A DNA stretch of 64,000 nucleotides, from positions 510-64,509 of the forward strand of contig DESZ01000030.1 in the NCBI GenBank assembly GCA_002361485.1, written 5' to 3'. The stretch's first letter is position 1. The number at the start of each line of letters is the position of its first letter. Shown one piece after another: positions 1 to 64,000 of the stretch. Made by a program: the position numbers and the translations under genes. The notes beneath the pieces are model-generated. The model saw only the letters and a list, made by a program, of their open reading frames with translations, did no database searches and was not told the origin of the DNA. This stretch comes from Cyanobacteria bacterium UBA3301 (lineage in GTDB: Bacteria; Cyanobacteriota; Vampirovibrionia; Gastranaerophilales; Gastranaerophilaceae).

Positions 1-3
1 TAT

Positions 4-40
4 AAAAACGAGTCTTCACAAACTATGAAGACTCGTTTTT
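4..40. terminator. intrinsic terminator hairpin, usable on either strand
   Basis: Perfect 15-bp inverted repeat aaaaacgagtcttca / tgaagactcgttttt with a 7-nt loop, flanked by an A-run and a T-run. It overlaps the stop of ORF 23..1036. Confidence 0.6.
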
Positions 41-1036
41 ATTGGTATTTTTTTGTATGAATTTGTCAATCTTTTCACCCATGTATGTTGAAAATATCGG
101 CAATATGCAATAATAAATTCCGGCAAAAATCAATGCAGGGCGTAAAATATTTATTCCCTCAACACATTTTGAAATATTAGGATTTGTAGGGTTTAATTTT
201 TTGAATTTTTCTATAAATTTGTCATTGTTATTCTTTAAAATCCCGTCAATTGTGTATCCGCCGATAAGAGTTATGGCAGTTGAAATTATATTGTTATAAA
301 TCAAAGCTTTTTTGCGATTTTCCTTTATATCTTTGCTTTTATTTGTATTATAAGCAAATGCAGAGGTTAAAAGCACATCGGTTCCGGCAGTTATGTGCTT
401 TGCAATATCTTTATCATTACTTTGATATTTTATTGCATATTGTTGTAATTTTTCTTTATCAATAATTTTTGCCAGCCCTTTAGCTAAAGTTTCATTCAAC
501 CCGCCCGTAAAATTAACATTATTATTACCGACAAAAAATGTCGGCTGATGATAATTTGTAACAGGTTTAGTTTCTTTTCCAAATTTTCGGAAGAACAATT
601 TATCCATAACAATCGGTATCAACGCTATTGTAAGCATTGATTTCGGGATTGCCGTAAAAAATCCCGTTGATAATTTTATTGTCTGAGTTAAAAGTTTATA
701 TGCACGGGGATTTTTTGATAAATTATCTATTGTCTTTGCAGTTAAAAATTTTTTCGGATTTTTGTCAATTTTTTTTACGGCATTTTCAATAGGGAGCGCA
801 ACCGCTTCAACTATTCCGAATTTTATTAAACCCGAGCAGATGGAATTTGCCATTGCATACTGCTTATTCTCAGTTTCAGTATCGGGAGTTTTGTTTATAG
901 CAAAAGGCCTTAAACTTGTTGATAATACAAGCGAAGTTGCTGCTGCAAAAGAGGTTCCGTGTTCGGAAATTTTTTCCAAACCCTTCAAAAAATATCTATT
1001 TTGCAATATTTTATTTGATAATTTGTTTATGCGCAT
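23..1036 (-). CDS. hypothetical polytopic membrane protein, no recognisable family
   Basis: 337-aa open frame with several hydrophobic helices (ICSGLIKFGIVEAVALPI, LTIALIPIVM, LIFAGIYYCILPIF). The N-terminal region loosely resembles ORF 42425..44494. A terminator sits at the 3' end. Confidence 0.6.
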   Translation of the reverse strand: MRINKLSNKILQNRYFLKGLEKISEHGTSFAAATSLVLSTSLRPFAINKTPDTETENKQYAMANSICSGLIKFGIVEAVALPIENAVKKIDKNPKKFLTAKTIDNLSKNPRAYKLLTQTIKLSTGFFTAIPKSMLTIALIPIVMDKLFFRKFGKETKPVTNYHQPTFFVGNNNVNFTGGLNETLAKGLAKIIDKEKLQQYAIKYQSNDKDIAKHITAGTDVLLTSAFAYNTNKSKDIKENRKKALIYNNIISTAITLIGGYTIDGILKNNNDKFIEKFKKLNPTNPNISKCVEGINILRPALIFAGIYYCILPIFSTYMGEKIDKFIQKNTNKNESS

Positions 1037-1065
1037 AGTTTACAACAATTATAATAGCGCAAAAT

Positions 1066-2658
1066 TTAGTCAAATAAAGCATTAATTTTATCTATAATAT
1101 CCTGCGGGTCAATTTCAGAAGTGATTTTATTTACGTCCTGCGCAATTTGATACAATTTTGCAGCCTCAATTTTATCACCCGTAATCGCAATAGAACGTGC
1201 CAGATTGAAATGTGCTAAAGCATAATTCGGATTGTATTCAACAGCTTTTTTAAACATTTCAATAGCTTCTTTTACTCTGCCCAAATCATCAAGATAGATA
1301 ACTCCAAGATTATTATATGCAATAGAATACGTATCATCATACTCTATCGCGTGTTTATATTCTCTTATTGCCTCTTCCGTATCGCCTTTACCCCAATATA
1401 AAAACGCAAGATTACAATGTATTTTTGCATTTTTAGGGTCTAAATCCAAAGCATTACGGTATACGGTCAGAGCATTTTCATAATCTTCTTTATCATAAAA
1501 AGCACTACCTAAATTGATATAAATATCAATATCTTCAGGAGTCATTAAATAAGCGCTTTGATACGAAGTAATCGCAGCATTGATATCTTTTTTAGACTCT
1601 TGGAATACAAACCCTAATGTTTGGTTGACAATACTTGTCCATTCTTTGCTCGGGTTCAATGTAACAGCAGTTTGGAAATGTGAAATAGCGCCGTCAACAT
1701 CACCCATAATATACAAAATATTTGCCAAATTTGAATGATATTCAGGCATATTCGGCATAATTTGAATTAATTTTTTATAAATTTCAACCGCATTTTCATA
1801 ATCGCCCATATCTTCATAAGCCTGACATAAATGCCTGTATGCCGGAATATTTAAGCTATCTAACCATATAGCCATCTTATATTCGGTTATTGCATCTTCA
1901 AATTTACCTAACGACGAATAAATATCTCCTAACAAGCAATATAAAGGCACAAACCCCGGAGCTTTATTTATTGCATCAATATAAACATCCAAAGCATTAT
2001 CCAAACCGCCGCTATTCATCTTCAAATAACCTTTTAATAATATCGGTAGAAATTTTATATAATTAAAAGATTCCTTTACTCTCGCAATTGCCTCTGAATC
2101 AAATGGCAGAGTTAATATAGCCAGAACATACTCATAATAAGATTTAATTTTATTTTTAAATATTCTGAAAGATGATACCTGATATAAATTATACAAAAGA
2201 TGATGCGCACTTGAACTTGTTAAGGGTGCATATTTTATTGCCGATTTTGCATTATCAATAGCGTCCGTAAAGCGCGCTTTTTTTGTATAAGTCCTTGCAA
2301 GCATATAATATGCCTTTGCATATTTAGGATTTTTCTTTATCGCGTTATTAAAATAATTTACCGCCTTATCAAGTTCGCCTTTATGAAACCATGCAACACC
2401 GATTTTATAGTAAATTTCAGAGGAATCAATAGACTCTAAAGCCAATTGATATTCGGTAATTGCCTCATCAATATATTGACAAGATGAATATATATCTAAA
2501 TGCCAAGCCAAATATAAATCACCTAAACGCAAATGCAGCAACGCATTTGTCGGATCTTTCTGCAAACCTATCTGGCATAATTCAATTGCCGATTTCACAT
2601 TCCCCGTAGTTACCTGTTTTTTTATTTGTTTATCTAATGTTTTTAAATCGTTTTTCAT
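1066..2658 (-). CDS. tetratricopeptide (TPR) repeat protein
   Basis: Many 34-aa TPR-like units (e.g. AIEMFKKAVEYNPNYALAHFNLA, ALTVYRNALDLDPKNAKIHCNLA). I start it at the internal ATG at 2658 (MKNDLKTL). The ORF track extends to 2745 through an AT-rich, hydrophobic, implausible leader. Confidence 0.8.
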   Translation of the reverse strand: MKNDLKTLDKQIKKQVTTGNVKSAIELCQIGLQKDPTNALLHLRLGDLYLAWHLDIYSSCQYIDEAITEYQLALESIDSSEIYYKIGVAWFHKGELDKAVNYFNNAIKKNPKYAKAYYMLARTYTKKARFTDAIDNAKSAIKYAPLTSSSAHHLLYNLYQVSSFRIFKNKIKSYYEYVLAILTLPFDSEAIARVKESFNYIKFLPILLKGYLKMNSGGLDNALDVYIDAINKAPGFVPLYCLLGDIYSSLGKFEDAITEYKMAIWLDSLNIPAYRHLCQAYEDMGDYENAVEIYKKLIQIMPNMPEYHSNLANILYIMGDVDGAISHFQTAVTLNPSKEWTSIVNQTLGFVFQESKKDINAAITSYQSAYLMTPEDIDIYINLGSAFYDKEDYENALTVYRNALDLDPKNAKIHCNLAFLYWGKGDTEEAIREYKHAIEYDDTYSIAYNNLGVIYLDDLGRVKEAIEMFKKAVEYNPNYALAHFNLARSIAITGDKIEAAKLYQIAQDVNKITSEIDPQDIIDKINALFD

Positions 2659-2776
2659 AATTCTCTTTATATCCGTTATCACTATTATTCTAATGAAATT
2701 AACACTAAAAAGCAAGTTATAAAAAATCCTCTTTTTAATGGGCAAAAAAATTTTCTTTTCGGTTTAAAATAAAGGT

Positions 2777-3451
2777 ATGAGCGGTAACGAAAATAACAAG
2801 TTAAACAATAATATATTTTCACAAGGTTTCGGATTTAAGTCCGTTAACCCGTTTGATGCTGCATCAGCCTCGTTTACACAAAATTTTAATCAAATTCCTA
2901 AAGCTCAACGGAGATTAAACGGATATGATTCAACAATATTAAACAAAGCGAACTTTGATCAAGTTCAAGAGCCTGATTTGAGTATGGATTTCAGAATAAA
3001 AGAAAAAGAAACCATATTAAAAGAGCTTGATGAAAAAATAAAATTATCCGATAACTACGGCAACCAAGGAGAATCTTTAAGCCTAAAAGCTAAACGCCAA
3101 AGAATTTATCAGGAATTAAACACACTAAAAAAACAACAAATATATGGCTCACAGGGGTTATCTGAAGATAAATTTTCTCACAATACTTTAAAATACAAAA
3201 TGCCTGTGTTGTATAAGATAAACAACTTTATATCGCGCCGTATATTAGCAAAAGTTTCAAAGAAAATAAATTCTGTTGTCGCACTAAGCGATTCATTAGA
3301 ACAATTATCAGACATCAGCAAAAGCGTTGATGAATTGGTTGGGATGAATATTCCTTATGGAGAAAAAGTTCAAAACTACGAAAAATTAACCCAATATTTA
3401 AGTCAGGCAAATGCCATTCATACAAAGATATCTAAAACGTTGAGGAAATAA
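2777..3451 (+). CDS. hypothetical protein, coiled-coil rich
   Basis: 224-aa ORF filling the gap between flanking genes. It has heptad-like charged segments and no recognisable motif. Confidence 0.55.
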   Translation: MSGNENNKLNNNIFSQGFGFKSVNPFDAASASFTQNFNQIPKAQRRLNGYDSTILNKANFDQVQEPDLSMDFRIKEKETILKELDEKIKLSDNYGNQGESLSLKAKRQRIYQELNTLKKQQIYGSQGLSEDKFSHNTLKYKMPVLYKINNFISRRILAKVSKKINSVVALSDSLEQLSDISKSVDELVGMNIPYGEKVQNYEKLTQYLSQANAIHTKISKTLRK

Positions 3452-3561
3452 AAAAGATGCGTGAAAGCTTGAACGCGTAGAGGCAAAGTCTAAAAACAAA
3501 ACGGACTATGCATCTGTGCATCTAATTACTATTTACAGATTGAACACTATTTGAACACGAT

Positions 3562-3601
3562 AGAAAATAAAAATGCTTAATCCCATACGGCTCAAGCATT
3601 T
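3562..3601 (-). terminator. possible intrinsic terminator downstream of tRNA-Pro
   Basis: On the minus strand, AAATGCTT and AAGCATTT form an 8-bp stem with a 15-nt loop, followed by TTATTTTC. The stem is weak and AT-rich. Confidence 0.4.
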
Positions 3602-3607
3602 ATAAAA

Positions 3608-3681
3608 TCGGGATGACAGGATTTGAACCTGCGGCCCCTTCGTCCCGAACGAAGTGCGCTACCAAGCTGCGCTACATCCCG
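3608..3681 (-). tRNA. tRNA-Pro (anticodon CGG)
   Basis: The reverse complement folds as a full cloverleaf: CGGGATG TA GCGC AGCTTGGTA GCGC A CTTCG TTCGGGA CGAAG GGGCC GCAGG TTCAAAT CCTGT CATCCCG A. It is 74 nt with G37 and no encoded CCA. Confidence 0.92.
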
Positions 3682-3891
3682 ATATTTAGTTGTCAAGTTG
3701 AAAACTTTCGTTTTCAACGGTGCGCTACCACCTCTCGAAAAAACAATTCACCGGATTGTTTTTTCTCGGCAGAGTGCTACATCCCGATATTTAGTTGTCA
3801 AGTTGAAAACTTTCGTTTTCAAGGGTGCGCTACCATCTCTCGGAAAAACAATTCACCGGATTGTTTTTTCTCGGCAGAGTGCTACATCCCG
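3671..3891 (-). repeat. 105-bp tandem repeat (2 full units plus an 11-nt third start) beginning with the 5' end of tRNA-Pro
   Basis: The plus-strand string gctacatcccg occurs at 3671, 3776 and 3881, an exact 105-bp period. The two full units differ at only 3 positions. Confidence 0.95.
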
Positions 3892-3963
3892 GGGGTAAAT
3901 ATTGCTACCAATGGTTGCAATACTTACTCATATCTTTGTTTTAATGTACAAATTACATAGTTT

Positions 3964-3972
3964 ATTATACCA
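3964..3972 (-). promoter_or_regulatory. candidate extended -10 promoter element (TGGTATAAT) for the repeat plus tRNA-Pro transcript
   Basis: The minus strand reads TGGTATAAT, matching TGnTATAAT, directly after the fadD-like stop and about 70 nt upstream of the outermost pseudo-5' end. Confidence 0.4.
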
Positions 3973-3982
3973 CCAACAAAAT

Positions 3983-5665
3983 TTATTTTCCACATTCTGC
4001 CAAAAGAGCTTTAACTTCTTTGCGTTTTACTTTGCTGGTTGCGGTTCTCGGCAAACCGGTTTGTCTTACCACAATGTTAATCGGACGTTTATATGACGCT
4101 AATTGTAATGACAAACTTTTTACTTCTTTATGAACCGCGGTTTCAACTTCATCAAAGTTTGAATAAGAATTGATGACTTCTTCTGTCGGAACAATCACGG
4201 CAACAATTTCTTCACAACCGTCTTTTTCTCCGCCTGCTTTCGGCATACCGACAACACAGACTTCCGCAAATTTATCACTTTGCTGTAATACTGTTTCAAC
4301 TTCTTCAGGGAATACTTTCTTACCGCCTGATAAAACTATCATATTCTTAATTCTACCTGTTATATATAATAATCCATTGCGGATTTCTGCGATATCACCT
4401 GTATGAAACCAACCGTCAGCTTCTAAAACTTCGTCAGTCAAATCTTGTCTGCCATAATAACCTTTCATAACTGATGGCCCTTTAACTAACAATTCTCCTG
4501 TTTCGGAATCGATTTTTGCTTCATAAGAATCTAAAATAGGTCCAACAGAACGCATATTATCCTGATTTGGATTATTACACATTGAAACAACCGGACTTGT
4601 TTCTGATAATCCGTAACCCTGGAATATTCTTACACCGATTCTTTTAAACCATGCGCCCACAATAGGATCTAACGGCGCACCACCCGAAATGTACCCGAAG
4701 AAATGTTTTCCGTATAATCGGTGAATTGTTCTAAACATTAATCTTCTGATATAAAAAGGCATAAATGCCGCCAAATGATATTTTATATTAAATATCATTT
4801 TGTACATTGCTGATTTTTTACTTATTTCCGATTCAAAATACGATTTTAAAAGCTTCAAAAACGCAGGAACCGTAACCATAAAACGAATTTTCTTTTCCTG
4901 CATAATGTCTAAAATATCTTTCGGTTTTAAACTGCTTGTATAATATACGGAATATCCGTGAGTCAACATTGTGAAAAACCCAACGGTCATTTCAAATAAA
5001 TGATTCATAGGCAATATCGACAACAAACGCATTTCTTTATTTTTAGGCATCATGCTTTTTAATACTTTGCGCATACCATACATTTGAGCAAGCATATTTT
5101 TGTATGTAGTTTGAACACCTTTTGGTGCACCTGTTGTACCTGAAGTATAAATAATCAATGCCGTATCATGCAAAGGTCTTCTGCGCCATTTTGCACTATA
5201 ATTCGCAGGGATTGAATACAAACTCGGAGTATTTTCACATTCGTATTCAGATGCTTCCATCAAAATTATATGTTTTATAGACGGAATTTTGGACTGTAAT
5301 TCCTGTGCTTTTTTATAATTTTTGCTTGATGTCATCAATACTGTCGGTTCACAACTTGATAATATTGATGTCAATTCATATATTGTTAATTTATTATCCA
5401 AAGGAACAATAGTTAACCCTGCCAACACAGAGCCAAATACGCAAACACCATATTCAGGTAAAGATTCTGAGAGTATCGCCAATTTCTCGCCTTTTGGGAT
5501 TTGTAAATCATTTATCAGATATGCACCCAGGCGTTCTGCTAACAAGCTCAAACCTTTATATGTAAATTCATTCCAGCCCCATAAAGTTTTCATGCCTAAT
5601 GCAACTTTTTTTTGGTTTGTCGCAGTTGTTTTTTCTAATAATGAAAATATGCTCTCGTATTTCAT
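3983..5665 (-). CDS. fadD: AMP-dependent acyl-CoA synthetase (long-chain fatty acid-CoA ligase-like)
   Basis: AMP-binding signature IIYTSGTTGAPKGV, plus GYGLSETSP, WFHTGD and a C-terminal PRTATSKVKR motif. 560 aa. Confidence 0.85.
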   Translation of the reverse strand: MKYESIFSLLEKTTATNQKKVALGMKTLWGWNEFTYKGLSLLAERLGAYLINDLQIPKGEKLAILSESLPEYGVCVFGSVLAGLTIVPLDNKLTIYELTSILSSCEPTVLMTSSKNYKKAQELQSKIPSIKHIILMEASEYECENTPSLYSIPANYSAKWRRRPLHDTALIIYTSGTTGAPKGVQTTYKNMLAQMYGMRKVLKSMMPKNKEMRLLSILPMNHLFEMTVGFFTMLTHGYSVYYTSSLKPKDILDIMQEKKIRFMVTVPAFLKLLKSYFESEISKKSAMYKMIFNIKYHLAAFMPFYIRRLMFRTIHRLYGKHFFGYISGGAPLDPIVGAWFKRIGVRIFQGYGLSETSPVVSMCNNPNQDNMRSVGPILDSYEAKIDSETGELLVKGPSVMKGYYGRQDLTDEVLEADGWFHTGDIAEIRNGLLYITGRIKNMIVLSGGKKVFPEEVETVLQQSDKFAEVCVVGMPKAGGEKDGCEEIVAVIVPTEEVINSYSNFDEVETAVHKEVKSLSLQLASYKRPINIVVRQTGLPRTATSKVKRKEVKALLAECGK

Positions 5666-5797
5666 ATTGCTATCCCTCTAATATATTGCCGTTTGTTATT
5701 CTAGCGCAAAAATATTATTATGCAATATTTAAGCGCGCAAATTTACAAATTTACGTTTTTTATATTTTATGCTATTCTAAAGAAAAGGGATATACTA

Positions 5798-7693
5798 ATG
5801 CAAATCCAAAAGATATACTCAACTACATGCAAAAGTGTTTATTTTGAACGCAAACTCACAAAAGAAGAAGAACAGGATTACAAAAACAATGTAATAAAGC
5901 CTGCTCTTGATTATTTGGGTGTAAAAGAATTTGCAATGATTTTGCACGGTTCATCCTATCCGCAGAGCGAAAACGACATAAAAATAGGCACTCCTTACGG
6001 TAAAGTAGCTGCACAGCTTATGCCTTTTGAATTATTACACGGATTCAATTCCAATCAATTAGGACCGACAGGAGAATTAACTTCCAAACAGAAAATTTCG
6101 CCTTACGAATCCTCTGTTGGCTCAAAAAATTATTTATTCATTGATTTTGATAAATTAACTCAAAAAGAATACGGCAGATTACTTACCAAATATGATATAG
6201 AAAGTTTAACCGGAATTACTGCCGAACAAAATAAGGCTAATTACGCTTATTCGAATTTCCCTGATGCCTTCGGAAATTACGAATATTTGATAAATAAAGC
6301 ATACGAAAATTACCTTGAAAAAATTACAAATGATTACAAAAAAGTTAATTATATAATCAATTTAGAAAAGGAATATACGGATTTTTGCGACAAAAATCGG
6401 GATAAATTGAATAATTCAGCACTATATCATGTTTTAAAAAATCACTACGGCACTGATGATTTTACCAAATGGGACGAAATTGACAAAAATCTTATAAAAA
6501 ATATTGATAAACAGGACTCACAAAAAAGAATAATACACTTAAGCCAAATATACGCAAGAGATTTAGCAACATATAAATTTGCTCAATTTATTCTTGATAA
6601 ACAAATAAAAGAAAATACTCGATTACGAAAAGATTTGGGATTTAAGTATATAAGCGATATGCTTGTAGGATTTTCTCCGGCTGATGAATGGGCTAATCAA
6701 GATTTATTTTTAAAAGATTTCAGACTTGGCTGTCCTTATGGCGGACCTGACGGAGGGTTGCAAAAATGGGGAGTTCCCGTACTTGACCCTAAAAAATTAT
6801 TCAATCAAGACGGGACATTAGGCGAAGGCGGAAAACTTTTAAAATCCAAATTGGACGATTGTTTGACAAATTTTGACAATGTAAGAATTGATCACGTATT
6901 AGGACTTATCGACCCTTATATTTACTCAAAAGACGGAAGCATTCAGGGCAATATTTCTTCAATGGAATATTTAGACCCTGATAAAAATTATCAAAAAATT
7001 CTAAATAAAATTATATTACCGACATTGAGAGAACATGGGCTGGATAAAAATTCACCGGTCTGGGAAGACACAGTTACTGAAACAGAAGCATTTAACAGGA
7101 TTTATCATTATGAAAATAATATTCCTGGATTAACGCCTTTAGAATACGCGAAAGGCGAGCCGTATTGGGATAGCGAGAACTGGGCGTTGGTAGGTTCTCA
7201 CGACTCAGATCCGGCAAACATTATGATACAGAAAGATTGGATACGCGAAAATGAAGCTTGGAGTCCTATGTATTTGGCAGGAGTACTAAATGCCGCACAT
7301 GACAGCAGAGAATACTGCCAAAAAATTGCACAAAGTGATGCCGAAAGAGTTAAAGCTAAATTTGCTGAACTATTTATGGTCGGAGATAAAGTGCAAATGT
7401 CTTTTGCCGATTTTTTCGGAATTGATAAAACATATAATCAGGGCGGGAATAACAAAAACCCGAATAATTGGAAATTACGCTTAAATAAAGATTATGAAAG
7501 CGATTATTATAAAAACCTTTCTTCCGAAAATCCGACAGCTGTTAACATGCCTGAAGTCTTAGGTCTGGCAGTTAAAGGTCAAGCGGATATGAGAAAAGTT
7601 AAAAACCAACCTGATATTCCGCAGGAAGAAATTGACTATTTACTTACAAAACTTGCAAGATACGAAAAAATATTGAAAGAACCCGAAGAATAA
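5798..7693 (+). CDS. malQ: 4-alpha-glucanotransferase (GH77 amylomaltase-like)
   Basis: GH77-like catalytic motifs VRIDHVLGL, VWEDT and GSHDSDP. Start placed at ATG 5798, which is preceded by AAAAGGGA. The track ORF begins at 5720. Confidence 0.7.
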   Translation: MQIQKIYSTTCKSVYFERKLTKEEEQDYKNNVIKPALDYLGVKEFAMILHGSSYPQSENDIKIGTPYGKVAAQLMPFELLHGFNSNQLGPTGELTSKQKISPYESSVGSKNYLFIDFDKLTQKEYGRLLTKYDIESLTGITAEQNKANYAYSNFPDAFGNYEYLINKAYENYLEKITNDYKKVNYIINLEKEYTDFCDKNRDKLNNSALYHVLKNHYGTDDFTKWDEIDKNLIKNIDKQDSQKRIIHLSQIYARDLATYKFAQFILDKQIKENTRLRKDLGFKYISDMLVGFSPADEWANQDLFLKDFRLGCPYGGPDGGLQKWGVPVLDPKKLFNQDGTLGEGGKLLKSKLDDCLTNFDNVRIDHVLGLIDPYIYSKDGSIQGNISSMEYLDPDKNYQKILNKIILPTLREHGLDKNSPVWEDTVTETEAFNRIYHYENNIPGLTPLEYAKGEPYWDSENWALVGSHDSDPANIMIQKDWIRENEAWSPMYLAGVLNAAHDSREYCQKIAQSDAERVKAKFAELFMVGDKVQMSFADFFGIDKTYNQGGNNKNPNNWKLRLNKDYESDYYKNLSSENPTAVNMPEVLGLAVKGQADMRKVKNQPDIPQEEIDYLLTKLARYEKILKEPEE

Positions 7694-7785
7694 TCGAAGA
7701 ACTTACATTCCGTTTCGTATACAATCGGGGAATTGTAATAATTATATAAACTTCTATTATAATATCTGAAAGGAGTTATACGGTT

Positions 7786-8346
7786 ATGGACGAAAATCAA
7801 ACAAATATTGAAAATGTAACAATAGAGAATGATTCGGATAAAAGACATCATTGTTCTGTTTGGAAATGTATTTTGATGGGAATTTTAATTTTTCTTGGCG
7901 CATTTTGTGCCGCTTATGTAATTCTTGATTGGTATTTTAAATCTTTTTTAATTCCAAACACTATGTTATATCCTGATTACGGAATGGAAAAATTTATCAA
8001 ACATGATTTTGACAGAATGGAAAAATTTGCACGGAATAATAACAAAATTTTGCAGGAAAAATCATCAAATATTATTCGCATAAAGCAAGATGATAATGAA
8101 TATAAAATCTATATAGATTTAAAAGCTTTTGACAATAATGAAAACAACGTAAATATAATAAACGAAAATAATACCCTTACAATAAACGGAAAATCAATCA
8201 AAAAATCAAAAAATCAGGAACATATTTTACGATTTCAACAAAGCTATATGTTCGGAGATAATGTAGATTTGAATAATCTCAAAAAAGAAACTGACGGTGA
8301 GTATCTTGTAGTTTCACTTCCAATAAATAAAGGTAATAATGATTAG
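7786..8346 (+). CDS. membrane-anchored Hsp20/alpha-crystallin domain protein
   Basis: N-terminal TM helix (ILMGILIFLGAFCAAYVILDWYF). The C-terminal region has an alpha-crystallin-like pattern: NEYKIYIDLKAF...LTINGKS...FQQSYMFGDNVDLNNLKKETDGEYLVVSLPI. Confidence 0.6.
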   Translation: MDENQTNIENVTIENDSDKRHHCSVWKCILMGILIFLGAFCAAYVILDWYFKSFLIPNTMLYPDYGMEKFIKHDFDRMEKFARNNNKILQEKSSNIIRIKQDDNEYKIYIDLKAFDNNENNVNIINENNTLTINGKSIKKSKNQEHILRFQQSYMFGDNVDLNNLKKETDGEYLVVSLPINKGNND

Positions 8347-8355
8347 AATAAAAAA

Positions 8356-8388
8356 ATAAAGGATATTTATTTATCCTTTATTTTTTTA
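8356..8388 (+). terminator. intrinsic terminator
   Basis: ataaaggata / tatcctttat form a 10-bp stem with a 6-nt loop, followed by a 7-T run. Confidence 0.75.
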
Positions 8389-8400
8389 TATAATACCATT

Positions 8401-8889
8401 ATGAAGATTTTAGGAATAGATCCGGGAATGGCGATAGTCGGGTATTGTATTCTCGATTTTGACGGGAAAAATATTATACTCGAACATTCAGGTTCAATTC
8501 AGACAGATAAAAATAAGGGTGAGAGCGCAAGGTTATTGGAAATTTTCAATGATATCAAAACCATTATTGAAACATATAAACCTGATGTTTGTGCAATAGA
8601 GAAATTATTTTTCTTCAGGAACTATACAACAGTTATGCCCGTTGCACACGCTCGCGGGGTAATATTATTGGCTTTGGAACAATTTAATATTCCTGTTTAT
8701 GAATACACTCCGATTGAAGTGAAACAAATTCTTACAGGTTACGGCAGGGCAACGAAAAAAGAAGTTGAACAGATGGTAAAAATAAGTTTAAATGTCGATA
8801 AACTGCCCAAACTTGATGATACGGTCGATTCTATTGCGATTGCTATTTGCTACACAAGACGCGAAGGACTTGAAGCAAGGTTTACTTAA
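8401..8889 (+). CDS. ruvC: crossover junction endodeoxyribonuclease RuvC
   Basis: Typical RuvC N-terminus MKILGIDPGMAIVGY, with the acidic residues and length (162 aa) expected for RuvC. Confidence 0.9.
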   Translation: MKILGIDPGMAIVGYCILDFDGKNIILEHSGSIQTDKNKGESARLLEIFNDIKTIIETYKPDVCAIEKLFFFRNYTTVMPVAHARGVILLALEQFNIPVYEYTPIEVKQILTGYGRATKKEVEQMVKISLNVDKLPKLDDTVDSIAIAICYTRREGLEARFT

Positions 8890-8928
8890 TAAATTGTGTT
8901 TATATTTTTAAAATGCTAAAATATTTTT

Positions 8929-9408
8929 ATGGATAAATCCGTATTTAAAAGTTTTGTAGTTTTAAGTTTAATTGTCGGCATAATATTTGGAGTGCTTTCA
9001 CCTGTTCCGATACTGGGAACGATTGTATTATTGGCTTTATTATTTTTGTCTGCACCATTAGTAATGATTTATCTTATAATGGACGGCAAATTCGATTTGG
9101 AAACCATCAAAGACAGTATCGTATACGGTGCAATAGCAGGAATGTTTGCTAATATTTCTTTTGCGTTTACTTATGCAATAATCACCGCAATAATATACGC
9201 AATAACGCAATACAGTTCTAATTTGCTGCTAACAACCATGATAATAAATTCACCGATTTGGCTTCTTATTGTTGTAATATTGTTTATGGGTGTACTGACA
9301 GCAACTACAAATGCGTTTTCAGGTCTTGCAACTTATTATGCAATTAATTTAATCAGAGATATATACGAGAAAAAACATAACAATAGTAATAACAATTTTA
9401 AATTATAA
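8929..9408 (+). CDS. hypothetical integral membrane protein
   Basis: 159 aa with four clear hydrophobic helices and no family motif. Confidence 0.6.
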   Translation: MDKSVFKSFVVLSLIVGIIFGVLSPVPILGTIVLLALLFLSAPLVMIYLIMDGKFDLETIKDSIVYGAIAGMFANISFAFTYAIITAIIYAITQYSSNLLLTTMIINSPIWLLIVVILFMGVLTATTNAFSGLATYYAINLIRDIYEKKHNNSNNNFKL

Positions 9409-9421
9409 AAAGGAATATAAA

Positions 9422-10483
9422 ATGGCGGAATTTAAATCAAAAATCAGAACAATAGAATGGATAGATACATATTCAAGAATGGCAGATCAAACAAAATATC
9501 CTGACAAATTTGAATTTATAGATATTAAAACAGGACAAGAAATGTTTGATGCCATAAAAAATATGGTTGTACGCGGAGCGCCGGCTATCGGTATTGCTGG
9601 TGCGCATGGTGTTGTTTTATATGCACAGGAATTGAAAGATAAAAATTTATCCTTTGAAGAATTTAAAAAAGAATTATTAAACAAATCAGATTATCTTGTA
9701 ACCTCAAGACCAACTGCCGTAAATTTGTATTGGGCTGTTGAAAAGCAAAAAGAAATAATTAAAAATTCAACTTCCGATATTGAAAGTCTTATAGAAGAAT
9801 TGAGAATAAACGGCAAAAAACTTGAATTGGAAGATATTGAGATTAATAAAAAAATTGGGGATTACGGAGCCATGGTTGTACCAAAAGGCGCAACAATTCT
9901 TACCCATTGCAACGCGGGAGCATTGGCAACGGTTGGATATGGCACTGCATTAGGCGTTGTTCGTTCAGCTTTTGCTAAAGACCCGACAATTCAAGTGTTT
10001 GCAGACGAAACCCGACCAAGACAACAGGGTGCAAGAATTACAACATTAGAATTAAAAATGGACGGAATACCTGTAACTTTGATTACAGATGGAATGTGTT
10101 CATATTTTATGAAAAAAGGAATGATAAATATGGTTGTAGTCGGAGCTGACAGGATTGCCGCAAACGGGGATGCCGCAAACAAAATCGGAACATATACCGT
10201 TGCAATTGCCGCTAAATATCATAATATCCCGTTCTATGTCGCAGCACCCCTATCAACAATAGATACAAATATTCAATCGGGAGAAGAAATAGTAATAGAA
10301 GAACGTCCGCACGAGGAAGTAACAATGATTAACGGGAAAAATATTTGCCCTGAAGGAGTAAATGTTATAAATCCCGCTTTTGATGTAACTCCTCACGAAC
10401 TTATTACGGGAATTATAACAGAAAAAGGTATCTTAAAACCGGATTATAAAACATCAATAAAAAACGCTTTTAACAATCAATAA
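9422..10483 (+). CDS. mtnA: S-methyl-5-thioribose-1-phosphate isomerase
   Basis: eIF-2B alpha/beta/delta-like fold signatures VRGAPAIGIAGA, TRPTAVNL, THCNAGALAT, ETRPRQQGARIT and GADRIAANGD. Confidence 0.9.
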   Translation: MAEFKSKIRTIEWIDTYSRMADQTKYPDKFEFIDIKTGQEMFDAIKNMVVRGAPAIGIAGAHGVVLYAQELKDKNLSFEEFKKELLNKSDYLVTSRPTAVNLYWAVEKQKEIIKNSTSDIESLIEELRINGKKLELEDIEINKKIGDYGAMVVPKGATILTHCNAGALATVGYGTALGVVRSAFAKDPTIQVFADETRPRQQGARITTLELKMDGIPVTLITDGMCSYFMKKGMINMVVVGADRIAANGDAANKIGTYTVAIAAKYHNIPFYVAAPLSTIDTNIQSGEEIVIEERPHEEVTMINGKNICPEGVNVINPAFDVTPHELITGIITEKGILKPDYKTSIKNAFNNQ

Positions 10484-10494
10484 GGAGAGAATAA

Positions 10495-10938
10495 ATGGAT
10501 AAAACATCTAAAATTTTTATTGCAGTTATGGCATTACTATTTGTCGGCGTAACAGCTGTGGTATTTTTCGGCGGGAATTCTTATGAACTCCAAAATATCG
10601 GTAAAAATTCAGCCCCTTCGCAAACACAAAATGACAGCAGCCAAAAAATTGATAATGGAAGTTTTCAGCCATATATGGATATTATGCACGAAAAAATAAC
10701 AAAAAAATGGACTCCGCCTCAAACTGATAAAGATGCCGATGTAACGGTTGAATATACAATAATGAAAAACGGCTATGTTAAAGACCCTAGGATTGTAAAA
10801 TCCTCAGGCAATAATGCGATTGATAAATCTGCAATTGATGCTTTGAATAATGCATCTCCGCTTCCGCCTTTACCGTTATCTTACGATAAGGACAGTATAA
10901 ATGTTAAATTTAACTTTACCGTAAAAGCTTCTGAATAA
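10495..10938 (+). CDS. TonB C-terminal domain protein (energy transducer-like)
   Basis: N-terminal membrane anchor followed by a TonB-C-like module: VEYTIMKNGYVKDPRIVKSSGNNAIDKSAIDALNNASPLPPLP. Confidence 0.6.
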   Translation: MDKTSKIFIAVMALLFVGVTAVVFFGGNSYELQNIGKNSAPSQTQNDSSQKIDNGSFQPYMDIMHEKITKKWTPPQTDKDADVTVEYTIMKNGYVKDPRIVKSSGNNAIDKSAIDALNNASPLPPLPLSYDKDSINVKFNFTVKASE

Positions 10939-11035
10939 TTATATCTATACTTTATTTCATTCTTTTATATGACAAAAAATGAACAAAAATATGTTTTAAT
11001 CGTTATATAAATGTATAAAGTATGAAGGAACAAAT

Positions 11036-12553
11036 TTGAATATATATAAAAAGATAATAGCAACAATGCTTGCTGCTACTTTTTTGATTAGTCCGCAAGC
11101 GTTCGCTATAGGGGAAACAAAAGCTTCCGTACAAAATTTTGATACATCAAGTGTAAAAGTAAAACAAGGTTCTGTATTAAGTTTAAACGATTGTATCGGG
11201 ATTGCACTAAATAACAGCGCCGCAATAAAACAGGCACGATACAATTACGGAATATCAAAAGCCAATGTCGGAATTGCACGTTCGGAATTTTTCCCTACAA
11301 TCGGAGTAGGCACAGGATATAATTATACAGATACCCATACAAAAAGATATAACTACGATAATAAGTTATATAATCTTAATGCTAATATAAATCAATTGTT
11401 ATTTAATTTTGGTAAAACAAATGCCAGAATAAAAATGCAAAGATTTTACCTTATAGCCGATGAATACAATTTTTATGATACCGTCAGAAAAATAACTTTT
11501 GACGTTAAGCAGAAATATTACCAGCTTTTAGCGGCTCGCGCTGCTGTTTTAATTAACGAAGCATATGTAGACATAAACGAACGCAACTATCAGCGCACAA
11601 AAGCCTATTACGATGAAGGTTTAAAATCAAAAATTGACCTTGTTAATGCCGAAGTTACATTAAGTGATTCTAAAATCGGACTCATACAATCTCAAACGGC
11701 TTACGAAAACGCAATAGTATATTTAAACAATGCAATGTACCTTACCAATGCCCCGAAATACAATATCGAAGGGCAAGACGGGTTTAATATTGAAAATAAT
11801 GTCGCCCCTGTTGATTTGACAAAATTTGAACAAATAAAAGAAGGCGAAATATCCTCAATACCGACGGATATTGATGATGCAAAATTTGCAACGGCAGTAG
11901 AAAAATTGGAAGTTTTAACGGATTATAAATTTGAAAAATTCCCGTATTCATTTGACGAATGTTTAAAAATTGCCGACAAAAACAGAGCGGATATAAAAGC
12001 TTATTCCGCAACCGTAGATGCATTAAAAGAAAATCTTTTATATGTAAAAAGGAATTATTATCCTGAAATCTCCGCAACGGCAGGTTACGGTTTTAGAGAT
12101 CAGGAAACCACAAATTCGTTTAACGTCGGGGTAAATCTGTCCAGTTCATTAAATATAATGAACCATACAAATCAGGTAGATGCCGCAAAATATCACGTTG
12201 ATATCGCTCAAAGTTCATTAGACCAATTAACGCAGGACATATACTTTGAAATACAAAACGCATATATAGATATGATTCAATTGGAAAAACAAATTCCGCT
12301 CCAAGGTGTGAAAGTTAAGCAGACTTTTGAAAATTATCAACTTGCAGAAGGCAGATATTATGTCGGTTTAGGCGATTACATAGAATTGCAGGATGCAAAA
12401 GTTAATTATAACAACGCGCAGCATTCATATATTGAAACAATATATCGATATAACGTAGCAAGAGCGAATTTAGAAAGTGTAATAGCTTTACCTCAAAAGG
12501 TTAGCGCAACATTAGAGGAAAAATCAAATGGACGTAAAAAAACTAAAAAATAA
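11036..12553 (+). CDS. TolC-family outer membrane efflux protein
   Basis: Signal peptide ending in AFA and two OEP repeats with the typical AR/AK...A...Y.PT pattern. TTG start preceded by GAAGGAA. The stop overlaps the next gene's start. Confidence 0.85.
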   Translation: MNIYKKIIATMLAATFLISPQAFAIGETKASVQNFDTSSVKVKQGSVLSLNDCIGIALNNSAAIKQARYNYGISKANVGIARSEFFPTIGVGTGYNYTDTHTKRYNYDNKLYNLNANINQLLFNFGKTNARIKMQRFYLIADEYNFYDTVRKITFDVKQKYYQLLAARAAVLINEAYVDINERNYQRTKAYYDEGLKSKIDLVNAEVTLSDSKIGLIQSQTAYENAIVYLNNAMYLTNAPKYNIEGQDGFNIENNVAPVDLTKFEQIKEGEISSIPTDIDDAKFATAVEKLEVLTDYKFEKFPYSFDECLKIADKNRADIKAYSATVDALKENLLYVKRNYYPEISATAGYGFRDQETTNSFNVGVNLSSSLNIMNHTNQVDAAKYHVDIAQSSLDQLTQDIYFEIQNAYIDMIQLEKQIPLQGVKVKQTFENYQLAEGRYYVGLGDYIELQDAKVNYNNAQHSYIETIYRYNVARANLESVIALPQKVSATLEEKSNGRKKTKK

Positions 12554-13715
12554 AAAAGTTATAGCATTAGCCGCCTTATTATTAATAGGCGGTATATGGC
12601 TAAAATTTTATATAACCGACAACAAAGTGCATTATGAAACAAAAGAACTTGAACGATGCACAATAACGCAGGTTGTAGAAGCTTCAGGGACAATAAACCC
12701 TGTCAACATTGTCAGTGTTGGTTCAACAGTATCAGGCTTGATGAAAGAAATATATGTTGATTATAATTCTGAAGTAAAAAAAGGACAGCTTTTGGCTCAA
12801 ATCGACCCTGCAACTTTTCAGGCGCAAGTTGACCAGAACATGGCACAAATAAATAATGCCGAAGCTAATCTTGCAAAATTAAATGCCGAAATGGTTTATG
12901 CTCAAAAGACTTATAACCGCTATAAAAATCTTTATTCAAAGAATTTTATAGCACGAAGCGAACTTGACCAAGCTGAAAGTGAATACTTAGCAAAACAAGC
13001 ATCAATCGGCGCACAACGAGCTTCTATCGCACAGGCAAGAGCAAATTTGAATACATCAATGACAAATTTAGGATATACAAAAATAATCGCTCCTGTTGAC
13101 GGAACAATTATTAAACGTGCAATAGATGTTGGGCAACCGGTTGCAGCAAGTTTCCAAGCTCCGGAATTATTTACAATTGCACAAGATTTGAAGAAAATGC
13201 AAATAGAAGTAAACGTATCTGAAGCTGATATCGGCAACGTTAAAGCAGGACAAGAAGTAGAATATACACTTGACGGATATCCTGATTCAACATTTCACGG
13301 GGAAGTTACCCAAGTCAGATTGGATTCCACAACAACATCAAACGTTGTAACATATACGGTAATTGTAAGTGTTGATAATGAAGATTTAAAATTAAAACCG
13401 GGCATGACGGCTAATGTATCAATAATAACAAGCAAAAGCGCAAATGTATTATGCGCCCCGACAATTGCACTAAAATATTCCCCTGAAGCAGGCGGACAAA
13501 AATACAAAGAACAGGGAATCTGGATACTTGACGACAAAGAACCGAAAAGAATAACCATAAAAGAAGGTGCCAGTGATGATACAAATGTTGAAATAATTTC
13601 AAATAAAATAAAAGACGGCGATAAGGTTATTTTAAGTTCAACAGGCGGTAAAAAATCTTCGAAAAATACCCCAACAGGCACAAGACGCCGCGGCGGCCCT
13701 CCGGGAATGTTTTAA
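12528..13715 (+). CDS. efflux transporter periplasmic adaptor (HlyD/MacA family MFP)
   Basis: N-terminal TM anchor, lipoyl/beta-barrel motifs (GQLLAQIDP, IIAPVDGTII, KPGMTANV) and a long coiled-coil hairpin. Confidence 0.85.
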   Translation: MDVKKLKNKKVIALAALLLIGGIWLKFYITDNKVHYETKELERCTITQVVEASGTINPVNIVSVGSTVSGLMKEIYVDYNSEVKKGQLLAQIDPATFQAQVDQNMAQINNAEANLAKLNAEMVYAQKTYNRYKNLYSKNFIARSELDQAESEYLAKQASIGAQRASIAQARANLNTSMTNLGYTKIIAPVDGTIIKRAIDVGQPVAASFQAPELFTIAQDLKKMQIEVNVSEADIGNVKAGQEVEYTLDGYPDSTFHGEVTQVRLDSTTTSNVVTYTVIVSVDNEDLKLKPGMTANVSIITSKSANVLCAPTIALKYSPEAGGQKYKEQGIWILDDKEPKRITIKEGASDDTNVEIISNKIKDGDKVILSSTGGKKSSKNTPTGTRRRGGPPGMF

Positions 13716-13727
13716 AGGGGTAAATAA

Positions 13728-14444
13728 ATGGATTTAATCGAAGTAAAACATGCTATAAAAACATATTCAACAGGCGAAGAATCATTCAATGCGCTTGATG
13801 ATGTATCATTAAATGTAAGAAAAGGTGAATTTGTTGCAATCATGGGAACTTCAGGTTCAGGAAAGTCAACCTTTATGAATATGCTTGGCACATTAGATAA
13901 ACCAAATTCAGGAGAATACTATCTTGAAGGTGAAGATATGCTCCATTTGGATTCTGACAGTCTTGCAAAAGTTCGCTGCGAAAAAATGGGGTTCGTGTTT
14001 CAGGGATTTAATCTTATTTCAAGAACATCAGCCCTTGATAATGTTTGTTTGCCTATGATTTATAAGGGAATACCCGAAGAAGAACGTATCGAACGCGGTA
14101 AAAAGGCATTAGAAATCGTGGGTTTAAAAAATCGTGAAGACCACATGCCAAACCAAATGTCAGGCGGGCAACAACAGCGTGTTGCAATAGCAAGAGCATT
14201 GGTTAACGATGCGCCGTTGATTTTAGCAGATGAACCGACAGGTAATTTAGATACAAAAACAAGTATCGAAGTTATGGAATTTTTTGTCAGCCTTAATGAA
14301 AAACTCGGCAAAACCATTGTTCTTGTAACTCACGAACCCGATATTGCGGAGTACACACAAAGAGTCGTGAAATTCAAAGACGGGAAAATAGTTCTTGATA
14401 TGCCCAAAACAGAGTGGGCAAAACACAGAACAAGGGAAACGTAA
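13728..14444 (+). CDS. ABC transporter ATP-binding protein (MacB/LolD/DevA type)
   Basis: Walker A GTSGSGKST, ABC signature MSGGQQQRVAIARAL, Walker B ILADEPTGNLD and the H-loop VTHE. Confidence 0.92.
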   Translation: MDLIEVKHAIKTYSTGEESFNALDDVSLNVRKGEFVAIMGTSGSGKSTFMNMLGTLDKPNSGEYYLEGEDMLHLDSDSLAKVRCEKMGFVFQGFNLISRTSALDNVCLPMIYKGIPEEERIERGKKALEIVGLKNREDHMPNQMSGGQQQRVAIARALVNDAPLILADEPTGNLDTKTSIEVMEFFVSLNEKLGKTIVLVTHEPDIAEYTQRVVKFKDGKIVLDMPKTEWAKHRTRET

Positions 14445-14493
14445 TATTAATTGAGAGGTTGAAAAGTTTAGTGGTTGAAAGGTTGAAAATATA

Positions 14494-15723
14494 ATGCTTG
14501 ATTTCAAATCAATATTCAAAATGGCAAAAATATCTTTAAGAATAAACCGCATGCGCTCAATGCTTACCAGTTTAGGTATAATTATCGGCGTCAGCGCGGT
14601 AATTATAATGCTTGCAGTCGGTTCTGGGGCAAGCAAAAAAATTGCAGCCGATATGGAATCTATGGGAAGCAATCTTCTTATGGTGCGTTCCGCATCAGCC
14701 AAATCAGGCGGAGTACGTATGGGTTCGGGGACAAAACCGACACTTACTCTGAAAGATGCGGATGCCATTGAACAAAAAGCACGAGGGATACTTGCAATAG
14801 CACCATATTCCGCAGAAGGCAAACAAATTACATACGGCAATCAAAATTGGTCAACTTCTATCGGCGGAACAACAACACAATATTTTAGAATAAGAAACTA
14901 CGAAATAGAGGCAGGCAGAGGCTTTTTGCCTGAAGAAATAAAAAATAGTATAAAAGTTGCCGTATTAGGTCAAACCGTATCATCTGAGCTTTTTGGCGAC
15001 GTTGACCCGATAGGAAAAACCATCCGTATAGGAAATATTCCGTTTAATGTTATAGGATTATTAAAACCGAAAGGCTCAAGCGGAATGGGACAAGACCAAG
15101 ACGACATAGTATTTATCCCGATAACTACCGCACAAAGAAAAGTATTCGGAACTGATTTCCCCGGAACAGTTTCCATGATAACGGTTCAGGCTCAGAATGA
15201 CCAAGTCATATCACTCGCGCAGGAAGATATTACGGAAATTCTAAAAACTCGCCATCATATCGGCACAAAACAAGATAACGATTTTGAAATAAGAAATCTT
15301 GCCGAGATGCAGGAAACAATAAAATCAACAACAAAAACCATGTCATTATTATTAGGCGCAATAGCAGGCGTTTCCCTAATAGTAGGCGGTATCGGCATTA
15401 TGAACATTATGCTTGTATCCGTAACAGAAAGAACAAAGGAAATCGGAATAAGAATGGCTATCGGTGCAAAAGCTTCTGATATAAGATTTCAATTTTTAAT
15501 AGAATCATTTTTATTATCTATGTCAGGTGGGTTCAGCGGTATCGTTGTCGGTATTGTTGGAGCATGGCTCATGCACGTCTGGGCCGGCATGAATATTGCC
15601 ATAACCCTGCCATCCATTCTGTTATCTTTAGGATTTTCCGCCGCAATAGGGATAGGCTTCGGATATTATCCCGCGTATAAAGCATCTTTACTGAATCCTA
15701 TTGATGCACTAAGATATGAATAA
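14494..15723 (+). CDS. ABC transporter permease, FtsX/MacB periplasmic-domain type
   Basis: TM1, a large periplasmic domain, then three C-terminal TMs with GIGIMNIMLVSVTERTKEIGIRMAIGA, the FtsX-like hallmark. Confidence 0.9.
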   Translation: MLDFKSIFKMAKISLRINRMRSMLTSLGIIIGVSAVIIMLAVGSGASKKIAADMESMGSNLLMVRSASAKSGGVRMGSGTKPTLTLKDADAIEQKARGILAIAPYSAEGKQITYGNQNWSTSIGGTTTQYFRIRNYEIEAGRGFLPEEIKNSIKVAVLGQTVSSELFGDVDPIGKTIRIGNIPFNVIGLLKPKGSSGMGQDQDDIVFIPITTAQRKVFGTDFPGTVSMITVQAQNDQVISLAQEDITEILKTRHHIGTKQDNDFEIRNLAEMQETIKSTTKTMSLLLGAIAGVSLIVGGIGIMNIMLVSVTERTKEIGIRMAIGAKASDIRFQFLIESFLLSMSGGFSGIVVGIVGAWLMHVWAGMNIAITLPSILLSLGFSAAIGIGFGYYPAYKASLLNPIDALRYE

Positions 15724-15727
15724 TTAA

Positions 15728-15756
15728 AAAGCCTTGCTATATAACTGCAAGGCTTT
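15728..15756. terminator. bidirectional intrinsic terminator
   Basis: aaagccttgc / gcaaggcttt form a 10-bp stem between convergent genes, with A/T runs on both sides. Confidence 0.75.
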
Positions 15757-15780
15757 ATATATAAAATTCCTGATTATTTT

Positions 15781-16182
15781 TTATTCTGCTTTTTGAGATT
15801 TATCTTTTTTGGTAAATAGACTTTTTATTCCTTTAAATAAACCGGAGAATACATTACCGATGAATTTTCCGACAGGTTTTAGAACCCCATTCCAAATGAA
15901 TTTTCCGACAGGTTTTAAAACACCGTTCCATATAAATTTTCCGACAGGCTTTAGAACTCCGTTCCATACAGCTGTTGCCGCTGTTCCGATTGCATGCCTA
16001 ATTTTTGGAGAACCGATAATTATTCCTGCGGCTATTCCTGTCAAAGCTCCATAGGTAGCATCTTTTGACCAGATAGAACCCATTCCGTAACCGCAGCATG
16101 GCCCGCCCATCATCATAGGCGGAGGCGGACAGCAAAACCCGCCGTTTGTATATATATTTGTTTGTTTAATATATAATGACAT
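15781..16182 (-). CDS. small Cys/Met/Gly-rich protein with three tandem 12-aa repeats (WNGVLKPVGKFI)
   Basis: 133-aa ORF. The three 36-bp DNA repeats differ only at synonymous sites, so the peptide repeat is under selection. Also has a glycine-zipper hydrophobic segment (YGALTGIAAGIIIGSP). Confidence 0.7.
   Translation of the reverse strand: MSLYIKQTNIYTNGGFCCPPPPMMMGGPCCGYGMGSIWSKDATYGALTGIAAGIIIGSPKIRHAIGTAATAVWNGVLKPVGKFIWNGVLKPVGKFIWNGVLKPVGKFIGNVFSGLFKGIKSLFTKKDKSQKAE
15863..15970 (-). repeat. 3 x 36-bp in-frame tandem repeat inside CDS 15781..16182
   Basis: aattttccgacagg... recurs at 15863, 15899 and 15935. Differences are AAT/AAC, GGG/GGT/GGA, CTA/TTA and AAA/AAG, all synonymous. 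Confidence 0.95.
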
Positions 16183-16294
16183 GCTTTAATACCTCTCATA
16201 TATATAAAGTATATAAACTATAAATATTTGCTCTTTTTAATTTTAAAGCTTTACAATTCTTAATAAATATTGACAATCATGATATAATATTAAT

Positions 16295-17776
16295 ATGAAT
16301 ATTGGTAGAACCCTGCGTTTTATGTTGGTAATTTTTATATTATCAGCTGTCGGGAATATAAATACACTGGCTATAGAAGATGAACACGAAGAATTATTCC
16401 ACCCTGTTGAGATAACTGACGGAAAAGTTTTGAGTGTAACAGATTGCGTAGCGTTAGCTTTCAAAAACAGCCCCAAAATCAGACGCCAAAAATACAATTT
16501 GGATTTGGCAAAAAGTAATGTCGGAATTGCTAAATCTCAATATTTTCCTGTTTTAAGTGCAGGAGTCGGATTTTATAACGAAAACAATTCTAACGGAATA
16601 TATTATGACAAGCATTACAGGGATTTGCCGAACGTAGGAGTATCCGTTAATCAATTAATATGGAATTTTGGCAAAACTACAGCTTTTATAAAGATGGAAG
16701 AATTTTATAAAATCGCTGCAGAATACGAATTTATGGACAGTTTATGTCTTACTTTGTTTGATATAAAAGCAAAATATTATAATTTATTGAAAGCCAAAGC
16801 TTTATTAAACGTTGCAAAAAATAATCAAGATATAAACGAAGAATATGTTAAACTTGCCAAAAACAAAAACGAAGCTGATAAAACGACAGCACAAGTAAAT
16901 TTGAGTGAAGCAAACATTAAATACATTGAAGCAGAAAATACTTTAAATAATGCTAAATATGATTTGAGTAACGCAATGTATCTTGAAAATCAACCAAACT
17001 ACGATATAGAAATTACCCCGACATTCACATACAATGATTATGCTTATCGTTCAAAACACGTTGAAATGATGCCTTTTGAACCGTTTATATTTCCGTTCAA
17101 AAAAACGGAAGCCCCTGAAATTGCCTATAACAACAGCCCTGATTTGCAAGTTTTGGTTAATACAAAAAAAGCAATGGAACAATCATTAAAATATGCTAAA
17201 AGAGCAATTTTACCCGATTTAAATGCAAACGTAGGCTACGGATATAAAAATACAAATTTTGCAAGGAATAACGGTTTATCCGTCGGAGTTAATCTTGAAA
17301 CAACAACAAATTTTATGGAATATAAATATCAGGGTAAAAATGCTCAAGCACAATTAAATATTGCTGATAATGAAATTACCTTGTTTAAAAAAGATTTGTA
17401 TTATGAAGTTCAAAGAGCATTTAATAATGTTGATAGGGCGCAAAAACAAGTTCCGACAGCAAAAACAGAAGTTGAGCAATCGCTTATTAATCTCACTTTG
17501 GTAGAGAAAAAATATAAATCAAACGATTTGGATTATATCGCATTGCAAGAAGCCAGAAAAGCATACATAAGAGCACTTGATACATATATTGAAAGTATCT
17601 ATAATTATAATATTGCACTAATTCAGGTTGAAATGGCTATGCATTATCATCTTGTCGATATCCACCACAAATCAGAACATGCTATGCACTATCATTCTGC
17701 TGAATTGATTGAACACTTGAATAAAGTTCTCGGATGCGACGAAAAAGAAATATCTAATAAAAAGAAGTCTAAATAA
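16295..17776 (+). CDS. TolC-family outer membrane protein with a His-rich C-terminal tail
   Basis: Signal peptide and OEP repeats paralogous to ORF 11036..12553 (e.g. SVTDCVALAFKNSPKI, NVGIAKSQYFP). The tail reads MHYHLVDIHHKSEHAMHYHSAELIEH. Confidence 0.8.
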   Translation: MNIGRTLRFMLVIFILSAVGNINTLAIEDEHEELFHPVEITDGKVLSVTDCVALAFKNSPKIRRQKYNLDLAKSNVGIAKSQYFPVLSAGVGFYNENNSNGIYYDKHYRDLPNVGVSVNQLIWNFGKTTAFIKMEEFYKIAAEYEFMDSLCLTLFDIKAKYYNLLKAKALLNVAKNNQDINEEYVKLAKNKNEADKTTAQVNLSEANIKYIEAENTLNNAKYDLSNAMYLENQPNYDIEITPTFTYNDYAYRSKHVEMMPFEPFIFPFKKTEAPEIAYNNSPDLQVLVNTKKAMEQSLKYAKRAILPDLNANVGYGYKNTNFARNNGLSVGVNLETTTNFMEYKYQGKNAQAQLNIADNEITLFKKDLYYEVQRAFNNVDRAQKQVPTAKTEVEQSLINLTLVEKKYKSNDLDYIALQEARKAYIRALDTYIESIYNYNIALIQVEMAMHYHLVDIHHKSEHAMHYHSAELIEHLNKVLGCDEKEISNKKKSK

Positions 17777-17835
17777 ATTAAGTTCACTAAAATTTCTTTG
17801 TTGTTGTACAATATAAAAAGCAAAGGATTTTATAT

Positions 17836-18924
17836 ATGGCAAAGATAATTTTAACAGGTGACAGACCAACAGGTAAATTACATTTAGGACATTATGTCGG
17901 CTCGCTAAAACGCAGAGTAGAACTTCAAAATTCAGGAGAATTTGATGAGATTTATATAATGATAGCTGATGCACAAGCCCTAACCGACAATATGGAAAAC
18001 CCTGAAAAGGTTCGCCAAAATATTATTGAAGTTGCGCTTGATTATCTTGCTTGCGGACTTGACCCCAAAAAATCCGTATTATTTATTCAATCACAAATTC
18101 CCGAACTTTGCGAAATGACTTTTTATTATATGAATTTGGTTACAGTTTCAAGATTACAGCTAAACCCGACTGTTAAATCTGAAATTCAAATGAGGAATTT
18201 TGAAAAAACGATTCCAGTCGGATTTTTCACGTATCCTGTAAGCCAAGCTGCAGATATAACTGCATTTAAAGCAACAATTGTTCCTGTCGGAGAAGACCAA
18301 GCTCCTATGATAGAACAAACACGTGAAATTGCCCGTCGTTTTAATAATATTTATAATACAGATGTGCTAATTGAACCAAAAATTTTATTGCCTGAAAATA
18401 GCGCCTGCCTACGTTTACCTGGCACTGACGGGAAAGCAAAAATGAGTAAATCTTTAGGCAACTGCATATATTTGTCGGATTCTGAAGAAGAAATAAGGCA
18501 AAAAGTTATGACCATGTTTACCGACCCAACGCATTTAAGAGTTGAAGACCCCGGACATGTCGAAGGCAACCCTGTATTTATATACTTAGATGCATTTTGC
18601 AGCGATGAGTATTTTGAAAAATATTTACCTGAATATAAAAATCTTGATGAATTGAAAGCACATTATACACGAGGCGGTTTAGGTGATGTTAAAGTAAAAA
18701 GATTTTTGAATAACGTATTACAAGATACACTACGTCCGATAAGAGAACGCAGAAAAGAATTTGAAAAAGATATTCCTGCAATTTATAAAATGCTTGAAGA
18801 AGGTAGTATAACCGCTCGTAAAAAAGCCTCTATCACACTTGAAGAAATGAAGCGAGCAATGAAAATCAATTATTTCGAAGATGAAGAATATATAAATCAA
18901 CAAACAGAAAAATTTGCACAATGA
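17836..18924 (+). CDS. trpS: tryptophan--tRNA ligase
   Basis: Class I HIGH motif (GKLHLGHY), KMSKS present, and TrpRS-specific GEDQAPMIE and PVSQAADI motifs. Confidence 0.93.
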
Positions 18925-18987
18925 TCTGTATGTCTTGAATTATTTTTAATAATATGATAAAATTCATATTGGAATTAAGGAGTTATT

Positions 18988-20274
18988 ATGAAAAAATATT
19001 TATCCGCAATTTTAGTTTGTCTATTGTCTGTCAACATGGTATGTGCAAAGGATTATGCTAAATTACAAATAAAAGAAATGAAACATGCACAAAAATACGG
19101 AACTACCCAAAAATATCTTAATAATAATATTGTAGCCCCTCAAACAGAAATTGCTGTTTCTAACAGAGGGTTAAAAGACCCAAAACTTATAAAACTCGGT
19201 AATTACGAAAAAATCGACCAAGAAGCTTATGATGAAAAATTAGCTAAAGACAATGAAATTTATAAAAAGATTGCCAAATCATTCGGAGTCAGGACTATTG
19301 ACAATTATAACGCACAAGCAAAAGGAGAAGATTATTATAAAATATATAGAGTTGCCGAACGAATAATCAGAGCAAATAAACTTGATTATTTGAATTGGAG
19401 AATCGGTGTATATCGCGATGCCGACAATCCAAACGCATATTCAACAAACATGAATTATATTGCGATCAGTACATCAATATACGATACCTTTTCCAAAAAT
19501 GATGATGCCCTTGCTATGCTAATCGGTCATGAAATGGGACATGCATTATTAGGACACCAGCAACGAATTACTCCGACAATCAATAGAATGAATCGTAAAT
19601 ATAAACTTGCAAAAAGCGGAAATAGTGCTGCAATTATTGCATACAAAGCAATGGAAAGAAAATATTTAATAGATTCAAAAAATATGGAATATGCCGCAGA
19701 TTTAGAGGGCGCAAAATTAGCTGCAAAAGCCGGCTATGATTTGAATGAAGGTGCGGAACTACTTTCATTTCTAAATACATTACCGACTCCCGGTGATTAT
19801 TGGAGCGACCACCCTGATGCCACAAAACGCATACAAAATTTTAAAGAAAACAGAAAATATTTTATGGAAGACGAATGGGCAGAAATCGGCAAATACAACA
19901 TATACAATTCAGATGTTCTTGATGTAAATTTATCATCAGACAGAAAATCAATTGTTATAAATGCACCTAAAAACAAAGAAGCTTCAAACCAATATTACCA
20001 TCCCGAAGATTCTCAAGATATATATCTGCGCTTTGGCTATAAATCATATTTAAACGGAGAATACCAAAAATCATTAAAATATTTTAACGATTTATTTGAG
20101 ATAAAACAAAATGATGCAATAGCGTATTTATACGCATCATATGCATCAGAAGCACTATATAATCAAAAGAAAAATGACAAATATTTAGAACAGGCAAAAG
20201 AATATATTCAAAAAGCAAAACAAATAGAACCGAATAACAAATATATTCTTGAACAGGAAAATGCATTAAAATAA
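18988..20274 (+). CDS. secreted M48-family zinc metallopeptidase with C-terminal TPR region
   Basis: Signal peptide and an HExxH site (IGHEMGHALLGH). The C-terminal part is TPR-like (YQKSLKYFNDLFEIKQNDAIAYLY). Confidence 0.8.
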   Translation: MKKYLSAILVCLLSVNMVCAKDYAKLQIKEMKHAQKYGTTQKYLNNNIVAPQTEIAVSNRGLKDPKLIKLGNYEKIDQEAYDEKLAKDNEIYKKIAKSFGVRTIDNYNAQAKGEDYYKIYRVAERIIRANKLDYLNWRIGVYRDADNPNAYSTNMNYIAISTSIYDTFSKNDDALAMLIGHEMGHALLGHQQRITPTINRMNRKYKLAKSGNSAAIIAYKAMERKYLIDSKNMEYAADLEGAKLAAKAGYDLNEGAELLSFLNTLPTPGDYWSDHPDATKRIQNFKENRKYFMEDEWAEIGKYNIYNSDVLDVNLSSDRKSIVINAPKNKEASNQYYHPEDSQDIYLRFGYKSYLNGEYQKSLKYFNDLFEIKQNDAIAYLYASYASEALYNQKKNDKYLEQAKEYIQKAKQIEPNNKYILEQENALK

Positions 20275-20279
20275 AATAA

Positions 20280-20308
20280 AAGCATCTTTCCTAAAAGGAA
20301 AGATGCTT
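20280..20308. terminator. bidirectional intrinsic terminator
   Basis: aagcatctttcc / ggaaagatgctt form a 12-bp stem with a 5-nt loop between convergent genes. Confidence 0.8.
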
Positions 20309-20335
20309 TCTTCTCAAATCACCCGTCATATATTT

Positions 20336-20680
20336 TTAACAAAAGGATGCAAATGACCCCGAGCAACTGCATGAGCAATCACAACCGCCGAAAGAATCTG
20401 CGCTGTAACCGACACCCTCACTCAAAGTTGATACAGCATCCGAAAATTCACTCATAAAACCAATACTTGCAATTGAATTATCACCTTCAGAATACATAGA
20501 ATAGTCTATATTTGCTTGTTGAGAAAACATATATGTATCATATTCATTAGCATCTAACAAACCCCTCATAAAACTTCTGTTAGCAAGAATACCTGAATTT
20601 TCTACAGGATGGTTTTTAATATTAGAATTCTTATGAGTTGAATTTGATTTTGCTGCCTTTTCGCCGAATAATAAAATCAT
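20336..20680 (-). CDS. hypothetical protein ending in GG plus a Cys/Ser-rich 15-mer (CDCSCSCSGSFASFC)
   Basis: 114-aa ORF with an AGGAG Shine-Dalgarno 7 nt upstream of the ATG and a terminator downstream. Confidence 0.55.
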   Translation of the reverse strand: MILLFGEKAAKSNSTHKNSNIKNHPVENSGILANRSFMRGLLDANEYDTYMFSQQANIDYSMYSEGDNSIASIGFMSEFSDAVSTLSEGVGYSADSFGGCDCSCSCSGSFASFC

Positions 20681-20850
20681 TTTTCTCTCCTGATATCTGT
20701 CGTGCTTACATTTATATAAAGTATTTAAAATTTATCATATTTCAATAAAGATTTCTTTTGTTACATAACTTTACAAACTTTAAAATAAAAGGCAATTATT
20801 TAACAATTACATACTTTATATATAAAAGAGCAGAGTAAGGATTATTTTAC

Positions 20851-21195
20851 ATGACACAAGAAAGCAGAGCAATAGCATCAATCAAAAGCATTAACGCTAA
20901 AAGCGAGAATTATGCAACAACAGACCTTGGTATAAAAACTTATGATGATGAAACAAGAAACATCATGAGTTCGACTTTTGGTGTTGTAAAAAATAACTTA
21001 ATGGCATTATGGTATGCAATCGGCTTAAACCCGAACGTTACAAGCGTATACACCCAAACCATGATGGATGCCAATCAAGCAATGACATTTAACGGCAAAA
21101 CATACTTCCCTCATCCGGGAGTAGGCAATTTGCACCCGTATAATGAATCAGGAAACCCTAGTGACGGATGTTTTCAATTCCACACTTTGGGTTAG
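20851..21195 (+). CDS. hypothetical protein
   Basis: 114-aa ORF preceded by AAGGA, with no recognisable motif. Confidence 0.5.
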   Translation: MTQESRAIASIKSINAKSENYATTDLGIKTYDDETRNIMSSTFGVVKNNLMALWYAIGLNPNVTSVYTQTMMDANQAMTFNGKTYFPHPGVGNLHPYNESGNPSDGCFQFHTLG

Positions 21196-21208
21196 GAGAT
21201 AAAAAGCA

Positions 21209-21469
21209 ATGGCAGGAGAATTCGCACTACAATTTAATCCACGAGCATTTTCGGATCCGTCATTAATCCACGGTTCAAACCCTGCGTTTGACATTAATGC
21301 CGGTAATTTTGCCATTGTGAATAATTCATTCCCGACAACAAATAGTGATATGGCAGCAAGACAATTCAGATTAGCATTTCAGGATACAAAATCAGAATCC
21401 GTTCCGCATCAACATAAAAATATAGTTACAGACAATAATGTCGGAAAAAAATTAGATTTATCAATATAA
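21209..21469 (+). CDS. hypothetical protein
   Basis: 86-aa ORF 13 nt after the previous stop, preceded by AGGAG and followed by a strong terminator. Confidence 0.5.
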   Translation: MAGEFALQFNPRAFSDPSLIHGSNPAFDINAGNFAIVNNSFPTTNSDMAARQFRLAFQDTKSESVPHQHKNIVTDNNVGKKLDLSI

Positions 21470-21471
21470 AA

Positions 21472-21506
21472 AAATCCCTCTTAAAATATAAGAGGGATTT
21501 TTTATT
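21472..21506. terminator. bidirectional intrinsic terminator
   Basis: aaaatccctctta / taagagggatttt form a 13-bp stem, followed by TTTTATT. Confidence 0.8.
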
Positions 21507-21522
21507 ATCTGTTTAGAAAAAT

Positions 21523-22647
21523 CTATACGCCAATTGCTGATTTAGATTTTTCAATGCAAGAAATCAAAGTTGAAGCAACTGTTTCTTGTTCTTCTTTTGT
21601 TAATTCAGGGAACATAGGAAGAGAAATTACACATTCGGTATTTGCTTCTGTTACAGGCAAAGAACCTTTACCCATACCTAACCATGCATTAACCTTTTGG
21701 AAATGCAACGGGATAGGATAATAAAGCATTGCACCGATTCCCGCATCCGATAACATTTTGTGAACTTCATCTCTATTCGGAATTTTAACGGTATATTGGT
21801 GATAAACACAATATGTATTGTCTAATTCTTTAGGTGTTTGGATATCAGGACAAGATGAGAATAATTTATTATAGTATGATGCGCGTTCTCTTCTTGCGGT
21901 ATTCCATTCGTCTATATGTTTTGCTTTAACTCTTAAAATTGCAGCTTGAATTTCGTCTAAACGAGAGTTTACACCCAATTCGTCATTATGGTAACGAACC
22001 ATAGAACCATGGTTTCTTAATGCGATTAAATGGTCGCGAAGTTCTTCGGAATTAACTGTGCAAAGTCCGCCATCGCCCATTGTTCCGAGGTTTTTAGTCG
22101 GATAGAAACTGTAACAACCTATATCTCCGAAAGTACCAACCATTTTGCCTTTATATAAAGCACCAATTGCTTGGCAGCAGTCTTCGATTACTCTCAAATT
22201 GTGTCTGTGAGCTATATCCATGATTGCATCCATATCACAAGGTTGACCATACAAGTGAACAGGGATGATTGCTTTTGTTTTTGATGTGATTGCAGCTTCA
22301 ATTTTAGAAGGGTCGATATTAAATGTATCAGGATCAATATCTACAAATACAGGTTTTGCACCAACTATACCAATAGCTTCAGCTGTTGCTACAAAAGTAA
22401 ATGCTGTTGTGATAACTTCATCACCCGCACCGATATTTAAGGCACGCAAAGCAACATGCAAAGCATCAGTACCTGAATTCAATGCAACGGTATATTTGCA
22501 TCCGATATAGGATGCTAATTCACTTTCTAAAGCCTTGACATTCGGCCCTAAAATATAGCATCCGCTTCTCATAACTTCGCAAACGGCTTTTTCAGCTTCT
22601 TCACCGATTTGCGCATATTGACGTTTTGAATCAAAAATAGGTATCAT
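21523..22647 (-). CDS. DegT/DnrJ/EryC1/StrS family PLP-dependent sugar aminotransferase
   Basis: Family motifs LNSGTDALHVALRAL, FVATAEAI and the active-site-lysine context SFYPTKNLG. 374 aa. Confidence 0.9.
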   Translation of the reverse strand: MIPIFDSKRQYAQIGEEAEKAVCEVMRSGCYILGPNVKALESELASYIGCKYTVALNSGTDALHVALRALNIGAGDEVITTAFTFVATAEAIGIVGAKPVFVDIDPDTFNIDPSKIEAAITSKTKAIIPVHLYGQPCDMDAIMDIAHRHNLRVIEDCCQAIGALYKGKMVGTFGDIGCYSFYPTKNLGTMGDGGLCTVNSEELRDHLIALRNHGSMVRYHNDELGVNSRLDEIQAAILRVKAKHIDEWNTARRERASYYNKLFSSCPDIQTPKELDNTYCVYHQYTVKIPNRDEVHKMLSDAGIGAMLYYPIPLHFQKVNAWLGMGKGSLPVTEANTECVISLPMFPELTKEEQETVASTLISCIEKSKSAIGV

Positions 22648-22880
22648 ATAAGTCCTCCTTTTATAATGTACACTTTATGTATTTATTATACCATAAGGAT
22701 TCCCGTCTTAATATAAATTTTATATGGTAATAATATGTTCAGAGGGGTTTACAAACTTACAAACATGTGAAATAATATATGTGAGGTAATGTAACATTTT
22801 GTGAACATGGTTAGCAAAAAATTTTTTCAAGAGTTTTTCTAATGGTGTTAATATAATAGCAATAGTGTGGAGAACATAAT

Positions 22881-23531
22881 ATGTTAGCAATTCAACCGAT
22901 ATCATTAAATAGCACAAAGAATGCATCTTTCAAAGGTATTTACGACAATCAGGAATCATATGAAAGAGAAAAACGCTATTTTGAAAATCAAGGACGCGAA
23001 TTTGACGGAATTATTAATGATGACAATATTCCTGAAGGAATGAAAAAGCCTTTTAAATTTGCTCGTATTATTACAAACGGCATAATAGACGGATTAGCTG
23101 TCGGTTGGGCCGTTATGGCAGGAGCAAATTCTTGCAAAAAAGCTGCCTCATCAAAATATGCAAAAAATATCAGTTCTGCAGCAAAACCAATAGCAGAAGG
23201 TTTTGCTAAAACATTAAAGAATTTTGGCGAAATAATTGCTAAAGGATTTCAAAAAATAAAAGACAACAAATTCGCTCAAAAAGTTTCTGCATTATATGAC
23301 AAAGTTGCGAATTCAAAATTCGGAAAACCTGTTATTGAATTTACGAAGAAATCAGCAAATGTTGTTGTTGAATTTGCAAAAACAATAATAAATGCAATAA
23401 AAGGCGTAACTTATGATAAAGCAAGCAAGACCGCAGCAGGAGTTTTAGGCGGCGGCTCAGGTATTGCAGGAGCATATGCAACTGCAAGAGAAGAAAATCC
23501 TGTCGAACTTGAAGAAGGAGAAGAAATATAA
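22881..23531 (+). CDS. hypothetical membrane-associated protein
   Basis: 216-aa ORF with one hydrophobic helix (IIDGLAVGWAVMAGA), a Lys/Ala-rich amphipathic region and an N-terminal NASFKG motif. Confidence 0.6.
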   Translation: MLAIQPISLNSTKNASFKGIYDNQESYEREKRYFENQGREFDGIINDDNIPEGMKKPFKFARIITNGIIDGLAVGWAVMAGANSCKKAASSKYAKNISSAAKPIAEGFAKTLKNFGEIIAKGFQKIKDNKFAQKVSALYDKVANSKFGKPVIEFTKKSANVVVEFAKTIINAIKGVTYDKASKTAAGVLGGGSGIAGAYATAREENPVELEEGEEI

Positions 23532-24004
23532 TGCCTGTCGTTTTTACCGCTATACCTGAATATCAAAGATTAACACCTGAGCAGCAGAAAAGACGTGAAA
23601 CTACCCAAAATGTCGCAACAGGAGTTGGGGCAGCAGGGGTGACAGCTCAAGCAACAACCTATGCTTCAAAACAAGGTGTATATGGCAGATTTAAAGGAAT
23701 ATTAGGAACCACTACACAAACTGCCAAAACTATTGAAAGAAATTCTGCTGAAGTTACAGGCTTATGGAATAAATTCTTTCGCGATATGAAATTATTCAGC
23801 GCAGATGCAATGGCAAGAATTTCTAAATATAAGGAATGGAAATTCATCGGCCCTATTGTTAAAAGTCCTGTAATGAAAGGAGCAACAAGCGTATTTGGCG
23901 CGACAATGGCATTTTTTGTTCTTGTTTCAGGAGTTCAAAAAGCTGTCGATAACGGCAGATTAGCATTAAACGATATGCACCGCAAATTTAACAGAGCAGC
24001 ATAA
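23531..24004 (+). CDS. hypothetical protein, translationally coupled to the preceding ORF
   Basis: TAATG stop/start overlap at 23529..23533. 157 aa with a C-terminal hydrophobic helix (SVFGATMAFFVLVSGV). Confidence 0.6.
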   Translation: MPVVFTAIPEYQRLTPEQQKRRETTQNVATGVGAAGVTAQATTYASKQGVYGRFKGILGTTTQTAKTIERNSAEVTGLWNKFFRDMKLFSADAMARISKYKEWKFIGPIVKSPVMKGATSVFGATMAFFVLVSGVQKAVDNGRLALNDMHRKFNRAA

Positions 24005-24029
24005 GTTATATAAGAATTGAAAAATATAA

Positions 24030-24066
24030 AAAATCGTGCTAACTTTAGTTTATGCACGATTTTTTA
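24030..24066 (+). terminator. intrinsic terminator
   Basis: aaaatcgtgc / gcacgatttt form a 10-bp stem with a 14-nt loop and a T-run. The 3' arm overlaps the first ATG of the folP ORF. Confidence 0.6.
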
Positions 24067-25188
24067 TTGAAAGAATTATCAAAAACAAATATAGAAAAAG
24101 AATTAACCGATATCGGATATGACAGTTCTTATGCTTTTAAAGCAAGAGATAAATTTTATTATAAAAACTATAAAATTTATGATTTAACTTGCGCTCAGGC
24201 AAACATTTTAAAACAATTAGCACTATCAGTCGGTGCAGATTGCGGAACCAATAAGGAAGTTATTACAGGTAAGATTGATTTATCTGACTGTATTCTGGGC
24301 GGAAGTATTTCTCAATTGCAAAAAATTGCACAAAAATTACAGTTCCAACCGTTCGGCTTAAAAGAATTAGGGAAAAAACTTCAAGAAACCACCCAAAAAG
24401 CTCCTAAATCAAAGACAAAAATTGTGGGGATTTTGAATATTACAACAAATTCTTTTTCGGACGGCGGAAAATATTATAATTTTGATGACGCAATAAATCA
24501 GTTACACAAATTATCAGAAGATGGCGCTGACATTATTGATATCGGTGCAGAATCTACAAAACCATATTCTCACGCGGTTGATAGCGAAGAACAATTATCA
24601 AAACTTATTCCGATATTAAAATATATAAAAGAAAATAATATAAATATTCCGATAAGTATTGATACGCGCAGCGCGCAAGTTGCACAAGAATGTATAAATT
24701 TCGGAGCAAGTATTATCAATGACGTTTCAGGACTTGAATATGATCCCGAAATGGCAAAAATTATTGCACAAAATCCTAAAATAAAAGTTATTATCCAGCA
24801 TTGCAAAGGGACTCCCGAAAATATGCAAGATAACCCTCAATATGAGAATTTAACCGACGAAATATTTAAGGATTTAAAATCAAAAATTGATTACGCACTA
24901 TCACAAGGAATAAAAAAAGAAAATATAATACTCGATCCGGGCATCGGCTTTGGTAAAAACAGAGAAGATAATTTTGAAATAATTCGCCGCTGGCAAGAAT
25001 TCAAAACCTTAGAATGTCCAATAATGATTGGAATTTCGCGCAAAAGCATGCTCGGAAAACAAAACTCAAATGAACAAAAAGACATTTATACTCTTGCTCT
25101 AAACAGCATACTCATTAACGAAAATATTGATTATATAAGGGTACATAACGTAAAATTACATAAAGACTTTCTCAATATACTTCCTTAA
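24052..25188 (+). CDS. folP: dihydropteroate synthase with an N-terminal extension of about 120 aa
   Basis: Pterin-binding domain motifs GILNITTNSFSDGG, IIDIGAEST, SIDT, INDVSG and DPGIGFGK. The exact start is uncertain (ATG 24052 or TTG 24067). Confidence 0.85.
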   Translation: MHDFLLKELSKTNIEKELTDIGYDSSYAFKARDKFYYKNYKIYDLTCAQANILKQLALSVGADCGTNKEVITGKIDLSDCILGGSISQLQKIAQKLQFQPFGLKELGKKLQETTQKAPKSKTKIVGILNITTNSFSDGGKYYNFDDAINQLHKLSEDGADIIDIGAESTKPYSHAVDSEEQLSKLIPILKYIKENNINIPISIDTRSAQVAQECINFGASIINDVSGLEYDPEMAKIIAQNPKIKVIIQHCKGTPENMQDNPQYENLTDEIFKDLKSKIDYALSQGIKKENIILDPGIGFGKNREDNFEIIRRWQEFKTLECPIMIGISRKSMLGKQNSNEQKDIYTLALNSILINENIDYIRVHNVKLHKDFLNILP

Positions 25189-25190
25189 AA

Positions 25191-25586
25191 TTATTTTTCA
25201 AAGCTGTCTTTACAAAGTCCTTTTTTCCACCAGCAACACTCCGAACAAAATTCTTTATGCTTTTGTAATGTCATTTTTTTGTTCAGTTTTTCTAATATTT
25301 CACTATACTTATACACTTTCCCTGACAATATACCGAGAAAATCAGCCACTTGATTATCCAAACCGCTAACGACATTTTCTTTGCAATATGCCTTATGCTT
25401 GATAATTTCGCTTGGACACTGTTTACATAAATCATCTCTGCCGTTCATGATAAAAATATCTGTTTGCGGATTATTTTTTAATAATAAGGCAACATTTTCC
25501 CAATTTGCAGCTTGAACTTCATTATAATTCAAACCTTTGTATCCTTTTATGCATAAAAAATGATGGGGTCTTAATGATATTTTCAT
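25191..25586 (-). CDS. DUF1284-like Cys-rich protein
   Basis: The N-terminal RPHHFLCIKGYKG and internal CKQCP / CSECCWW cysteines match my recollection of DUF1284. 131 aa. Confidence 0.65.
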   Translation of the reverse strand: MKISLRPHHFLCIKGYKGLNYNEVQAANWENVALLLKNNPQTDIFIMNGRDDLCKQCPSEIIKHKAYCKENVVSGLDNQVADFLGILSGKVYKYSEILEKLNKKMTLQKHKEFCSECCWWKKGLCKDSFEK

Positions 25587-25590
25587 AACT

Positions 25591-26412
25591 CTACATATCA
25601 GAAACTTCAGGTAAATCGATACTCTTCAACCTTTGTTCTATCCTTCTATACCATTTTAGATGTTGTTTGAATAAAATTTCATAATCTTCCACTTTACCTG
25701 TTGAAATATTGTGGAATTGCTCGTCACATGTTTGGGTCAATGCCTGCTCTAAGAATTTTGTATATTCATGCCTGTCAATATTCGGGTCAGTAAGTTCAAT
25801 ACGTTTTCCGAAATCAACGATAACCTCAGGCCTGTTATCTCGCAAAAAACAATAATCTAAAGATAAAGGTATTAAATTTATTTTTCCGTACTTTTTAACC
25901 GCATTTTGTGCAATATAAGCAAGCCCCGTTTGAAATTCAATCGGTCTGTAATGCGGGGGTCTTATTATTCCCTGCGGGAAAATACATAAAATATTTCTCA
26001 AATCCTTTAATAAATCAATAGAATATTTTAAAGCTTTCATTGCAGACTGCGGAGATTTCTTATTAACAGAATACGCACCGCCGCGTCTTAATAACGGGAA
26101 TCTGTTCAACTCTTCCACCATTAAACGAATTTCCTTATGGCAAATTCTATGACAAATGTTATATAAAACAGAGCCGTCCCACCAATTACAATGCGGTGCA
26201 AAAATAATTGTAGGAACATTTTTATCTCTATTGTTATAATTTTCTATCCCATTATAACGCATGGCATAAAATCTGTTTTGTACCATGTTGAAAAACGCCA
26301 AACTTGCAATAGTCAACCAAAAACGACTCGTTTTTGCAGGTTTGAATTTTTCCTCCTTACCCCTTAATTTTGTCGGTGGAACATCTGAATATAATTTTTC
26401 TCCTGTAACCAT
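25591..26412 (-). CDS. lysophospholipid (1-acyl-sn-glycerol-3-phosphate) acyltransferase family protein
   Basis: HX4D acyltransferase motif (APHCNWWDG) and downstream FPQG block. Confidence 0.75.
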   Translation of the reverse strand: MVTGEKLYSDVPPTKLRGKEEKFKPAKTSRFWLTIASLAFFNMVQNRFYAMRYNGIENYNNRDKNVPTIIFAPHCNWWDGSVLYNICHRICHKEIRLMVEELNRFPLLRRGGAYSVNKKSPQSAMKALKYSIDLLKDLRNILCIFPQGIIRPPHYRPIEFQTGLAYIAQNAVKKYGKINLIPLSLDYCFLRDNRPEVIVDFGKRIELTDPNIDRHEYTKFLEQALTQTCDEQFHNISTGKVEDYEILFKQHLKWYRRIEQRLKSIDLPEVSDM

Positions 26413-26514
26413 AGCTTAATTTTAACTTAATAACATAAAAAAATAAACCCCTTATTTAAAAATATTAAAGATAATTTCCATAGATAAACCAACATCGTAA
26501 TTTTTATACGAACA

Positions 26515-26560
26515 CAAAAAAAAATAAAATCGGGCGGCAAAATATATTCTACCGTCCGAT
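26515..26560 (-). terminator. intrinsic terminator
   Basis: Minus strand reads ATCGGACGG ... CCGCCCGAT followed by TTTATTTTTTTTT. Confidence 0.7.
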
Positions 26561-26587
26561 TTGTTGTCTGTCCATCATAATTATTCT

Positions 26588-26761
26588 TTATATTTTTTCA
26601 AATTCGCTTTCCAAACCAAACAATTTTAAACGATTATACGCCATATCCTCTTGGGCCTGTTCTTCAAATTCTTCAAGCTTTTGCGCAAATTCTCTGTCTT
26701 GTCTTGGGAATAATTTTAATAATTCACCGAGTCCGAAAAACAGTTCATAAATTTCAGGCAT
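26588..26761 (-). CDS. possible small acidic protein (57 aa), below the ORF-track cutoff
   Basis: Own translation: MPEIYELFFGLGELLKLFPRQDREFAQKLEEFEEQAQEDMAYNRLKLFGLESEFEKI. AAGGAGA lies 7 nt upstream and a terminator lies downstream. Confidence 0.4.
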   Translation of the reverse strand: MPEIYELFFGLGELLKLFPRQDREFAQKLEEFEEQAQEDMAYNRLKLFGLESEFEKI

Positions 26762-26881
26762 AATTCTATCTCCTTATTTAAGCTCATTAACTTCAACATT
26801 TATATAAAAACATTTGGAAAGATAAAATTTCACAAAGTCGTAAAATTTTAAGTTTTGTTAACCTAAATACTAAAATTATTT

Positions 26882-27682
26882 TTATACCCTTTTATTATTT
26901 CGAACCAAAATAACAGTGATACCAATAATTCCCGATATAAAAAAGAAAAAAGACACCCAAATTGCAATCGGTAATGAATTTATATTCAAAGCACTGTCAA
27001 TTCTCAATTGTTCAACAAAAAATCTTATAATCGAGTACAGAATGAAATATGAAAAGAAAGTTAAGCCAATATATTTTTTCCCAAACTTTCTTATTATAAA
27101 GAAAAGAATAAAAAACGCGATTAAATCAAGAATACTTTCATACAAAAAAGTCGGATGGAACAATGAAAAATCCGAATATTCGGAAATTCTCTTGCCTTCG
27201 GGTATAAACAACCCCCAACTTTGCGATTTAACAGGCAGTCCGTAAGCTTCTGAATTAAAATAGTTTCCCCATCTGCCGATTGCCTGACCCAAGATTGTTG
27301 CACAACCAAAAACATCTGCGATATGCAAAAAATCGACCTTATAATGCCTTGACATTAAATATATACAAAGTAACCCCGCAAGAATCGAACCGTGAACAGA
27401 CAAACCTCCTTCACGGATATCCAGTATTTCCAAAGGATGAGCAAAATAATAATGCGGATTTAACATACAAAAATACAACCTTGCACCTAATATCCCCAAA
27501 ATTATTATAATTGGTGCATAAGCAATAATTATATCCTTTTTGGATGCTATATTTAACAAATTAGCCAGCTTATTTGCCGCAATAATAGAAATAAAAATGG
27601 CACATGCCATAATTATTCCGTACCAATAAACCGCAATACCGAATAAATTAAACGCTATATCATTCGGAGCGGGAATAATCAT
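26882..27682 (-). CDS. lgt: phosphatidylglycerol--prolipoprotein diacylglyceryl transferase
   Basis: Lgt signature GRWGNYFNSEAYG, HPTFLYES and multiple TM helices. Confidence 0.9.
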   Translation of the reverse strand: MIIPAPNDIAFNLFGIAVYWYGIIMACAIFISIIAANKLANLLNIASKKDIIIAYAPIIIILGILGARLYFCMLNPHYYFAHPLEILDIREGGLSVHGSILAGLLCIYLMSRHYKVDFLHIADVFGCATILGQAIGRWGNYFNSEAYGLPVKSQSWGLFIPEGKRISEYSDFSLFHPTFLYESILDLIAFFILFFIIRKFGKKYIGLTFFSYFILYSIIRFFVEQLRIDSALNINSLPIAIWVSFFFFISGIIGITVILVRNNKRV

Positions 27683-27685
27683 TGA

Positions 27686-28270
27686 CTACTCCTCTGCTTC
27701 TGTCTTTACTTCATCAGGATTTTGAATACGTTCTATAAGTCGTTCTATTTCTTCTTTTTCAACCGCATCAGGCTTCAATTCCAAATACTTTTGATAAGTT
27801 TGAATTGTAGCCTCTTTTAATTCATCAATAAAAGCTTGTTCTTTTTCTGAAGGCACATATTTTTCATCAAAATTAACATCTTCGGCCTTTGCCGTATACA
27901 ATTCATCATTTATATCCATGCGAACACGACCTTGAACCATATCGACCGCAAGATTATTTTCTGCCGTTGCCAGTGAATAATAAGTATCCGCATCATTAGG
28001 TTTAATTTCCAAAGCTTTCTTATATTCATTAACGGCATTTTTATAATCTTCCGCTTTAGTATAAGCTATTGCAAGATTATAATGAGTTTCAAACACGGAA
28101 GAATCTAAATCAAGACTTGATTTCAAACGTTCAATTGCTTGAGGATAATCACCTTTTGCCATATAACTCATTGCTTTATTATTCAAATCACGGACCGCAA
28201 AATTATTTATACAAGCTGTTGATATTACTGCTACCAGCAAAACTATACCTATTAAAGCTGCCTTTTTCAT
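27686..28270 (-). CDS. TPR-repeat lipoprotein
   Basis: Lipobox-like signal (VAVISTAC) and TPR units (YPQAIERLKSSLDLDSSVFETHYNLAIAYTKAEDYKNAVNEYKKALEIKPNDADTYYSLA). Only 4 nt upstream of lgt, so probably in the same operon. Confidence 0.75.
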   Translation of the reverse strand: MKKAALIGIVLLVAVISTACINNFAVRDLNNKAMSYMAKGDYPQAIERLKSSLDLDSSVFETHYNLAIAYTKAEDYKNAVNEYKKALEIKPNDADTYYSLATAENNLAVDMVQGRVRMDINDELYTAKAEDVNFDEKYVPSEKEQAFIDELKEATIQTYQKYLELKPDAVEKEEIERLIERIQNPDEVKTEAEE

Positions 28271-28377
28271 CCCATCCCTCTAATAAACTAAACGTGTTAA
28301 CTAATTATAATTTAATAATAAAAATATGGCAAATTTTATTAATTTAGGTTACAATGAAAAGACAAAAGGAGTTAAAT

Positions 28378-28659
28378 ATGTCAGAAGATAAAGTTGTAAG
28401 CTTGGGTTCAAAAAAGAAAGACAAAGAAAAAGTTGAGCAGACCCATTCCGGTAGTGAAGACACCGTAAAAACAGATGCCGTATATTGCAGTTTTTGCGGA
28501 AGACCGAACACACAGGTTATCAAGATGATAAAAGGTCCGGGGGTAAATATTTGCTCCGAATGTGTAATGATTGCTTTGCAATATCTGATACTACAAGACA
28601 GAGTTCCGTCAGCTGAAGCCCAACAAATCCTGAATGCGTTCTGGGGAAAGGCAAGATAA
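28378..28659 (+). CDS. stand-alone ClpX-type C4 zinc-finger (ZBD) protein, no ATPase module
   Basis: YCSFCGRPNTQVIKMIKGPGVNICSECV closely matches the ClpX N-terminal zinc-binding domain pattern CxxC...CxxC. Start placed at ATG 28378, preceded by AAGGAG. Confidence 0.7.
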   Translation: MSEDKVVSLGSKKKDKEKVEQTHSGSEDTVKTDAVYCSFCGRPNTQVIKMIKGPGVNICSECVMIALQYLILQDRVPSAEAQQILNAFWGKAR

Positions 28660-30256
28660 TTTGACTTCAAAATTTAAACAACTGAATCCTTTTGAACTGA
28701 AAACCACCCTGATTGAACTGTTAAATAAAATTCATTCAGTCAGAGATATTCCGAATTGTTTGGCAGATATTGATTTACTAGATGCTCAATCGGACAAAAC
28801 CATTATTACAAAACTTTTGTTTAAAGAATTATCAAATTCTACAAATGAAAAAATTTCTGTTATTTGTTTTTTATTAGAACATTTTACCCCCAAGAAAAAA
28901 CTTATCAGCGGTTATTGGGATATATTAAAAAACAAATCACTTCCGACAGAAGCAAAAATAACCGTTCTAAACATGTTAAGAGAACTTGATGCGGATTGGT
29001 CATACGAAGATTGTTCAGATTTTCTGGACGATGCAGATGAAATTTTTGATGCAAGCACAAAACAATTATTGAATAATGCAATAATAAATCCTGAAGTTCA
29101 AATAGATTTCATGGATTTTATGGCATCAATAAAAACCGAAGATAAAATTACACTCATAAATTCGTTAGCTCAAGATTTTGGGGATGACGAACTTGCAAAT
29201 ATTTTAATCCCCGTATTTGAATCCAATCCGAATTCTGCAGTCGGTAAAGAAGCTCTTCGCCTTTTAGCGGACACAAAATCCCAACTCGCACTAAGCGTTT
29301 TGGAAAGAATGTGCAAATACACCCAAGGTGAACTTAATCAACTTATCAGAAAAAGCCTTGCAACCCTAAAAATGGCGGGAATAAGACAGGATAACACAAA
29401 AGAATTTTATGCCAAAATACTTTCAAACAGCAAACCTGACAAATTTTATATAACTTACCCTGACGGCCATGGCGATATGGCTTTAATTTGCACAAGAGTA
29501 ACCGAAGAAAACAGAATAAGATTTATTTCTATTGTTATAAATACCGAAACAGGCATAAAAGATTGCTTCGGATTTTTTGAAATTTCTAAATTTGAATGCG
29601 ACAAAATTTTGGAAAAATTCTTACAAAACGAAAAAGTTGCAAGCCTGCCAAAAGAAGCTTTTAAAACAATTCTATATAACAGTGAAATAATTACCGCCAC
29701 AACAAACAAAACCGATTGGGAATTGCCGTATGAATATGTTTGCTGGAAAAATTTATTAATTGATATAGATTATGATGATGAAAAAATCGAAAATATCTTG
29801 AAAGGTAATTTAAAACCGGTAAATATTACAGAAGCTGTTTTTGAGGACCTTGAAAAAATGAAAATATCCGACCATTGGTTCTTGGATGCAAATTATAGCG
29901 ACGAATTTGAAGACTTGATAAAACAACTAAAAACCGTAAATGATATTGATAAACTTGTAGAATCATACCAAGAAAAAGTTTTTTATGAACAAGAAAAAAA
30001 ATCTTGGATAAATAAACTTATAATTTCCGCATATATCAAATTTTCTATCGGCAAACTTGAAGATGGGTGCGAAATATATGCTTTATCACAAAATAATAAC
30101 CTTTTGGAAAAATATTATACACATATTTTAAAACGCAGTATCTATGAATATTTAACATTGATTAAATATAATAAAGACTTAAACACAGAAGGCTTTACAA
30201 AAGACGAAATTCTATCAAAGCTTGAATATATTGAACAAAATTGGGTAGGTGCATAA
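28634..30256 (+). CDS. hypothetical protein (helical-repeat-like), coupled to the ZBD gene
   Basis: 540-aa ORF. ATG 28634 overlaps the previous gene, and the alternative TTG 28661 lies directly after its stop. No recognisable motif. Confidence 0.6.
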   Translation: MRSGERQDNLTSKFKQLNPFELKTTLIELLNKIHSVRDIPNCLADIDLLDAQSDKTIITKLLFKELSNSTNEKISVICFLLEHFTPKKKLISGYWDILKNKSLPTEAKITVLNMLRELDADWSYEDCSDFLDDADEIFDASTKQLLNNAIINPEVQIDFMDFMASIKTEDKITLINSLAQDFGDDELANILIPVFESNPNSAVGKEALRLLADTKSQLALSVLERMCKYTQGELNQLIRKSLATLKMAGIRQDNTKEFYAKILSNSKPDKFYITYPDGHGDMALICTRVTEENRIRFISIVINTETGIKDCFGFFEISKFECDKILEKFLQNEKVASLPKEAFKTILYNSEIITATTNKTDWELPYEYVCWKNLLIDIDYDDEKIENILKGNLKPVNITEAVFEDLEKMKISDHWFLDANYSDEFEDLIKQLKTVNDIDKLVESYQEKVFYEQEKKSWINKLIISAYIKFSIGKLEDGCEIYALSQNNNLLEKYYTHILKRSIYEYLTLIKYNKDLNTEGFTKDEILSKLEYIEQNWVGA

Positions 30257-30660
30257 TGTATAAAGTAATGGCGCTTGATATAGGGACAAAACGCATCGGA
30301 ATAGCATTGAGCGATTTTTTACTGATGCTTGCCAACGGTCACTCATATATTCCGCGAGAACCCGAAAAAAACGCTCTTGATACCATATACAAAATTGCAA
30401 AAGAAAATCACGTTGAAAAAATAGTAATCGGATTACCTCTGAATATGGACGGCACAAAAGGCGCTCAAGCTCAAGATTGTGAAAAATTTGCATCAAAAAT
30501 AGAAAATTATGAAATTATATTTGAAGACGAACGTTTAACATCAGACACCGCAGAAGAAAATTTACGCAGCAAAAAAATAGATTTTCGTAAAGATAAAGGT
30601 TTAGTTGATATAGAAAGCGCTTGTATTATACTTGAGCAATACTTGTCAAGAAAAAAATAA
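30256..30660 (+). CDS. ruvX: putative pre-16S rRNA nuclease / Holliday junction resolvase-like YqgF
   Basis: Typical YqgF N-terminus MALDIGTKRIGIALSD and GLPLNMDGT. TAATG overlap with the upstream gene. Confidence 0.88.
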   Translation: MYKVMALDIGTKRIGIALSDFLLMLANGHSYIPREPEKNALDTIYKIAKENHVEKIVIGLPLNMDGTKGAQAQDCEKFASKIENYEIIFEDERLTSDTAEENLRSKKIDFRKDKGLVDIESACIILEQYLSRKK

Positions 30661-30672
30661 AGGAGAATAAAA

Positions 30673-30942
30673 ATGACAGAAGAAGAAAACAATGTAATTG
30701 AAATTACGGATGAAGAAGGCAATGTTCTCAAATGCGAATTATATGATATAATTGAATTTGAAAACAATCAGTATGCAATATTAACCGAAGCGGAATCTGT
30801 TGAAGAAGATCCTGAAATGGTTATTATGCGTTATACCGAAGAAGATGGTGAAAGCTATTTTGAAACAATTGAAGATGACGAAGAATTTGACAGAATAGCA
30901 AAATACCTTGAAACAATAGATGAAGAAGATGAAGAAGAATAA
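30673..30942 (+). CDS. DUF1292-like acidic protein
   Basis: 89 aa and highly acidic, with a core (LYDIIEFENNQYAIL) resembling the DUF1292 genes usually found next to ruvX/yqgF. Confidence 0.7.
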   Translation: MTEEENNVIEITDEEGNVLKCELYDIIEFENNQYAILTEAESVEEDPEMVIMRYTEEDGESYFETIEDDEEFDRIAKYLETIDEEDEEE

Positions 30943-30953
30943 GGAATAAAAAT

Positions 30954-32315
30954 TTGTTTGAAAAATTCACCGAAAAAGCACTAAACGTAATAGTTGAAGC
31001 TCAAAATATTGCAATATATGACCACTCCGATAAAGTTTTATCAGAGCATTTATTGCTTGCTGCGGTAAAAGAATCAAAAGGTTTTTGTTCAAGAATATTC
31101 AATTCATACGACATAACCTACGATAAATTAGCAAAAGAGATTTATATGACATTAAATATAGAAGAATCTGACATGACATCTTCTATACCGTTTAGTGACG
31201 ATTTCAAACGAATTTTACAGCGCACAATGGATTTGGTAAACGAATCAGGCAATTCAACCGTCCATTATGAGCACATAGTCCTTGCTTTGATAAACGATAA
31301 ACATTCCAAAATATCAACATACTTGGAAAATTTGGGGTTTGATATTGATAAATCCCGTCCATTAATTGAAAAACTCGTTCAACGCAAATCCAAAAACGAT
31401 TTGCACCCTGAAATCGAAGAAAATAAAGAGCCTGAAATTAATTTAACCGAAGAAACAGATTCGCTGTTTAACAACGAACAATCATCAAAAGTCTTTGAAC
31501 GTGCAGTTTCAAAACTTTCGGCTTCTAATTATGAAATTTTAGGAACAGAACAAATTATTTCATCTATTTTAGAAGATAAAGAATCCGGTTTGACAAAAAT
31601 TTTGGCTCAATTCGGAATTACGAACGACATTTTTGAACAAAAATTATCACAAATCCAATCGAGAGATTCCGAATATGCGGGTCGTCAAATCGTCTTTACG
31701 CCAAACGCGTTTCGTGTAATGAATTTGGCGCTTCAAACCGCAAAAGAACTTGGTTCATCGGAAGTTTTGCCTGAGCACATGATTTTAGGATTATTAAAAA
31801 CAAAAAAAGGGGTTGCATACGATATTTTAAAAGAACTTCACATCAATGATGATGATTTGGCACACACTATCATTAAACCTATAGAAAAAGAAATGCCCGA
31901 AACTCTTACCATTTTGCGTCTTGCAAAACAAGAAGCACGCAGAATGGGCAGAGCCGTCGTCGGAACAGAAATGTTTTTGTTAGGCATAATCGGCGAAGCA
32001 ACAGGTATTGGTGCAGTTGTATTAAACGAACTTGAAATAACAATCAAAGATGCGCGCATACTTGTCGAACGCATAATCGGTACGGGCAACGATTATTCCG
32101 ATGGAGAAATTGCCTTTACCAAACGCGCCAAACGAGTCTTGGAAACCGCGTGGGAATACGCCAAGAAAGCAAATAAAACAAAAATTGAATCATCGGATTT
32201 GCTGCTTGCCATTACAACAGAACCTGACTCAACCGCAATGCAAGTATTGGAACAACTCGGCGCTGATGTTCTAGAAATTCGTGAAGGCATCAAAAAGCAT
32301 ACACCCGTTGCATAG
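30954..32315 (+). CDS. Clp N-terminal (Clp_R) repeat protein with three N-domain modules and no AAA+ module
   Basis: MFEKFTEKALNVIVEAQNIA, FERAVSKL...GTEQIISSIL and ILRLAKQEARRMGRAVVGTEMFLLGIIGEATGIGAVVLNELEITIKDARILVERIIG are all ClpA/B/C N-domain-like. There is no Walker motif. TTG start. Confidence 0.8.
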   Translation: MFEKFTEKALNVIVEAQNIAIYDHSDKVLSEHLLLAAVKESKGFCSRIFNSYDITYDKLAKEIYMTLNIEESDMTSSIPFSDDFKRILQRTMDLVNESGNSTVHYEHIVLALINDKHSKISTYLENLGFDIDKSRPLIEKLVQRKSKNDLHPEIEENKEPEINLTEETDSLFNNEQSSKVFERAVSKLSASNYEILGTEQIISSILEDKESGLTKILAQFGITNDIFEQKLSQIQSRDSEYAGRQIVFTPNAFRVMNLALQTAKELGSSEVLPEHMILGLLKTKKGVAYDILKELHINDDDLAHTIIKPIEKEMPETLTILRLAKQEARRMGRAVVGTEMFLLGIIGEATGIGAVVLNELEITIKDARILVERIIGTGNDYSDGEIAFTKRAKRVLETAWEYAKKANKTKIESSDLLLAITTEPDSTAMQVLEQLGADVLEIREGIKKHTPVA

Positions 32316-32321
32316 CTTTTC

Positions 32322-33671
32322 ATGCTAAAATTATTAAAAATGAATACTATCTGCCAAACAATTAAAGAGTTTATAAAAAAATATGATATAGAAAATAACA
32401 CTTATCTTGTCGGATTTTCGGGCGGATATGATTCTATGTGTTTACTGCACGCTCTAAAATCAATTTGTAATAACAGAATTATCGCAATACACCTAAACCA
32501 CAATTGGCGCGGGGAAGAAAGCGACAGAGAAGAACAAAATTGCATCGATTTTTGCAAACAAATCGGAGTTGAATTTTATAGCGAAAAATTACTCCCCAAT
32601 ACTCCCCAAACAGAAACTGTTGCACGCAATTTGAGATATGAATTTTTTGAAAATTGCGCAAAAAAATTTGATACAAATATAATATTTACGGCACATAATA
32701 AAAATGATAACGCGGAAACTTTGATATATCGAATTGCGCACGGAACAGGTGTTAGCGGTTTACAGGGGATATCCGAAAAACGCCCCCCATTTTATCGCCC
32801 GATTTTAAATATTGAAAGAACCGATATTGAAAAATATTGCAAAGATAATAATTTATCACCGAATTTTGACAGCTCAAACACCGATACCATACATAAGCGC
32901 AACCTTATTCGCAGTGAAATTATGCCACAATTACAAAAAATAAATCCGAATACAGTTAACAATATAAATTCGCTCTCACAAATAGCAAGAGAAGAAACAG
33001 AAATTGTAAAAGAATACCTTACAAAAATACTTAAAAATATAACAAAAGAAGATAAAATTCTTACGCAAGAATTTTTTAATCAATCCGATGCCCTTCAAAA
33101 ACGTATATTATATGAAACAATTTCACCTCTGTTCCCTCAAGACTACGACCAAGAACGAATTTATACCATTTGGAAATTTTTAAAAGAAAATAAACGGTCA
33201 AAATCAGGTAAAATAATTTCATTAACAACTGATAAATGGATATTTATAAATGAAAAATACATAGAAATAATAACCAAACAAGAATCAAAAAAAATCAACA
33301 TACATATAACAAAAGAAGGGGAATATAAAGATGGCGGAATTTGTATCAATATTTCAAAGTGTGATACAAACATTGATGAAAGTTTTAGAGGTAATGGCAG
33401 GACTGTTTTCGTTGATTTGCGGGGACTAGATTTTGATTTTCATCTTCGCACAAGACAAGACGGCGACATTATACAACCGTTAGGCATGAACGGCACACAA
33501 AAATTAAAAAAATACTTAAATTCACGCAAAATTCCAAACCACAAAAAAGATAATCTGCTTTTTCTGACTCAAGGAAAAGAAATTTTATGGGCAATAGATA
33601 TCGGTTTAAGTGATAAAATAAAGATAAAAACAAAACCAACACACAAAATAACAATAACAATAAAGGATTAA
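32322..33671 (+). CDS. tilS: tRNA(Ile)-lysidine synthase
   Basis: PP-loop motif VGFSGGYDS, downstream HLNHNWRGEES block, and a TilS-like C-terminal domain. Confidence 0.88.
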   Translation: MLKLLKMNTICQTIKEFIKKYDIENNTYLVGFSGGYDSMCLLHALKSICNNRIIAIHLNHNWRGEESDREEQNCIDFCKQIGVEFYSEKLLPNTPQTETVARNLRYEFFENCAKKFDTNIIFTAHNKNDNAETLIYRIAHGTGVSGLQGISEKRPPFYRPILNIERTDIEKYCKDNNLSPNFDSSNTDTIHKRNLIRSEIMPQLQKINPNTVNNINSLSQIAREETEIVKEYLTKILKNITKEDKILTQEFFNQSDALQKRILYETISPLFPQDYDQERIYTIWKFLKENKRSKSGKIISLTTDKWIFINEKYIEIITKQESKKINIHITKEGEYKDGGICINISKCDTNIDESFRGNGRTVFVDLRGLDFDFHLRTRQDGDIIQPLGMNGTQKLKKYLNSRKIPNHKKDNLLFLTQGKEILWAIDIGLSDKIKIKTKPTHKITITIKD

Positions 33672-33674
33672 ATA

Positions 33675-34205
33675 ATGGAAATTAAAAAAGAAAATTTGAA
33701 AGTTTTATTTAGTAAAGACCAGCTCCACGCAAGAATAAAAGAACTTGCGCAGGAAATTAATACTCTATATAAAGATGAAGAACTGACTGCAATTTGTGTT
33801 TTAAAGGGTGCAGTTATATTTGCAACTGATTTGATAAGAGAACTCGATATGCCGATTCAAATTGAATTTATAAGACTTTCAAGCTACGGTTCCTCCACAA
33901 CAACATCAGGAAAAGTAAATGCCGTTGATATAAAACTTCCTGACCTGAATAATAAAAACGTTTTAATCATAGAAGATATTGTTGATACAGGATTAACCGC
34001 AAAATTTTTAATCGATTTTATGCACTTAAATTTTCATGTTAAATCATTAAAATTCTGCTCTCTGTTAGATAAAAAAATAACACGCAAAGTTGATATTGAA
34101 CCTGATTATTACGGATTTGAAGTTGACGATAAATTTGTTGTAGGGTACGGACTTGATTATGACGGATATTACAGAAACCTGCCATATATCGGTTATATTG
34201 AATAA
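33675..34205 (+). CDS. hpt: hypoxanthine phosphoribosyltransferase
   Basis: PRPP-binding motif VLIIEDIVDTGLT and the C-terminal GYGLDYDGYYRNLPYIG. Confidence 0.9.
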   Translation: MEIKKENLKVLFSKDQLHARIKELAQEINTLYKDEELTAICVLKGAVIFATDLIRELDMPIQIEFIRLSSYGSSTTTSGKVNAVDIKLPDLNNKNVLIIEDIVDTGLTAKFLIDFMHLNFHVKSLKFCSLLDKKITRKVDIEPDYYGFEVDDKFVVGYGLDYDGYYRNLPYIGYIE

Positions 34206-34265
34206 ATATTAAACTTGAAAAAAGACAAAAATTATTGTAAAATCGCTATATAAAAGGAGAGCAAA

Positions 34266-34886
34266 ATGGATCAGGAAACTTATATGAAGATAATGGGCTA
34301 TGTCCCGACAGTAATAGAAGCATCTTCTCGCGGAGAACGTTCTTTTGATATTTTTTCAAGATTGTTAAGAGAAAGAATAATATTTTTAGGAACGGAAATA
34401 GATGATGAAGTAGCAAATTCTATTGTTGCACAACTGTTATTATTAGATAGCGAAAACCCTGATAAAGATATTATGTTATACATAAATAGCCCCGGTGGTG
34501 TAATAACTGCGGGTATGGCAATTTATGACACAATGAATCTTATTAAAGCGGATGTTGCGACTATTTGCTTGGGCGAAGCCGCTTCAATGGGCGCATTTTT
34601 ACTATGTTCCGGAGCAAAAGGCAAAAGAATGTCGCTTCCTCGCTCACGCATAATGATTCACCAGCCTTTAGGCGGTGCAAAAGGGCAAGCAACAGATATT
34701 GAACTTGAAGCAAAAGAAATTATGCGTATGAAAAATATGTTAATTGATATTATCGCAAAAAATTCAGGTCAAGACCCTGAAAAAGTCAGAGAGGACTGCG
34801 AAAGAGACCATTATCTGTCCGCTTATGAAGCTATGGAATACGGCTTGATTGATAAAGTCGTAGAAAAAACTCCAAGCGCGCAATAA
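34266..34886 (+). CDS. clpP: ATP-dependent Clp protease proteolytic subunit
   Basis: Near-canonical ClpP sequence: [19 protein letters not shown], the Ser site [11 protein letters not shown] and the His site IMIHQPLGG. Confidence 0.95.
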
Positions 34887-34943
34887 TAAGGATTTAAGGT
34901 ATTAATTATTTTATACCGCCTTTACAAAACTTAACAAAAGCTC

Positions 34944-34977
34944 AAAAACATGCAATTACTTGAAATTGCATGTTTTT
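34944..34977 (+). terminator. intrinsic terminator after clpP
   Basis: aaaaacatgcaatt / aattgcatgttttt form a 14-bp stem with a 6-nt loop and a T-run. Confidence 0.8.
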
Positions 34978-35037
34978 ATATAGATGTAGGTTAGAAAAAT
35001 TTAGGTTAGTTTAAAAGGTTAAAGGTAGGTAAGTACT

Positions 35038-35562
35038 ATGGGTATTCTTATTTTTAGCGCGCGTGTATCGGATTTGATACACCAAAAGCACAATATCGAG
35101 TACAAACTCGCGCGCTTAACAAGGCAAATGAGAGATATGCAACAGTATTCAACACTTGTTGGGAACGGAAGCGTATCCATTGGTGATTTATTAAATTCAC
35201 CGAGTTCAATGATGGGCAGAACATTAAATTATTTAGGATTTGCTCACAACAGCGCATTACAATATATGCAAGCAAATGCACCAATGATGCAACAAATGTA
35301 CGCTCAGCAAATGGCAGGTCAACAAAATCCTCAGCAGGCAGCAATGATGAACAATTACATTATGAGAACATTGTATGCTCAAGGACGCGACAGAGCAGCA
35401 CAAGTTGAAATGAGAAATCTTAAAGAAGCTGAAGAAAGACTTGCTCAAGAAAAAGAACAACAAGAAACATTATTAGCAGAAGTCACAGAAGAACTCAAAG
35501 CAGCAAAACAAGCAAGAGATCAAGATATTAAAGACTTCGCTCCAAAATATACAGCAGGTTAA
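35038..35562 (+). CDS. hypothetical Gln/Met-rich coiled-coil protein
   Basis: 174-aa ORF bounded by terminators, with a low-complexity QQM-rich centre and a charged coiled-coil C-terminus. Confidence 0.55.
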   Translation: MGILIFSARVSDLIHQKHNIEYKLARLTRQMRDMQQYSTLVGNGSVSIGDLLNSPSSMMGRTLNYLGFAHNSALQYMQANAPMMQQMYAQQMAGQQNPQQAAMMNNYIMRTLYAQGRDRAAQVEMRNLKEAEERLAQEKEQQETLLAEVTEELKAAKQARDQDIKDFAPKYTAG

Positions 35563-35620
35563 ATTTTAATTAAATAAACAATAACTTAACTTTATCCTAG
35601 AAATAAACTAACCCTATTTT

Positions 35621-35652
35621 AACGGGACTTAAAACAATTAAGTCCCGTTTTT
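35621..35652 (+). terminator. intrinsic terminator
   Basis: aacgggacttaa / ttaagtcccgtt form a 12-bp stem followed by TTT. Confidence 0.8.
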
Positions 35653-35668
35653 CATGTATAATTAACCT

Positions 35669-36472
35669 ATGAAAAACATAAAAGTACAATGTCCCGCAAA
35701 AATAAATTTATCACTAAAAATAAAAGGGAAACGCCCTGACGGATTTCACGAAATAGAGAGCATTATGCAGACAATAAGTTTGTATGATTATTTAACTATC
35801 GAGATTGAGAAAGATACGAATAATTCTATTGAATTGTCAGGCAATAATTCTCAAATACCTTATGATAACAGGAATTTAGTATATAAAGCGACGGAATTAT
35901 TTTTTCAAACAACAAAAATAAATAATATCAAAACAAAAATATATATAGAAAAAAACATTCCCGTATCAGCAGGTTTAGCGGGTGGCAGCACAAATGCCGC
36001 AGGAACATTGTACGGTTTAAATACAATATTTAATAATCCGCTTTCAAATGAAGAACTCCACAAGCTTTGCTCTCAACTCGGTTCTGATTTAAATGTATGT
36101 ATGCAAGGCGGAAGACTTCTTGCACAAGGACGCGGTGAAATAATTACTCCGCTTGATTTTGAAGAATTCAATTTAAGCATAATAAAACCTAAAAATTTGG
36201 GAATTAGTGCAAAAGAAGCATATACAAAATTTTCACTAAAAAATAATAACAAACTTGAATTATCTAACCGCAACAATTTTGTAAACGATTTAGAATGGGC
36301 GGTTATAGATGATTATGAAGAATTAAAACACATAAAAACAACTTATCCTGAAGCAATAATGACAGGTTCAGGTTCAGCATATTATATAATAAACGGAACA
36401 TTCAAAGACGAACCTGACTACATTATCATAAATAACCTTAAATCAATTCCGCACGGAATAAAATTAATTTAA
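35669..36472 (+). CDS. ispE: 4-diphosphocytidyl-2-C-methyl-D-erythritol kinase
   Basis: N-terminal CPAKINLSLKI and the GHMP kinase motif IPVSAGLAGGSTNAA. Confidence 0.88.
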   Translation: MKNIKVQCPAKINLSLKIKGKRPDGFHEIESIMQTISLYDYLTIEIEKDTNNSIELSGNNSQIPYDNRNLVYKATELFFQTTKINNIKTKIYIEKNIPVSAGLAGGSTNAAGTLYGLNTIFNNPLSNEELHKLCSQLGSDLNVCMQGGRLLAQGRGEIITPLDFEEFNLSIIKPKNLGISAKEAYTKFSLKNNNKLELSNRNNFVNDLEWAVIDDYEELKHIKTTYPEAIMTGSGSAYYIINGTFKDEPDYIIINNLKSIPHGIKLI

Positions 36473-37861
36473 ACCGAGAAACATTAGACAAATCAACGCC
36501 GCGGGAACAACGTATTTTAAACCTATATTAAATAAAAACGCCATTAATCTGTTATTAATTATTGCACTTCCTTTTATTCTGAGATACCAGCCGGATATCA
36601 GACATAAGAACAAGGTATTTAACGGTAACATTACATTTGAAGTTAAAAAGTCTAAAAAGTCAAAAATTGATTTATCAAAGATTTTACAATTTTCAAGGAG
36701 TCCGAATGATAGTGTTGCAGGCACAGCAAAGACGGATATTATAGCAAATAACACCACACAGGCCTTTTGTCTTGACATTTTAAATCTTTCAATAAGAGTA
36801 GCACAAGGGCCTTCAAGAATACTTATACCTGAAGTTACTGCCGCGCAAAATAATAAAATAAAAAATGCACAAGAAACCACATTGCCATACGGAATTTGTG
36901 AGAATATTTTAGGCAAAGTAACAAAAACCAAACCTGCTCCTGAATTTGGAGTCATTCCGAAAGAAAATACTGCAGGAAAAATCATTATTCCCGCAAGAAT
37001 CGCAAAAATAGTATCGGAAAAAATTATTGTATAAACGGATTTAACAAAACTTTTATCTTCTTTTATATAACTTCCGTATGTAAGCAAAGCCCCCATACCG
37101 ATACTAAGCGTGAAAAATGCCTGCCCCAATGCCGACAAGACCATGTGCCTGTTTAACTTTGTAATATCAGGCTTGAACATATATTCCAAGCCTAAATTTG
37201 CATTAGGCAATCTTAAAGAAACTATTACCAAAAATATTAAAATAACAGCAAGCAAAGGCATTAAAATTTTATTGGCAGATTCAATACCGTTTTTTATCCC
37301 TCTTGCCGTAACAAACAAACAAATAAATAAAAATACTAAAGTCAAAACGCACGGATATATCGGACTTTGGATAAACAGAGAAAAATACTCATCATAATTT
37401 GCAATATTGCAAGAGGTAAGACTCTTGATAATATAATTAATAATCCAACCGCCTACAATAAAATAAAATGCAGAGATTAATATTCCCGTTATAGGGTTCA
37501 ATGAGCCTACATATTTTAAATTCGGATGTATTGATTCATAAGCCCCGACACATTCTTTTTTGGTAAGTTTACCGATATAAAGTTCGTTAATTAACGGAAC
37601 AAAACATATTGTACAAATAAGGATTATATAAACAGCCAGAAAGATTGCGCCGCCGTTTTGCCCCATAATATACGGGAATCTCCAAATATTACCTAACCCG
37701 ACGGCAGAACCGATTGTGGTAATTATAAATGCATATTTAGATGTCCACGAAGGCCTGTTATTATCCAATTTCCCACGCTCACTATTACTTCCGTTGTTAT
37801 TATACAAAAATTTTGTATAATTGTATAAATTGTAAAGATATAGAGTATAAAAATTTGACAA
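36464..37861 (-). CDS. sodium-dependent transporter, neurotransmitter:sodium symporter (SNF) family
   Basis: NSS signature GSAVGLGNIWRFPY and about 11-12 TM helices. The N-terminal roughly 35 aa are low complexity, so the true start may lie downstream. Confidence 0.88.
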   Translation of the reverse strand: MSNFYTLYLYNLYNYTKFLYNNNGSNSERGKLDNNRPSWTSKYAFIITTIGSAVGLGNIWRFPYIMGQNGGAIFLAVYIILICTICFVPLINELYIGKLTKKECVGAYESIHPNLKYVGSLNPITGILISAFYFIVGGWIINYIIKSLTSCNIANYDEYFSLFIQSPIYPCVLTLVFLFICLFVTARGIKNGIESANKILMPLLAVILIFLVIVSLRLPNANLGLEYMFKPDITKLNRHMVLSALGQAFFTLSIGMGALLTYGSYIKEDKSFVKSVYTIIFSDTIFAILAGIMIFPAVFSFGMTPNSGAGLVFVTLPKIFSQIPYGNVVSCAFFILLFCAAVTSGISILEGPCATLIERFKMSRQKACVVLFAIISVFAVPATLSFGLLENCKIFDKSIFDFLDFLTSNVMLPLNTLFLCLISGWYLRIKGSAIINNRLMAFLFNIGLKYVVPAALICLMFLGLN

Positions 37862-37918
37862 ACAAGAATAAGAACTTTATGCTACAATGTATGAACAATA
37901 TAAAAAAGGTGATAATAT

Positions 37919-38344
37919 ATGAAAAAGATACTTATAATTTCGTTATTGATAGTCCCGCTGGGTGCTTACGCTTGGGAATCTTTTATGGATAAATGTATCC
38001 AATCATGGATTGGATATCCGTTAGATGCGGTTATAAAAAAATGGGGTTACCCTGATAACGAACAAAATATCGCCGGTAAAAAATTATACATTTGGGAAAC
38101 CGTTGACTATGATGTTGATACTGATAGCGGATGGAGCATTTCTTCTACTGATAAAAAAGGAAGAGAAACCATTTTTTCTTCAGGCGGAGTACCTAAAATA
38201 GAATATTGCAGAAAAACACTTGAAACAGACGAAAGAGGTATTATCGTAAACGGTCAATGGAAAGGTAATGATTGTCCCAAATTCTATTTAGTAGGGAAAA
38301 AATATGTAAACCCTGCCAATGATTACTGGACAAACAAAAAATAA
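37919..38344 (+). CDS. hypothetical secreted protein
   Basis: Signal peptide MKKILIISLLIVPLGAYA. 141 aa with no family motif. Confidence 0.6.
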   Translation: MKKILIISLLIVPLGAYAWESFMDKCIQSWIGYPLDAVIKKWGYPDNEQNIAGKKLYIWETVDYDVDTDSGWSISSTDKKGRETIFSSGGVPKIEYCRKTLETDERGIIVNGQWKGNDCPKFYLVGKKYVNPANDYWTNKK

Positions 38345-38616
38345 AAAGTTGGTAGGGTAGACTTCAGTCTACCAAATATCTTGAAATGGTTGACTAAAGT
38401 CAACCCTACTTTTTAGTGCAATTTTGGGGACAAAAGGGTGCAAAAAGAGGACATTTCTGCTACTGAAATCGGACATTTAGGACATTTTTAATCAAGTAAC
38501 TTCCGACCTTTATAAATTGGCAAAAACTGGATTGCTTCGGGCTTTCGCCCTTGCAAAGACATGAAACTCTTCCGACCAAATGTCCTGATAAAAGGTAGTG
38601 GAGTTCTCAAACAGCG

Positions 38617-38665
38617 CTCAAACAAAGTAATAGCCTCTTCGGGAAACACCCAAAGAGGCTATTAC
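38617..38665 (-). terminator. intrinsic terminator directly after tRNA-Leu
   Basis: GTAATAGCCTCTT / AAGAGGCTATTAC form a 13-bp stem abutting the tRNA 3' end, followed on the minus strand by TTTGTTTG. Confidence 0.75.
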
Positions 38666-38744
38666 TGGGCATGAAGAGACTCGAACTCCCACGCTTTCGC
38701 ACTAGTTCCTAAGACTAGCGTGTCTACCATTCCACCACATGCCC
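38666..38744 (-). tRNA. tRNA-Leu (anticodon UAG), class II with long variable arm
   Basis: The reverse complement folds as GGGCATG TG GTG GAATGGTAGA CAC G CTAGT CTTAGGA ACTAG TGCGAAAGCGT GGGAG TTCGAGT CTCTT CATGCCC A. 79 nt, no encoded CCA, T-stem has two G-U pairs. Confidence 0.88.
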
Positions 38745-39047
38745 ATATTTAATTGTCAATATTCTGGTCATTCCTGCGCCTCGCCTTAAACGCCACCGCC
38801 TCCAATTAGTCGGAATATCCATTACCGACATAATTGTCGGTCTCTCCGCTAATGCTCCGTGGCTCTGCTCGGCTTGCACCACATGCCCATATTTAATTGT
38901 CAATATTCTGGTCATTCCTGCGCCTCGCCTTAAACGCCACCGCCTCCAATTAATCGGAATATACATTACCGACATAATTGTCGGTCTCTCCGCTAACGCT
39001 CCGCGGCTCTGCTCGGCTTGCACCACATGCCCATATTTAATTGTCAA
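38733..39047 (-). repeat. 144-bp tandem repeat (2 full units plus a 27-nt third start) beginning with the 5' end of tRNA-Leu
   Basis: caccacatgcccatatttaattgtcaa occurs at 38733, 38877 and 39021, an exact 144-bp period. The two full units differ at 4 positions. Confidence 0.95.
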
Positions 39048-39184
39048 ATTGGAGCAAAACTCCATATATCTAAATTATTATAAGCCAAACAACATGTCAA
39101 GGATTAATATTTTTTTATTTTAGGCAATTTTTTTATACAAAAATACTTTATATAAATATAGGGGAAAATAGAAAGGGAAAATTC

Positions 39185-40072
39185 TTGATTAATTATTTCA
39201 GTCCGATAAATTATTATACGGACGTTAATCCAATAATATATGCATACAATACCGGAGCAGCCTTTGGGTTTCGACCGGGAAGTCTGTTTGGTTTTGGATA
39301 CTCGCAACCGTTTGGCGCGACAAATAGCGGAATAAACAGTAGTCTGTTTAGTTTTGGGCAAAGTACTGCACAAAATCCGCTACAAATATTACTGAATGCT
39401 ACAAACCCTTGCGGATATAATCAGAGTTTCGGTGCCGTATACAATTTTGGTACAATTACTGCACAGAAAAAACAAACACGAACAATAACACCGACTCCGA
39501 CGCAAACAACAGTTTCGCCTCAAGCAAAACCGATAACTCAATCTTCAACAAATTATTTTAAGCCAAAGCAATTTAATGCGGCTGCGCTTGCTGATAACGC
39601 GCAAAAATATTTGGGAACAAGCGAAGCAAATAACGGACACATGAAATTCGTTATAAACTCGGAATGCAGAGCTATGGATCCGCATAGCGAAGAATGGTGC
39701 ACCGATTTTGTCACTTATGTCACAAAAGAAACATATCGAAAACAAGGCTTAAATGCTCCGTCATGGTTTGGCTCGCACGATGTTGCAACACTAAAACGAC
39801 AAGCAATATTTAATAATAAATTCATAGACACAACAAAACAAGCTGATAAAGGGAAATTTATCAGTCAAAATATAAAATCAGGCGATATTGTAATACTTAA
39901 TCAATTAGGAGCATCGCACACCGGTTTTGTCACCAAAGTAAATTCTGACGGGAGTTTTGAAACAATTGAAGGGAACGTTGGCGATCCCGGAGGCAGAGGT
40001 AACGGAATGGTTGTTCAAAACAGATATCTCGCAGGGGAAAAAGATTTAAGCGGATTTATAAGGCTAACTTAG
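39185..40072 (+). CDS. CHAP-domain peptidoglycan hydrolase with low-complexity FG-rich N-terminus
   Basis: C-terminal CHAP-like Cys/His pattern (EEWCTDFVTYV ... GASHTGFVTKV ... ETIEGNVG). TTG start preceded by AAAGGGA. Confidence 0.7.
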   Translation: MINYFSPINYYTDVNPIIYAYNTGAAFGFRPGSLFGFGYSQPFGATNSGINSSLFSFGQSTAQNPLQILLNATNPCGYNQSFGAVYNFGTITAQKKQTRTITPTPTQTTVSPQAKPITQSSTNYFKPKQFNAAALADNAQKYLGTSEANNGHMKFVINSECRAMDPHSEEWCTDFVTYVTKETYRKQGLNAPSWFGSHDVATLKRQAIFNNKFIDTTKQADKGKFISQNIKSGDIVILNQLGASHTGFVTKVNSDGSFETIEGNVGDPGGRGNGMVVQNRYLAGEKDLSGFIRLT

Positions 40073-40619
40073 TCGTTACTTCTTTTTCCAAAAATTTTTC
40101 GCTAGAGGTATTATAAATTACAATATCGGCTCTTGATATTTTTTGCTCCTGCGAAATTTGAGCTCTCATACGTTGTTGAGCATACTCTTTTGTATAATTG
40201 TTACGTTTTACAAGACGATTTTCGCGTATGATATCATCCGCGTACACAAAAATTATTTTATCAAACATTTTTTCCATATTTGTTTCAAATAATTGCGGAA
40301 CCGACACAAAAACGGCATTCTCGAAACTGTGTTCATTAAAAAAATCGGTTATTCTTTCCTTTACTTTCGGATGAATAATTGCTTCCAATTTTTTTAAATA
40401 TTCATTATTGGAAAAAACTAATTGCCCAAGCTTTGTACGAGAAATTTTCCCATCGTCAAAAACGTCATTATTTTTAAATAATTCTTTTACCTCATCACAG
40501 TTTAAAAATTCATGAGCAACAATATCAGTATCTAAAACACTGTAACCATATGCTTTTATAATATTTTCAACTGTCGATTTCCCGCTTGCTATATTCCCTG
40601 TTATACCGTATTTAATCAT
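40056..40619 (-). CDS. coaE: dephospho-CoA kinase
   Basis: N-terminal P-loop GITGNIASGKST and the expected length of about 190 aa. Confidence 0.9.
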   Translation of the reverse strand: MIKYGITGNIASGKSTVENIIKAYGYSVLDTDIVAHEFLNCDEVKELFKNNDVFDDGKISRTKLGQLVFSNNEYLKKLEAIIHPKVKERITDFFNEHSFENAVFVSVPQLFETNMEKMFDKIIFVYADDIIRENRLVKRNNYTKEYAQQRMRAQISQEQKISRADIVIYNTSSEKFLEKEVTTKLAL

Positions 40620-41349
40620 TTTTGCTTGCCAATTTAGAGATAAAATTTCGTAATTCTTTAATCTGTTGAGGTTTTATCGGTTTAAATTCTCCGCGTTTTA
40701 ATCCGTCTAAATTCAATGTCGCATGCTGTATTCTTTTTAATGAGATAACCTCAAACCCGAGATATTCAAACATTTTACGAATTTGTCTGTTCATCCCTTG
40801 GAATAAAAGTATTTCCATTGTTGTAGAATCATTGTCGATTTCTAAAACATCAACTTGCGCATAAGCTTTTTTATCAGGTTCAATCTCTATACCTTTTGAC
40901 ATTTTATCAATATCATTTTGGGTAATTTTGCCATTAATTGTAACCCTGTACAACTTCGGAACTCTTGCAGACGGATGAGTCAGATCATTTATTAAATCTC
41001 CGTCATTTGTAAGAATTAACAAACCTGTTGATTCTCTATCCAACCTCCCGACAGGCTTTAGGTGATGTAATCTCTCAGGTAATAAATCATAAATAGTTTT
41101 TCTGCCTTTTTCGTCATCCGAAGTAGTGATGTATCCTGCAGGCTTGTAAAATCTGTAATATTCATGTTTTACGGGATGAATAAGTTTTTTATTCACAAAA
41201 ACTTTATCCTTTGGTTGAACTCCATAACCAAGCTCTGTTACGATTTTCCCATTTACCATAACAACGCCCGATTCAATAAGTTCATCTGCTTTCCTGCGCG
41301 AACACAAACCCGAAGATGCTATGTATTTATTTAAACGAGTTGAGGGCAT
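40612..41349 (-). CDS. rluB: pseudouridine synthase, RsuA/RluB family with S4 domain
   Basis: S4 N-terminus (RLNKYIASSGLCSRRKADELI) and the catalytic GRLDRESTGLLILTNDG. Confidence 0.88.
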   Translation of the reverse strand: MPSTRLNKYIASSGLCSRRKADELIESGVVMVNGKIVTELGYGVQPKDKVFVNKKLIHPVKHEYYRFYKPAGYITTSDDEKGRKTIYDLLPERLHHLKPVGRLDRESTGLLILTNDGDLINDLTHPSARVPKLYRVTINGKITQNDIDKMSKGIEIEPDKKAYAQVDVLEIDNDSTTMEILLFQGMNRQIRKMFEYLGFEVISLKRIQHATLNLDGLKRGEFKPIKPQQIKELRNFISKLASKND

Positions 41350-41756
41350 TTTACTTCCTTTTCAAAAATTGACGCCAGAGGTTCAGGCATTTTGCGATAC
41401 AATTTTCCGTCCGAGTGAACCGCCACGATTACAACCTCTGCAGTGATAAATACTTTATCAGTTTCTTTTGATTTTATTGTTTGTTTAAATGTTGCCGTCA
41501 AACCGCTATATTGAGAAACTTCTGTTTCGACAACAACAACATCTTCCAATTTTGCTGAAGATTTATATTTTATATTTATCGAAGAAACCGGAAGCAAAAT
41601 ATCCTGAGCTTCCAACTCTTTTAATGTCAAGCCCGTTGCATCTTTGCAATATTCTACCCTGCCCATTTCCATCCAGCGTAAATATGCTCCATGCCAGACT
41701 ACACCATAATTATCCGTATCCGAAAAATAAACTTTTTGCTCAAATATATGTTTCAT
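41331..41756 (-). CDS. acyl-CoA thioesterase, YbgC/4HBT hotdog family
   Basis: N-terminal VYFSDTDNYGVVWHGAYLRWME, the 4HBT catalytic Asp context. 141 aa. Confidence 0.8.
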   Translation of the reverse strand: MKHIFEQKVYFSDTDNYGVVWHGAYLRWMEMGRVEYCKDATGLTLKELEAQDILLPVSSINIKYKSSAKLEDVVVVETEVSQYSGLTATFKQTIKSKETDKVFITAEVVIVAVHSDGKLYRKMPEPLASIFEKEVKCPQLV

Positions 41757-41786
41757 AACCCACTAATTATAACATGAAATTTTATC

Positions 41787-42419
41787 ATGTATAATATAGG
41801 TATGAATAAGCAGATTTCTGAAAAAACAATAAATCGCCTGACTTTATATCATTGCATTCTTTGTGATTTTATCGAAAAAGGTGAAGAATATATCTCAAGC
41901 AAACAAATTGCAATGCTTTTGAGAATTGATGATTCTCAAGTCAGAAAAGATATCAATCTTTTAAATAATTCAGGAAAATCAAGAGTCGGCTATATTGTAA
42001 AAGAACTCAAAAAATCTATCGAAACCACACTCGGGTTTTCAAAAACAAAACGTGCATACATTATTGGTGCGGGGAATTTAGGAACAGCACTTGCTAATTA
42101 TAATAATTTCTCAAATTACGGATTAAATATAGTAAGTCTTTTTGACAATGATCCAAATAAAATCGGAAAAGAAATAAATAACAAAAAAATTCTTGATATA
42201 AAAGAATTACCTGTATATGCCTGGCAGCATTTTATTGATATTGCGATTTTAACTGTACCGGCACAATATGCGCAATCTATTGCAGATTTTCTGGTAAAAA
42301 CAGGTATTAAACACATATGGAACTTTACTCCGACAGTTTTAGACGTTCCTTATGACGTTCAGGTATGGAACGAAAATTTGATGGGTAATTTCTTACAATT
42401 TACTTACGATATAAATTAA
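41787..42419 (+). CDS. rex: redox-sensing transcriptional repressor Rex
   Basis: Winged-helix N-terminus (TINRLTLYHCIL...SSKQIA) and Rossmann motif IIGAGNLGTALANY. 210 aa. Confidence 0.88.
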   Translation: MYNIGMNKQISEKTINRLTLYHCILCDFIEKGEEYISSKQIAMLLRIDDSQVRKDINLLNNSGKSRVGYIVKELKKSIETTLGFSKTKRAYIIGAGNLGTALANYNNFSNYGLNIVSLFDNDPNKIGKEINNKKILDIKELPVYAWQHFIDIAILTVPAQYAQSIADFLVKTGIKHIWNFTPTVLDVPYDVQVWNENLMGNFLQFTYDIN

Positions 42420-42424
42420 AACAA

Positions 42425-44494
42425 TTAATTGTTATTTAAAAAACCTGCCATTGTCGGTTTGTTAGACGGTATAAACGAAGCTTGGAAATCCATTGAAGGT
42501 TTTGCCAAAGTTGCGTCCAATTTCTCTTTAGCTTTTCGCTTATCTGTCATATATTTACATAAATCAGTTAATCCGATAATTAAACCCGGAACAAGCGCTA
42601 ATGTTGATAAAGCACCAAAGAAGCTGTTACATGTTTTTGCACGATTCATTAATTTATTTTGACCTCGGAATAATTCATAGAATTTATCCAAATGTTTTGA
42701 TTTAGTTTCTTTGGCTATATGCAAAGCTTCTTTTATTTCTTCTTTTGTAGCATCTGCATAAGATTTCCCGTTAAATTCTTTCAATATATCTTCAACAACA
42801 CTCTTAATCGCATCATCATTTGCAAGAGCTTTTTTGATGTTACCGCCTGATTTTTCGATAAATTCTACAAATCCGTCTACACCATTTCTATATTGATCGA
42901 TATTAGTATACTTATATTCCAATTGTTTACTTGAAAGTATTGAATGTCTTGTATCAGAAGGATTCAAATAATCCCATGTTTTTTGAAGTTTGGAACGACC
43001 AGCCAAATCTTTTTTATTCAAAGCAAGCCCCGTCAACTTTGTAAAACCGTCTGAGAACAATCTTGCTAAAGCCTTTGCACCAAATAATAATGCTGTAAAT
43101 GCCGTCATGTCGCGAAGCATAATTTCACCGTAATCATATTTATCTTGTGCGTTCAGCAATCTTGGAGGAATACAAGCACCATACAATAGTACAGCCATTG
43201 CATTACCTTGAATAATTGGTCCGTTCAATTCAAAAATATCAGAAACTGATTTTAATTTTCTGCTGTTGAAAATCTTCTCTCCGGCTTTTTCTATCCTGCC
43301 AACACCGCTGCCAAACGATACATTTTTTGATTTCTCTTTTACAGATTTTTCATCTGCAACAACATTTTTACCGTTTTGCAACGCAGGTTGTTGTTCTTCT
43401 TCCTCATTTGCTAAGGCAGGATTTTTACCCTTTGTACCCATATTATAAAGTTTTGGTATCTGAGTATAGAACGCAGCAACAGCCAAGAATAATCCCAAAT
43501 TCGTCAAAATTCTTGTACCCATTTTGTGAGAAGTGAAATGTTTCATAATATCTTCAACAGTTGCTGTTTTGGACTCTTTTAGCTTTTTGTGAACGGATTT
43601 AACCGCATCATCAAAGTAATCACCCAAAGCTGATGTTAAACTTCCTATGGAACCTGCTTTTAAGTCTTTTCCGTTCGATGCAGAGAAAACTGCAGCCATA
43701 TCATTTACAGTACCGCCAACTTTATTTTTCATTAAGGTCATGAAATCATCTTCTATTGACGTTCCAAGTTTTGCTAATTCGGCAGCACGCTCTTTACGCT
43801 TAAAGAAACCTGCGAAATCAGCATTTATTTTTTCTGTCTTAATTTGTTTATCTGCAAAAGCTGAAGCTTTCTTTGCAATCTCTCTTGCACTCATTTTTTC
43901 AGCTTCAGGTAAATTTGTGTTAACACTTTTATCTATTACATCTTTAAATACTTCGGTATAGAAAGATTTTTTGTCTGCTTTGCCTGCTTTTATAGCTTCA
44001 ATATTGTCTTTTGCAAAATTAGCAAATGTATTTTTAAATCCGTCTATATAATCAAGGCGCATGTTATTAGCGCGTCCGTACTTGTTTTTTATACCTCTTA
44101 ACAAGAAATAAGGGATAATAAAAGCACTCGGACCTGTAATTACTTCACGAACCCCTTCTTTACGTGCATAAGCCCAATTCAATTCGCGTTTTGGCTCACC
44201 GTTTTTATCTAAAATTTTGTTACCATCTTCATCACGCTTAATTTTACCTCCTCTTAATAAGCCTTTTCCTACACGAGGAGCGATAAAACCTATTCCGTCT
44301 TGAATACAAAAAGATGCAGCAAATCCGCCCGCAGCAATGAAATCCATCAATTTTACAATGAAATTTGGAGCTTTATATACACCAGTGAAAGCAACATTGC
44401 CTGCACTCGGCTGATGCGGGGTAGACGGCGCATTGTTGTTTTTGCGCGTATTATTTTTTATATTTAAGTTATGCCCTACTGATTTTACCTGCAT
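42425..44494 (-). CDS. large hypothetical polytopic membrane protein
   Basis: 689-aa ORF with six or more hydrophobic segments separated by Lys-rich soluble inserts. N-terminal NVAFTG motif. No recognisable enzymatic motif. Confidence 0.65.
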   Translation of the reverse strand: MQVKSVGHNLNIKNNTRKNNNAPSTPHQPSAGNVAFTGVYKAPNFIVKLMDFIAAGGFAASFCIQDGIGFIAPRVGKGLLRGGKIKRDEDGNKILDKNGEPKRELNWAYARKEGVREVITGPSAFIIPYFLLRGIKNKYGRANNMRLDYIDGFKNTFANFAKDNIEAIKAGKADKKSFYTEVFKDVIDKSVNTNLPEAEKMSAREIAKKASAFADKQIKTEKINADFAGFFKRKERAAELAKLGTSIEDDFMTLMKNKVGGTVNDMAAVFSASNGKDLKAGSIGSLTSALGDYFDDAVKSVHKKLKESKTATVEDIMKHFTSHKMGTRILTNLGLFLAVAAFYTQIPKLYNMGTKGKNPALANEEEEQQPALQNGKNVVADEKSVKEKSKNVSFGSGVGRIEKAGEKIFNSRKLKSVSDIFELNGPIIQGNAMAVLLYGACIPPRLLNAQDKYDYGEIMLRDMTAFTALLFGAKALARLFSDGFTKLTGLALNKKDLAGRSKLQKTWDYLNPSDTRHSILSSKQLEYKYTNIDQYRNGVDGFVEFIEKSGGNIKKALANDDAIKSVVEDILKEFNGKSYADATKEEIKEALHIAKETKSKHLDKFYELFRGQNKLMNRAKTCNSFFGALSTLALVPGLIIGLTDLCKYMTDKRKAKEKLDATLAKPSMDFQASFIPSNKPTMAGFLNNN

Positions 44495-44730
44495 AATCCC
44501 TACTATAATTCAAAACCTGCTACATATTAGATAAAAACAATATTTCAAAATTAATTGTCTTTTTATCGGGTAATGTTTCAAAACTTTTACAATTTTATTA
44601 ATTACAGTTTCGGAACAAGTGTAATTATTATACTTAATCAAAAAAATTTTTTCAAGCTTTTTACTACAAATATAACAATACTTAACATTATTATTTGACA
44701 GTACATAATATCTCATATAACATTTGTAAT

Positions 44731-46038
44731 ATGGAAGTGAACATTATCGGTGCAGGTTTAGCAGGTTCAGAGGCCGCATTGCAGCTTGCCAAAAGAGGGT
44801 TTAAAGTAAACTTATACGAAATGCGTCCGCACACACAAACAGGCGCGCACACAACGGAAGATTGCGCGGAATTTGTATGTTCAAACAGCCTTGGTTCTTA
44901 TGATTTGACAAACGGTAGCGGTTTATTGAAACATGAAATGGAAATTTTAGGCGGAGAACTTATAGAAATAGCAAAAGAATGTGCCGTACCTGCAGGAAAT
45001 GCTTTAGCAATTGACAGGCATAAATTTTCTCAAACAGTCACAAAAAAAATTGAACAAAATCCTAACATAAATTTGATAAGGGAAGAAATTACAGAAATCC
45101 CAAACACCCCTACAATTATAGCTTCAGGACCATTAACAAGCGACAAATTTGCACAAAGCATCAAAGAATTTACCAATAGTGAATATTTGCACTTTTTTGA
45201 TGCAATAGCGCCTATTGTGGAATGTGACAGTATTAATTTCGATATTGCGTTTTGGGCAAGCAGATATGATAAAGGAGAAGCTTCTTATATAAATTGCCCT
45301 ATGAATAAAGAACAGTACGAAAAATTTTATAATATTTTAATTAATGCCCCTCGTATTGAACAACACAATTTTGAAAAAGGTGCAAAATTTTTTGAAAGCT
45401 GTTTGCCGATTGAAGTTTTAGCTTCCAGAGGAGAGGACACACTGCGATTTGGGCCTATGAAACCCGTCGGACTCATAGATAAAAGAACGAATGAAAAAAA
45501 TTATGCCGTCGTCCAATTAAGACAAGATAACAGCGCCAAAACCTTATATAATCTTGTAGGTTTCCAAACAAACCTAAAATGGGGGGCTCAAAAAGAACTC
45601 TTGCAATCAATACCGGGACTTGAAAATTGCAATATAGTAAGATACGGCGTAATGCACAGAAATACATTTATAAATTCACCAAAACTTTTACACCCGACAC
45701 TCCAAACTCGAAAAAGACAAGATTTATTTTTCGCAGGACAAATAACGGGAACAGAAGGTTATACGGAATCAATAGCTTCAGGCTTATTGGCAGGTATTAA
45801 TATGGCAAAATTTTTAAATAATGAACTATTGCTTGAATTACCGAATGAAACCATGCTAGGAGCTTTGACTCATTACATAACAAATCCTGAAAATGATAAT
45901 TTTCAACCTATAAACTCGAATTGGGGAATAGTCCCGCCTGTTGAACTGCCTAAAAAAGAACGCAAAAACAAGAAATTAAAAGGGCAACTGATGTCTGAAC
46001 GCGCAATCGAAACGTTAAAACAAGCACTGTGTCTATAA
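44731..46038 (+). CDS. trmFO: methylenetetrahydrofolate--tRNA-(uracil-5-)-methyltransferase
   Basis: FAD dinucleotide motif VNIIGAGLAGSEAA and further TrmFO/Gid blocks (CSNSLG, FFAGQITGTEGYTES). Start placed at ATG 44731. Confidence 0.92.
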   Translation: MEVNIIGAGLAGSEAALQLAKRGFKVNLYEMRPHTQTGAHTTEDCAEFVCSNSLGSYDLTNGSGLLKHEMEILGGELIEIAKECAVPAGNALAIDRHKFSQTVTKKIEQNPNINLIREEITEIPNTPTIIASGPLTSDKFAQSIKEFTNSEYLHFFDAIAPIVECDSINFDIAFWASRYDKGEASYINCPMNKEQYEKFYNILINAPRIEQHNFEKGAKFFESCLPIEVLASRGEDTLRFGPMKPVGLIDKRTNEKNYAVVQLRQDNSAKTLYNLVGFQTNLKWGAQKELLQSIPGLENCNIVRYGVMHRNTFINSPKLLHPTLQTRKRQDLFFAGQITGTEGYTESIASGLLAGINMAKFLNNELLLELPNETMLGALTHYITNPENDNFQPINSNWGIVPPVELPKKERKNKKLKGQLMSERAIETLKQALCL

Positions 46039-46141
46039 TACACTATTAATATTTGTAACAATATCGCGAAAACATTAAAGTTTTGACCAATTTATGCCGT
46101 TTATATATTTGTCAGTTAAAAATACTGAATTTAGTTCATTT

Positions 46142-46182
46142 AAAGAATGGAAAGGGGCGACGAGCCCCTTTCCATTCTTTTT
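46142..46182. terminator. strong bidirectional intrinsic terminator
   Basis: aaagaatggaaaggggc / gcccctttccattcttt form a 17-bp stem with a 5-nt loop between the convergent trmFO and flgC. Confidence 0.85.
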
Positions 46183-46209
46183 GGCTTTCAAAACTTATTT
46201 ATCAAATTA

Positions 46210-46653
46210 CTATCTGCCGATTTCTACTGCTTTTTGCGCCATTGATTTTGTAACATTTACTAATGCCAAGTTTGCCTCATACGCCCTTTGTGCCATCAAA
46301 GCATCTGCAATATCAACCATAGCATTTACATTGGAAGTTCTTATATAACCGTTTTCATCAGCATCAGGATGCCCCGGTTGGTATATTTTTTCACCTAATG
46401 TAGGGTCTTCAACAACGCCGCTAAAATTTACTCCCCCCTGCTGGTATGGCAAAGTACCTACACCGAAAACATCTTCTTTCATAGCATTCATTATTCCATG
46501 AAATGAAATTTCGTCTGTTGCATTTAACACAGGAATTTTTCTCACATAATTTGGGGTATCCAAATTTGCAATGTTTTTTGCATGAATATCTATTCTTTTA
46601 CCATGGACTCTTAAAGCGTTTCCGCCGATATCAATTGATTCCATTATACCCAT
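46210..46653 (-). CDS. flgC: flagellar basal-body rod protein FlgC
   Basis: N-terminal rod motif (NIANLDTPNY) and C-terminal MVDIADALMAQRAYEANLALV. 147 aa. Confidence 0.9.
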   Translation of the reverse strand: MGIMESIDIGGNALRVHGKRIDIHAKNIANLDTPNYVRKIPVLNATDEISFHGIMNAMKEDVFGVGTLPYQQGGVNFSGVVEDPTLGEKIYQPGHPDADENGYIRTSNVNAMVDIADALMAQRAYEANLALVNVTKSMAQKAVEIGR

Positions 46654-46695
46654 TATTTTACCTCCGATGTATTTTGTTTAACAGCTTGATGTATA

Positions 46696-47043
46696 TTATT
46701 TTCCGACATTTATAGCTGTTTTAATCTCTGTTATTATATTTGACATTCTACGTGTTGCCATTGAATATAAAATCGCGTTTTCCTGAATGCGCAGCAATTC
46801 ATTTGCCGAATTTACAGGCTCTTCATATCTGTCCTCAATGATAGCAGAGGCGCCCAAACGTTCTGATAATTTCGTTTCCAACGGACTGTTCATTGTGTTT
46901 AAATATTGTCCGAAATCAATATCCTGTCTTATATAGCCTGGAGTATCAACGTTCGCGATATTAGAACCTAATGCTCTTTGCTTTTGAGCAATTAAATCCA
47001 TCATCAAATTAACTTTACCCATACCATCTAGCGGTGTATACAT
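46696..47043 (-). CDS. flgB: flagellar basal-body rod protein FlgB
   Basis: N-terminal SNIANVDTPGY rod motif. 115 aa, immediately upstream of flgC. Confidence 0.85.
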   Translation of the reverse strand: MYTPLDGMGKVNLMMDLIAQKQRALGSNIANVDTPGYIRQDIDFGQYLNTMNSPLETKLSERLGASAIIEDRYEEPVNSANELLRIQENAILYSMATRRMSNIITEIKTAINVGK

Positions 47044-47068
47044 TCTTTAAACCTTTCAATTATTATTT

Positions 47069-47785
47069 CTAAGCTTCTCTTATATTTATTGCTTTGTTAT
47101 ACATTTGATCAGCAACTTTTAATATTTGCATACTTGCAAGCATAGATGCGTTTAGCCTTAAAAGTTCATTTGCGGAAGCATATACACTAACATTTGCACG
47201 CTCCAACGTTCCTTGTTTAAAACAATCATGACCTTTTACCAAACGACCTTCACCTGCATCATCAGTCGCTATCATTCTGTTCATATCTGCCTGTTCAAGC
47301 CCTGACGGGTTATCAAATCTTATTAAAGGTATATGCCCGAGTTTTTTAGGCTTGTCACCCTTGTAATCGTATGCTATGACGTCTCCGTTTTTCTTTATTT
47401 CGAACTTCAAACAGTTAGAAGGAATTTTTATCCCATCCCCGACAATCCAACCGTCATTTGTAACCAAATAACCGTCTTTACCTTGTTTAAAAGCACCATC
47501 ACGGGTATATTGAACTTCACCTGACGGGGAAGTAACAGGAATATACCCCGGACCATCAATTGCAACATCAAAAGGATTTTCAGTAACGCGCACAGAACCC
47601 TGTTTATAATCAGTTCGGACAGCACCTGTTAAATATCCGTCCTCCTTCAATATTTGCTCAAAAGTCTGCTTTTTATATCCGTTAGTGTCAACATTTGACA
47701 AATTGTGCGCAAGCATTCCGAAACGTTCGAACTGCACTAACGAATTGTTTGTACCTTTGGAAATTATCGCTTGAAAATTATACAT
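47069..47785 (-). CDS. flgG: flagellar basal-body rod protein, FlgG/FlgF family
   Basis: N-terminal HNLSNVDTNGYK motif, central rod domain and a conserved C-terminal helix (ELLRLNASMLASMQILK). Confidence 0.75.
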   Translation of the reverse strand: MYNFQAIISKGTNNSLVQFERFGMLAHNLSNVDTNGYKKQTFEQILKEDGYLTGAVRTDYKQGSVRVTENPFDVAIDGPGYIPVTSPSGEVQYTRDGAFKQGKDGYLVTNDGWIVGDGIKIPSNCLKFEIKKNGDVIAYDYKGDKPKKLGHIPLIRFDNPSGLEQADMNRMIATDDAGEGRLVKGHDCFKQGTLERANVSVYASANELLRLNASMLASMQILKVADQMYNKAINIREA

Positions 47786-47805
47786 AATTCACCTGCTTAC
47801 CTTTA

Positions 47806-48501
47806 TTATGCCTGACCTAACTGAGATATAGCTTTACCCATAACCGAATTTTGAAGCATAAACATTTGCCTGTTTGCATCAAAATTTTTCATTATAGGCA
47901 TCATTTTTATGAATTCTTCCTGTAAAGACACGTTGGAATACTCATTATAACCTTGCTTTACATTCGGGTCCATTACAACAAGCCCGTTTGCATCAACAAC
48001 GCCAAGCCTGCCGACTAATGTGATTTCATGCGTATCTGCATTGAATACGGAAATTTTGCCGTTTCTGTCAACTTTTACATGCGTTAAATCCTGCGGAATA
48101 AACGGTAATTTTATCGGCATACCTGCATCTGACAATACATTTGCATCCTCTAACGTTAATAATGAACCATCCTTACCGATTTTAAAACGACCGTCACGGG
48201 TTAACTTTATTCCGTTAGGAGTAGAAACCTGAAAATAACCTTTATTCGCAATCGCAATGTCCAAAGGATTTTCAGAAACCCCGATTCGCCCGACTTTATC
48301 ATCAATTGTTTCAGACAATGCATTTACACCTAAATACTCTGCAAAAGAAGAAACTATCGGCTCTTTACGCTGATATCCGATTTTATCAAACCCGCCAACG
48401 TTGTCATTTCGCATCTCTAACAAAACACTTTGAAGGTGCATTGCCCTTATAGATGTAGTTAAGCCGTTATTATTGTAGTAAATTCCACCGTTTAATCTCA
48501 T
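47806..48501 (-). CDS. flgF: flagellar basal-body rod protein, FlgF/FlgG family
   Basis: N-terminal NDNVGGFDKIGYQ and YFQVSTPNGIKLTRDGRF, with a C-terminal rod helix. First gene of the minus-strand rod block. Confidence 0.7.
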   Translation of the reverse strand: MRLNGGIYYNNNGLTTSIRAMHLQSVLLEMRNDNVGGFDKIGYQRKEPIVSSFAEYLGVNALSETIDDKVGRIGVSENPLDIAIANKGYFQVSTPNGIKLTRDGRFKIGKDGSLLTLEDANVLSDAGMPIKLPFIPQDLTHVKVDRNGKISVFNADTHEITLVGRLGVVDANGLVVMDPNVKQGYNEYSNVSLQEEFIKMMPIMKNFDANRQMFMLQNSVMGKAISQLGQA

Positions 48502-48713
48502 TTCTACCTCTACTTTATATTTATTATCGGATTAATTTATATTAATTATAAGTATTTCCGATAAAAATACTTCGTTTGTATGAGTTTTGCATGTATTTAA
48601 TGATGATTTTTATTTTGTCAATATTTTTTGGAAAGAAATAAATTTTTTATAAAGATTGTATAAAATACACTTGATTTAAGAAAAAGTTTAAGGTAAAATA
48701 TAAGTATAATAAT

Positions 48714-48731
48714 TTGTGATTTTTTTCACAA
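48714..48731 (+). promoter_or_regulatory. Rex operator (TTGTGATTTTTTTCACAA) in the adhE promoter region
   Basis: 18-bp inverted repeat matching TTGTGAA-N4-TTCACAA at 17 of 18 positions. It starts 3 nt after a TATAAT hexamer (48705..48710) and lies 53 nt before the adhE ATG. Confidence 0.65.
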
Positions 48732-48783
48732 ATAAATTGATATAAATATTTTTACACATATAATTTAAATAAAGGAGAAAACT

Positions 48784-51480
48784 ATGACAACAAAAAGCAA
48801 AAAAACAGTCGAAAAACTTGAGAAAACACTCAACAAATCAAGTATCGTAGATAGCGCAGAACAATTTGAACTGCTTATTGAAAGAGTTAAGAAAGCTCAA
48901 AAAATTTATTCTACATTTTCACAGGAAAAAGTAGATGCCATTTTTAAAGCTGCAGCAACCGCAGCAGATAAAGCTCGTATTCCTTTGGCAAGAATGGCTG
49001 CTGAAGAAACAGGAATGGGCGTTTTGGAAGATAAAATTATAAAAAATCACTTCGCTAGTGAATACATTTATAACAAACACAAAAATGCAAAAACTTGCGG
49101 AGTTATAAGTGAAGATAAAGCAAACGGAACAAAAATCGTTGCAGAGCCTTTAGGAGTTATTGCAGGTATTATCCCTACAACAAACCCGACTTCAACTGCT
49201 ATTTTCAAATCATTAATAGCCTTAAAAACAAGAAATGCTATTATCTTTTCACCACATCCGAGAGCAACTAAATCAACAATTGAAGCTGCAAAAGTTGTTT
49301 TAGAAGCTGCCGTAAAGGCAGGTGCTCCTGAAGATATTATCGGCTGGATTGATGTTCCGTCGGTTGAATTATCGGGACAATTGATGCAGCACCCTGATAT
49401 TGCTTGTATATTAGCAACAGGCGGTCCGGGGATGGTTAAAGCAGCATACTCATCAGGTAACCCTGCATTAGGCGTAGGACCTGGAAATACTTCTGCTGTT
49501 ATAGATGAAACTGCTGATATAAAAATGGCTGTATCTTCAATTATTATGTCAAAGACATTTGATAACGGTATGATTTGTGCTTCGGAACAATCCGTTATCG
49601 TAGTTGAAGATGTTTATGAAGAAGTTAAAAAAGAATTCCAATACAGAGGCGCATATTTAGTATCTAAAGCGGAAGAACAAAAAATGATAGACCTTCCGTT
49701 CATTGACCCTAACAGAGGAACCGCACATCCTGCAATAGTTGGTCAAAGTGCAGTTAAAATCGCCGAATTATCAGGTTTCGAAATTCCTGAATATTCAAAA
49801 ATATTACTTTGCGAAAGACCTTCTGTTGATTGGAACGATCCGTTCTCAAGAGAAAAATTATCTCCAATCTTGACAATGTATAAAGCTAAAAATTATGAAG
49901 AAGCTGCAAAAATGGCTTATGAATTAGTTTCAAAAGGCGGAGCCGGTCATACATCAGTTCTTTATACAGATGCAAGAACCTCGGAAAGAATTGATCACTA
50001 CGCAGAATTGATGCCTTCTTGTCGTGTTCTGATAAATTCACCATCATCACAAGGCGGTATCGGTGACTTATTCAACTTTAAATTAGAACCGTCATTATCA
50101 TTGGGTTGCGGTTCTTGGGGTAAAAACGCAGTATCAGGAAACATTGGAGTTGAACATTTATTAAACTACAAAACAGTTGCTGAAAGGAGAGAAAATATGT
50201 TGTGGTTCAAAGTTCCTTCTAAAGTGTACTTCAAAAGAGGCGCTACAGATTTAGCTCTACGTGAATTGGCAGGTAAGAAACGTGCTTTCATAGTAACTGA
50301 CAGATTCTTGTTCAATTCAGGCGCTGTTGATGCAATAACAAAAGTTTTAGACGAAATCGGAATAGACCACGAAATATTCTTTGATGTTAAACCTGATCCG
50401 ACTTTATCTACAATCAAACAAGCCATGGACATAATTAAGCCATACGAACCTGATGTATTTATCGCATTGGGCGGAGGTTCACCTATGGATGCAGCTAAAA
50501 TTATGTGGTTAATGTATGAACAACCTGAAACTGATTTCTCTGATATTTCTATGAGATTTATGGATATCAGAAAAAGAATTTGTTCTATCCCTGATTTAGG
50601 GAAGAAAGCTACAATGGTAGCTATTCCTACAACATCAGGTACAGGTTCAGAAGTTACACCGTTTGCGATTATTACTGACGATGAAACTCATGTAAAATAT
50701 GCAATTGCAGATTATGCATTAACACCAAACATGGCAATCATTGACCCTAATTTTGTAGACGGTATGCCGAAAGGTTTGACTTCAGCATCAGGTATCGACG
50801 CTTTAGTTCACGCAACAGAAGCTTATGTTTCTTGTATGGCTACTAACTTTACAAATTCTAATGCTTTAGAAGCTTGTAAATTGGTATTTAAATATTTGGA
50901 ACGTTCTTGGAGCAACGGCGCAAACGATCCTCAAGCAAGAGAAAAAATGCACTATGCCGCAACAATTGCAGGTATGGCTTTTGCTAATTCATTCTTGGGA
51001 TTATGCCACTCTATGGCTCACAAATTAGGTGCTATGTTCCACGTACCGCACGGGGTTGCTAATGCTTTATTAATCAGACAAGTTATCAAATATAACGCTG
51101 TTGATTATCCACACAAGCAAGCTATATTCCCTCAATACAAGTTCCCTAACGCAAAAGAAAAATATGCACAAATCGCTGATGAACTTGGTTTGGGCGGTAA
51201 AACAATTGAAGAAAAAGTTGAAAACTACATCAAAGCTATTGATAAATTGATGAAAGCTATCAACTTGCCTAATTCAATCAAAGATTTCGGTGTATCAGAA
51301 GAAGACTTCTACGCTAAATTAGATGAAATGGTTGAATTGGCATTTGACGACCAATGCACGGGTGCTAACCCTGCATATCCGTTAATGAGCGACATTAAAG
51401 AAATTTATATCGATGCATTCAACGGTGTTGTAAGAGATTACTACCCTGCAAAATCATCAAAGAAAAAATCTTCAAAATAA
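48784..51480 (+). CDS. adhE: bifunctional acetaldehyde-CoA / alcohol dehydrogenase
   Basis: 898 aa. N-terminal ALDH domain (catalytic Cys context DNGMICASEQS) and a C-terminal iron-ADH domain (GGGSPMDAAK, HSMAHKLG). Confidence 0.95.
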   Translation: MTTKSKKTVEKLEKTLNKSSIVDSAEQFELLIERVKKAQKIYSTFSQEKVDAIFKAAATAADKARIPLARMAAEETGMGVLEDKIIKNHFASEYIYNKHKNAKTCGVISEDKANGTKIVAEPLGVIAGIIPTTNPTSTAIFKSLIALKTRNAIIFSPHPRATKSTIEAAKVVLEAAVKAGAPEDIIGWIDVPSVELSGQLMQHPDIACILATGGPGMVKAAYSSGNPALGVGPGNTSAVIDETADIKMAVSSIIMSKTFDNGMICASEQSVIVVEDVYEEVKKEFQYRGAYLVSKAEEQKMIDLPFIDPNRGTAHPAIVGQSAVKIAELSGFEIPEYSKILLCERPSVDWNDPFSREKLSPILTMYKAKNYEEAAKMAYELVSKGGAGHTSVLYTDARTSERIDHYAELMPSCRVLINSPSSQGGIGDLFNFKLEPSLSLGCGSWGKNAVSGNIGVEHLLNYKTVAERRENMLWFKVPSKVYFKRGATDLALRELAGKKRAFIVTDRFLFNSGAVDAITKVLDEIGIDHEIFFDVKPDPTLSTIKQAMDIIKPYEPDVFIALGGGSPMDAAKIMWLMYEQPETDFSDISMRFMDIRKRICSIPDLGKKATMVAIPTTSGTGSEVTPFAIITDDETHVKYAIADYALTPNMAIIDPNFVDGMPKGLTSASGIDALVHATEAYVSCMATNFTNSNALEACKLVFKYLERSWSNGANDPQAREKMHYAATIAGMAFANSFLGLCHSMAHKLGAMFHVPHGVANALLIRQVIKYNAVDYPHKQAIFPQYKFPNAKEKYAQIADELGLGGKTIEEKVENYIKAIDKLMKAINLPNSIKDFGVSEEDFYAKLDEMVELAFDDQCTGANPAYPLMSDIKEIYIDAFNGVVRDYYPAKSSKKKSSK

Positions 51481-51493
51481 TAATAAATTACGG

Positions 51494-51528
51494 ATGCGCC
51501 CTATGTTTTGAAACATAGGGCGCATTTT
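51494..51528 (+). terminator. intrinsic terminator after adhE
   Basis: atgcgccctatgtt / aacatagggcgcat form a 14-bp stem followed by TTTT. Confidence 0.85.
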
Positions 51529-51550
51529 AATATGTATTTTTCCTCCCAAA

Positions 51551-52036
51551 TTAAATCCCCAACATCATCCTATTTACATTACCGCTGTAATACATTGAAG
51601 CAAACATCGCATTTTCATTTTGCTTCAATTGAGAATACTCAAATTGTAATTGTACTAACTCCTCTTTACACAAAGAATAATCCTGTTTATTGCTATTAAT
51701 ATTATTTTCAGGCTTAGAATCTATTTTTGTCGAAATAGCTTTTAAGATTTCTTCAGTTGACATACTGTGAGAAAAACTTGCGCCGACTTGTTTAGCCAGT
51801 TCTCTTGCTTTTGAAATAATTACGGCCTCCGAAGAAATGTTATTTTGCCCGTCTGAAGATTTTGATTTTTGAACAGCGTATATTTGAAGCAATTTTTCTA
51901 TCAGAACTTTTGCTTGAGCTTCCGATGATACCGTTGAAGGGTCAATTCCAAGCGCGATAAGTCTTCGGCGAGTTTCTTCGCTTAAACAATTTGATCCGAC
52001 ATATCCGTAATATGAACCGACAGAATTAATAAACAC
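51551..52036 (-). CDS. hypothetical protein
   Basis: 161-aa ORF with no motif. It fills the gap between adhE and the rubrerythrin gene. Confidence 0.5.
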   Translation of the reverse strand: MFINSVGSYYGYVGSNCLSEETRRRLIALGIDPSTVSSEAQAKVLIEKLLQIYAVQKSKSSDGQNNISSEAVIISKARELAKQVGASFSHSMSTEEILKAISTKIDSKPENNINSNKQDYSLCKEELVQLQFEYSQLKQNENAMFASMYYSGNVNRMMLGI

Positions 52037-52111
52037 GTTTCTAATGACCTTTCTACATGGGTTATAATTATTTTTATCCGCAAGTCAATATTATTGCCGG
52101 CTTTTTTACAA

Positions 52112-52153
52112 ACAATAAAAAAAGACCGACAGAAAACAAAATCTGTCGATCTT
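52112..52153 (-). terminator. intrinsic terminator after the rubrerythrin gene
   Basis: Minus strand reads AAGATCGACAG ... CTGTCGGTCTT (one mismatch) followed by TTTTTATTG. Confidence 0.7.
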
Positions 52154-52177
52154 TTTATACAAATAAAAATTTTAAAA

Positions 52178-52714
52178 TTATCCGAAATATCTTTTTAATA
52201 ATCCGTCAAAACCTTTACCATGGCGAGCTTCATCTTTTGCCATTTCGTGAACAGTGTCATGAATTGCATCATAACCCAATTCTTTAGCACGTTTTGCAAG
52301 TTCTAATTTCCCTTCGCAAGCACCAAATTCAGCTTCAGCTCTTAATTCAAGATTTTTCTTTGTAGAATCAGTCAAGACTTCGCCTAATAATTCGGCAAAT
52401 TTTGCAGCATGTTCCGCTTCTTCAAACGCATATCTTTTATATGCTTCTGCTATTTCAGGAAAGCCTTCACGTTCTGCCACTCTTGACATTGCAAGATACA
52501 TTCCGACTTCTGTACATTCACCGTTAAAGTTCGCTCTCAAGCCTTCCATTACTTGTGCATCATCAACTTTTCCGTCCCCTACATGATGTTCGCATGCATA
52601 TACTTTGCCTTCACCGCCTATTGCTTTAAATGTTGTAGCGCCGCATATAGGACATCTTTCAGGCATTGTATCAGATTCTGTTGACCAACCGCATACCGTA
52701 CATACAAATTTCAT
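52178..52714 (-). CDS. reverse rubrerythrin (N-terminal rubredoxin-like domain plus ferritin-like di-iron domain)
   Basis: CTVCGW...CPICG at the N-terminus, followed by di-iron ExxH motifs ([13 protein letters not shown]). The domain order is inverted relative to classical rubrerythrin. Confidence 0.88.
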
Positions 52715-52787
52715 AAATAAACCACCTTTCTTAAACTCTATTTGTAAATTATAACAAAGAGAAAAATTTTTGTACAGCTTATAAAAA

Positions 52788-53693
52788 TCAATTAAAATGA
52801 TTAAAAACTCGGGTTTCTACATCTTCTTTTGTAAAGAAAATATTTTCATCACTATAATTTATATTTAAACCTAATCCCTCTTTTACAACCCCTATTTTAT
52901 ACCCTATATCAATATTTTGAGGAACTGTTGCAACAATTTGATAATCTTCTCCGCCAAACAAAACCATCTCGCGCCAATTTTCAAAACATTCAAGCGATTT
53001 ATCGTATGGAATTTTAGAAAAATCTATATCCAATAAAACACCGCTTTCATTTGCTATTGTTGACAAAGCATCAGCAAGCCCGTCTGAAGTATCCATCATA
53101 GCATATTTGCCTTTAACATTTTTTGAAACATATTCCCCAAACGCAATCTGTGCAATCGGTTCAAGGTGTGCTTTAATAAATTTTGTATTTTTTTTACCCG
53201 ATAAAAGTTGTTTTAAACCGGCTGCAGAAGAACCATGAACGCCAGAAACAATAACTTTTTGTCCGATTTGCGCATTTTTTCTTGAGGAAATATTTCGTTC
53301 TTTTACACTTCCCAATGCACAAACAGAAATATAAATTTTATCTCCCCCTGTTATATCTCCGCCGACAATATCAACATTAGCTCCGCAAGCTTCTTTCGCG
53401 CCTTCATAAAAATTTTTGACAAAATCGTTTTCGATATCAGACGGTAAAGATAATGATATTGTTAAATATTTTGCCACTGCACCCGAAGCGGCAACATCTG
53501 ATAAATTAACCATCACAGACTTGAATCCTAATTGATAAGGAGTAGAATATGCTCGCTTAAAATGCACATCTTCAACAAGACTGTCTTGAGTTATTACAAT
53601 ACCTAAATCTTTTAAATATGCACAATCATCCCCGATAAAATCTGAATTTAAAATATTTTTTATTTCGGATATAAATTCTTTTTCTTTCATCAA
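52788..53693 (-). CDS. thiL: thiamine-monophosphate kinase
   Basis: AIR-synthase-like fold with the ThiL N-terminal IGDDCAYL, plus [11 protein letters not shown] and GGDITGG. Confidence 0.88.
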
Positions 53694-55601
53694 TTAAACT
53701 ATATCATGCTCAATTAGAGAAATAAATTCGTTTACTAAAGTATGATTCCATTTTTTGCCCGCATCTGATTTGATAACCTCTAACGCATCCCGTGATGACA
53801 TTTTAGCTCTGTATGGACGCGGTTCAATTAACGCAAAATATTCATCAATTATCAAAATTATTTGAGACGTTAGAGGAATTTCGTCTTTTGAAATCTTATT
53901 CGGATAACCGCTTCCGTCCCAATTTTCATGATGATGTTCTATTATAGGTAAAATATCCTGAACATAAGATATAGGTTTCAAAATTTCTTGAGCCGCTATG
54001 ACAGGATGATTTTTTATTTTATCTTTTTCTTCATCCGTTAACGGTGTAGCCTTTTGCAACAACCCGGGAGATATCATCAGGTTTCCGATATCATATAACA
54101 AAATTGCAACACGAAGATTATCTATATCTTCTTTTGACAGGTCAAAACGTTTTGCAAGACTGACTGCGGTTAAGACTTTATTTTTAACAACACCTGCTTC
54201 GTGCATAGGGTTATAGAGTTTACTTAACATATCGGCAACCATATACAAAGACTCTTGTTTATTTTCACCTTGGTGCGCAGTAGTTTCAAGTTTTAAGCAC
54301 AATTCTTTTGACAATTTTCTTGCCAGAGGAACACGATTTTTTGAAAGAATATCGAGAAATGTATTAATTGCAATTTCTTGCCAAGAAGTTTCCGTTATAG
54401 GTTTTGCAAGCGTAACCCGATTTCTGCCGTTACGTTTTGATTGATACATTGCTTGATCGGTTAATTCCAAAAGTTCTTCTACATTGTCAGTATGTTCAAA
54501 AAAAGTCGCCACCCCTAAACTGCCAGTAATATGTCCGATAGTTTCAATCTCTCTGTTTTCAATTGATCTACGAATTCTCTCTGCGGCCGCCAAAGCACCA
54601 TCTGATGCAACCCCCGGCAATAAAATATCAAATTCTTCCCCGCCGATTCTTGCCGGAACATCGATTGAACGGGCATTACTTTTCAAAATTTCAGCAATAG
54701 TTTTTATTGCCATATCGCCGTATGCATGCCCGAAAGTATCATTGATTTTTTTAAGATAATCTAAATCTATACCAATAACGGAGAACGGCTGCATCAAACG
54801 TTTTGCACGCGCAACTTCTTTATTTAATGATTCTTCAAAATATCTGCGGTTATATAAACCGGTTAATGCATCCGTTACGGCTTCTTCACGAACTGCTTGA
54901 AACAAATCCGCAATCGTAATAGCCATTTCTATTTGTTTTGCAAATAAACCTAAAAAATCCGTTTCGGCAGAAGCCAGTTCCTCACGGGAAGAAAATACGC
55001 AGAACCAGCCAAATTCCTTTTCACGTGTGTACAAAGGAATAACTATGACTGATTTTACAGGTTGATTTGATAAAACTTTTGCAACAGTATCTTGTGTCAA
55101 TTCAGGCATTACGGCTTTTAAAGACAAATCAAGCGAACGTGTTTGGATTATTGTTTTTTGTTTAAATGCATCCGCAAAAATACTTGTATCATCATAATTT
55201 AGCCTGCGAGTTTGAATAGAAGGCGCACCTATAATATTATTCAGTCTTTCAATCAAATTATCCTTTGATTGTGCTAAAATACGCAAAAATGTTCCGTCTT
55301 CATCTTCACATTTTCTGATAATGACGCAATGCATATAACCGAGTTCGCCTTGAGTTGAATTAACAATAGCTTCCAAAACATTTTCTAACGGGGTCGAAGA
55401 ATTCATCATATCCCATATATGCTGGAGAGTAAACATTCTTTTATTAGCATCGTTTAACTCTTTAGTGCGCTCTTTTATCTCCTTTTCAAGCTCCAGATTT
55501 CGCTCATATATTTCGAGATAATCACGCTTTTCATTGTACAAGTTACTCTCAACTTCCGATACCTTACGCTTTACTTCTTTAAATTTATCAAACAATCCCA
55601 T
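53694..55601 (-). CDS. GAF - GGDEF - HD-GYP multidomain c-di-GMP signalling protein
   Basis: Diguanylate cyclase motifs (DALTGLYNRRYF, RIGGEEF) and a C-terminal HD-GYP (IEHHHENWDGSGYP). The N-terminal coiled coil plus GAF-like region is inferred only. Confidence 0.88.
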   Translation of the reverse strand: MGLFDKFKEVKRKVSEVESNLYNEKRDYLEIYERNLELEKEIKERTKELNDANKRMFTLQHIWDMMNSSTPLENVLEAIVNSTQGELGYMHCVIIRKCEDEDGTFLRILAQSKDNLIERLNNIIGAPSIQTRRLNYDDTSIFADAFKQKTIIQTRSLDLSLKAVMPELTQDTVAKVLSNQPVKSVIVIPLYTREKEFGWFCVFSSREELASAETDFLGLFAKQIEMAITIADLFQAVREEAVTDALTGLYNRRYFEESLNKEVARAKRLMQPFSVIGIDLDYLKKINDTFGHAYGDMAIKTIAEILKSNARSIDVPARIGGEEFDILLPGVASDGALAAAERIRRSIENREIETIGHITGSLGVATFFEHTDNVEELLELTDQAMYQSKRNGRNRVTLAKPITETSWQEIAINTFLDILSKNRVPLARKLSKELCLKLETTAHQGENKQESLYMVADMLSKLYNPMHEAGVVKNKVLTAVSLAKRFDLSKEDIDNLRVAILLYDIGNLMISPGLLQKATPLTDEEKDKIKNHPVIAAQEILKPISYVQDILPIIEHHHENWDGSGYPNKISKDEIPLTSQIILIIDEYFALIEPRPYRAKMSSRDALEVIKSDAGKKWNHTLVNEFISLIEHDIV

Positions 55602-55765
55602 AAGGAAAACCTTTCAATTATTGACAATGAATTATAACATTTTATCAGTTATGTTGGCAACATAGCTAAACAAATTTCAATAAAATAGCACAGACACTTT
55701 AAAATTTATAAATTATGTGATATACTTAAATATACGAGAGATTATACAGAAAATGGAGGTTTAAT

Positions 55766-56143
55766 ATGCATATTCACGTTAACGGAAAAAACATTGAAAT
55801 TACCGAAGCTATTAAAGCTTATGTGAAAGAGAAAATAGGTAAAGTTGCAGCACGTTATGACCAAATACAAGGTATAGACGTAGTTTTAACCGTAATTAAA
55901 AATCCTTCTGCAGAAGGAAAACATATCGCTGAATTGATTTGTAAAACTAATTCCGGCACAATTCACAGCGAAGAAGCTGCAGAATCAATGTATGCAAGTA
56001 TAGATTTATTAGCTGATAAATTTGCAAGACAAATTACAAAATTCAAGGATAAAAACATTTCTTCAAGTAAAGAATCCATCCGCGACGTATTTGTTGAAGC
56101 AGATGACTCGGCAGAAGAAGAAGTAAAAGCTATAGAAGATTAA
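55766..56143 (+). CDS. hpf: ribosome hibernation promoting factor (short HPF/RaiA type)
   Basis: Typical sigma-54 modulation/S30EA family start MHIHVNGKNIEITEAIKAYVKEKIGK. 125 aa with an acidic tail. Confidence 0.88.
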   Translation: MHIHVNGKNIEITEAIKAYVKEKIGKVAARYDQIQGIDVVLTVIKNPSAEGKHIAELICKTNSGTIHSEEAAESMYASIDLLADKFARQITKFKDKNISSSKESIRDVFVEADDSAEEEVKAIED

Positions 56144-56220
56144 TTTCTGTTATATTTAAAAAACAACCGCAATTAATGTGCGGTTGTTTTTTATTGGAGG
56201 TTTCATGGTAAAATCTGTTT

Positions 56221-56778
56221 ATGAATATAACAGGCGGAAGATATAACAGACAAAAAATTACGGCACCTGATGAACATATTACCCGTCCGACTCTATCGAA
56301 AGTCAGAATGGGCGTATTCAATACTTTGTCTTCCATTATGGATTTTGAGGAGAAAAGTTTTCTTGACATGTATGCAGGTTCGGGGATTATGGGGTTAGAG
56401 GCGATTTCTCGCGGATTTTCAAAGCTTACTGCAATAGAATATAACAAAAAAGTTTATTCAATTATTAAAAAGAATTTTTCAAAATACGAAAAAGAAAATG
56501 ATATAAAACTGTTTTTGGGTGATAGCCAAAAAGTCTGTACAAAATTGACGGATAAATTTGACGTAATCTATATTGACCCGCCTTACTTTTCGGGTGTTTA
56601 TGAAAAAAGCTTGGACTCTGTAAAACATCTAACAAGCGGTATCATTATTTTGGAACATACTTTGAATTTATCTGATAGTGGTAACGCCGACACGATATTA
56701 TTATCTGACGAATTTGAAATCATTAAACAAAAAAAATATGCCGATAAATTTATAACATTTTTAAAGTATAATAATTAA
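56221..56778 (+). CDS. rsmD: 16S rRNA (guanine966-N2)-methyltransferase
   Basis: N-terminal ITGG.....I..P....TRPT pattern, SAM motif DMYAGSGIMGLEA and the catalytic DPPY. Confidence 0.88.
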   Translation: MNITGGRYNRQKITAPDEHITRPTLSKVRMGVFNTLSSIMDFEEKSFLDMYAGSGIMGLEAISRGFSKLTAIEYNKKVYSIIKKNFSKYEKENDIKLFLGDSQKVCTKLTDKFDVIYIDPPYFSGVYEKSLDSVKHLTSGIIILEHTLNLSDSGNADTILLSDEFEIIKQKKYADKFITFLKYNN

Positions 56779-56790
56779 AACGAGAAAAAT

Positions 56791-57858
56791 ATGGCTGAAA
56801 AAAAGAAAAAAATTTTACTGATAAAGTTATCGTCACTGGGAGACGTTATTTTTAATATACCTTTAGCGAACGCTTTGAAAGATGCAGGATATGAGGTTAC
56901 TTGGCTTGTTTCCGAAAAAGGAATTGATATTGTAAAAAATAATCCTTGCGTTGACAATGCCATACTTGTTCCGATGAAAATTTGGAAAAAACGCGGGCCG
57001 TCATTTGAAAGTTTTAAAGAGTATTTAGCTATATTAAAACAATTAAGAAAAGAAAAGTTTGATATAGCAATAGATTCTCAAATGATGCTAAAAAGTCTTT
57101 ATTGGATGTTGTTTTGCGGAGCAAAACGAAGAATAATTTCAAAAGAAGGGCGTGAATTATCACTTTTAGGCGGAAATGAATGGATAGATAATATTTCATA
57201 TAAACCTGATTCCCCCATTGTTATGAATTATTTGCGATACGCAAACCATTTGGGGATAGATGTCAAACCTGAAGACATAAAGGTTACCCTGCCGCCAAGA
57301 ACAGAAGAACAAATAAAAAAAGTAAACGATTTATTATCCCAAACGGATAAATCCAAAAAGACGATAGTAATTTCGCCGGCAACTACTTGGGGTAACAAGC
57401 ATTGGGATAAAGATAATTGGAAAAACCTTATTGATAAATTATCTTCCAAATATAATCTTGTTTATACGGGCGGGCCTGACAATAACGAATTGATAGAATA
57501 TATTTCAAACGGAAACGGAATAAACCTTGCAGGGAAAACAAATATATTAGAACTTGCGGAAGTTTTTTCAAGAGCGGATTTAGTTTTATCACCTGATTCA
57601 GGAAGCGCGCATTTAGCTTGGGCTACAAGGAAACCTAAAGTTATTGCAATATTTACATGCACACCCAAAGAGGTTCTCGGACCACTCGGAGACAAAAACA
57701 AATACATATCACTCGGCGGAACAGGCTTGAATTGCCAACCTTGCTTTAAACGGAAATGCAAACAGAAAAATAATGCTTGTACTCATACCCCGACAGTTGA
57801 TGAAGTATTTAATACCGTCGAAAATATGATTAATAATTATTCTTCCGCTAAAAATTGA
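56791..57858 (+). CDS. glycosyltransferase family 9 (LPS heptosyltransferase-like)
   Basis: N-terminal ILLIKLSSLGDVIFNIPLANALK and C-terminal SPDSGSAHLA, both typical of GT9. Confidence 0.85.
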   Translation: MAEKKKKILLIKLSSLGDVIFNIPLANALKDAGYEVTWLVSEKGIDIVKNNPCVDNAILVPMKIWKKRGPSFESFKEYLAILKQLRKEKFDIAIDSQMMLKSLYWMLFCGAKRRIISKEGRELSLLGGNEWIDNISYKPDSPIVMNYLRYANHLGIDVKPEDIKVTLPPRTEEQIKKVNDLLSQTDKSKKTIVISPATTWGNKHWDKDNWKNLIDKLSSKYNLVYTGGPDNNELIEYISNGNGINLAGKTNILELAEVFSRADLVLSPDSGSAHLAWATRKPKVIAIFTCTPKEVLGPLGDKNKYISLGGTGLNCQPCFKRKCKQKNNACTHTPTVDEVFNTVENMINNYSSAKN

Positions 57859-58058
57859 GGAATCTCAACATCCGGAGTACCGATAACTCTAACTAACTCT
57901 AATACGGATGCTTTCATTTGACACTTTTGGGATGAACCGCTGAAGAAATCTTTGTAATAGCATCCTTCACAATTGCATCCTCTTTTATAACATTCTACAG
58001 CCGTTGCAGTCCATCTTCTGACTGCTACCGCTCTGCCCATATCTCTACTTCTAAACAA
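57837..58058 (-). CDS. small Cys-rich hypothetical protein (CxCxxC)
   Basis: 67-73 aa (TTG 58058 or ATG 58040) with an RGCNCEGCYY motif. A sigma70-like promoter lies about 100 nt upstream. Its 3' end overlaps the convergent GT9 gene by 22 nt. Confidence 0.5.
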   Translation of the reverse strand: MFRSRDMGRAVAVRRWTATAVECYKRGCNCEGCYYKDFFSGSSQKCQMKASVLELVRVIGTPDVEIPQFLAEE

Positions 58059-58169
58059 TTTATTTTATCTCCACTTATCTGAACTAAAACAGACGCAAGA
58101 ATACAATGATATATCTCGCGACATCTCCCCTAAAGCCGTCGTATCAATGTCTTTCAACTTTATATACCA

Positions 58170-58197
58170 ATTATAAAAAATAAGCATGATTTTTCAA
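58170..58197 (-). promoter_or_regulatory. candidate sigma70 promoter (TTGAAA-16-TATAAT) for the small Cys-rich gene
   Basis: Minus strand reads TTGAAA aatcatgcttattttt TATAAT. Confidence 0.45.
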
Positions 58198-58317
58198 GAG
58201 AAAAACATGTCGATATTAAGTTTTGTAACAAGCCCCTAACTCCCACTCCACGCCTATTTTAGGCACTTCTCAACACCCTCGAAACCATGTCATGCCATGG
58301 ATTTAAGCCATCCTAAA

Positions 58318-58353
58318 ACATGCAAAGCCATGTCAGTACATGGTTTTGCATGT
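58318..58353 (+). other. 16-bp stem / 4-nt loop hairpin in a non-coding island
   Basis: ACATGCAAAGCCATGT cagt ACATGGTTTTGCATGT. All positions pair on the plus-strand RNA (one G-U), whereas the minus strand would have an A-C mismatch. Confidence 0.5.
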
Positions 58354-58714
58354 GTATATAAAGTATTAAGTTTTGTAAAAATATGCGTATTTTATTGGTT
58401 TTTAAGCATGTCAAATTAATTTTTTCAAAACAAAAGGGCATGACCCATCACAAAATCATGCCGCTTTTGTGGCGAAAAATTCTTATCAGGTCATGCAATC
58501 TGAAAAAAATTATCGCCTTAAGAACTTGCCCATTTATGTTGCATGCCCGTTAAAGTCACGGTGTAACTCGAGCGAAGTTCAATCATCTACATATTGAATA
58601 ATAATATTTTTCAATTTAATTTTCATTCCCTGTTAGTTTAGCTTTTTGTTTAATACTTTTAGGTAATGAATTTTCATAAAATGTAATCAACAATTCACTT
58701 ATAGGAGAATAAAT

Positions 58715-59116
58715 ATGGTTTGCAAAATGATGCTTTTTGATTACAGAGATTTTGAAAAACACTATTTTGAAAAAGCAAATTTAGACAATTTTGATATAAA
58801 ATTTTACGATTTCCCGCTAAATGACGAAACAATAAATCATATTCCGATTGAAGAAATAGAAAAAACCAACGCAATAAGCGTTTTCACCACATCAAAAGTA
58901 AATGATGAAATTCTTGATAGATTCAAAAACTTGCGAGTGATTTCAACGCGCTCTGCCGAGTATTCGCATATAGATTTAAAATCTTGTATAAATAAGAATA
59001 TCGCACTCGTGAATGTAGAAACCCCATGGCAAGATGTGCCAAATTATATTCTATTGCAAACCTTCAAAAAAATAACGGAAGTTCTTTGCGGCTGCAGAGA
59101 TAATCGAATAGTATAA
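58715..59116 (+). pseudogene. truncated D-isomer-specific 2-hydroxyacid dehydrogenase (N-terminal catalytic-domain fragment only)
   Basis: 133 aa resembling the N-terminus of the D-lactate/2-hydroxyacid dehydrogenase family (MLFDYRDFEKHYF...NLRVISTRSAEYSHIDL...NIALVNV). The NAD-binding GxGxxG Rossmann domain is absent and the ORF stops 1 nt before the convergent gene. It still has an AGGAG Shine-Dalgarno. Confidence 0.5.
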
Positions 59117-59776
59117 TTATTTTTGCATAATCTGAACAGATATTGCACCAAAGAAAAAATCTTTTCGTTTGACAAACTTGAAACCTGCATTTTCAAACTC
59201 TTCAATTATCTCATCGGGCTGCGGGTATTCATTTTTAGTATTTATGAGATATTCGTAATTCGAAGATTTTTTTTTGCAAACTTTTACTATATAAGGCACA
59301 ATAAAATCAAAAATTTTACTTAAAAAATTATGTTCGCCGAAATCAAGATGTAAAAATTGACCGTTTGGTTTTAAAACACGATAAATTTCTTCCAAAGCTT
59401 TTTGTCTGTTTTCGACATTACGAAGCCCAAAACCCATTGTAATGACATCAAACTCATTTTCACCAAAAGCTAAATCCGTAACATCACCTTGTATAAAAAC
59501 ACCATGCGGATTTTTCGATTTTGCAATTTTTATCATTTCTTTTGAAAAATCCAAACCGATAACACGCAATCCGCTTTTGCTTAAAATACGCACAAAATCA
59601 CCCGTTCCGCAGCAGGCATCCAATATCATCATATTTTCGCGAAGCTCAAGCTGTTTTAGCGCAAAAAGTTTTATAATATAGTGACTGCCAAAAGAGATTA
59701 TATTGTTCATATAATCATAATATGATGCGATTTCATCAAACATTTCAGAGATTTTTAAAGGATTTTTGTCTTGCAT
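59117..59776 (-). CDS. ubiE: class I SAM-dependent methyltransferase, UbiE/MenG (demethylmenaquinone methyltransferase)-like
   Basis: N-terminal YDYMNNIISFGSH block typical of UbiE/MenG and SAM motif ILDACCGTGD. Confidence 0.8.
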   Translation of the reverse strand: MQDKNPLKISEMFDEIASYYDYMNNIISFGSHYIIKLFALKQLELRENMMILDACCGTGDFVRILSKSGLRVIGLDFSKEMIKIAKSKNPHGVFIQGDVTDLAFGENEFDVITMGFGLRNVENRQKALEEIYRVLKPNGQFLHLDFGEHNFLSKIFDFIVPYIVKVCKKKSSNYEYLINTKNEYPQPDEIIEEFENAGFKFVKRKDFFFGAISVQIMQK

Positions 59777-60094
59777 AGTTTATTTATTATAACAAAACTT
59801 AATATATTCAGTAATCATATTTCGGATTGTAAAGCAGATTTTTAAAGTTCAATCTTTCGATTGAGTTTGTCATTTTTTTATCATTTTTAAAAATGAAAAG
59901 TGTTGATTTTACACATTTCTAACTACATTTATTATGTAAATTTTTGTTAAATATTTATATTAAAAATTTAAGAAATATAGAAAACATGTCGTTACATGTA
60001 TTATAATATATATAGAAGATATACTTCTAAACAACATGCTTGTAATTACCCTCAAATATTTTGATATAATCAAAATAGAAAGGTGGCGATATAT

Positions 60095-61723
60095 ATGAGC
60101 AACCTGCAATTCCAAAACGATTTGGACAAATTGGTAGAAATTTTACCACAGAAGATTCGTGAGTGCATTAATTATCAGAATATGGACGATGCAATAGAAA
60201 TCGTGGTTGATTTAGGCAGAGTTCCTGAAATACGTCATTCTGACGGTCATATTGAATATTTACAAGCCCCTGATGTTACAGATGAAGATATTGAGTTTAT
60301 AACTTCGCGAGTACAGGAATTTACTTCCGACAATCGTTCAGGTATCGCAGGAACGCTACACAGAATTTCTGCAATCCGTAACAGGCAAGGAAAAATTGTC
60401 GGGCTAACCTGCCGTATCGGACGCGTTGTAACGGGCACTATTTCCTGTATAAAAGATATATGTTTACAAAATAAAAGTATTCTGTTTTTAGGGCGTCCGG
60501 GAGTCGGAAAAACAACAAAATTGAGAGAAATTTCACGTTTGGTAGCCGACGAACTTGCAAAACGTGTGGTTATCGTCGACACATCAAACGAAATTGCAGG
60601 GGACGGAGATGTGCCGCATCCTGCAGTCGGTCATGCCAGAAGAATGCAGGTTAGACAACCTGAATTTCAAAAAGATATTATGATTGAGGCAGTCGAAAAC
60701 CACACGCCTGAAGTCATAATAGTTGATGAAATCGGAACTGAAGAAGAAGCTCAAGCTGCCCGTACTATTGCAGAGCGCGGGGTAATGCTTATTGCAACAG
60801 CTCATGGTAACACATTAGAAAACCTTATCAAAAACCCGACACTATCGGATTTGGTCGGAGGTATTCAATCTGTTACATTGGGAGATGATGAAGCAAAACG
60901 CAGAGCATCTCAAAAAACCGTATTGGAACGTGAAAAACAACCGACATTTGATATTGTTATCGAGATATTAGACAGAAATACTTTAGCCGTATATAAAGAT
61001 ACAGCGGAAGCGGTAGATTATATATTGAGAGGATGGCCGATTAAGCCGGAGATTAGAAAAGTTGATAAAACTTACGAATTTACCGCTCCCGCACCGATTT
61101 CAAATACAAAAGTTCCAAATGTTATTGATAAAATCAATAAGCTTGACAATACGATTGAACATCCGGAAAGCTTAAAATTCAGCTTTTCAAGACAAAAATA
61201 TGTTGAAGATGTAAAAAAATTCAAAAAAATATATCTTTATGCCGTATCAAGAAGTATTGCGGAAAAAGTAATCGAACGTCTTGATTTGAATGCAGAAATA
61301 ACAAGAAACATTGAAGATGCCGATATAGTAATTGCACACAAAAACTTTGTAAAAGGCGGAGCAAAAGTTCTTTCTACAGCAGAAAAAGACAGACTGCAGA
61401 TATTTTATGTAAAAACAAATTCAATGGCGCAAATACAAAAAATAATTAAACAGGCGCTTGATATTGCAGAGATGAATGAAACTCAAACGTTTTATGATAT
61501 AACAGAAAGTGCATTAGACGAAGCAAAAGCAGCTATTGAAAAAATCCTGACAGGTGTTGTGAAAGATATAGAGTTAAAACCGCAAAACCAACAAATACGA
61601 AAACTTCAACACGAGCTGGCAGAACAGCATAACCTTGAATCAACTTCTGTCGGCGAAGGTGAAAACCGCCACTTAAGACTTCGCGTTGTCGGAGGCACAG
61701 AATTTAAAGACAAAGAAAAATAA
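60095..61723 (+). CDS. R3H-domain AAA ATPase (Ycf45 / SpoIIIAA-like)
   Basis: Walker A GRPGVGKTT, Walker B IIVDEIGT, and a C-terminal R3H-like LQHELAEQHNLESTSVGEGENRHLRL. Start at ATG 60095, preceded by AAAGGTGG. Confidence 0.82.
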   Translation: MSNLQFQNDLDKLVEILPQKIRECINYQNMDDAIEIVVDLGRVPEIRHSDGHIEYLQAPDVTDEDIEFITSRVQEFTSDNRSGIAGTLHRISAIRNRQGKIVGLTCRIGRVVTGTISCIKDICLQNKSILFLGRPGVGKTTKLREISRLVADELAKRVVIVDTSNEIAGDGDVPHPAVGHARRMQVRQPEFQKDIMIEAVENHTPEVIIVDEIGTEEEAQAARTIAERGVMLIATAHGNTLENLIKNPTLSDLVGGIQSVTLGDDEAKRRASQKTVLEREKQPTFDIVIEILDRNTLAVYKDTAEAVDYILRGWPIKPEIRKVDKTYEFTAPAPISNTKVPNVIDKINKLDNTIEHPESLKFSFSRQKYVEDVKKFKKIYLYAVSRSIAEKVIERLDLNAEITRNIEDADIVIAHKNFVKGGAKVLSTAEKDRLQIFYVKTNSMAQIQKIIKQALDIAEMNETQTFYDITESALDEAKAAIEKILTGVVKDIELKPQNQQIRKLQHELAEQHNLESTSVGEGENRHLRLRVVGGTEFKDKEK

Positions 61724-61747
61724 TAAAAGCATAAATTTGTTCATACA

Positions 61748-61788
61748 AAATTATAGGCCGGCATATAATATGCCAGCCTATAATTTTA
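61748..61788. terminator. bidirectional intrinsic terminator
   Basis: attataggccggcata / tatgccagcctataat form a 16-bp stem with one mismatch, between convergent genes. Confidence 0.8.
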
Positions 61789-61797
61789 TTATTATTT

Positions 61798-62523
61798 TTA
61801 TTTTACTCTAAATGTTACGTTTGCAACTGACGTTACTTTTTTTCTAATTGAAGTCGTATCGCTTAAACCAGAATCCGACACATTATTTGAATCTTCCGGA
61901 GTAATTTGGAAAACGCCCATTTGAACCGATTGAATTTTTCCGACACGATTATGTGTAGCTTTCAACATCGCCGTTGCTCTTTGTTTAGCATCTTTTGAAG
62001 CTTTTTCCAACATTTCAACTTTCAAATCAGAAAGTTTTGAATAAAAGTATGAAGGTTCATATCCGCTGATATTAACACCTTGTTCTGTCAGAATATTAAT
62101 ATCTGTTGAAACTTTTTTAATTTTGTTAACATCATCAGATTTTACCGAGAATTTTTGACTTGCATTAAATCCTATTACATTGTCTGTTGAATTTCCGTTG
62201 GATGTATATTGATAAATATTATATCCGTTAATATATTTTTCCTCAATTTCATTATCTTTAAACCCTTGTTCTTTTAAATATTTAATAACAATCGGTTTTT
62301 GTTTTCTAATAATTCCGTACGCATTTGCTCTTGATGTCCCTCTTGCTTCCACTTCAAATTCGTATGAACCTCTGTCAGAAGTAACTATTTGAGAATTTGA
62401 CCCTGTAACGGTAATTACATCTCTTGATAATTTTGATGCAATAATTGAAGTTGCACATATCCCGCCTATTGCAAGAACTAAACCCAATAATAAAATTTGA
62501 AATTTTTCGATTTTTTCTAACAT
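61798..62523 (-). CDS. SIMPL (DUF541) domain periplasmic protein
   Basis: N-terminal TM/signal anchor and a C-terminal pattern typical of SIMPL (AKQRATAMLKATHNRVGKIQSVQMGVFQITPE). Start at ATG 62523, preceded by AAAGAGGGA. Confidence 0.75.
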   Translation of the reverse strand: MLEKIEKFQILLLGLVLAIGGICATSIIASKLSRDVITVTGSNSQIVTSDRGSYEFEVEARGTSRANAYGIIRKQKPIVIKYLKEQGFKDNEIEEKYINGYNIYQYTSNGNSTDNVIGFNASQKFSVKSDDVNKIKKVSTDINILTEQGVNISGYEPSYFYSKLSDLKVEMLEKASKDAKQRATAMLKATHNRVGKIQSVQMGVFQITPEDSNNVSDSGLSDTTSIRKKVTSVANVTFRVK

Positions 62524-62672
62524 TTCTATTCCCTCTTTCAAATATCATTTTATGCATAACAATCATAGATTAAAAATTATTAAAATCAATATTTATATAA
62601 AAAAATATTTTACAAAAAATTATTTTGAATTAGAATGTAAATTGTGGATTTTAGGAAAGGAGAAAAGGAATA

Positions 62673-63479
62673 ATGAAGAAAGTTTTATTAACTTTATTTG
62701 CATTTGTTATGGTAACAGTTCCTAGTTTTGCTTATGACGCGGCATCAAGAGTTCAACCTATCGGCGAACAATTATTGACCAAAAACGGCATATCCGCAAC
62801 AAATGTAAAATTTATGGTAGTATCTGATACACCGAACAATTCAAACTTTATTACAACAAAGGTTATTAATGTTTCCAGTGCCGAGTTAGCATTTGCAGGA
62901 AACGACAATGAAGTAGCTGCTGTTGTAGCAACCGAAATAGGACATTTAGTATATGGTCATGCTTCAAAAGCAAAAGTTATGACATTACTGCAATCAACCT
63001 CAACACCGACTTCAAATGATGCAACAAGTGAAATGATACAAACATTCTCTCAAAACTATAAAACAACAAAACAAGATAAAGAAGCAGATTTAGTTGCAGT
63101 TAATTTAATGGTAAACGCAGGTTATAATCCTTTAGCCTTGATTGTTGTTTTAACAAAACAAACAGGAACATATTGGGATACAATCATAGGCCGTCCTGCA
63201 AATGCAGAAAAAGCTTTGAACGTATATGATTATATCGCTTATGTTTATCCTGAAAAATTAAAAGTTGGATACGGATGTAATGAATACAGAAACTTTGTCG
63301 CTTATGCGCAACCGATTACCGAATTGAGAAATGCAAGCAAAAAACTTGTAAAAAAACACAATAAAACTTATTCAAAAGCAAAAACAAATACATTAAAGAA
63401 AATAGCTCAATTCAAAACAAGAGGAGGCGTAAGCGGCTGGGATGCTGTATACGGATTGCTTAGCGCACCACAACAATAA
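62673..63479 (+). CDS. secreted M48-like protein with a degenerate zinc motif
   Basis: Signal peptide. TEIGHLVYGH aligns with the HEMGHALLGH site of the paralog at 18988..20274, but the first His is Thr. Confidence 0.6.
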   Translation: MKKVLLTLFAFVMVTVPSFAYDAASRVQPIGEQLLTKNGISATNVKFMVVSDTPNNSNFITTKVINVSSAELAFAGNDNEVAAVVATEIGHLVYGHASKAKVMTLLQSTSTPTSNDATSEMIQTFSQNYKTTKQDKEADLVAVNLMVNAGYNPLALIVVLTKQTGTYWDTIIGRPANAEKALNVYDYIAYVYPEKLKVGYGCNEYRNFVAYAQPITELRNASKKLVKKHNKTYSKAKTNTLKKIAQFKTRGGVSGWDAVYGLLSAPQQ

Positions 63480-63497
63480 TTACACAGAATACAGACC

Positions 63498-63533
63498 AAA
63501 AGCTATGGTTCACACCATAGCTTTTTATTTTTT
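63498..63533 (+). terminator. intrinsic terminator
   Basis: aaaagctatggt / accatagctttt form a 12-bp stem with a 4-nt loop and a long T-run. Confidence 0.85.
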
Positions 63534-63541
63534 AACACTAT

Positions 63542-63573
63542 AGAAAAATGGTGAGAGCTTGCCGTCCCTCACC
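63542..63573 (-). terminator. intrinsic terminator for the partial minus-strand gene
   Basis: Minus strand reads GGTGAGGG acggcaag CTCTCACC followed by ATTTTTC. Confidence 0.6.
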
Positions 63574-63630
63574 AAATAATAAATGTATATTTACGCTTTT
63601 TATGTCAATTATACTTTCATCAGATGAACA

Positions 63631-64000
63631 TTACAACTTTTCTACATTTGCATTCATTGTTGTGCGGGTTGTATGTTCAAGATGTGCTTTTTGGGGGTAA
63701 ATATTATTCACGATAGTAGTGGTGTTTGCTAATTTTTGTCTTTGGGTTGGAGAAAGTTGTTTTAGAACTTTTCTGTTCCCCTCAGCCACAGTTTCATTTT
63801 GGTGGGAGAGGGTTTTGCTTGCCCTTTTGACTTCCTGTCTTCCTGATATCTTTGAATCTTTTTGTACTTTTTGTTTGTCATTTACCCCTTTACCTATCGC
63901 CCATCTGAAACCGAAGGTTAATGCAACACCGTTTCTTCCTCCGTGTCTTAGCATAGCTTGCCCGTAAGCAGAGAATTTATCCGCCCAGGTTCTTTGCAAC
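63631..64000 (-). CDS. 3' part of a gene running off the window; hypothetical, possibly an outer-membrane beta-barrel C-terminus plus a Lys/Gln/Thr-rich tail
   Basis: The open frame reaches the window edge. The segment GRNGVALTFGFRW resembles a terminal beta-strand. The product is otherwise unassignable. Confidence 0.45.
   Translation of the reverse strand, partial: LQRTWADKFSAYGQAMLRHGGRNGVALTFGFRWAIGKGVNDKQKVQKDSKISGRQEVKRASKTLSHQNETVAEGNRKVLKQLSPTQRQKLANTTTIVNNIYPQKAHLEHTTRTTMNANVEKL

Follow-up and report, generated by a model that had tools for sequence, protein, structure and literature searches.

Tandem 5'-restart modules in tRNA leaders of Gastranaerophilales and their likeness to nuclease-carrying elements of tRNA genes

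Mobile DNA has long been known to insert at transfer RNA genes, to our knowledge always via their 3' halves. The gene for tRNA-Pro(CGG) in the stretch of Gastranaerophilales DNA analysed here (64 kb; hereafter, the window) is preceded by two units of 105 nt, each of which starts again with the 5' end of that same tRNA. What are these units, and how might they have come to lie there?

Anatomy of the proline array

The locus comprises the following features, listed in the direction of transcription.

3964..3992, minus strand: sigma-70-type promoter-like site, TGGAAA-17 nt-TG-TATAAT, 5' of the entire array (promoter scan)
3892..3957, minus strand: leader of ~66 nt with a 5' hairpin, TATTGC..GCAATA, at 3900-3922 (sequence and predicted fold)
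3787..3891, minus strand: restart module 1 (type A), 105 nt (sequence, TRF and covariance model R1)
3682..3786, minus strand: restart module 2 (type A'), 105 nt (sequence, fold and covariance model R1)
3608..3681, minus strand: tRNA-Pro(CGG), intact, 74 nt, no encoded CCA (ARAGORN and Rfam RF00005)
3564..3600, minus strand: hairpin AATGCTTGA..TTAAGCATT followed by TTTTTATTTT, a U-run, 3' of tRNA-Pro (sequence and fold)

On the minus strand, module 1 is followed by module 2 and then by the tRNA, which was called by ARAGORN (3607-3682) and by the Rfam tRNA model RF00005 (3608-3681, 65.7 bits). TRF reported a tandem repeat at 3671-3891 (period 105, 2.1 copies, 97% identity). The two units described in a first-pass annotation of this DNA were confirmed base for base, including the differences between them at 3 of 105 positions. 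One of these differences extends hairpin 2 of module 2; the 9-bp GAAA hairpin annotated for both units has that length in module 2 but is 8 bp long in module 1.

Module 1 opens with tRNA nt 1-11 (3881-3891) and continues with ACTCTGCCGA (3871-3880), hairpin 1 (3842-3870) and GAGAGA (3836-3841); the 46-nt insert with an A/U-rich hairpin that had been annotated is present. The tRNA then resumes with nt 18-27 of the D-arm (GGTAGCGCAC, 3825-3834), and the unit ends in hairpin 2 with its GAAA loop (3803-3822) and a 15-mer, TTGACAACTAAATAT (3787-3801). In module 2 the D-arm segment and the 15-mer lie at 3720-3729 and 3682-3696, respectively, and tRNA nt 1-11 (CGGGATGTAGC) occurs three times on the minus strand (3881-3891, 3776-3786 and 3671-3681). 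The annotation had claimed a copy of the 3' side of the D-arm, a third copy of the 11-nt 5' end and the same 15 nt ahead of each restart, and all three stand; its proposal of a D-loop insertion with a surrogate hairpin in the anticodon-arm position is borne out by the layout. Its term 'tRNA 5'-half mimic' fits this anatomy but serves as a description only: the modules have no 3' acceptor strand, and neither ARAGORN nor RF00005 calls a tRNA within 3682-3891, even at E<=10. A tRNA gene or pseudogene was rejected as the identity of the modules, which retain just nt 1-11 and 18-27, while detectors call the real tRNA alone. A search of Rfam with the module (gathering thresholds and E<=10) returned only tRNA, the remaining matches having E>=0.3 and scores far below gathering, and BLAST against the window yielded neither further module copies nor antisense partners.

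The only promoter-like site in the interval 3450-4050 lies upstream of the array. Its extended -10, TGGTATAAT at 3964-3972, had been annotated as a candidate, and TGGAAA-17-TATAAT with TG scored 10/12 matches in the promoter scan. The leader, ~66 nt where ~70 nt had been estimated, ends in ..TTTACCCC and does not contain the 15-mer; in strain L004 the same -10 box is followed by a different 46-nt leader. The hairpin annotated after the tRNA is found in the fold, with its U-run, but a stricter terminator scan makes no call at 3564-3600, and we regard it as a probable, weak terminator-like end of the transcription unit. Co-transcription of leader, both modules and tRNA is plausible, because there is a single upstream promoter-like site and nothing terminator-like between the units. 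The flanking genes encode an AMP-binding synthetase, a TPR protein, GH77 and a 224-aa protein without a Pfam match; the ORF next after the tRNA and its terminator-like hairpin is convergent and has no Pfam match. The modules fold more stably than shuffled sequences (z=-3.3 and -3.7; module 2, MFE -31 kcal/mol, z=-3.3). The fold of the full 398-nt precursor is uninformative, because artefactual pairs of one repeat with the other prevail in it.

Other identities were tried and rejected. ToxI repeats of type III toxin-antitoxin systems measure ~36 nt and precede toxN, whereas the units here are 105 nt and lead to a tRNA and a terminator-like hairpin. In a CRISPR array unique spacers separate identical repeats, whereas the 79-nt 'spacers' here show 97% identity and have homologues in other genomes. 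For a primer-binding site, the restart does complement the 3' end of the tRNA, yet neither TGG nor a CCA complement is present. For an IS200/IS605-type miniature element or a TnpB guide RNA, the 'left end' is tRNA-specific and the two hairpins are unrelated.

A family of cassettes at several tRNA genes

The same architecture had been noted at tRNA-Leu, and two restart modules are present there.

38745..39047, minus strand: sister array at tRNA-Leu(TAG), the 15-mer plus two 144-nt C-type restart modules (sequence and TRF)
38666-38744, minus strand: tRNA-Leu(TAG), 3' of the sister array (ARAGORN)

A C-type module consists of tRNA nt 1-12, CAAGCCGAGCAGAG.. and the 15-mer, and other strains carry C-C-K or C-K arrays at this locus. 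Related genomes, whose inspection the annotation had proposed, hold restart modules at many tRNAs, and the layout is not peculiar to the Pro locus: about 30 distinct modules precede Leu, Pro and Val tRNAs (Leu(tag), Leu(taa), Pro(cgg), Pro(ggg) and Val(gac)) in Gastranaerophilales-like genomes from rumen and gut, and modules of the Pro type yielded 27 distinct hairpin-1 inserts. The tRNA-derived flanks match the cognate tRNA in every case, restart lengths vary (6, 11, 12, 19 and 37 nt), and unrelated bodies occupy the same slot (K, C, Asp-type, pseudo-tRNA and ORF-bearing). Covariance model R1 scored module 1 at 71.8 bits (E=2e-12) and module 2 at 76.2 bits (E=2e-13); across 632 kb its matches fell exclusively on restart-module sites, and within the window exclusively on the two Pro units. 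Publications retrieved for Melainabacteria, tRNA and kink-turn, for structured RNAs upstream of tRNA, for GIY-YIG in CPR at tRNA and for partial tRNA do not describe this layout, and those retrieved for the 15-mer, its sub-strings, its RNA form and ACTCTGCCGAG concern primers and tac/trp promoters only. The modules are a widespread family of small structured cassettes in tRNA leaders, apparently undescribed, in line with the annotators' statement that they knew of no such element.

Arrays differ among close relatives. Strains with flanks ~98-99% identical carry A-A', A'-B-A', B alone with a different leader, or A''-B.. at the Pro locus, and L048 has no modules where L092 has three (flanks 98.1-98.4% identical). 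Cassettes are also shared across tRNA loci: the three Leu copies of a 45-nt hairpin cassette in L092 are identical to a single copy at Pro in L101, a G-C to C-G flip is all that separates Pro-B from Leu-K hairpins in MAG hRUG901, and L028 carries a hybrid C/K module. Unequal recombination probably produced the array polymorphism. All presence/absence polymorphisms can be explained by deletion between direct repeats, and gain events are unproven.

Could an assembler have inflated a single copy? The data come from short-read metagenomes, and five of seven same-species contigs end in or near the array; exact copy number is only approximate in such assemblies, several of which break inside it. Yet the units carry 3 differences, assemblies made independently (ENA, Logan, GTDB MAGs and JGI) run through heterogeneous arrays of one to three modules, and the restart is evident even where there is a single module, so that we consider an artefact extremely unlikely. 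Neutral duplication of the tRNA leader by slipped strands or unequal crossover, with no function or special origin, would suit tandem units that are 97% identical, copy numbers that vary among strains and the many contig breaks within arrays. It accounts for copy number but not for the unit itself: the same architecture and invariant loop recur at other tRNAs and in other genera with compensatory changes, and distinct module types stand within one array (A'-B-A'). The annotation had named relatives without modules as a sign of neutrality. Relatives do lack or swap modules, but cassettes are shared across loci, the loop is invariant and the stems covary, all of which speaks against that reading; the comparative data largely refute it, and we judge it improbable.

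In each Pro unit an invariant ACUCUGCCGA/GAGAGG loop closes a covarying stem. Across 27 aligned modules ACUCUGCCGA and GAGAG, seen as ..GCCGA-stem and stem-GAGAG, are constant save for one G-to-A change (GCCAA in L062). Hairpin-1 pairs are canonical in 89.7% of cases, as against 61.6 +/- 2.1% in shuffles (maximum 70.4%), and 7 of 14 alifold pairs show compensatory changes, with G:U wobbles present; the covariation that the annotation wished to see checked is thereby found. The apical loop carries a conserved URARU, and hairpin 2 has GNRA-type loops across modules. By these comparisons, module structure is under selection on the tRNA-sense strand.

By consensus, a kink-turn has GA on both strands of an asymmetric internal loop rich in G and A. 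The 27 aligned modules, with the exception of L062 (GCCAA), place a GA dinucleotide on each strand between the C helix and the NC helix, and one subfamily has a second tandem GA. The kink-turn register needs a 4-nt bulge (UGCC) and a 3-bp CUC/GAG helix, all columns of which are invariant; RNAalifold favours CUCU/AGAG plus a C:G pair, in columns that are likewise invariant and give no covariation signal. A T-box-like specifier in the hairpin-1 loop was rejected: the Pro-A loop has CCG, yet loops are shared by Leu, Pro and Val modules alike.

These features lend themselves to a different explanation, that the modules are a host-functional leader RNA, mimicking the bottom half of a tRNA with a D stem and a long anticodon-like hairpin, whose kink-turn-like hairpin binds a protein or another RNA. 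Such an RNA might tune the maturation, stability or folding of the downstream tRNA, or RNase P might release ~105-nt decoys or sponges for a tRNA-binding enzyme or a toxin; cassette-like evolution would be secondary. The invariant ACUCUGCCGA/GAGAG, the covarying stems, the URARU and GNRA-type loops, the strand-specific G:U pairs and the fold stability above shuffles would all be expected, as would the fact that most relatives sampled have kept modules at tRNA-Leu(TAG), and recurrence of the same hairpins at different loci of one genome is expected with a common trans partner. Against it, near-identical strains vary in the number and type of modules and some relatives have none, several unrelated bodies fill the same slot, and the apical loops show no tRNA specificity. 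A module alone, moreover, is not an RNase P substrate, because its 5' acceptor strand has no partner. We regard a host-functional leader RNA as possible, though we lean against it.

The 15-mer and the nuclease genes of CPR bacteria

The 15-mer has five exact copies in the 64 kb, all at tRNA or restart junctions, and at <=2 mismatches seven matches where 1.9 are expected (0 of 100 shuffles reach seven). In several phyla, and in one phage tRNA array, it likewise borders directly on tRNA 5' ends; viral matches number only four. The first 15-mer of an array stands 10-60 nt downstream of a sigma-70 promoter, and the 15-mer is therefore transcribed. Although it starts with TTGACA, it was rejected as a sigma-70 promoter: no -10 follows at 16-18 nt, where tRNA nt 8-13 (TAGCGC/TAGCAC) are found. 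A phage-type promoter abutting +1 was rejected in view of transcription from upstream and the few viral matches. The 3' part of cyanobacterial boxA plus D4 resembles it (TTGAAAACTGCATA against TTGACAACTAAATA, 11/14 alike), and like rrn boxA the 15-mer stands in untranslated leaders of stable RNAs, the phage tRNA array included. The defining 5' half of boxA (GYUCUUU, with a critical C at position 4) is missing upstream in every case, no GYUC or GAACC precedes any of ~70 copies, and identity with rrn boxA (GYUCUUUAANA-type core) was rejected, the similarity being confined to the 3' part; the 15-mer might yet be a distant functional analogue. Another idea is that it acts as a sigma-dependent pause element, with -35-like and -10-like parts 2 nt apart.

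A comparison that a single-sequence view could not reach links the modules to GIY-YIG nuclease elements in tRNA genes of CPR bacteria. At L057 a 353-nt module encodes a GIY-YIG protein (PF01541, E=1e-15); its ORF is placed between the 15-mer, tRNA nt 1-10, hairpins and nt 11-16 on one side and the 15-mer and tRNA on the other, and L055 is the corresponding empty site. All six further homologue contexts run tRNA nt 1-10, GC hairpins, nt 11-16, ORF and complete tRNA, so that the topology of nt 1-10, hairpins, nt 11-16, cargo and full tRNA, with an 87-aa GIY-YIG gene, holds in 7/7 contexts examined. The window shows the same type of order: nt 1-11, hairpin 1, nt 18-27, hairpin 2 plus 15-mer, tRNA. 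The stop codon of the CPR nuclease falls within the tRNA, and serine recombinase genes adjoin two of the CPR loci, L057 and L111.

No nuclease, recombinase or reverse transcriptase was found in the window or beside any Gastranaerophilales module, and a GIY-YIG profile (120 homologues, hmmsearch) had no match in the window or at any Gastranaerophilales locus. Between the kink-turn-like hairpin and the CCCGAC hairpins of CPR there is no demonstrable sequence homology, and the link is topological, with L057 as the single bridging locus.

Scars of repeated site-specific integration and excision by phage- or ICE-like elements, with an attachment site that includes the tRNA 5' end, would accord with those recombinase genes. 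The duplicated part, however, is the 5' rather than the 3' end; the partial copies are spaced 94 nt, not kilobases, apart, with ordinary flanking genes and no integrase, let alone a kb-sized integrase element, nearby; the restart lengths vary where a crossover core would be fixed; and a hairpin splits the partial tRNA copy. We rejected att-site duplication and hold such scars to be very unlikely.

A proposed origin and its nearest precedents

The reading that we favour, at a probability of roughly 0.5, is that the modules are ORF-less cassettes, derived from or mobilised like elements that interrupt the D-arm and bring a replacement 5' end, and that they are co-transcribed with the tRNA, removed by RNase P and resized by recombination. 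Their appearance suggests kinship with the nuclease-carrying elements that invade tRNA genes, minus the gene. The cassettes would reside in the transcribed leader as tandem 'tRNA 5'-restart modules', each an orphan copy of tRNA nt 1-11 and the D-arm 3' strand, split in the D loop by the kink-turn-like hairpin. After hairpin 2, a 15-nt single-stranded linker would re-create the leader/tRNA junction, so that an intact tRNA would always lie downstream. A break or insertion in the D-arm may have been repaired or filled by a segment bearing its own replacement 5' end, in mirror image of the way integrating elements replace tRNA 3' ends; the GIY-YIG cargo, still present in the CPR version, would have been lost from the modules or be supplied in trans. 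One promoter would yield leader, modules and tRNA in a single transcript, from which RNase P would free the tRNA at the last 15-mer/tRNA junction, leaving the structured modules as by-products. Arrays would grow, shrink and reshuffle by unequal recombination between 26-nt repeats (the 15-mer plus tRNA nt 1-11), and hairpin cassettes would be copied between tRNA loci.

The ORF-less-cassette reading leaves the cross-phylum conservation of the 15-mer unexplained, and the invariant loop, URARU and retention at tRNA-Leu(TAG) fit a host-beneficial RNA at least as well. A bolder proposal, which we offer tentatively and think probably goes too far, takes the modules as the ORF-less form of unrecognised '5'-restart elements' resident in tRNA genes, with an active RNA, and the 15-mer as a cross-phylum pre-tRNA leader signal. 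Such elements would invade the D-arm region with a replacement leader and 5' end, as autonomous GIY-YIG forms in CPR and miniature RNA-structured forms in Vampirovibrionia and some Firmicutes. Their RNA, a tRNA 5' mimic with a kink-turn-like hairpin, might act within an RNP, either to regulate processing by RNase P or to sequester a tRNA-directed enzyme; alternatively, it might be the intermediate through which hairpin cassettes are copied from one tRNA locus to another.

If 5'-restarting cassettes are what they seem, they represent a new solution to the problem of invading an essential RNA gene without killing the host, in a family whose CPR members would bear a nuclease and whose members in Melainabacteria of gut and rumen would be structured and gene-less. 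They raise the questions of what ligand the invariant kink-turn-like hairpin has, whether RNase P can deal with structured leaders of 100-450 nt and why the CPR nuclease gene ends within the tRNA; the role of the 15-nt TTGACAAYTAAATAT signal at tRNA 5' ends in several phyla and a phage is a testable question as well. In practical terms, the arrays disrupt short-read assemblies and yield spurious ORF calls, and their strain-level variability might serve as a typing marker.

The closest precedent for the nuclease is SegB, a GIY-YIG enzyme of phages T4 and T6 that cuts inside phage tRNA genes. Its cutting promotes tandem amplification of segments, which depends on recombination and is lost readily unless selected for (PMC13096335; see also PMC2330249). 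The segB gene lies among tRNA genes, and the CPR homologues of the L057 protein lie exactly at tRNA 5' ends; these consist of an 87-aa catalytic domain only. SegB amplifies whole tRNA genes together with segB in phage genomes, whereas the modules are ORF-less units of 105 nt, partial tRNA copy plus hairpins, on a bacterial chromosome.

With integrative elements (phages, ICEs and islands) the modules share the logic of an essential tRNA gene interrupted and then restored by a copy that the element brings, a partial tRNA copy being the direct repeat. Those elements replace the 3' part, span 9-120 kb, encode an integrase and use a fixed crossover core; in the modules the 5' part is replaced, the units are tandem and ~100 nt long, and a hairpin sits within the orphan copy. 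The kink-turns of T-box stem I and of the SAM-I and lysine riboswitches likewise belong to 5' leaders and place an asymmetric, G/A-rich loop at the foot of a hairpin. The modules differ from these leader RNAs in having no Rfam match, no specifier or aptamer and, as it seems, no fit to the strict 3-nt-bulge rule, and the gene downstream is a tRNA, not an mRNA. Eukaryotic tRNA-derived SINEs, present in many copies, join a head related to tRNA to an unrelated body that ends in a conserved 3' tail, and the modules are composite too; SINEs, however, are dispersed retroposons with internal Pol III promoters, whereas the modules stand only directly 5' of their cognate tRNA and bear that tRNA's sequence.

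Restart modules at two tRNA genes

The tRNA-Pro(CGG) gene in the window is preceded by two restart modules, defined as tandem units that lie 5' of a tRNA gene and open with that tRNA's own first bases. Read along the minus strand, the locus comprises:

3964-3992, minus: promoter-like site TGGAAA-17-TG-TATAAT (promoter scan)
Between this site and module 1, minus: leader of about 66 nt with a 5' hairpin
3787-3891, minus: restart module 1, 105 nt
3682-3786, minus: restart module 2, 105 nt
3608-3681, minus: tRNA-Pro(CGG) (ARAGORN; Rfam, 65.7 bits)
3564-3600, minus: weak terminator-like hairpin and U-run (sequence and fold; no call by a stricter terminator scan)

Each Pro unit begins with CGGGATGTAGC (tRNA nt 1-11), followed directly by ACTCTGCCGA, an A/U-rich hairpin, GAGAG(A/G), GGTAGCGCAC (tRNA nt 18-27), a hairpin with a GAAA loop, and finally the 15-nt sequence TTGACAACTAAATAT (the 15-mer), which abuts the next restart or the tRNA 5' end. 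Tandem Repeats Finder (TRF) reported a period of 105, 2.1 copies and 97% identity, and modules 1 and 2 (types A and A') differ at 3 of 105 positions; layout, repeat analysis and divergence thus agree with the two 105-nt modules described in the first-pass annotation. All five exact copies of the 15-mer in the 64-kb window lie at a tRNA or restart junction, and allowing two mismatches yielded 7 matches (1.9 expected). The Pro feature is real and non-random; that its repeats arose during assembly is poorly supported and extremely improbable.

The sister array consists of:

38666-38744, minus: tRNA-Leu(TAG)
38745-39047, minus: the 15-mer, then two 144-nt C-type restart modules

C-type modules contain tRNA nt 1-12, CAAGCCGAGCAGAG.. 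and the 15-mer. As first claimed, they follow the plan seen at tRNA-Pro with an unrelated body sequence. The same locus in other strains carries C-C-K or C-K arrays, K being a further module type. ORFs of 115 aa (3613-3960, plus) and 113 aa (38724-39065, minus) cross the Pro and Leu arrays, respectively; both are probably spurious, and the array-crossing ORFs annotated by gene callers in related contigs had no Pfam match. TRF also detected a 36-nt tandem repeat at 15860-15966 (three copies, 88% identity).

Distribution and RNA-level conservation of the modules

We scanned 185,579 species genomes, using as query the 15-mer and then a T-loop signature. The scan yielded 78 loci, mostly from gut and rumen MAGs of Candidatus Gastranaerophilales/Melainabacteria; in about 45 a tRNA begins 0-12 nt after the 15-mer, and about 30 are apparent chance matches without a tRNA. 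Two contigs of the rumen MAG hRUG901 match the Pro and Leu loci of the window, which makes a rumen member of the Gastranaerophilales its most likely source. Modules that open with the 5' end of the cognate tRNA and close with the 15-mer occur at Leu(tag), Leu(caa), Leu(taa), Pro(cgg), Pro(ggg), Pro(tgg), Val(gac), Asp(gtc), Gly(tcc), Thr(cgt) and Asn(gtt). A metagenome scan with the pattern ACTCTGCCGA..GAGAG..15-mer added 15 loci of one to three modules, nearly all 5' of tRNAs. Trained on 27 modules, a covariance model found 18 matches in 632 kb, every one in a tRNA leader of this kind; its only matches in the window were the two Pro units (76 and 72 bits). An Rfam search of the modules returned no family and a literature search found no paper describing this layout, in line with the earlier statement that no such element had been described. 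The modules belong to an apparently undescribed family with cross-phylum relatives.

Alignment of the 27 modules shows ACUCUGCCGA and GAGAG unchanged throughout, with a single G-to-A exception (GCCAA, at comparison locus L062), and the hairpin between them (hairpin 1) is free to vary in sequence with its pairing kept. Covariation, raised as a check in the first-pass annotation, is evident: the first nine positions of hairpin 1 are 89.7% canonical, compared with 61.6 ± 2.1% (maximum 70.4%) in 2000 partner shuffles, pair 1 occurs as GC, AU, CG or GU, and 7 of 14 alifold pairs show double changes. G:U pairs in hairpin 1 become A:C mismatches if read on the opposite strand; the module structure is on the tRNA-sense strand. 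With GA on both strands, the invariant loop resembles a kink-turn; we term it only kink-turn-like because the fit requires a 4-nt bulge and alifold favours a different register. The apical loop of hairpin 1 is mostly URARU (UAAGU, UGAGU, UAAAU, UGAUA). Hairpin 2, present in most modules, differs in sequence and often has a GNRA-type loop. The tRNA-derived flanks match the downstream tRNA in all cases, and the 5' acceptor strand has no pairing partner within the module. Host-functional leader RNAs, acting as tRNA-mimic RNPs, decoys or maturation regulators, would fit the invariance of this loop, the conservation of the apical loop and the persistence of modules at tRNA-Leu(TAG); this is the main rival reading, which we judge less likely than not.

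Strain polymorphism, cassette sharing and the 15-mer

Among contigs with an identical acyl-CoA synthetase and flanks about 98-99% identical in DNA, arrays differ: A-A' in the window, A'-B-A', B alone behind a different leader, and A''-B... elsewhere. Module B contains tRNA nt 1-19 and the same invariant loop around another hairpin, with a diverged body. Loci L048 and L092 have promoter, leader and flanks in common (98.1-98.4% identity) and carry zero and three modules, respectively. One 45-nt loop-plus-hairpin cassette recurs without change, three times in the L092 Leu array and once in the L101 Pro array; in hRUG901, a compensatory flip of one pair is all that separates the Pro-B hairpin from the Leu-K hairpin. 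A single 202-nt module at L028 (7260-7476, minus) joins the body of a C-type module to the 3' half of a K-type one, evidence of recombination between module families. The arrays act like cassettes; neutral slippage accounts for copy number only and is improbable.

At L099 (about 8270-8500), hairpin 1 of a K-type module is enlarged by about 170 nt of non-coding sequence. A sister lineage (L124-L127; acyl-CoA synthetase at least 90% identical) has no tRNA-Pro downstream of the synthetase, and a 104-aa ORF and an HTH_3 regulator gene stand in its place; the tRNA-Pro locus itself is therefore variable.

The 15-mer also abuts tRNAs in isolates of Lachnospiraceae (Coprococcus, Bariatricus; mid tRNA operon) and of Gemmiger (tRNA-Ser), and in Vulcanibacillus, candidate-phyla-radiation bacteria (CPR; Moraniibacteriota, Saccharibacteria) and Abditibacteriales. 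In three Lachnospiraceae, two isolates and one MAG (L053, L018, L080), one spacer midway along a long tRNA operon (Glu/Thr, Asp/Val and Val/Met) consists wholly or partly of the exact 15-mer, without a restart module. The viral contig L088 (1-2900; IMGVR_UViG_3300037071_001654) has 26 tRNAs and eight TTGACAATTAAATA-like inter-tRNA spacers, near-copies of the 15-mer, each starting directly after N73-C74 of one tRNA and ending 3-9 nt before the next. In a Lachnospiraceae MAG (L058, 5980-6130), two 74-nt units, each a 59-nt shrunken pseudo-tRNA-Asn plus the 15-mer, lie 5' of the real tRNA-Asn. The 15-mer is predicted to be transcribed, because Sigma-70-type promoters lie upstream; it usually has a helix at either side, and its 3' half (UAAAUAU) presumably makes a good RNase P leader. 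Its first six bases equal the -35 consensus, and a promoter role was rejected because no -10 follows at promoter spacing. A match to the 3' part of cyanobacterial boxA plus D4 (11/14) was likewise set aside, the defining 5' half of boxA being missing.

A nuclease-bearing analogue and the proposed origin of the modules

A 353-nt module in Moraniibacteriota (L057), for which L055 is the matching empty site, codes for an 87-aa GIY-YIG nuclease with 478 CPR matches at E<=1e-10, many on contigs of about 1 kb. All six further CPR contexts examined (L106, L110, L113, L119, L120, L122) are arranged alike: nt 1-10 of the tRNA come first, then GC-rich hairpins (CCCGAC..GTCGGG), which often carry GCAA loops, nt 11-16, a short spacer, the nuclease ORF and the complete tRNA; the 15-mer is absent from these six. 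The adjacent tRNAs include Lys, Val, Asn and Ile, among others, and the nuclease genes, L057 included, span 87-99 aa. The ORF enters the tRNA 5' end in five of the six, stopping at U8-A9-G10 (TAG) in four and, as called, continuing to a later TGA in L120. Since the stop codon lies inside the tRNA, RNase P cleavage would remove it from the nuclease mRNA. On sequence evidence, the one order in L057 and the six contexts identifies the topology (an orphan 5' fragment split by a D-arm hairpin, cargo, intact tRNA) as the footprint of a nuclease-associated element. Neither the window nor any of the Gastranaerophilales loci contains a GIY-YIG gene. An experimental precedent is the GIY-YIG endonuclease SegB, which cleaves inside phage tRNA genes and there drives an unstable tandem amplification that depends on recombination (PMC13096335).

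The tRNA beside the GIY-YIG gene in L122 (1455-1528; anticodon TTA, labelled 'tRNA-Stop' by ARAGORN) is a candidate for a tRNA that reads UAA in a CPR genome. Large serine recombinase genes at tRNA-Asn with the GIY-YIG element (L057, 7086-7949, minus; L111, 1860-3264, minus) lie just downstream of, or overlap, the tRNA 3' end, which suggests a second, conventional integration there.

Our leading reading, given about even odds (roughly 0.5), is that each 105-nt unit is a restart cassette without an ORF, either a remnant of an invasive D-arm-interrupting element or a miniature relative of one. The ancestral element would have interrupted the D arm of a tRNA gene, supplying a replacement leader and 5' end; the modules would be transcribed together with the tRNA and taken off by an RNase P cut at the last junction, and unequal recombination between 26-nt repeats would change array size. 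Such cassettes could also serve as host-functional leader RNAs, the two readings not being exclusive. Integrase scars are poorly supported and very unlikely. A more radical reading, in which the modules represent a previously unrecognised class of elements whose RNA is active and the 15-mer a new pre-tRNA leader signal, we regard as less likely than not. Set against known systems, the modules would be a new variant of tRNA-targeting, tRNA-restoring mobile DNA, distinguished by their 5' direction, miniature size, tandem arrangement and RNA structure.

Follow-up and report, generated by a model that had tools for sequence, protein, structure and literature searches.

The closest described analogue of the arrays reported here is provided by the 178-bp repeats of the E. 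coli tyrT operon and their rtT RNA (rttR; Rfam RtT). Each tyrT unit restarts with a tRNA end piece of about 19 nt. In E. coli K-12, tyrT includes three 178-bp units, of which the copy beside tyrV overlaps the 3' end of the tRNA. The tRNA and the units are transcribed together, and rtT RNA has been described as a product with a role in tyrT transcript processing (10.1101/2024.07.17.603846).

Structured RNAs that are tied to one tRNA or borrow tRNA parts include T-box leaders, tmRNA and the Y RNA-like YrlA. The mobile elements that target tRNA genes have lengths in the kilobase range, rely on a tyrosine integrase that they encode or borrow, and in nearly all cases duplicate the 3' part of the gene. 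Archaea have non-canonical tRNA introns in the D- and T-loops. In Caldiarchaeum, a 5' fragment of tRNA-Thr is found upstream of the tRNA gene together with a mobile element, to which population heterogeneity was attributed (PMC3293823, Sugahara et al. 2012). The inserted archaeal element is 1.8 kb long and includes a recombinase gene, and splicing of the interrupted genes relies on the bulge-helix-bulge endonuclease.

The window, i.e. the whole 64,000-nt stretch of DNA that was analysed, is chromosomal DNA of Candidatus Gastranaerophilales (Melainabacteria) and contains an array of 144-bp units upstream of a tRNA-Leu(UAG) gene. The modules match no Rfam family and are an uncatalogued, strongly folded RNA-like element.

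Organisation of the tRNA-Leu(UAG) and tRNA-Pro(CGG) arrays

The initial annotation described a three-fold repeat of a box and the 5' end of the tRNA with a 144-bp period. The box TTGACAATTAAATAT followed by tRNA nt 1-12 (GGGCATGTGGTG) indeed occurs three times on the minus strand at an exact 144-bp period, as part of a 30-nt family at 38730-38759, 38874-38903 and 39018-39047 (spacing 144/144), and Tandem Repeats Finder reports the array at 38733-39047 (period 144, 2.2 copies, 97% matches). The first two occurrences are followed by a 117-nt segment with 53% G+C, as compared with 33.9% in the window. The unit copies differ at 4 of 144 positions, the same count as obtained initially. These differences, at unit positions 44, 51, 85 and 95, are all structure-neutral, two being located in loops and two exchanging G.U with a Watson-Crick pair.

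Each unit consists of a type A core (103 nt), a 14-nt tail, a 15-nt pre-tRNA leader box and tRNA-Leu nt 1-12. On the minus strand, the first leader box (39033..39047) and the first tRNA-Leu fragment, identified by repeat search (39021..39032), are followed by the distal core (38918..39020; covariance-model match 38911-39028, 134 bits, E 1e-32) and the tail GAATGACCAGAATA (38904..38917), whose resemblance to a degenerate acceptor 3' strand is not significant. The second box (38889..38903) and fragment (38877..38888, repeat search) precede the proximal core (38774..38876; covariance-model match 38767-38884, 138 bits, E 1e-33) and its tail (38760..38773). The third box (38745..38759) lies immediately 5' of the mature tRNA-Leu(UAG), which according to tRNA gene calls is intact (38666..38744, minus strand) and in which CCA is not encoded. 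With units of this composition, any insertion or duplication behind tRNA nt 12 keeps the tRNA gene intact and its leader normal, an arrangement referred to here as a restart.

Exact matches to the box in the window are confined to five tRNA or fragment junctions. When up to two mismatches were allowed, seven matches were found in the window versus 1.9 expected, and seven were reached in 0 of 100 shuffles. The leader box also precedes tRNA-Leu in 15 species representatives. On the other side of the tRNA, the sequence GAGAACTCCAC (38598..38608, minus strand) is a stub comprising the first 11 nt of a 3' module that is complete in related genomes; in the window, it is interrupted by another inserted element. 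The ORFs adjoining the array in the window are SNF, CHAP and CoaE, and the neighbours vary among genomes.

A TTGACA box had been noted upstream of the array and is located at 39095-39100 on the minus strand, where it would serve as the -35 element of a candidate sigma-70-type promoter of the whole array (39072..39100), whose consensus-scan score is below threshold. The candidates for the -10 element are TAATTT at 39072-39077 (17-nt spacer) and TATAAT at 39077-39082 (12-nt spacer). The module-free locus L015 has a like arrangement, TTGACA...TATAATAATTT, upstream of tRNA-Leu, and in the module-free L009 TTGACA-17-TAAATT is found 22 nt upstream of the box. In L036, every unit has a separate TTGACA-17-TAAAAT promoter. 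The box itself was rejected as a promoter, since module-free species have TTGACA-17-TAAATT upstream of it, the box then belonging to a leader that is presumably transcribed, and since a -10 element at a workable distance from the box is absent.

The tRNA is abutted by an intrinsic-terminator-like hairpin revealed by terminator scan (38626..38666, minus strand), as initially proposed; its stem has 18 pairs, not 13, and is followed by UUUGUUU. The promoter-like site, the array and the tRNA lie in line, and the sole terminator-like match between that site and the tRNA is weak and not conserved; hence co-transcription of the array with tRNA-Leu is the natural reading. The gene order thus backs the single tRNA-Leu precursor suggested in the initial annotation, which would include both units.

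A sister array of two 105-bp type B units was found by Tandem Repeats Finder at 3682..3891 (minus strand), next to tRNA-Pro(CGG) (3608..3681, minus strand; tRNA gene calls). Covariance-model matches to the type B P1 in the window are at 3720-3786 and 3825-3891, and an extended -10 promoter-like site, TGGAAA-17-TATAAT preceded by TG, is located upstream of the array (3964..3992, minus strand). The type B unit includes tRNA nt 1-11, P1 (ACUCUGCCGA-hairpin-GAGAGG), the D-loop 3' part GGTAGCGCAC, a tetraloop hairpin and the box. At both the tRNA-Leu and the tRNA-Pro locus the junction falls in the D-arm, in agreement with the initial description. The Leu and Pro modules had also been regarded as unrelated, and they are distinct classes; however, the box and a GCCGAG motif are common to both, and types A and B occur together in single arrays at L006 and L040.

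Conserved folds and searches against known families

The type A core of about 103 nt recurs in more than 10 related genomes with a conserved fold. It is composed of helices P-a and P-b and a three-way junction with P-c and P-d, and has the conserved loops GAGCAGAG, GGAGAG and CGUUUAAGGCGA. A covariance model built from 9 cores gave 15 matches in 324 kb. Over these 15 matches 94.1% of cells are paired, and compensatory changes are present in 22 of 28 pairs, counted in model-fitted alignments, which lean towards the structure; the A1 cores represent only about 8 independent lineages. Pairing equal to that observed was reached in 0 of 500 shuffles, and slid controls were 28-45% paired. G.U was counted 8 times versus 2 for A.C. 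In 13 of 13 cores, folding favours the tRNA-sense strand over its antisense, by 10.8 kcal/mol. Conservation is strong at unpaired nucleotides, and the junction nucleotides are invariant. The substitution pattern of type A follows base pairs, not codons. High G+C content had initially been taken as a mark of structured RNA, and the strong covariation together with the sense-strand folding bias supports that view of the segment.

The perfect CCGACA-ATTA-TGTCGG hairpin reported previously is present in the segment, but it differs from the conserved fold. The helix supported instead is CAAUUA-U-GUCGG/CCGAY-UAAUUG, with compensatory changes in 11 of 11 pairs. As a real fold or a terminator, the hairpin was rejected: it is not conserved in L004, L010 and L040, and the scan flags one copy. 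An acceptor-like helix P0, which would be formed by tRNA nt 1-10 and the unit tail and would turn each unit into an RNase P substrate, beats shuffles in only 1 of 4 lineages and was rejected. Folding of the whole 445-nt precursor gave an uninformative minimum-energy model, because identical units pair with each other.

For type B, 50 strong matches to P1 were found, with compensatory changes in 7 of 8 hairpin pairs, and in 40 of 43 hairpins the sense strand has the better fold, by 4.3 kcal/mol relative to the antisense strand. Type B modules are located before tRNA-Leu(UAG) in two lineages and before tRNA-Pro(CGG) and tRNA-Val(GAC). When P1 was checked for a kink-turn with its C-stem, 3-nt bulge, tandem sheared G.A/A.G and NC-stem, GA...GA was found to flank the hairpin in all copies and the outer helix to be invariant; the C-stem register requires a 4-nt bulge or a 5x1 loop.

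Scans with Rfam 15 of the window, the array and ten related loci, at gathering and permissive thresholds, returned tRNAs only. No self-cleaving ribozyme, group I intron, T-box or riboswitch was detected in the array at E up to 10 or in seven related loci at E up to 1, and the RtT model gave zero matches in any scan of the window, array and related loci. ARAGORN and the Rfam tRNA model RF00005 found the two complete tRNAs and called no module, even at E up to 10. A blastn search of phages matched the tRNA part alone, a blastn search of plasmids gave no match, and scans of viral contigs with type A and type B patterns gave 0 matches. By eye, no consistent match to bulge-helix-bulge intron junctions, integron attC boxes or Xer/dif-like sites was seen.

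A CRISPR array was rejected, as the 'spacers' are 97% identical to each other and not unique. A type III toxin-antitoxin system (ToxI-like) was rejected as well: what comes after the array is a tRNA with a terminator, not a toxin endoribonuclease gene, and the neighbours vary by genome.

Turnover of the units and possible origins

The single unit in L001, which is apparently from the same species as the window (identical CHAP protein), is chimeric, combining parts of window copies 1 and 2, and there are two units in the window and L002. A 101-nt unit is absent from L011 and L009 and present in L017 and L039, with flanks about 98% identical. An A1 core with 99/100 identical positions is found within a 5' module in L018 and within a T-loop 3' module in L043, with only the tRNA common to the flanks; this 99% identity could also come from strong constraint instead of recent movement. 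Nested cores occur in L010, L012 and L043. L003 ends inside the repeat, which indicates that such arrays break assemblies.

The initial annotation had raised the question of whether the unit is always tRNA-linked. It is not, nor does it always lie 5' of the tRNA: a type A core is situated in the loop of a REP-like hairpin in L021, behind a terminator-like hairpin in L046, where the nearest 1.5 kb contain no tRNA, and within a T-loop fragment downstream of tRNA-Leu. As the loci were collected with tRNA-anchored patterns, tRNA linkage is over-sampled among them. The 3' modules end in tRNA nt 60-76 and carry their own terminator; being behind the terminator of the tRNA, they would be made only by read-through.

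The explanation preferred here, with confidence about evenly divided, is that the 144-bp units are tandem copies of a non-coding structured element of about 103 nt, which belongs to a family nesting in the tRNA units of Candidatus Gastranaerophilales (Melainabacteria), is evolutionarily mobile and is transcribed with the pre-tRNA. Types A and B are best read as a lineage-specific family of small structured elements whose number is changed by recombination. The unit number shifts via unequal recombination between units, near-identical genomes differ in having or lacking whole units, and the same core is found in D-arm, T-loop and non-tRNA hairpin contexts. The array would form the 5' leader of the pre-tRNA-Leu transcript, and RNase P would cut at tRNA +1, freeing a structured leader RNA. 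The element may spread as a copy that lands in hairpin loops, above all in tRNA D- and T-loops, probably via an intermediate, either RNA or single-stranded, for which folding is important, and probably with an enzyme encoded elsewhere. It would then be accessory or selfish and not required for tRNA maturation.

More tentatively, types A and B could represent a new class of mobile structured RNA, intron- or ribozyme-like or dependent on a new enzyme, that copies into the loops of hairpin-forming genes, tRNA D- and T-loops in particular, and carries or regenerates the displaced tRNA segment, whereby the host gene would survive; this is considered possible rather than probable. To our knowledge, no mechanism has been reported by which a 100-nt element enters a hairpin loop with the target restored. 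If such a class exists, it would be a bacterial counterpart of archaeal tRNA-gene disruption, without a described mechanism.

Among the alternatives, the one that survives best, although it is itself rather improbable, is a cis-acting regulator or decoy of tRNA maturation that tunes the output of minor tRNAs. Leader copies of the cognate 5' strand (in type B, of the D-loop too) would compete with the true 5' strand for pairing to the tRNA 3' strand, or would titrate away a factor binding the cognate tRNA, and the structured core would bind a protein or ligand on which the outcome depends. The fragments are cognate-specific and change in concert with the tRNA, as exemplified by L040, where A5-to-G is present in the tRNA and in every module copy, and the restart modules are always in the leader in sense orientation. 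Furthermore, in this AT-rich genome the tRNAs having such modules are all readers of codons that end in G/C (Leu-UAG, Leu-CAG, Pro-CGG, Arg-CCG and Val-GAC), and the strong conservation of unpaired nucleotides is like that of ligand- or protein-binding RNAs. However, a regulator is not easily reconciled with the presence or absence of units between near-identical genomes, with the copy number varying among identical-CHAP contigs, or with the frequent mutation of nt 1-6 in the most upstream fragments. The occurrence of the same core outside tRNA loci and in 3' trailers that follow a terminator also argues against it, and type A units have no visible expression platform.

An origin at the DNA level is unlikely. 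The units would be cassettes, i.e. miniature integrative elements or their remnants, moved by a site-specific recombinase acting on tRNA genes, possibly with folded single-stranded att-like sites; the tRNA pieces would be att duplications and the arrays would grow by tandem accretion. A 27-bp repeat (box and nt 1-12) does flank each 117-nt insert next to an intact tRNA, and restoration of the target tRNA is a hallmark of tRNA-integrating elements. The 3' modules finish in the tRNA 3' end like attR and bring their own terminator, unit types are mixed within arrays, and the tRNA-Leu locus is an integration hot spot, with an island in L045, an element at 38350-38597 in the window and a 35-bp direct repeat in L040. 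Nevertheless, inspection of the ORF lists around six arrays and of the window neighbours revealed no obvious integrase or other candidate enzyme and no integrase-sized ORF of obvious similarity beside the arrays, and the units themselves, being merely 100-190 bp long, cannot encode an integrase. The 5' side and the D-arm are unusual targets, and in L010 and the 3' modules the core has tRNA sequence on both sides, within a loop, which simple att duplication would not give. The strongly strand-asymmetric folding with G.U pairs and the central rather than terminal position of the conserved unpaired motifs within the element also stand against cassettes. With regard to MITEs and insertion sequences, P-a is an imperfect terminal inverted repeat, but the fold is a three-way junction; the duplicated target is variable, from 26 to about 60 bp. 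An integron cassette with attC was rejected, as a lone GTTTAAC-/GTTAAAC-like motif is unpaired in an internal loop and its partner box, needed for R''(RYYYAAC)...R'(GTTRRRY) pairing in a hairpin, is absent; nor was an intI noticed.

It is distinctly unlikely that the array is a source of processed small RNAs, in which RNase P would act at each box/G junction, or a new ribozyme would cleave itself, to give 144-nt trans-acting RNAs. At the unit borders, the leader and RNase P site of the tRNA are reproduced exactly, the invariant junction nucleotides are of ribozyme or aptamer grade, and the rtT RNA of the analogous tyrT operon has been described as a product that takes part in processing the tyrT transcript (10.1101/2024.07.17.603846). 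On the other hand, the acceptor-like closing helix is unsupported, the 3' acceptor-like strand is absent from type B units, and models of known self-cleaving ribozymes remained unmatched, as described above.

Passive tandem duplication of the leader and tRNA 5' end, with the rest as junk filler, is highly improbable. The variation in copy number that the initial annotation linked to such a process was found (one unit in L001, two each in L002 and the window), the unit of L001 is a chimera formed by crossover, and the distal tRNA-Pro unit carries three fold-damaging changes. However, the 117-nt segment is conserved across species, which rules out a merely passive duplication; the filler is kept in more than 10 genomes with compensatory helix substitutions, which contradicts this explanation, and occurs in other contexts too.

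A repetitive small protein has a negligible probability: the 113-aa ORF at 38724-39065 (minus strand) is open through both units (144 bp being 48 codons) and the gene caller gave a 107-aa product on L002, but the ORF was rejected as a protein, since the 143-bp array period in L018 does not allow the frame to persist, L001 has one unit and substitutions are led by base pairs; a look-up of the exact ORF sequence returned no recorded entry, and of its 5 matches in 5.8 billion proteins, those traced to DNA (L006, L043-L046) overlie RNA-like cores in different contexts. Such arrays get mis-called as genes.

Comparison with known tRNA-associated systems

If the preferred reading, a mobile structured element carried in tRNA units, is correct, the catalogue would gain two well-supported structured RNA folds from an uncultured sister lineage of the cyanobacteria living in the human gut and the rumen. 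It would also follow that bacterial tRNA genes can gather nested, non-disruptive inserts on both sides, which would be relevant to the origin of split and interrupted tRNA genes. The family would offer a tractable case for the movement of a 100-nt element that encodes nothing, since alleles both with and without the unit exist, strains carry 1 or 2 copies and the same core is seen in three contexts. Judged from its invariant junction nucleotides, the core would be a candidate new protein-binding, ligand-binding or catalytic RNA.

Like T-box leaders, tmRNA and YrlA, the present modules combine structure with a tie to a tRNA, and tandem G.A and T-loop-like motifs as in that group may be present. 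However, the Rfam models of these RNAs were unmatched, and the tRNA pieces of the modules are identical, not complementary, to the tRNA and are sited in its own leader.

As in archaeal disrupted tRNA genes, a 5' fragment is found upstream and insertions occur at D-loop and T-loop (59/60) positions. In contrast to the archaeal case, the host is bacterial, the complete tRNA is uninterrupted, and on inspection no bulge-helix-bulge motif is evident at the junctions.

With tRNA-targeting integrative elements and their integrase-less derivatives, the units share a displaced tRNA segment carried along with an intact target gene, direct repeats of a tRNA end flanking the insert, and the ability of inserts to stack at one tRNA. 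They differ in their size of 100-190 bp, their location mostly on the 5' side, their covarying strand-specific fold and the tRNA sequence flanking the core on both sides.

The closest likeness is to tyrT of E. coli: both are arrays of tandem non-coding units abutting a tRNA gene, and here, too, each unit has a terminal piece of that tRNA. The tyrT repeats are found on the 3' side only, at one locus and in Enterobacteria, and have no similarity in sequence or structure to the present modules, which the RtT model does not match. The present modules, in turn, comprise at least two structured classes, which are found on both sides of several tRNAs, at D- and T-loop positions and in non-tRNA hairpins.

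The tRNA-Leu(UAG) array and its leader box

The 15-nt box that directly precedes tRNA-Leu, followed by nucleotides 1–12 of the tRNA (TTGACAATTAAATAT + GGGCATGTGGTG), occurs three times on the minus strand, at 39047–39021, 38903–38877 and 38759–38733, which confirms the exact 144-bp period reported in the initial annotation. The third occurrence continues into the intact tRNA-Leu(UAG) gene (38744–38666, minus strand), and a 117-nt segment comes after each of the first two. The high G+C content ascribed to this segment was borne out (53% against 33.9% in the window), as was the difference between the two 144-bp units at 4 of 144 positions. A terminator-like hairpin directly follows the tRNA gene as described, its stem comprising 18 pairs and not 13 bp. 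The TTGACA hexamer upstream of the array (39095–39100) is likewise present, with TAATTT 17 nt downstream, and is a plausible promoter, but the site fell below the pass level of a consensus promoter scan. Neighbouring ORFs are ordinary chromosomal ones (SNF transporter, CHAP-domain protein, CoaE, pseudouridine synthase and acyl-CoA ligase). Elsewhere in the window, Tandem Repeats Finder detected a 36-bp tandem repeat (15860–15966; 3.0 copies, 88% matches) that overlaps an ORF at 15781–16182.

In the window the exact box is confined to the three Leu-array sites and two unit junctions in the array at tRNA-Pro; allowing up to two mismatches gives 7 matches, where 1.9 would be expected. A genome scan with one representative per species, which like the metagenome scan used tRNA-anchored or box-anchored patterns and therefore over-samples tRNA linkage, found the box with tRNA nucleotides 1–12 in 15 species. 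Nearly all, Clostridium sp. CAG:768 among them, are labelled Candidatus Gastranaerophilales, an order within the Melainabacteria, neighbours of cyanobacteria. In four module-free species (represented by L007, L009, L011 and L015; L numbers denote related loci from other genomes or metagenomes) the box still adjoins tRNA-Leu, and in L009 a promoter, TTGACA-17-TAAATT, lies 22 nt upstream of it. The box was therefore rejected as a promoter and assigned to the leader. In the tRNA-Pro and tRNA-Val loci the box is absent from the native leader that precedes the first fragment, and its sole position is the 3' end of the individual modules.

Module classes, sites and turnover

Type A modules, the class to which the Leu-array units belong, consist of tRNA nucleotides 1–12, a core starting with CAAGCCGAGCAGAG and ending with GGCGUUUAAKGCGAGGCGCAG, then a short tail and finally the box. 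They are present in the window, L001, L002, L004, L006, L010, L018 and L040. Type B modules begin with tRNA nucleotides 1–11 and the P1 element (ACUCUGCCGA, a hairpin and GAGAGG), followed by the 3' part of the cognate D-loop (Leu, GGUAGACACGC; Pro, GGUAGCGCAC), a variable tetraloop hairpin and the box. A tRNA-agnostic pattern located type B at 24 metagenome loci, before tRNA-Leu(UAG) of two lineages, tRNA-Pro(CGG) and tRNA-Val(GAC), and at one non-tRNA site. Occurrence of the same P1 at nucleotide 11/12 of four different tRNA genes, with cognate flanks each time, excludes vertical inheritance. In the window, two 105-bp type B units form the tRNA-Pro(CGG) array (3682–3891, minus strand); its first fragment retains the native leader, which lacks the box. 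Three differences set the distal unit apart from the proximal one, each of them damaging to the fold: the P1 hairpin contains an A.C, GAGAGG has become GAGAGA, and the pair that closes the second hairpin is broken. L006, whose flanks closely match those of the window, and L040 share the order A, A, B, tRNA; L010 is chimeric, with an A core within a B frame.

In L036, of a second tRNA-Leu(UAG) lineage, three type B units (11516–11990) each carry their own near-consensus promoter, TTGACA-17-TAAAAT, the -35 box being the 3' arm of the same unit's second hairpin; modules of this lineage could each be transcribed separately. Restart modules of other kinds lie 5' of tRNA-Arg(CCG) in L027 (3397–3600, minus strand; a fragment 18 nt long plus an AT-rich insert) and tRNA-Leu(CAG) in L042 (7330–7552; two modules, one with a type B-like UUGAGUA-loop hairpin).

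Downstream of tRNA-Leu, 3' modules were found in L001, L012, L019, L029, L031, L034, L040 and L043. They comprise a terminator, GAGAACUCC-hairpin-GGAGUUCGAG (the 5' half of the T-stem/T-loop), an A-like core, AAGRCAG, UCUCUUCAUGCCCA (tRNA nucleotides 60–76) and a second terminator. That of L001 (2430–2620) is 190 bp long and terminates in a second GAGTCTCTTCATGCCC; L001 also has genes for a Stealth CR1-4 protein and an HTH protein (568–2317) in place of the window's 141-aa ORF, for which there is no Pfam match. The window retains a stub of the first 11 nt only (38598–38608), broken off by a non-coding element of about 250 bp (38350–38597, minus strand) immediately 3' of the tRNA-Leu terminator. 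This element contains GGACATTT (38578–38585), three AAATGTCC (38449–38487) and a 23-nt inverted repeat (38352–38409). Homologues lie 3' of tRNA-Leu in L004, L010 and L040 and, in L045, at the edge of an island, the L040 homologue (about 330 bp) being flanked by a 35-bp direct repeat.

Whether the module is always tRNA-linked had been raised initially; it is not. In L021 an A-like core occupies the loop of a REP-like hairpin, sister copies of which are uninterrupted, and in L046 a core follows a terminator-like hairpin at a site where no tRNA lies closer than 1.5 kb. REP-like hairpin repeats (GTCATTCCG...CGGAATC) form tandem units of about 150 bp in L021 (6990–7448) and L042 (100–260). The A1 core of the L043 T-loop module and the L018 5'-module core are identical at 99 of 100 positions, and their flanks share the tRNA only. 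In L010, L012 and L043 the arrangement is nested.

L001 and L002 are apparently of the same species as the window, because their CHAP protein is identical. L002 has two units and L001 one; a third contig, L003, stops within the repeat. The L001 unit matches copy 1 at variant sites 1–3 and copy 2 at site 4, a pattern that unequal crossover between units would give. Between flanks about 98% identical, a single clean type B unit of 101 nt is present in L017 and L039 and absent from L011 and L009. In the filled allele the upstream and tRNA-proximal boxes differ at 3 of 15 positions, a hint that units bring a box of their own when they arrive. An acceptor-stem base change in the L040 tRNA is common to all module fragments, indicating concerted evolution of the two; mutations in nucleotides 1–6 are frequent in the fragments farthest upstream. 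Assembly breaks or N runs fall within arrays (L003 1–30, L004 3948–4057), so unit copy numbers in public assemblies are likely underestimated. In L002, a gene-caller ORF is annotated across the array (2540–2863).

The conserved fold

The type A architecture was derived from comparison of nine cores. In helix P-a, UGC-AA-GCC pairs with GGC-GCA, followed by a tandem G.A motif, a GC/GC step and an internal loop with AGAG facing GUUUAAK. Helix P-b (GCCRC with GUGGC) leads to a three-way junction bearing the short hairpin P-c, then an invariant GGAGAG and a long hairpin, P-d, likewise flanked by tandem G.A. The CCGACA-AUUA-UGUCGG hairpin, initially described as perfect, is present and competes energetically with P-d but is not conserved. 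An apical UURAGU(A) loop recurs in type B P1, long-form type A P-d (CGUUGAGUUUUCG) and the Leu(CAG) module (examples in L008, L010, L040 and L042), and may mark a binding partner common to module types.

R1, a covariance model of the type A core, found 15 copies in 324 kb of collected sequence; its two matches in the window were already known. Standard pairs fill 94.1% of cells and both-sided changes affect 22 of 28 pairs in the R1 alignment, counts that are biased towards structure because the alignment was fitted to the model; no shuffle reached these values, and slid controls paired at 28–45%. Compensations seen by eye, independent of the model fit, include GCC/GGC to ACC/GGU, GCCAC/GUGGC to GGCAU/GUGCC, GUCGG/CCGAY to GCCAA/UUGGC, and GACCUGU/ACAGGUC versus GAAUUUUUU/AAAAAAUUC. 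The type B P1 hairpin has compensatory changes in 7 of 8 pairs (43 distinct sequences). G.U exceeds A.C by 8 to 2, and the sense strand folds more stably than its complement, with a gain of 10.8 kcal/mol for A cores (13/13) and 4.3 kcal/mol for B hairpins (40/43); by this excess and this gap, the fold belongs to the tRNA-sense strand. All four differences between the window Leu units are structure-neutral. No Rfam 15 family matches any module.

Interpretation and comparison with known systems

The comparisons establish that a lineage-specific family of small structured elements nests in tRNA transcription units and leaves the tRNA undisrupted. The elements are selected for their fold on the strand predicted to be transcribed, turn over quickly and have moved between contexts. 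The window array is read as two copies of the element within the pre-tRNA-Leu leader; it would be transcribed together with tRNA-Leu, and RNase P would remove it. Recombination between units sets array size.

The high turnover and the copies at non-tRNA sites favour an accessory or selfish element. A regulatory decoy serving the host is kept alive by the cognate tRNA specificity and the restriction to minor tRNAs. A DNA-level cassette would account for target restoration but leaves the strand-specific, G.U-containing fold and the centrally placed conserved loops unaccounted for. Passive duplication was rejected on the fold pairing and compensatory changes across type A cores, and protein coding of the array was also rejected.

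Literature searches found no description of type A or B modules. Among described architectures the E. coli tyrT operon comes closest: in it, three 178-bp units encoding rtT RNA follow tyrV and the adjoining unit overlaps the tRNA 3' end. These units are 3'-sided, confined to a single locus and unrelated in sequence and model. Elements that integrate into tRNA genes share the target-restoration logic but differ in size, side and fold. Archaeal disrupted tRNA genes (PMC3293823) resemble the modules in the D-loop/T-loop positions and the 5' fragment, and differ in domain and splicing context.
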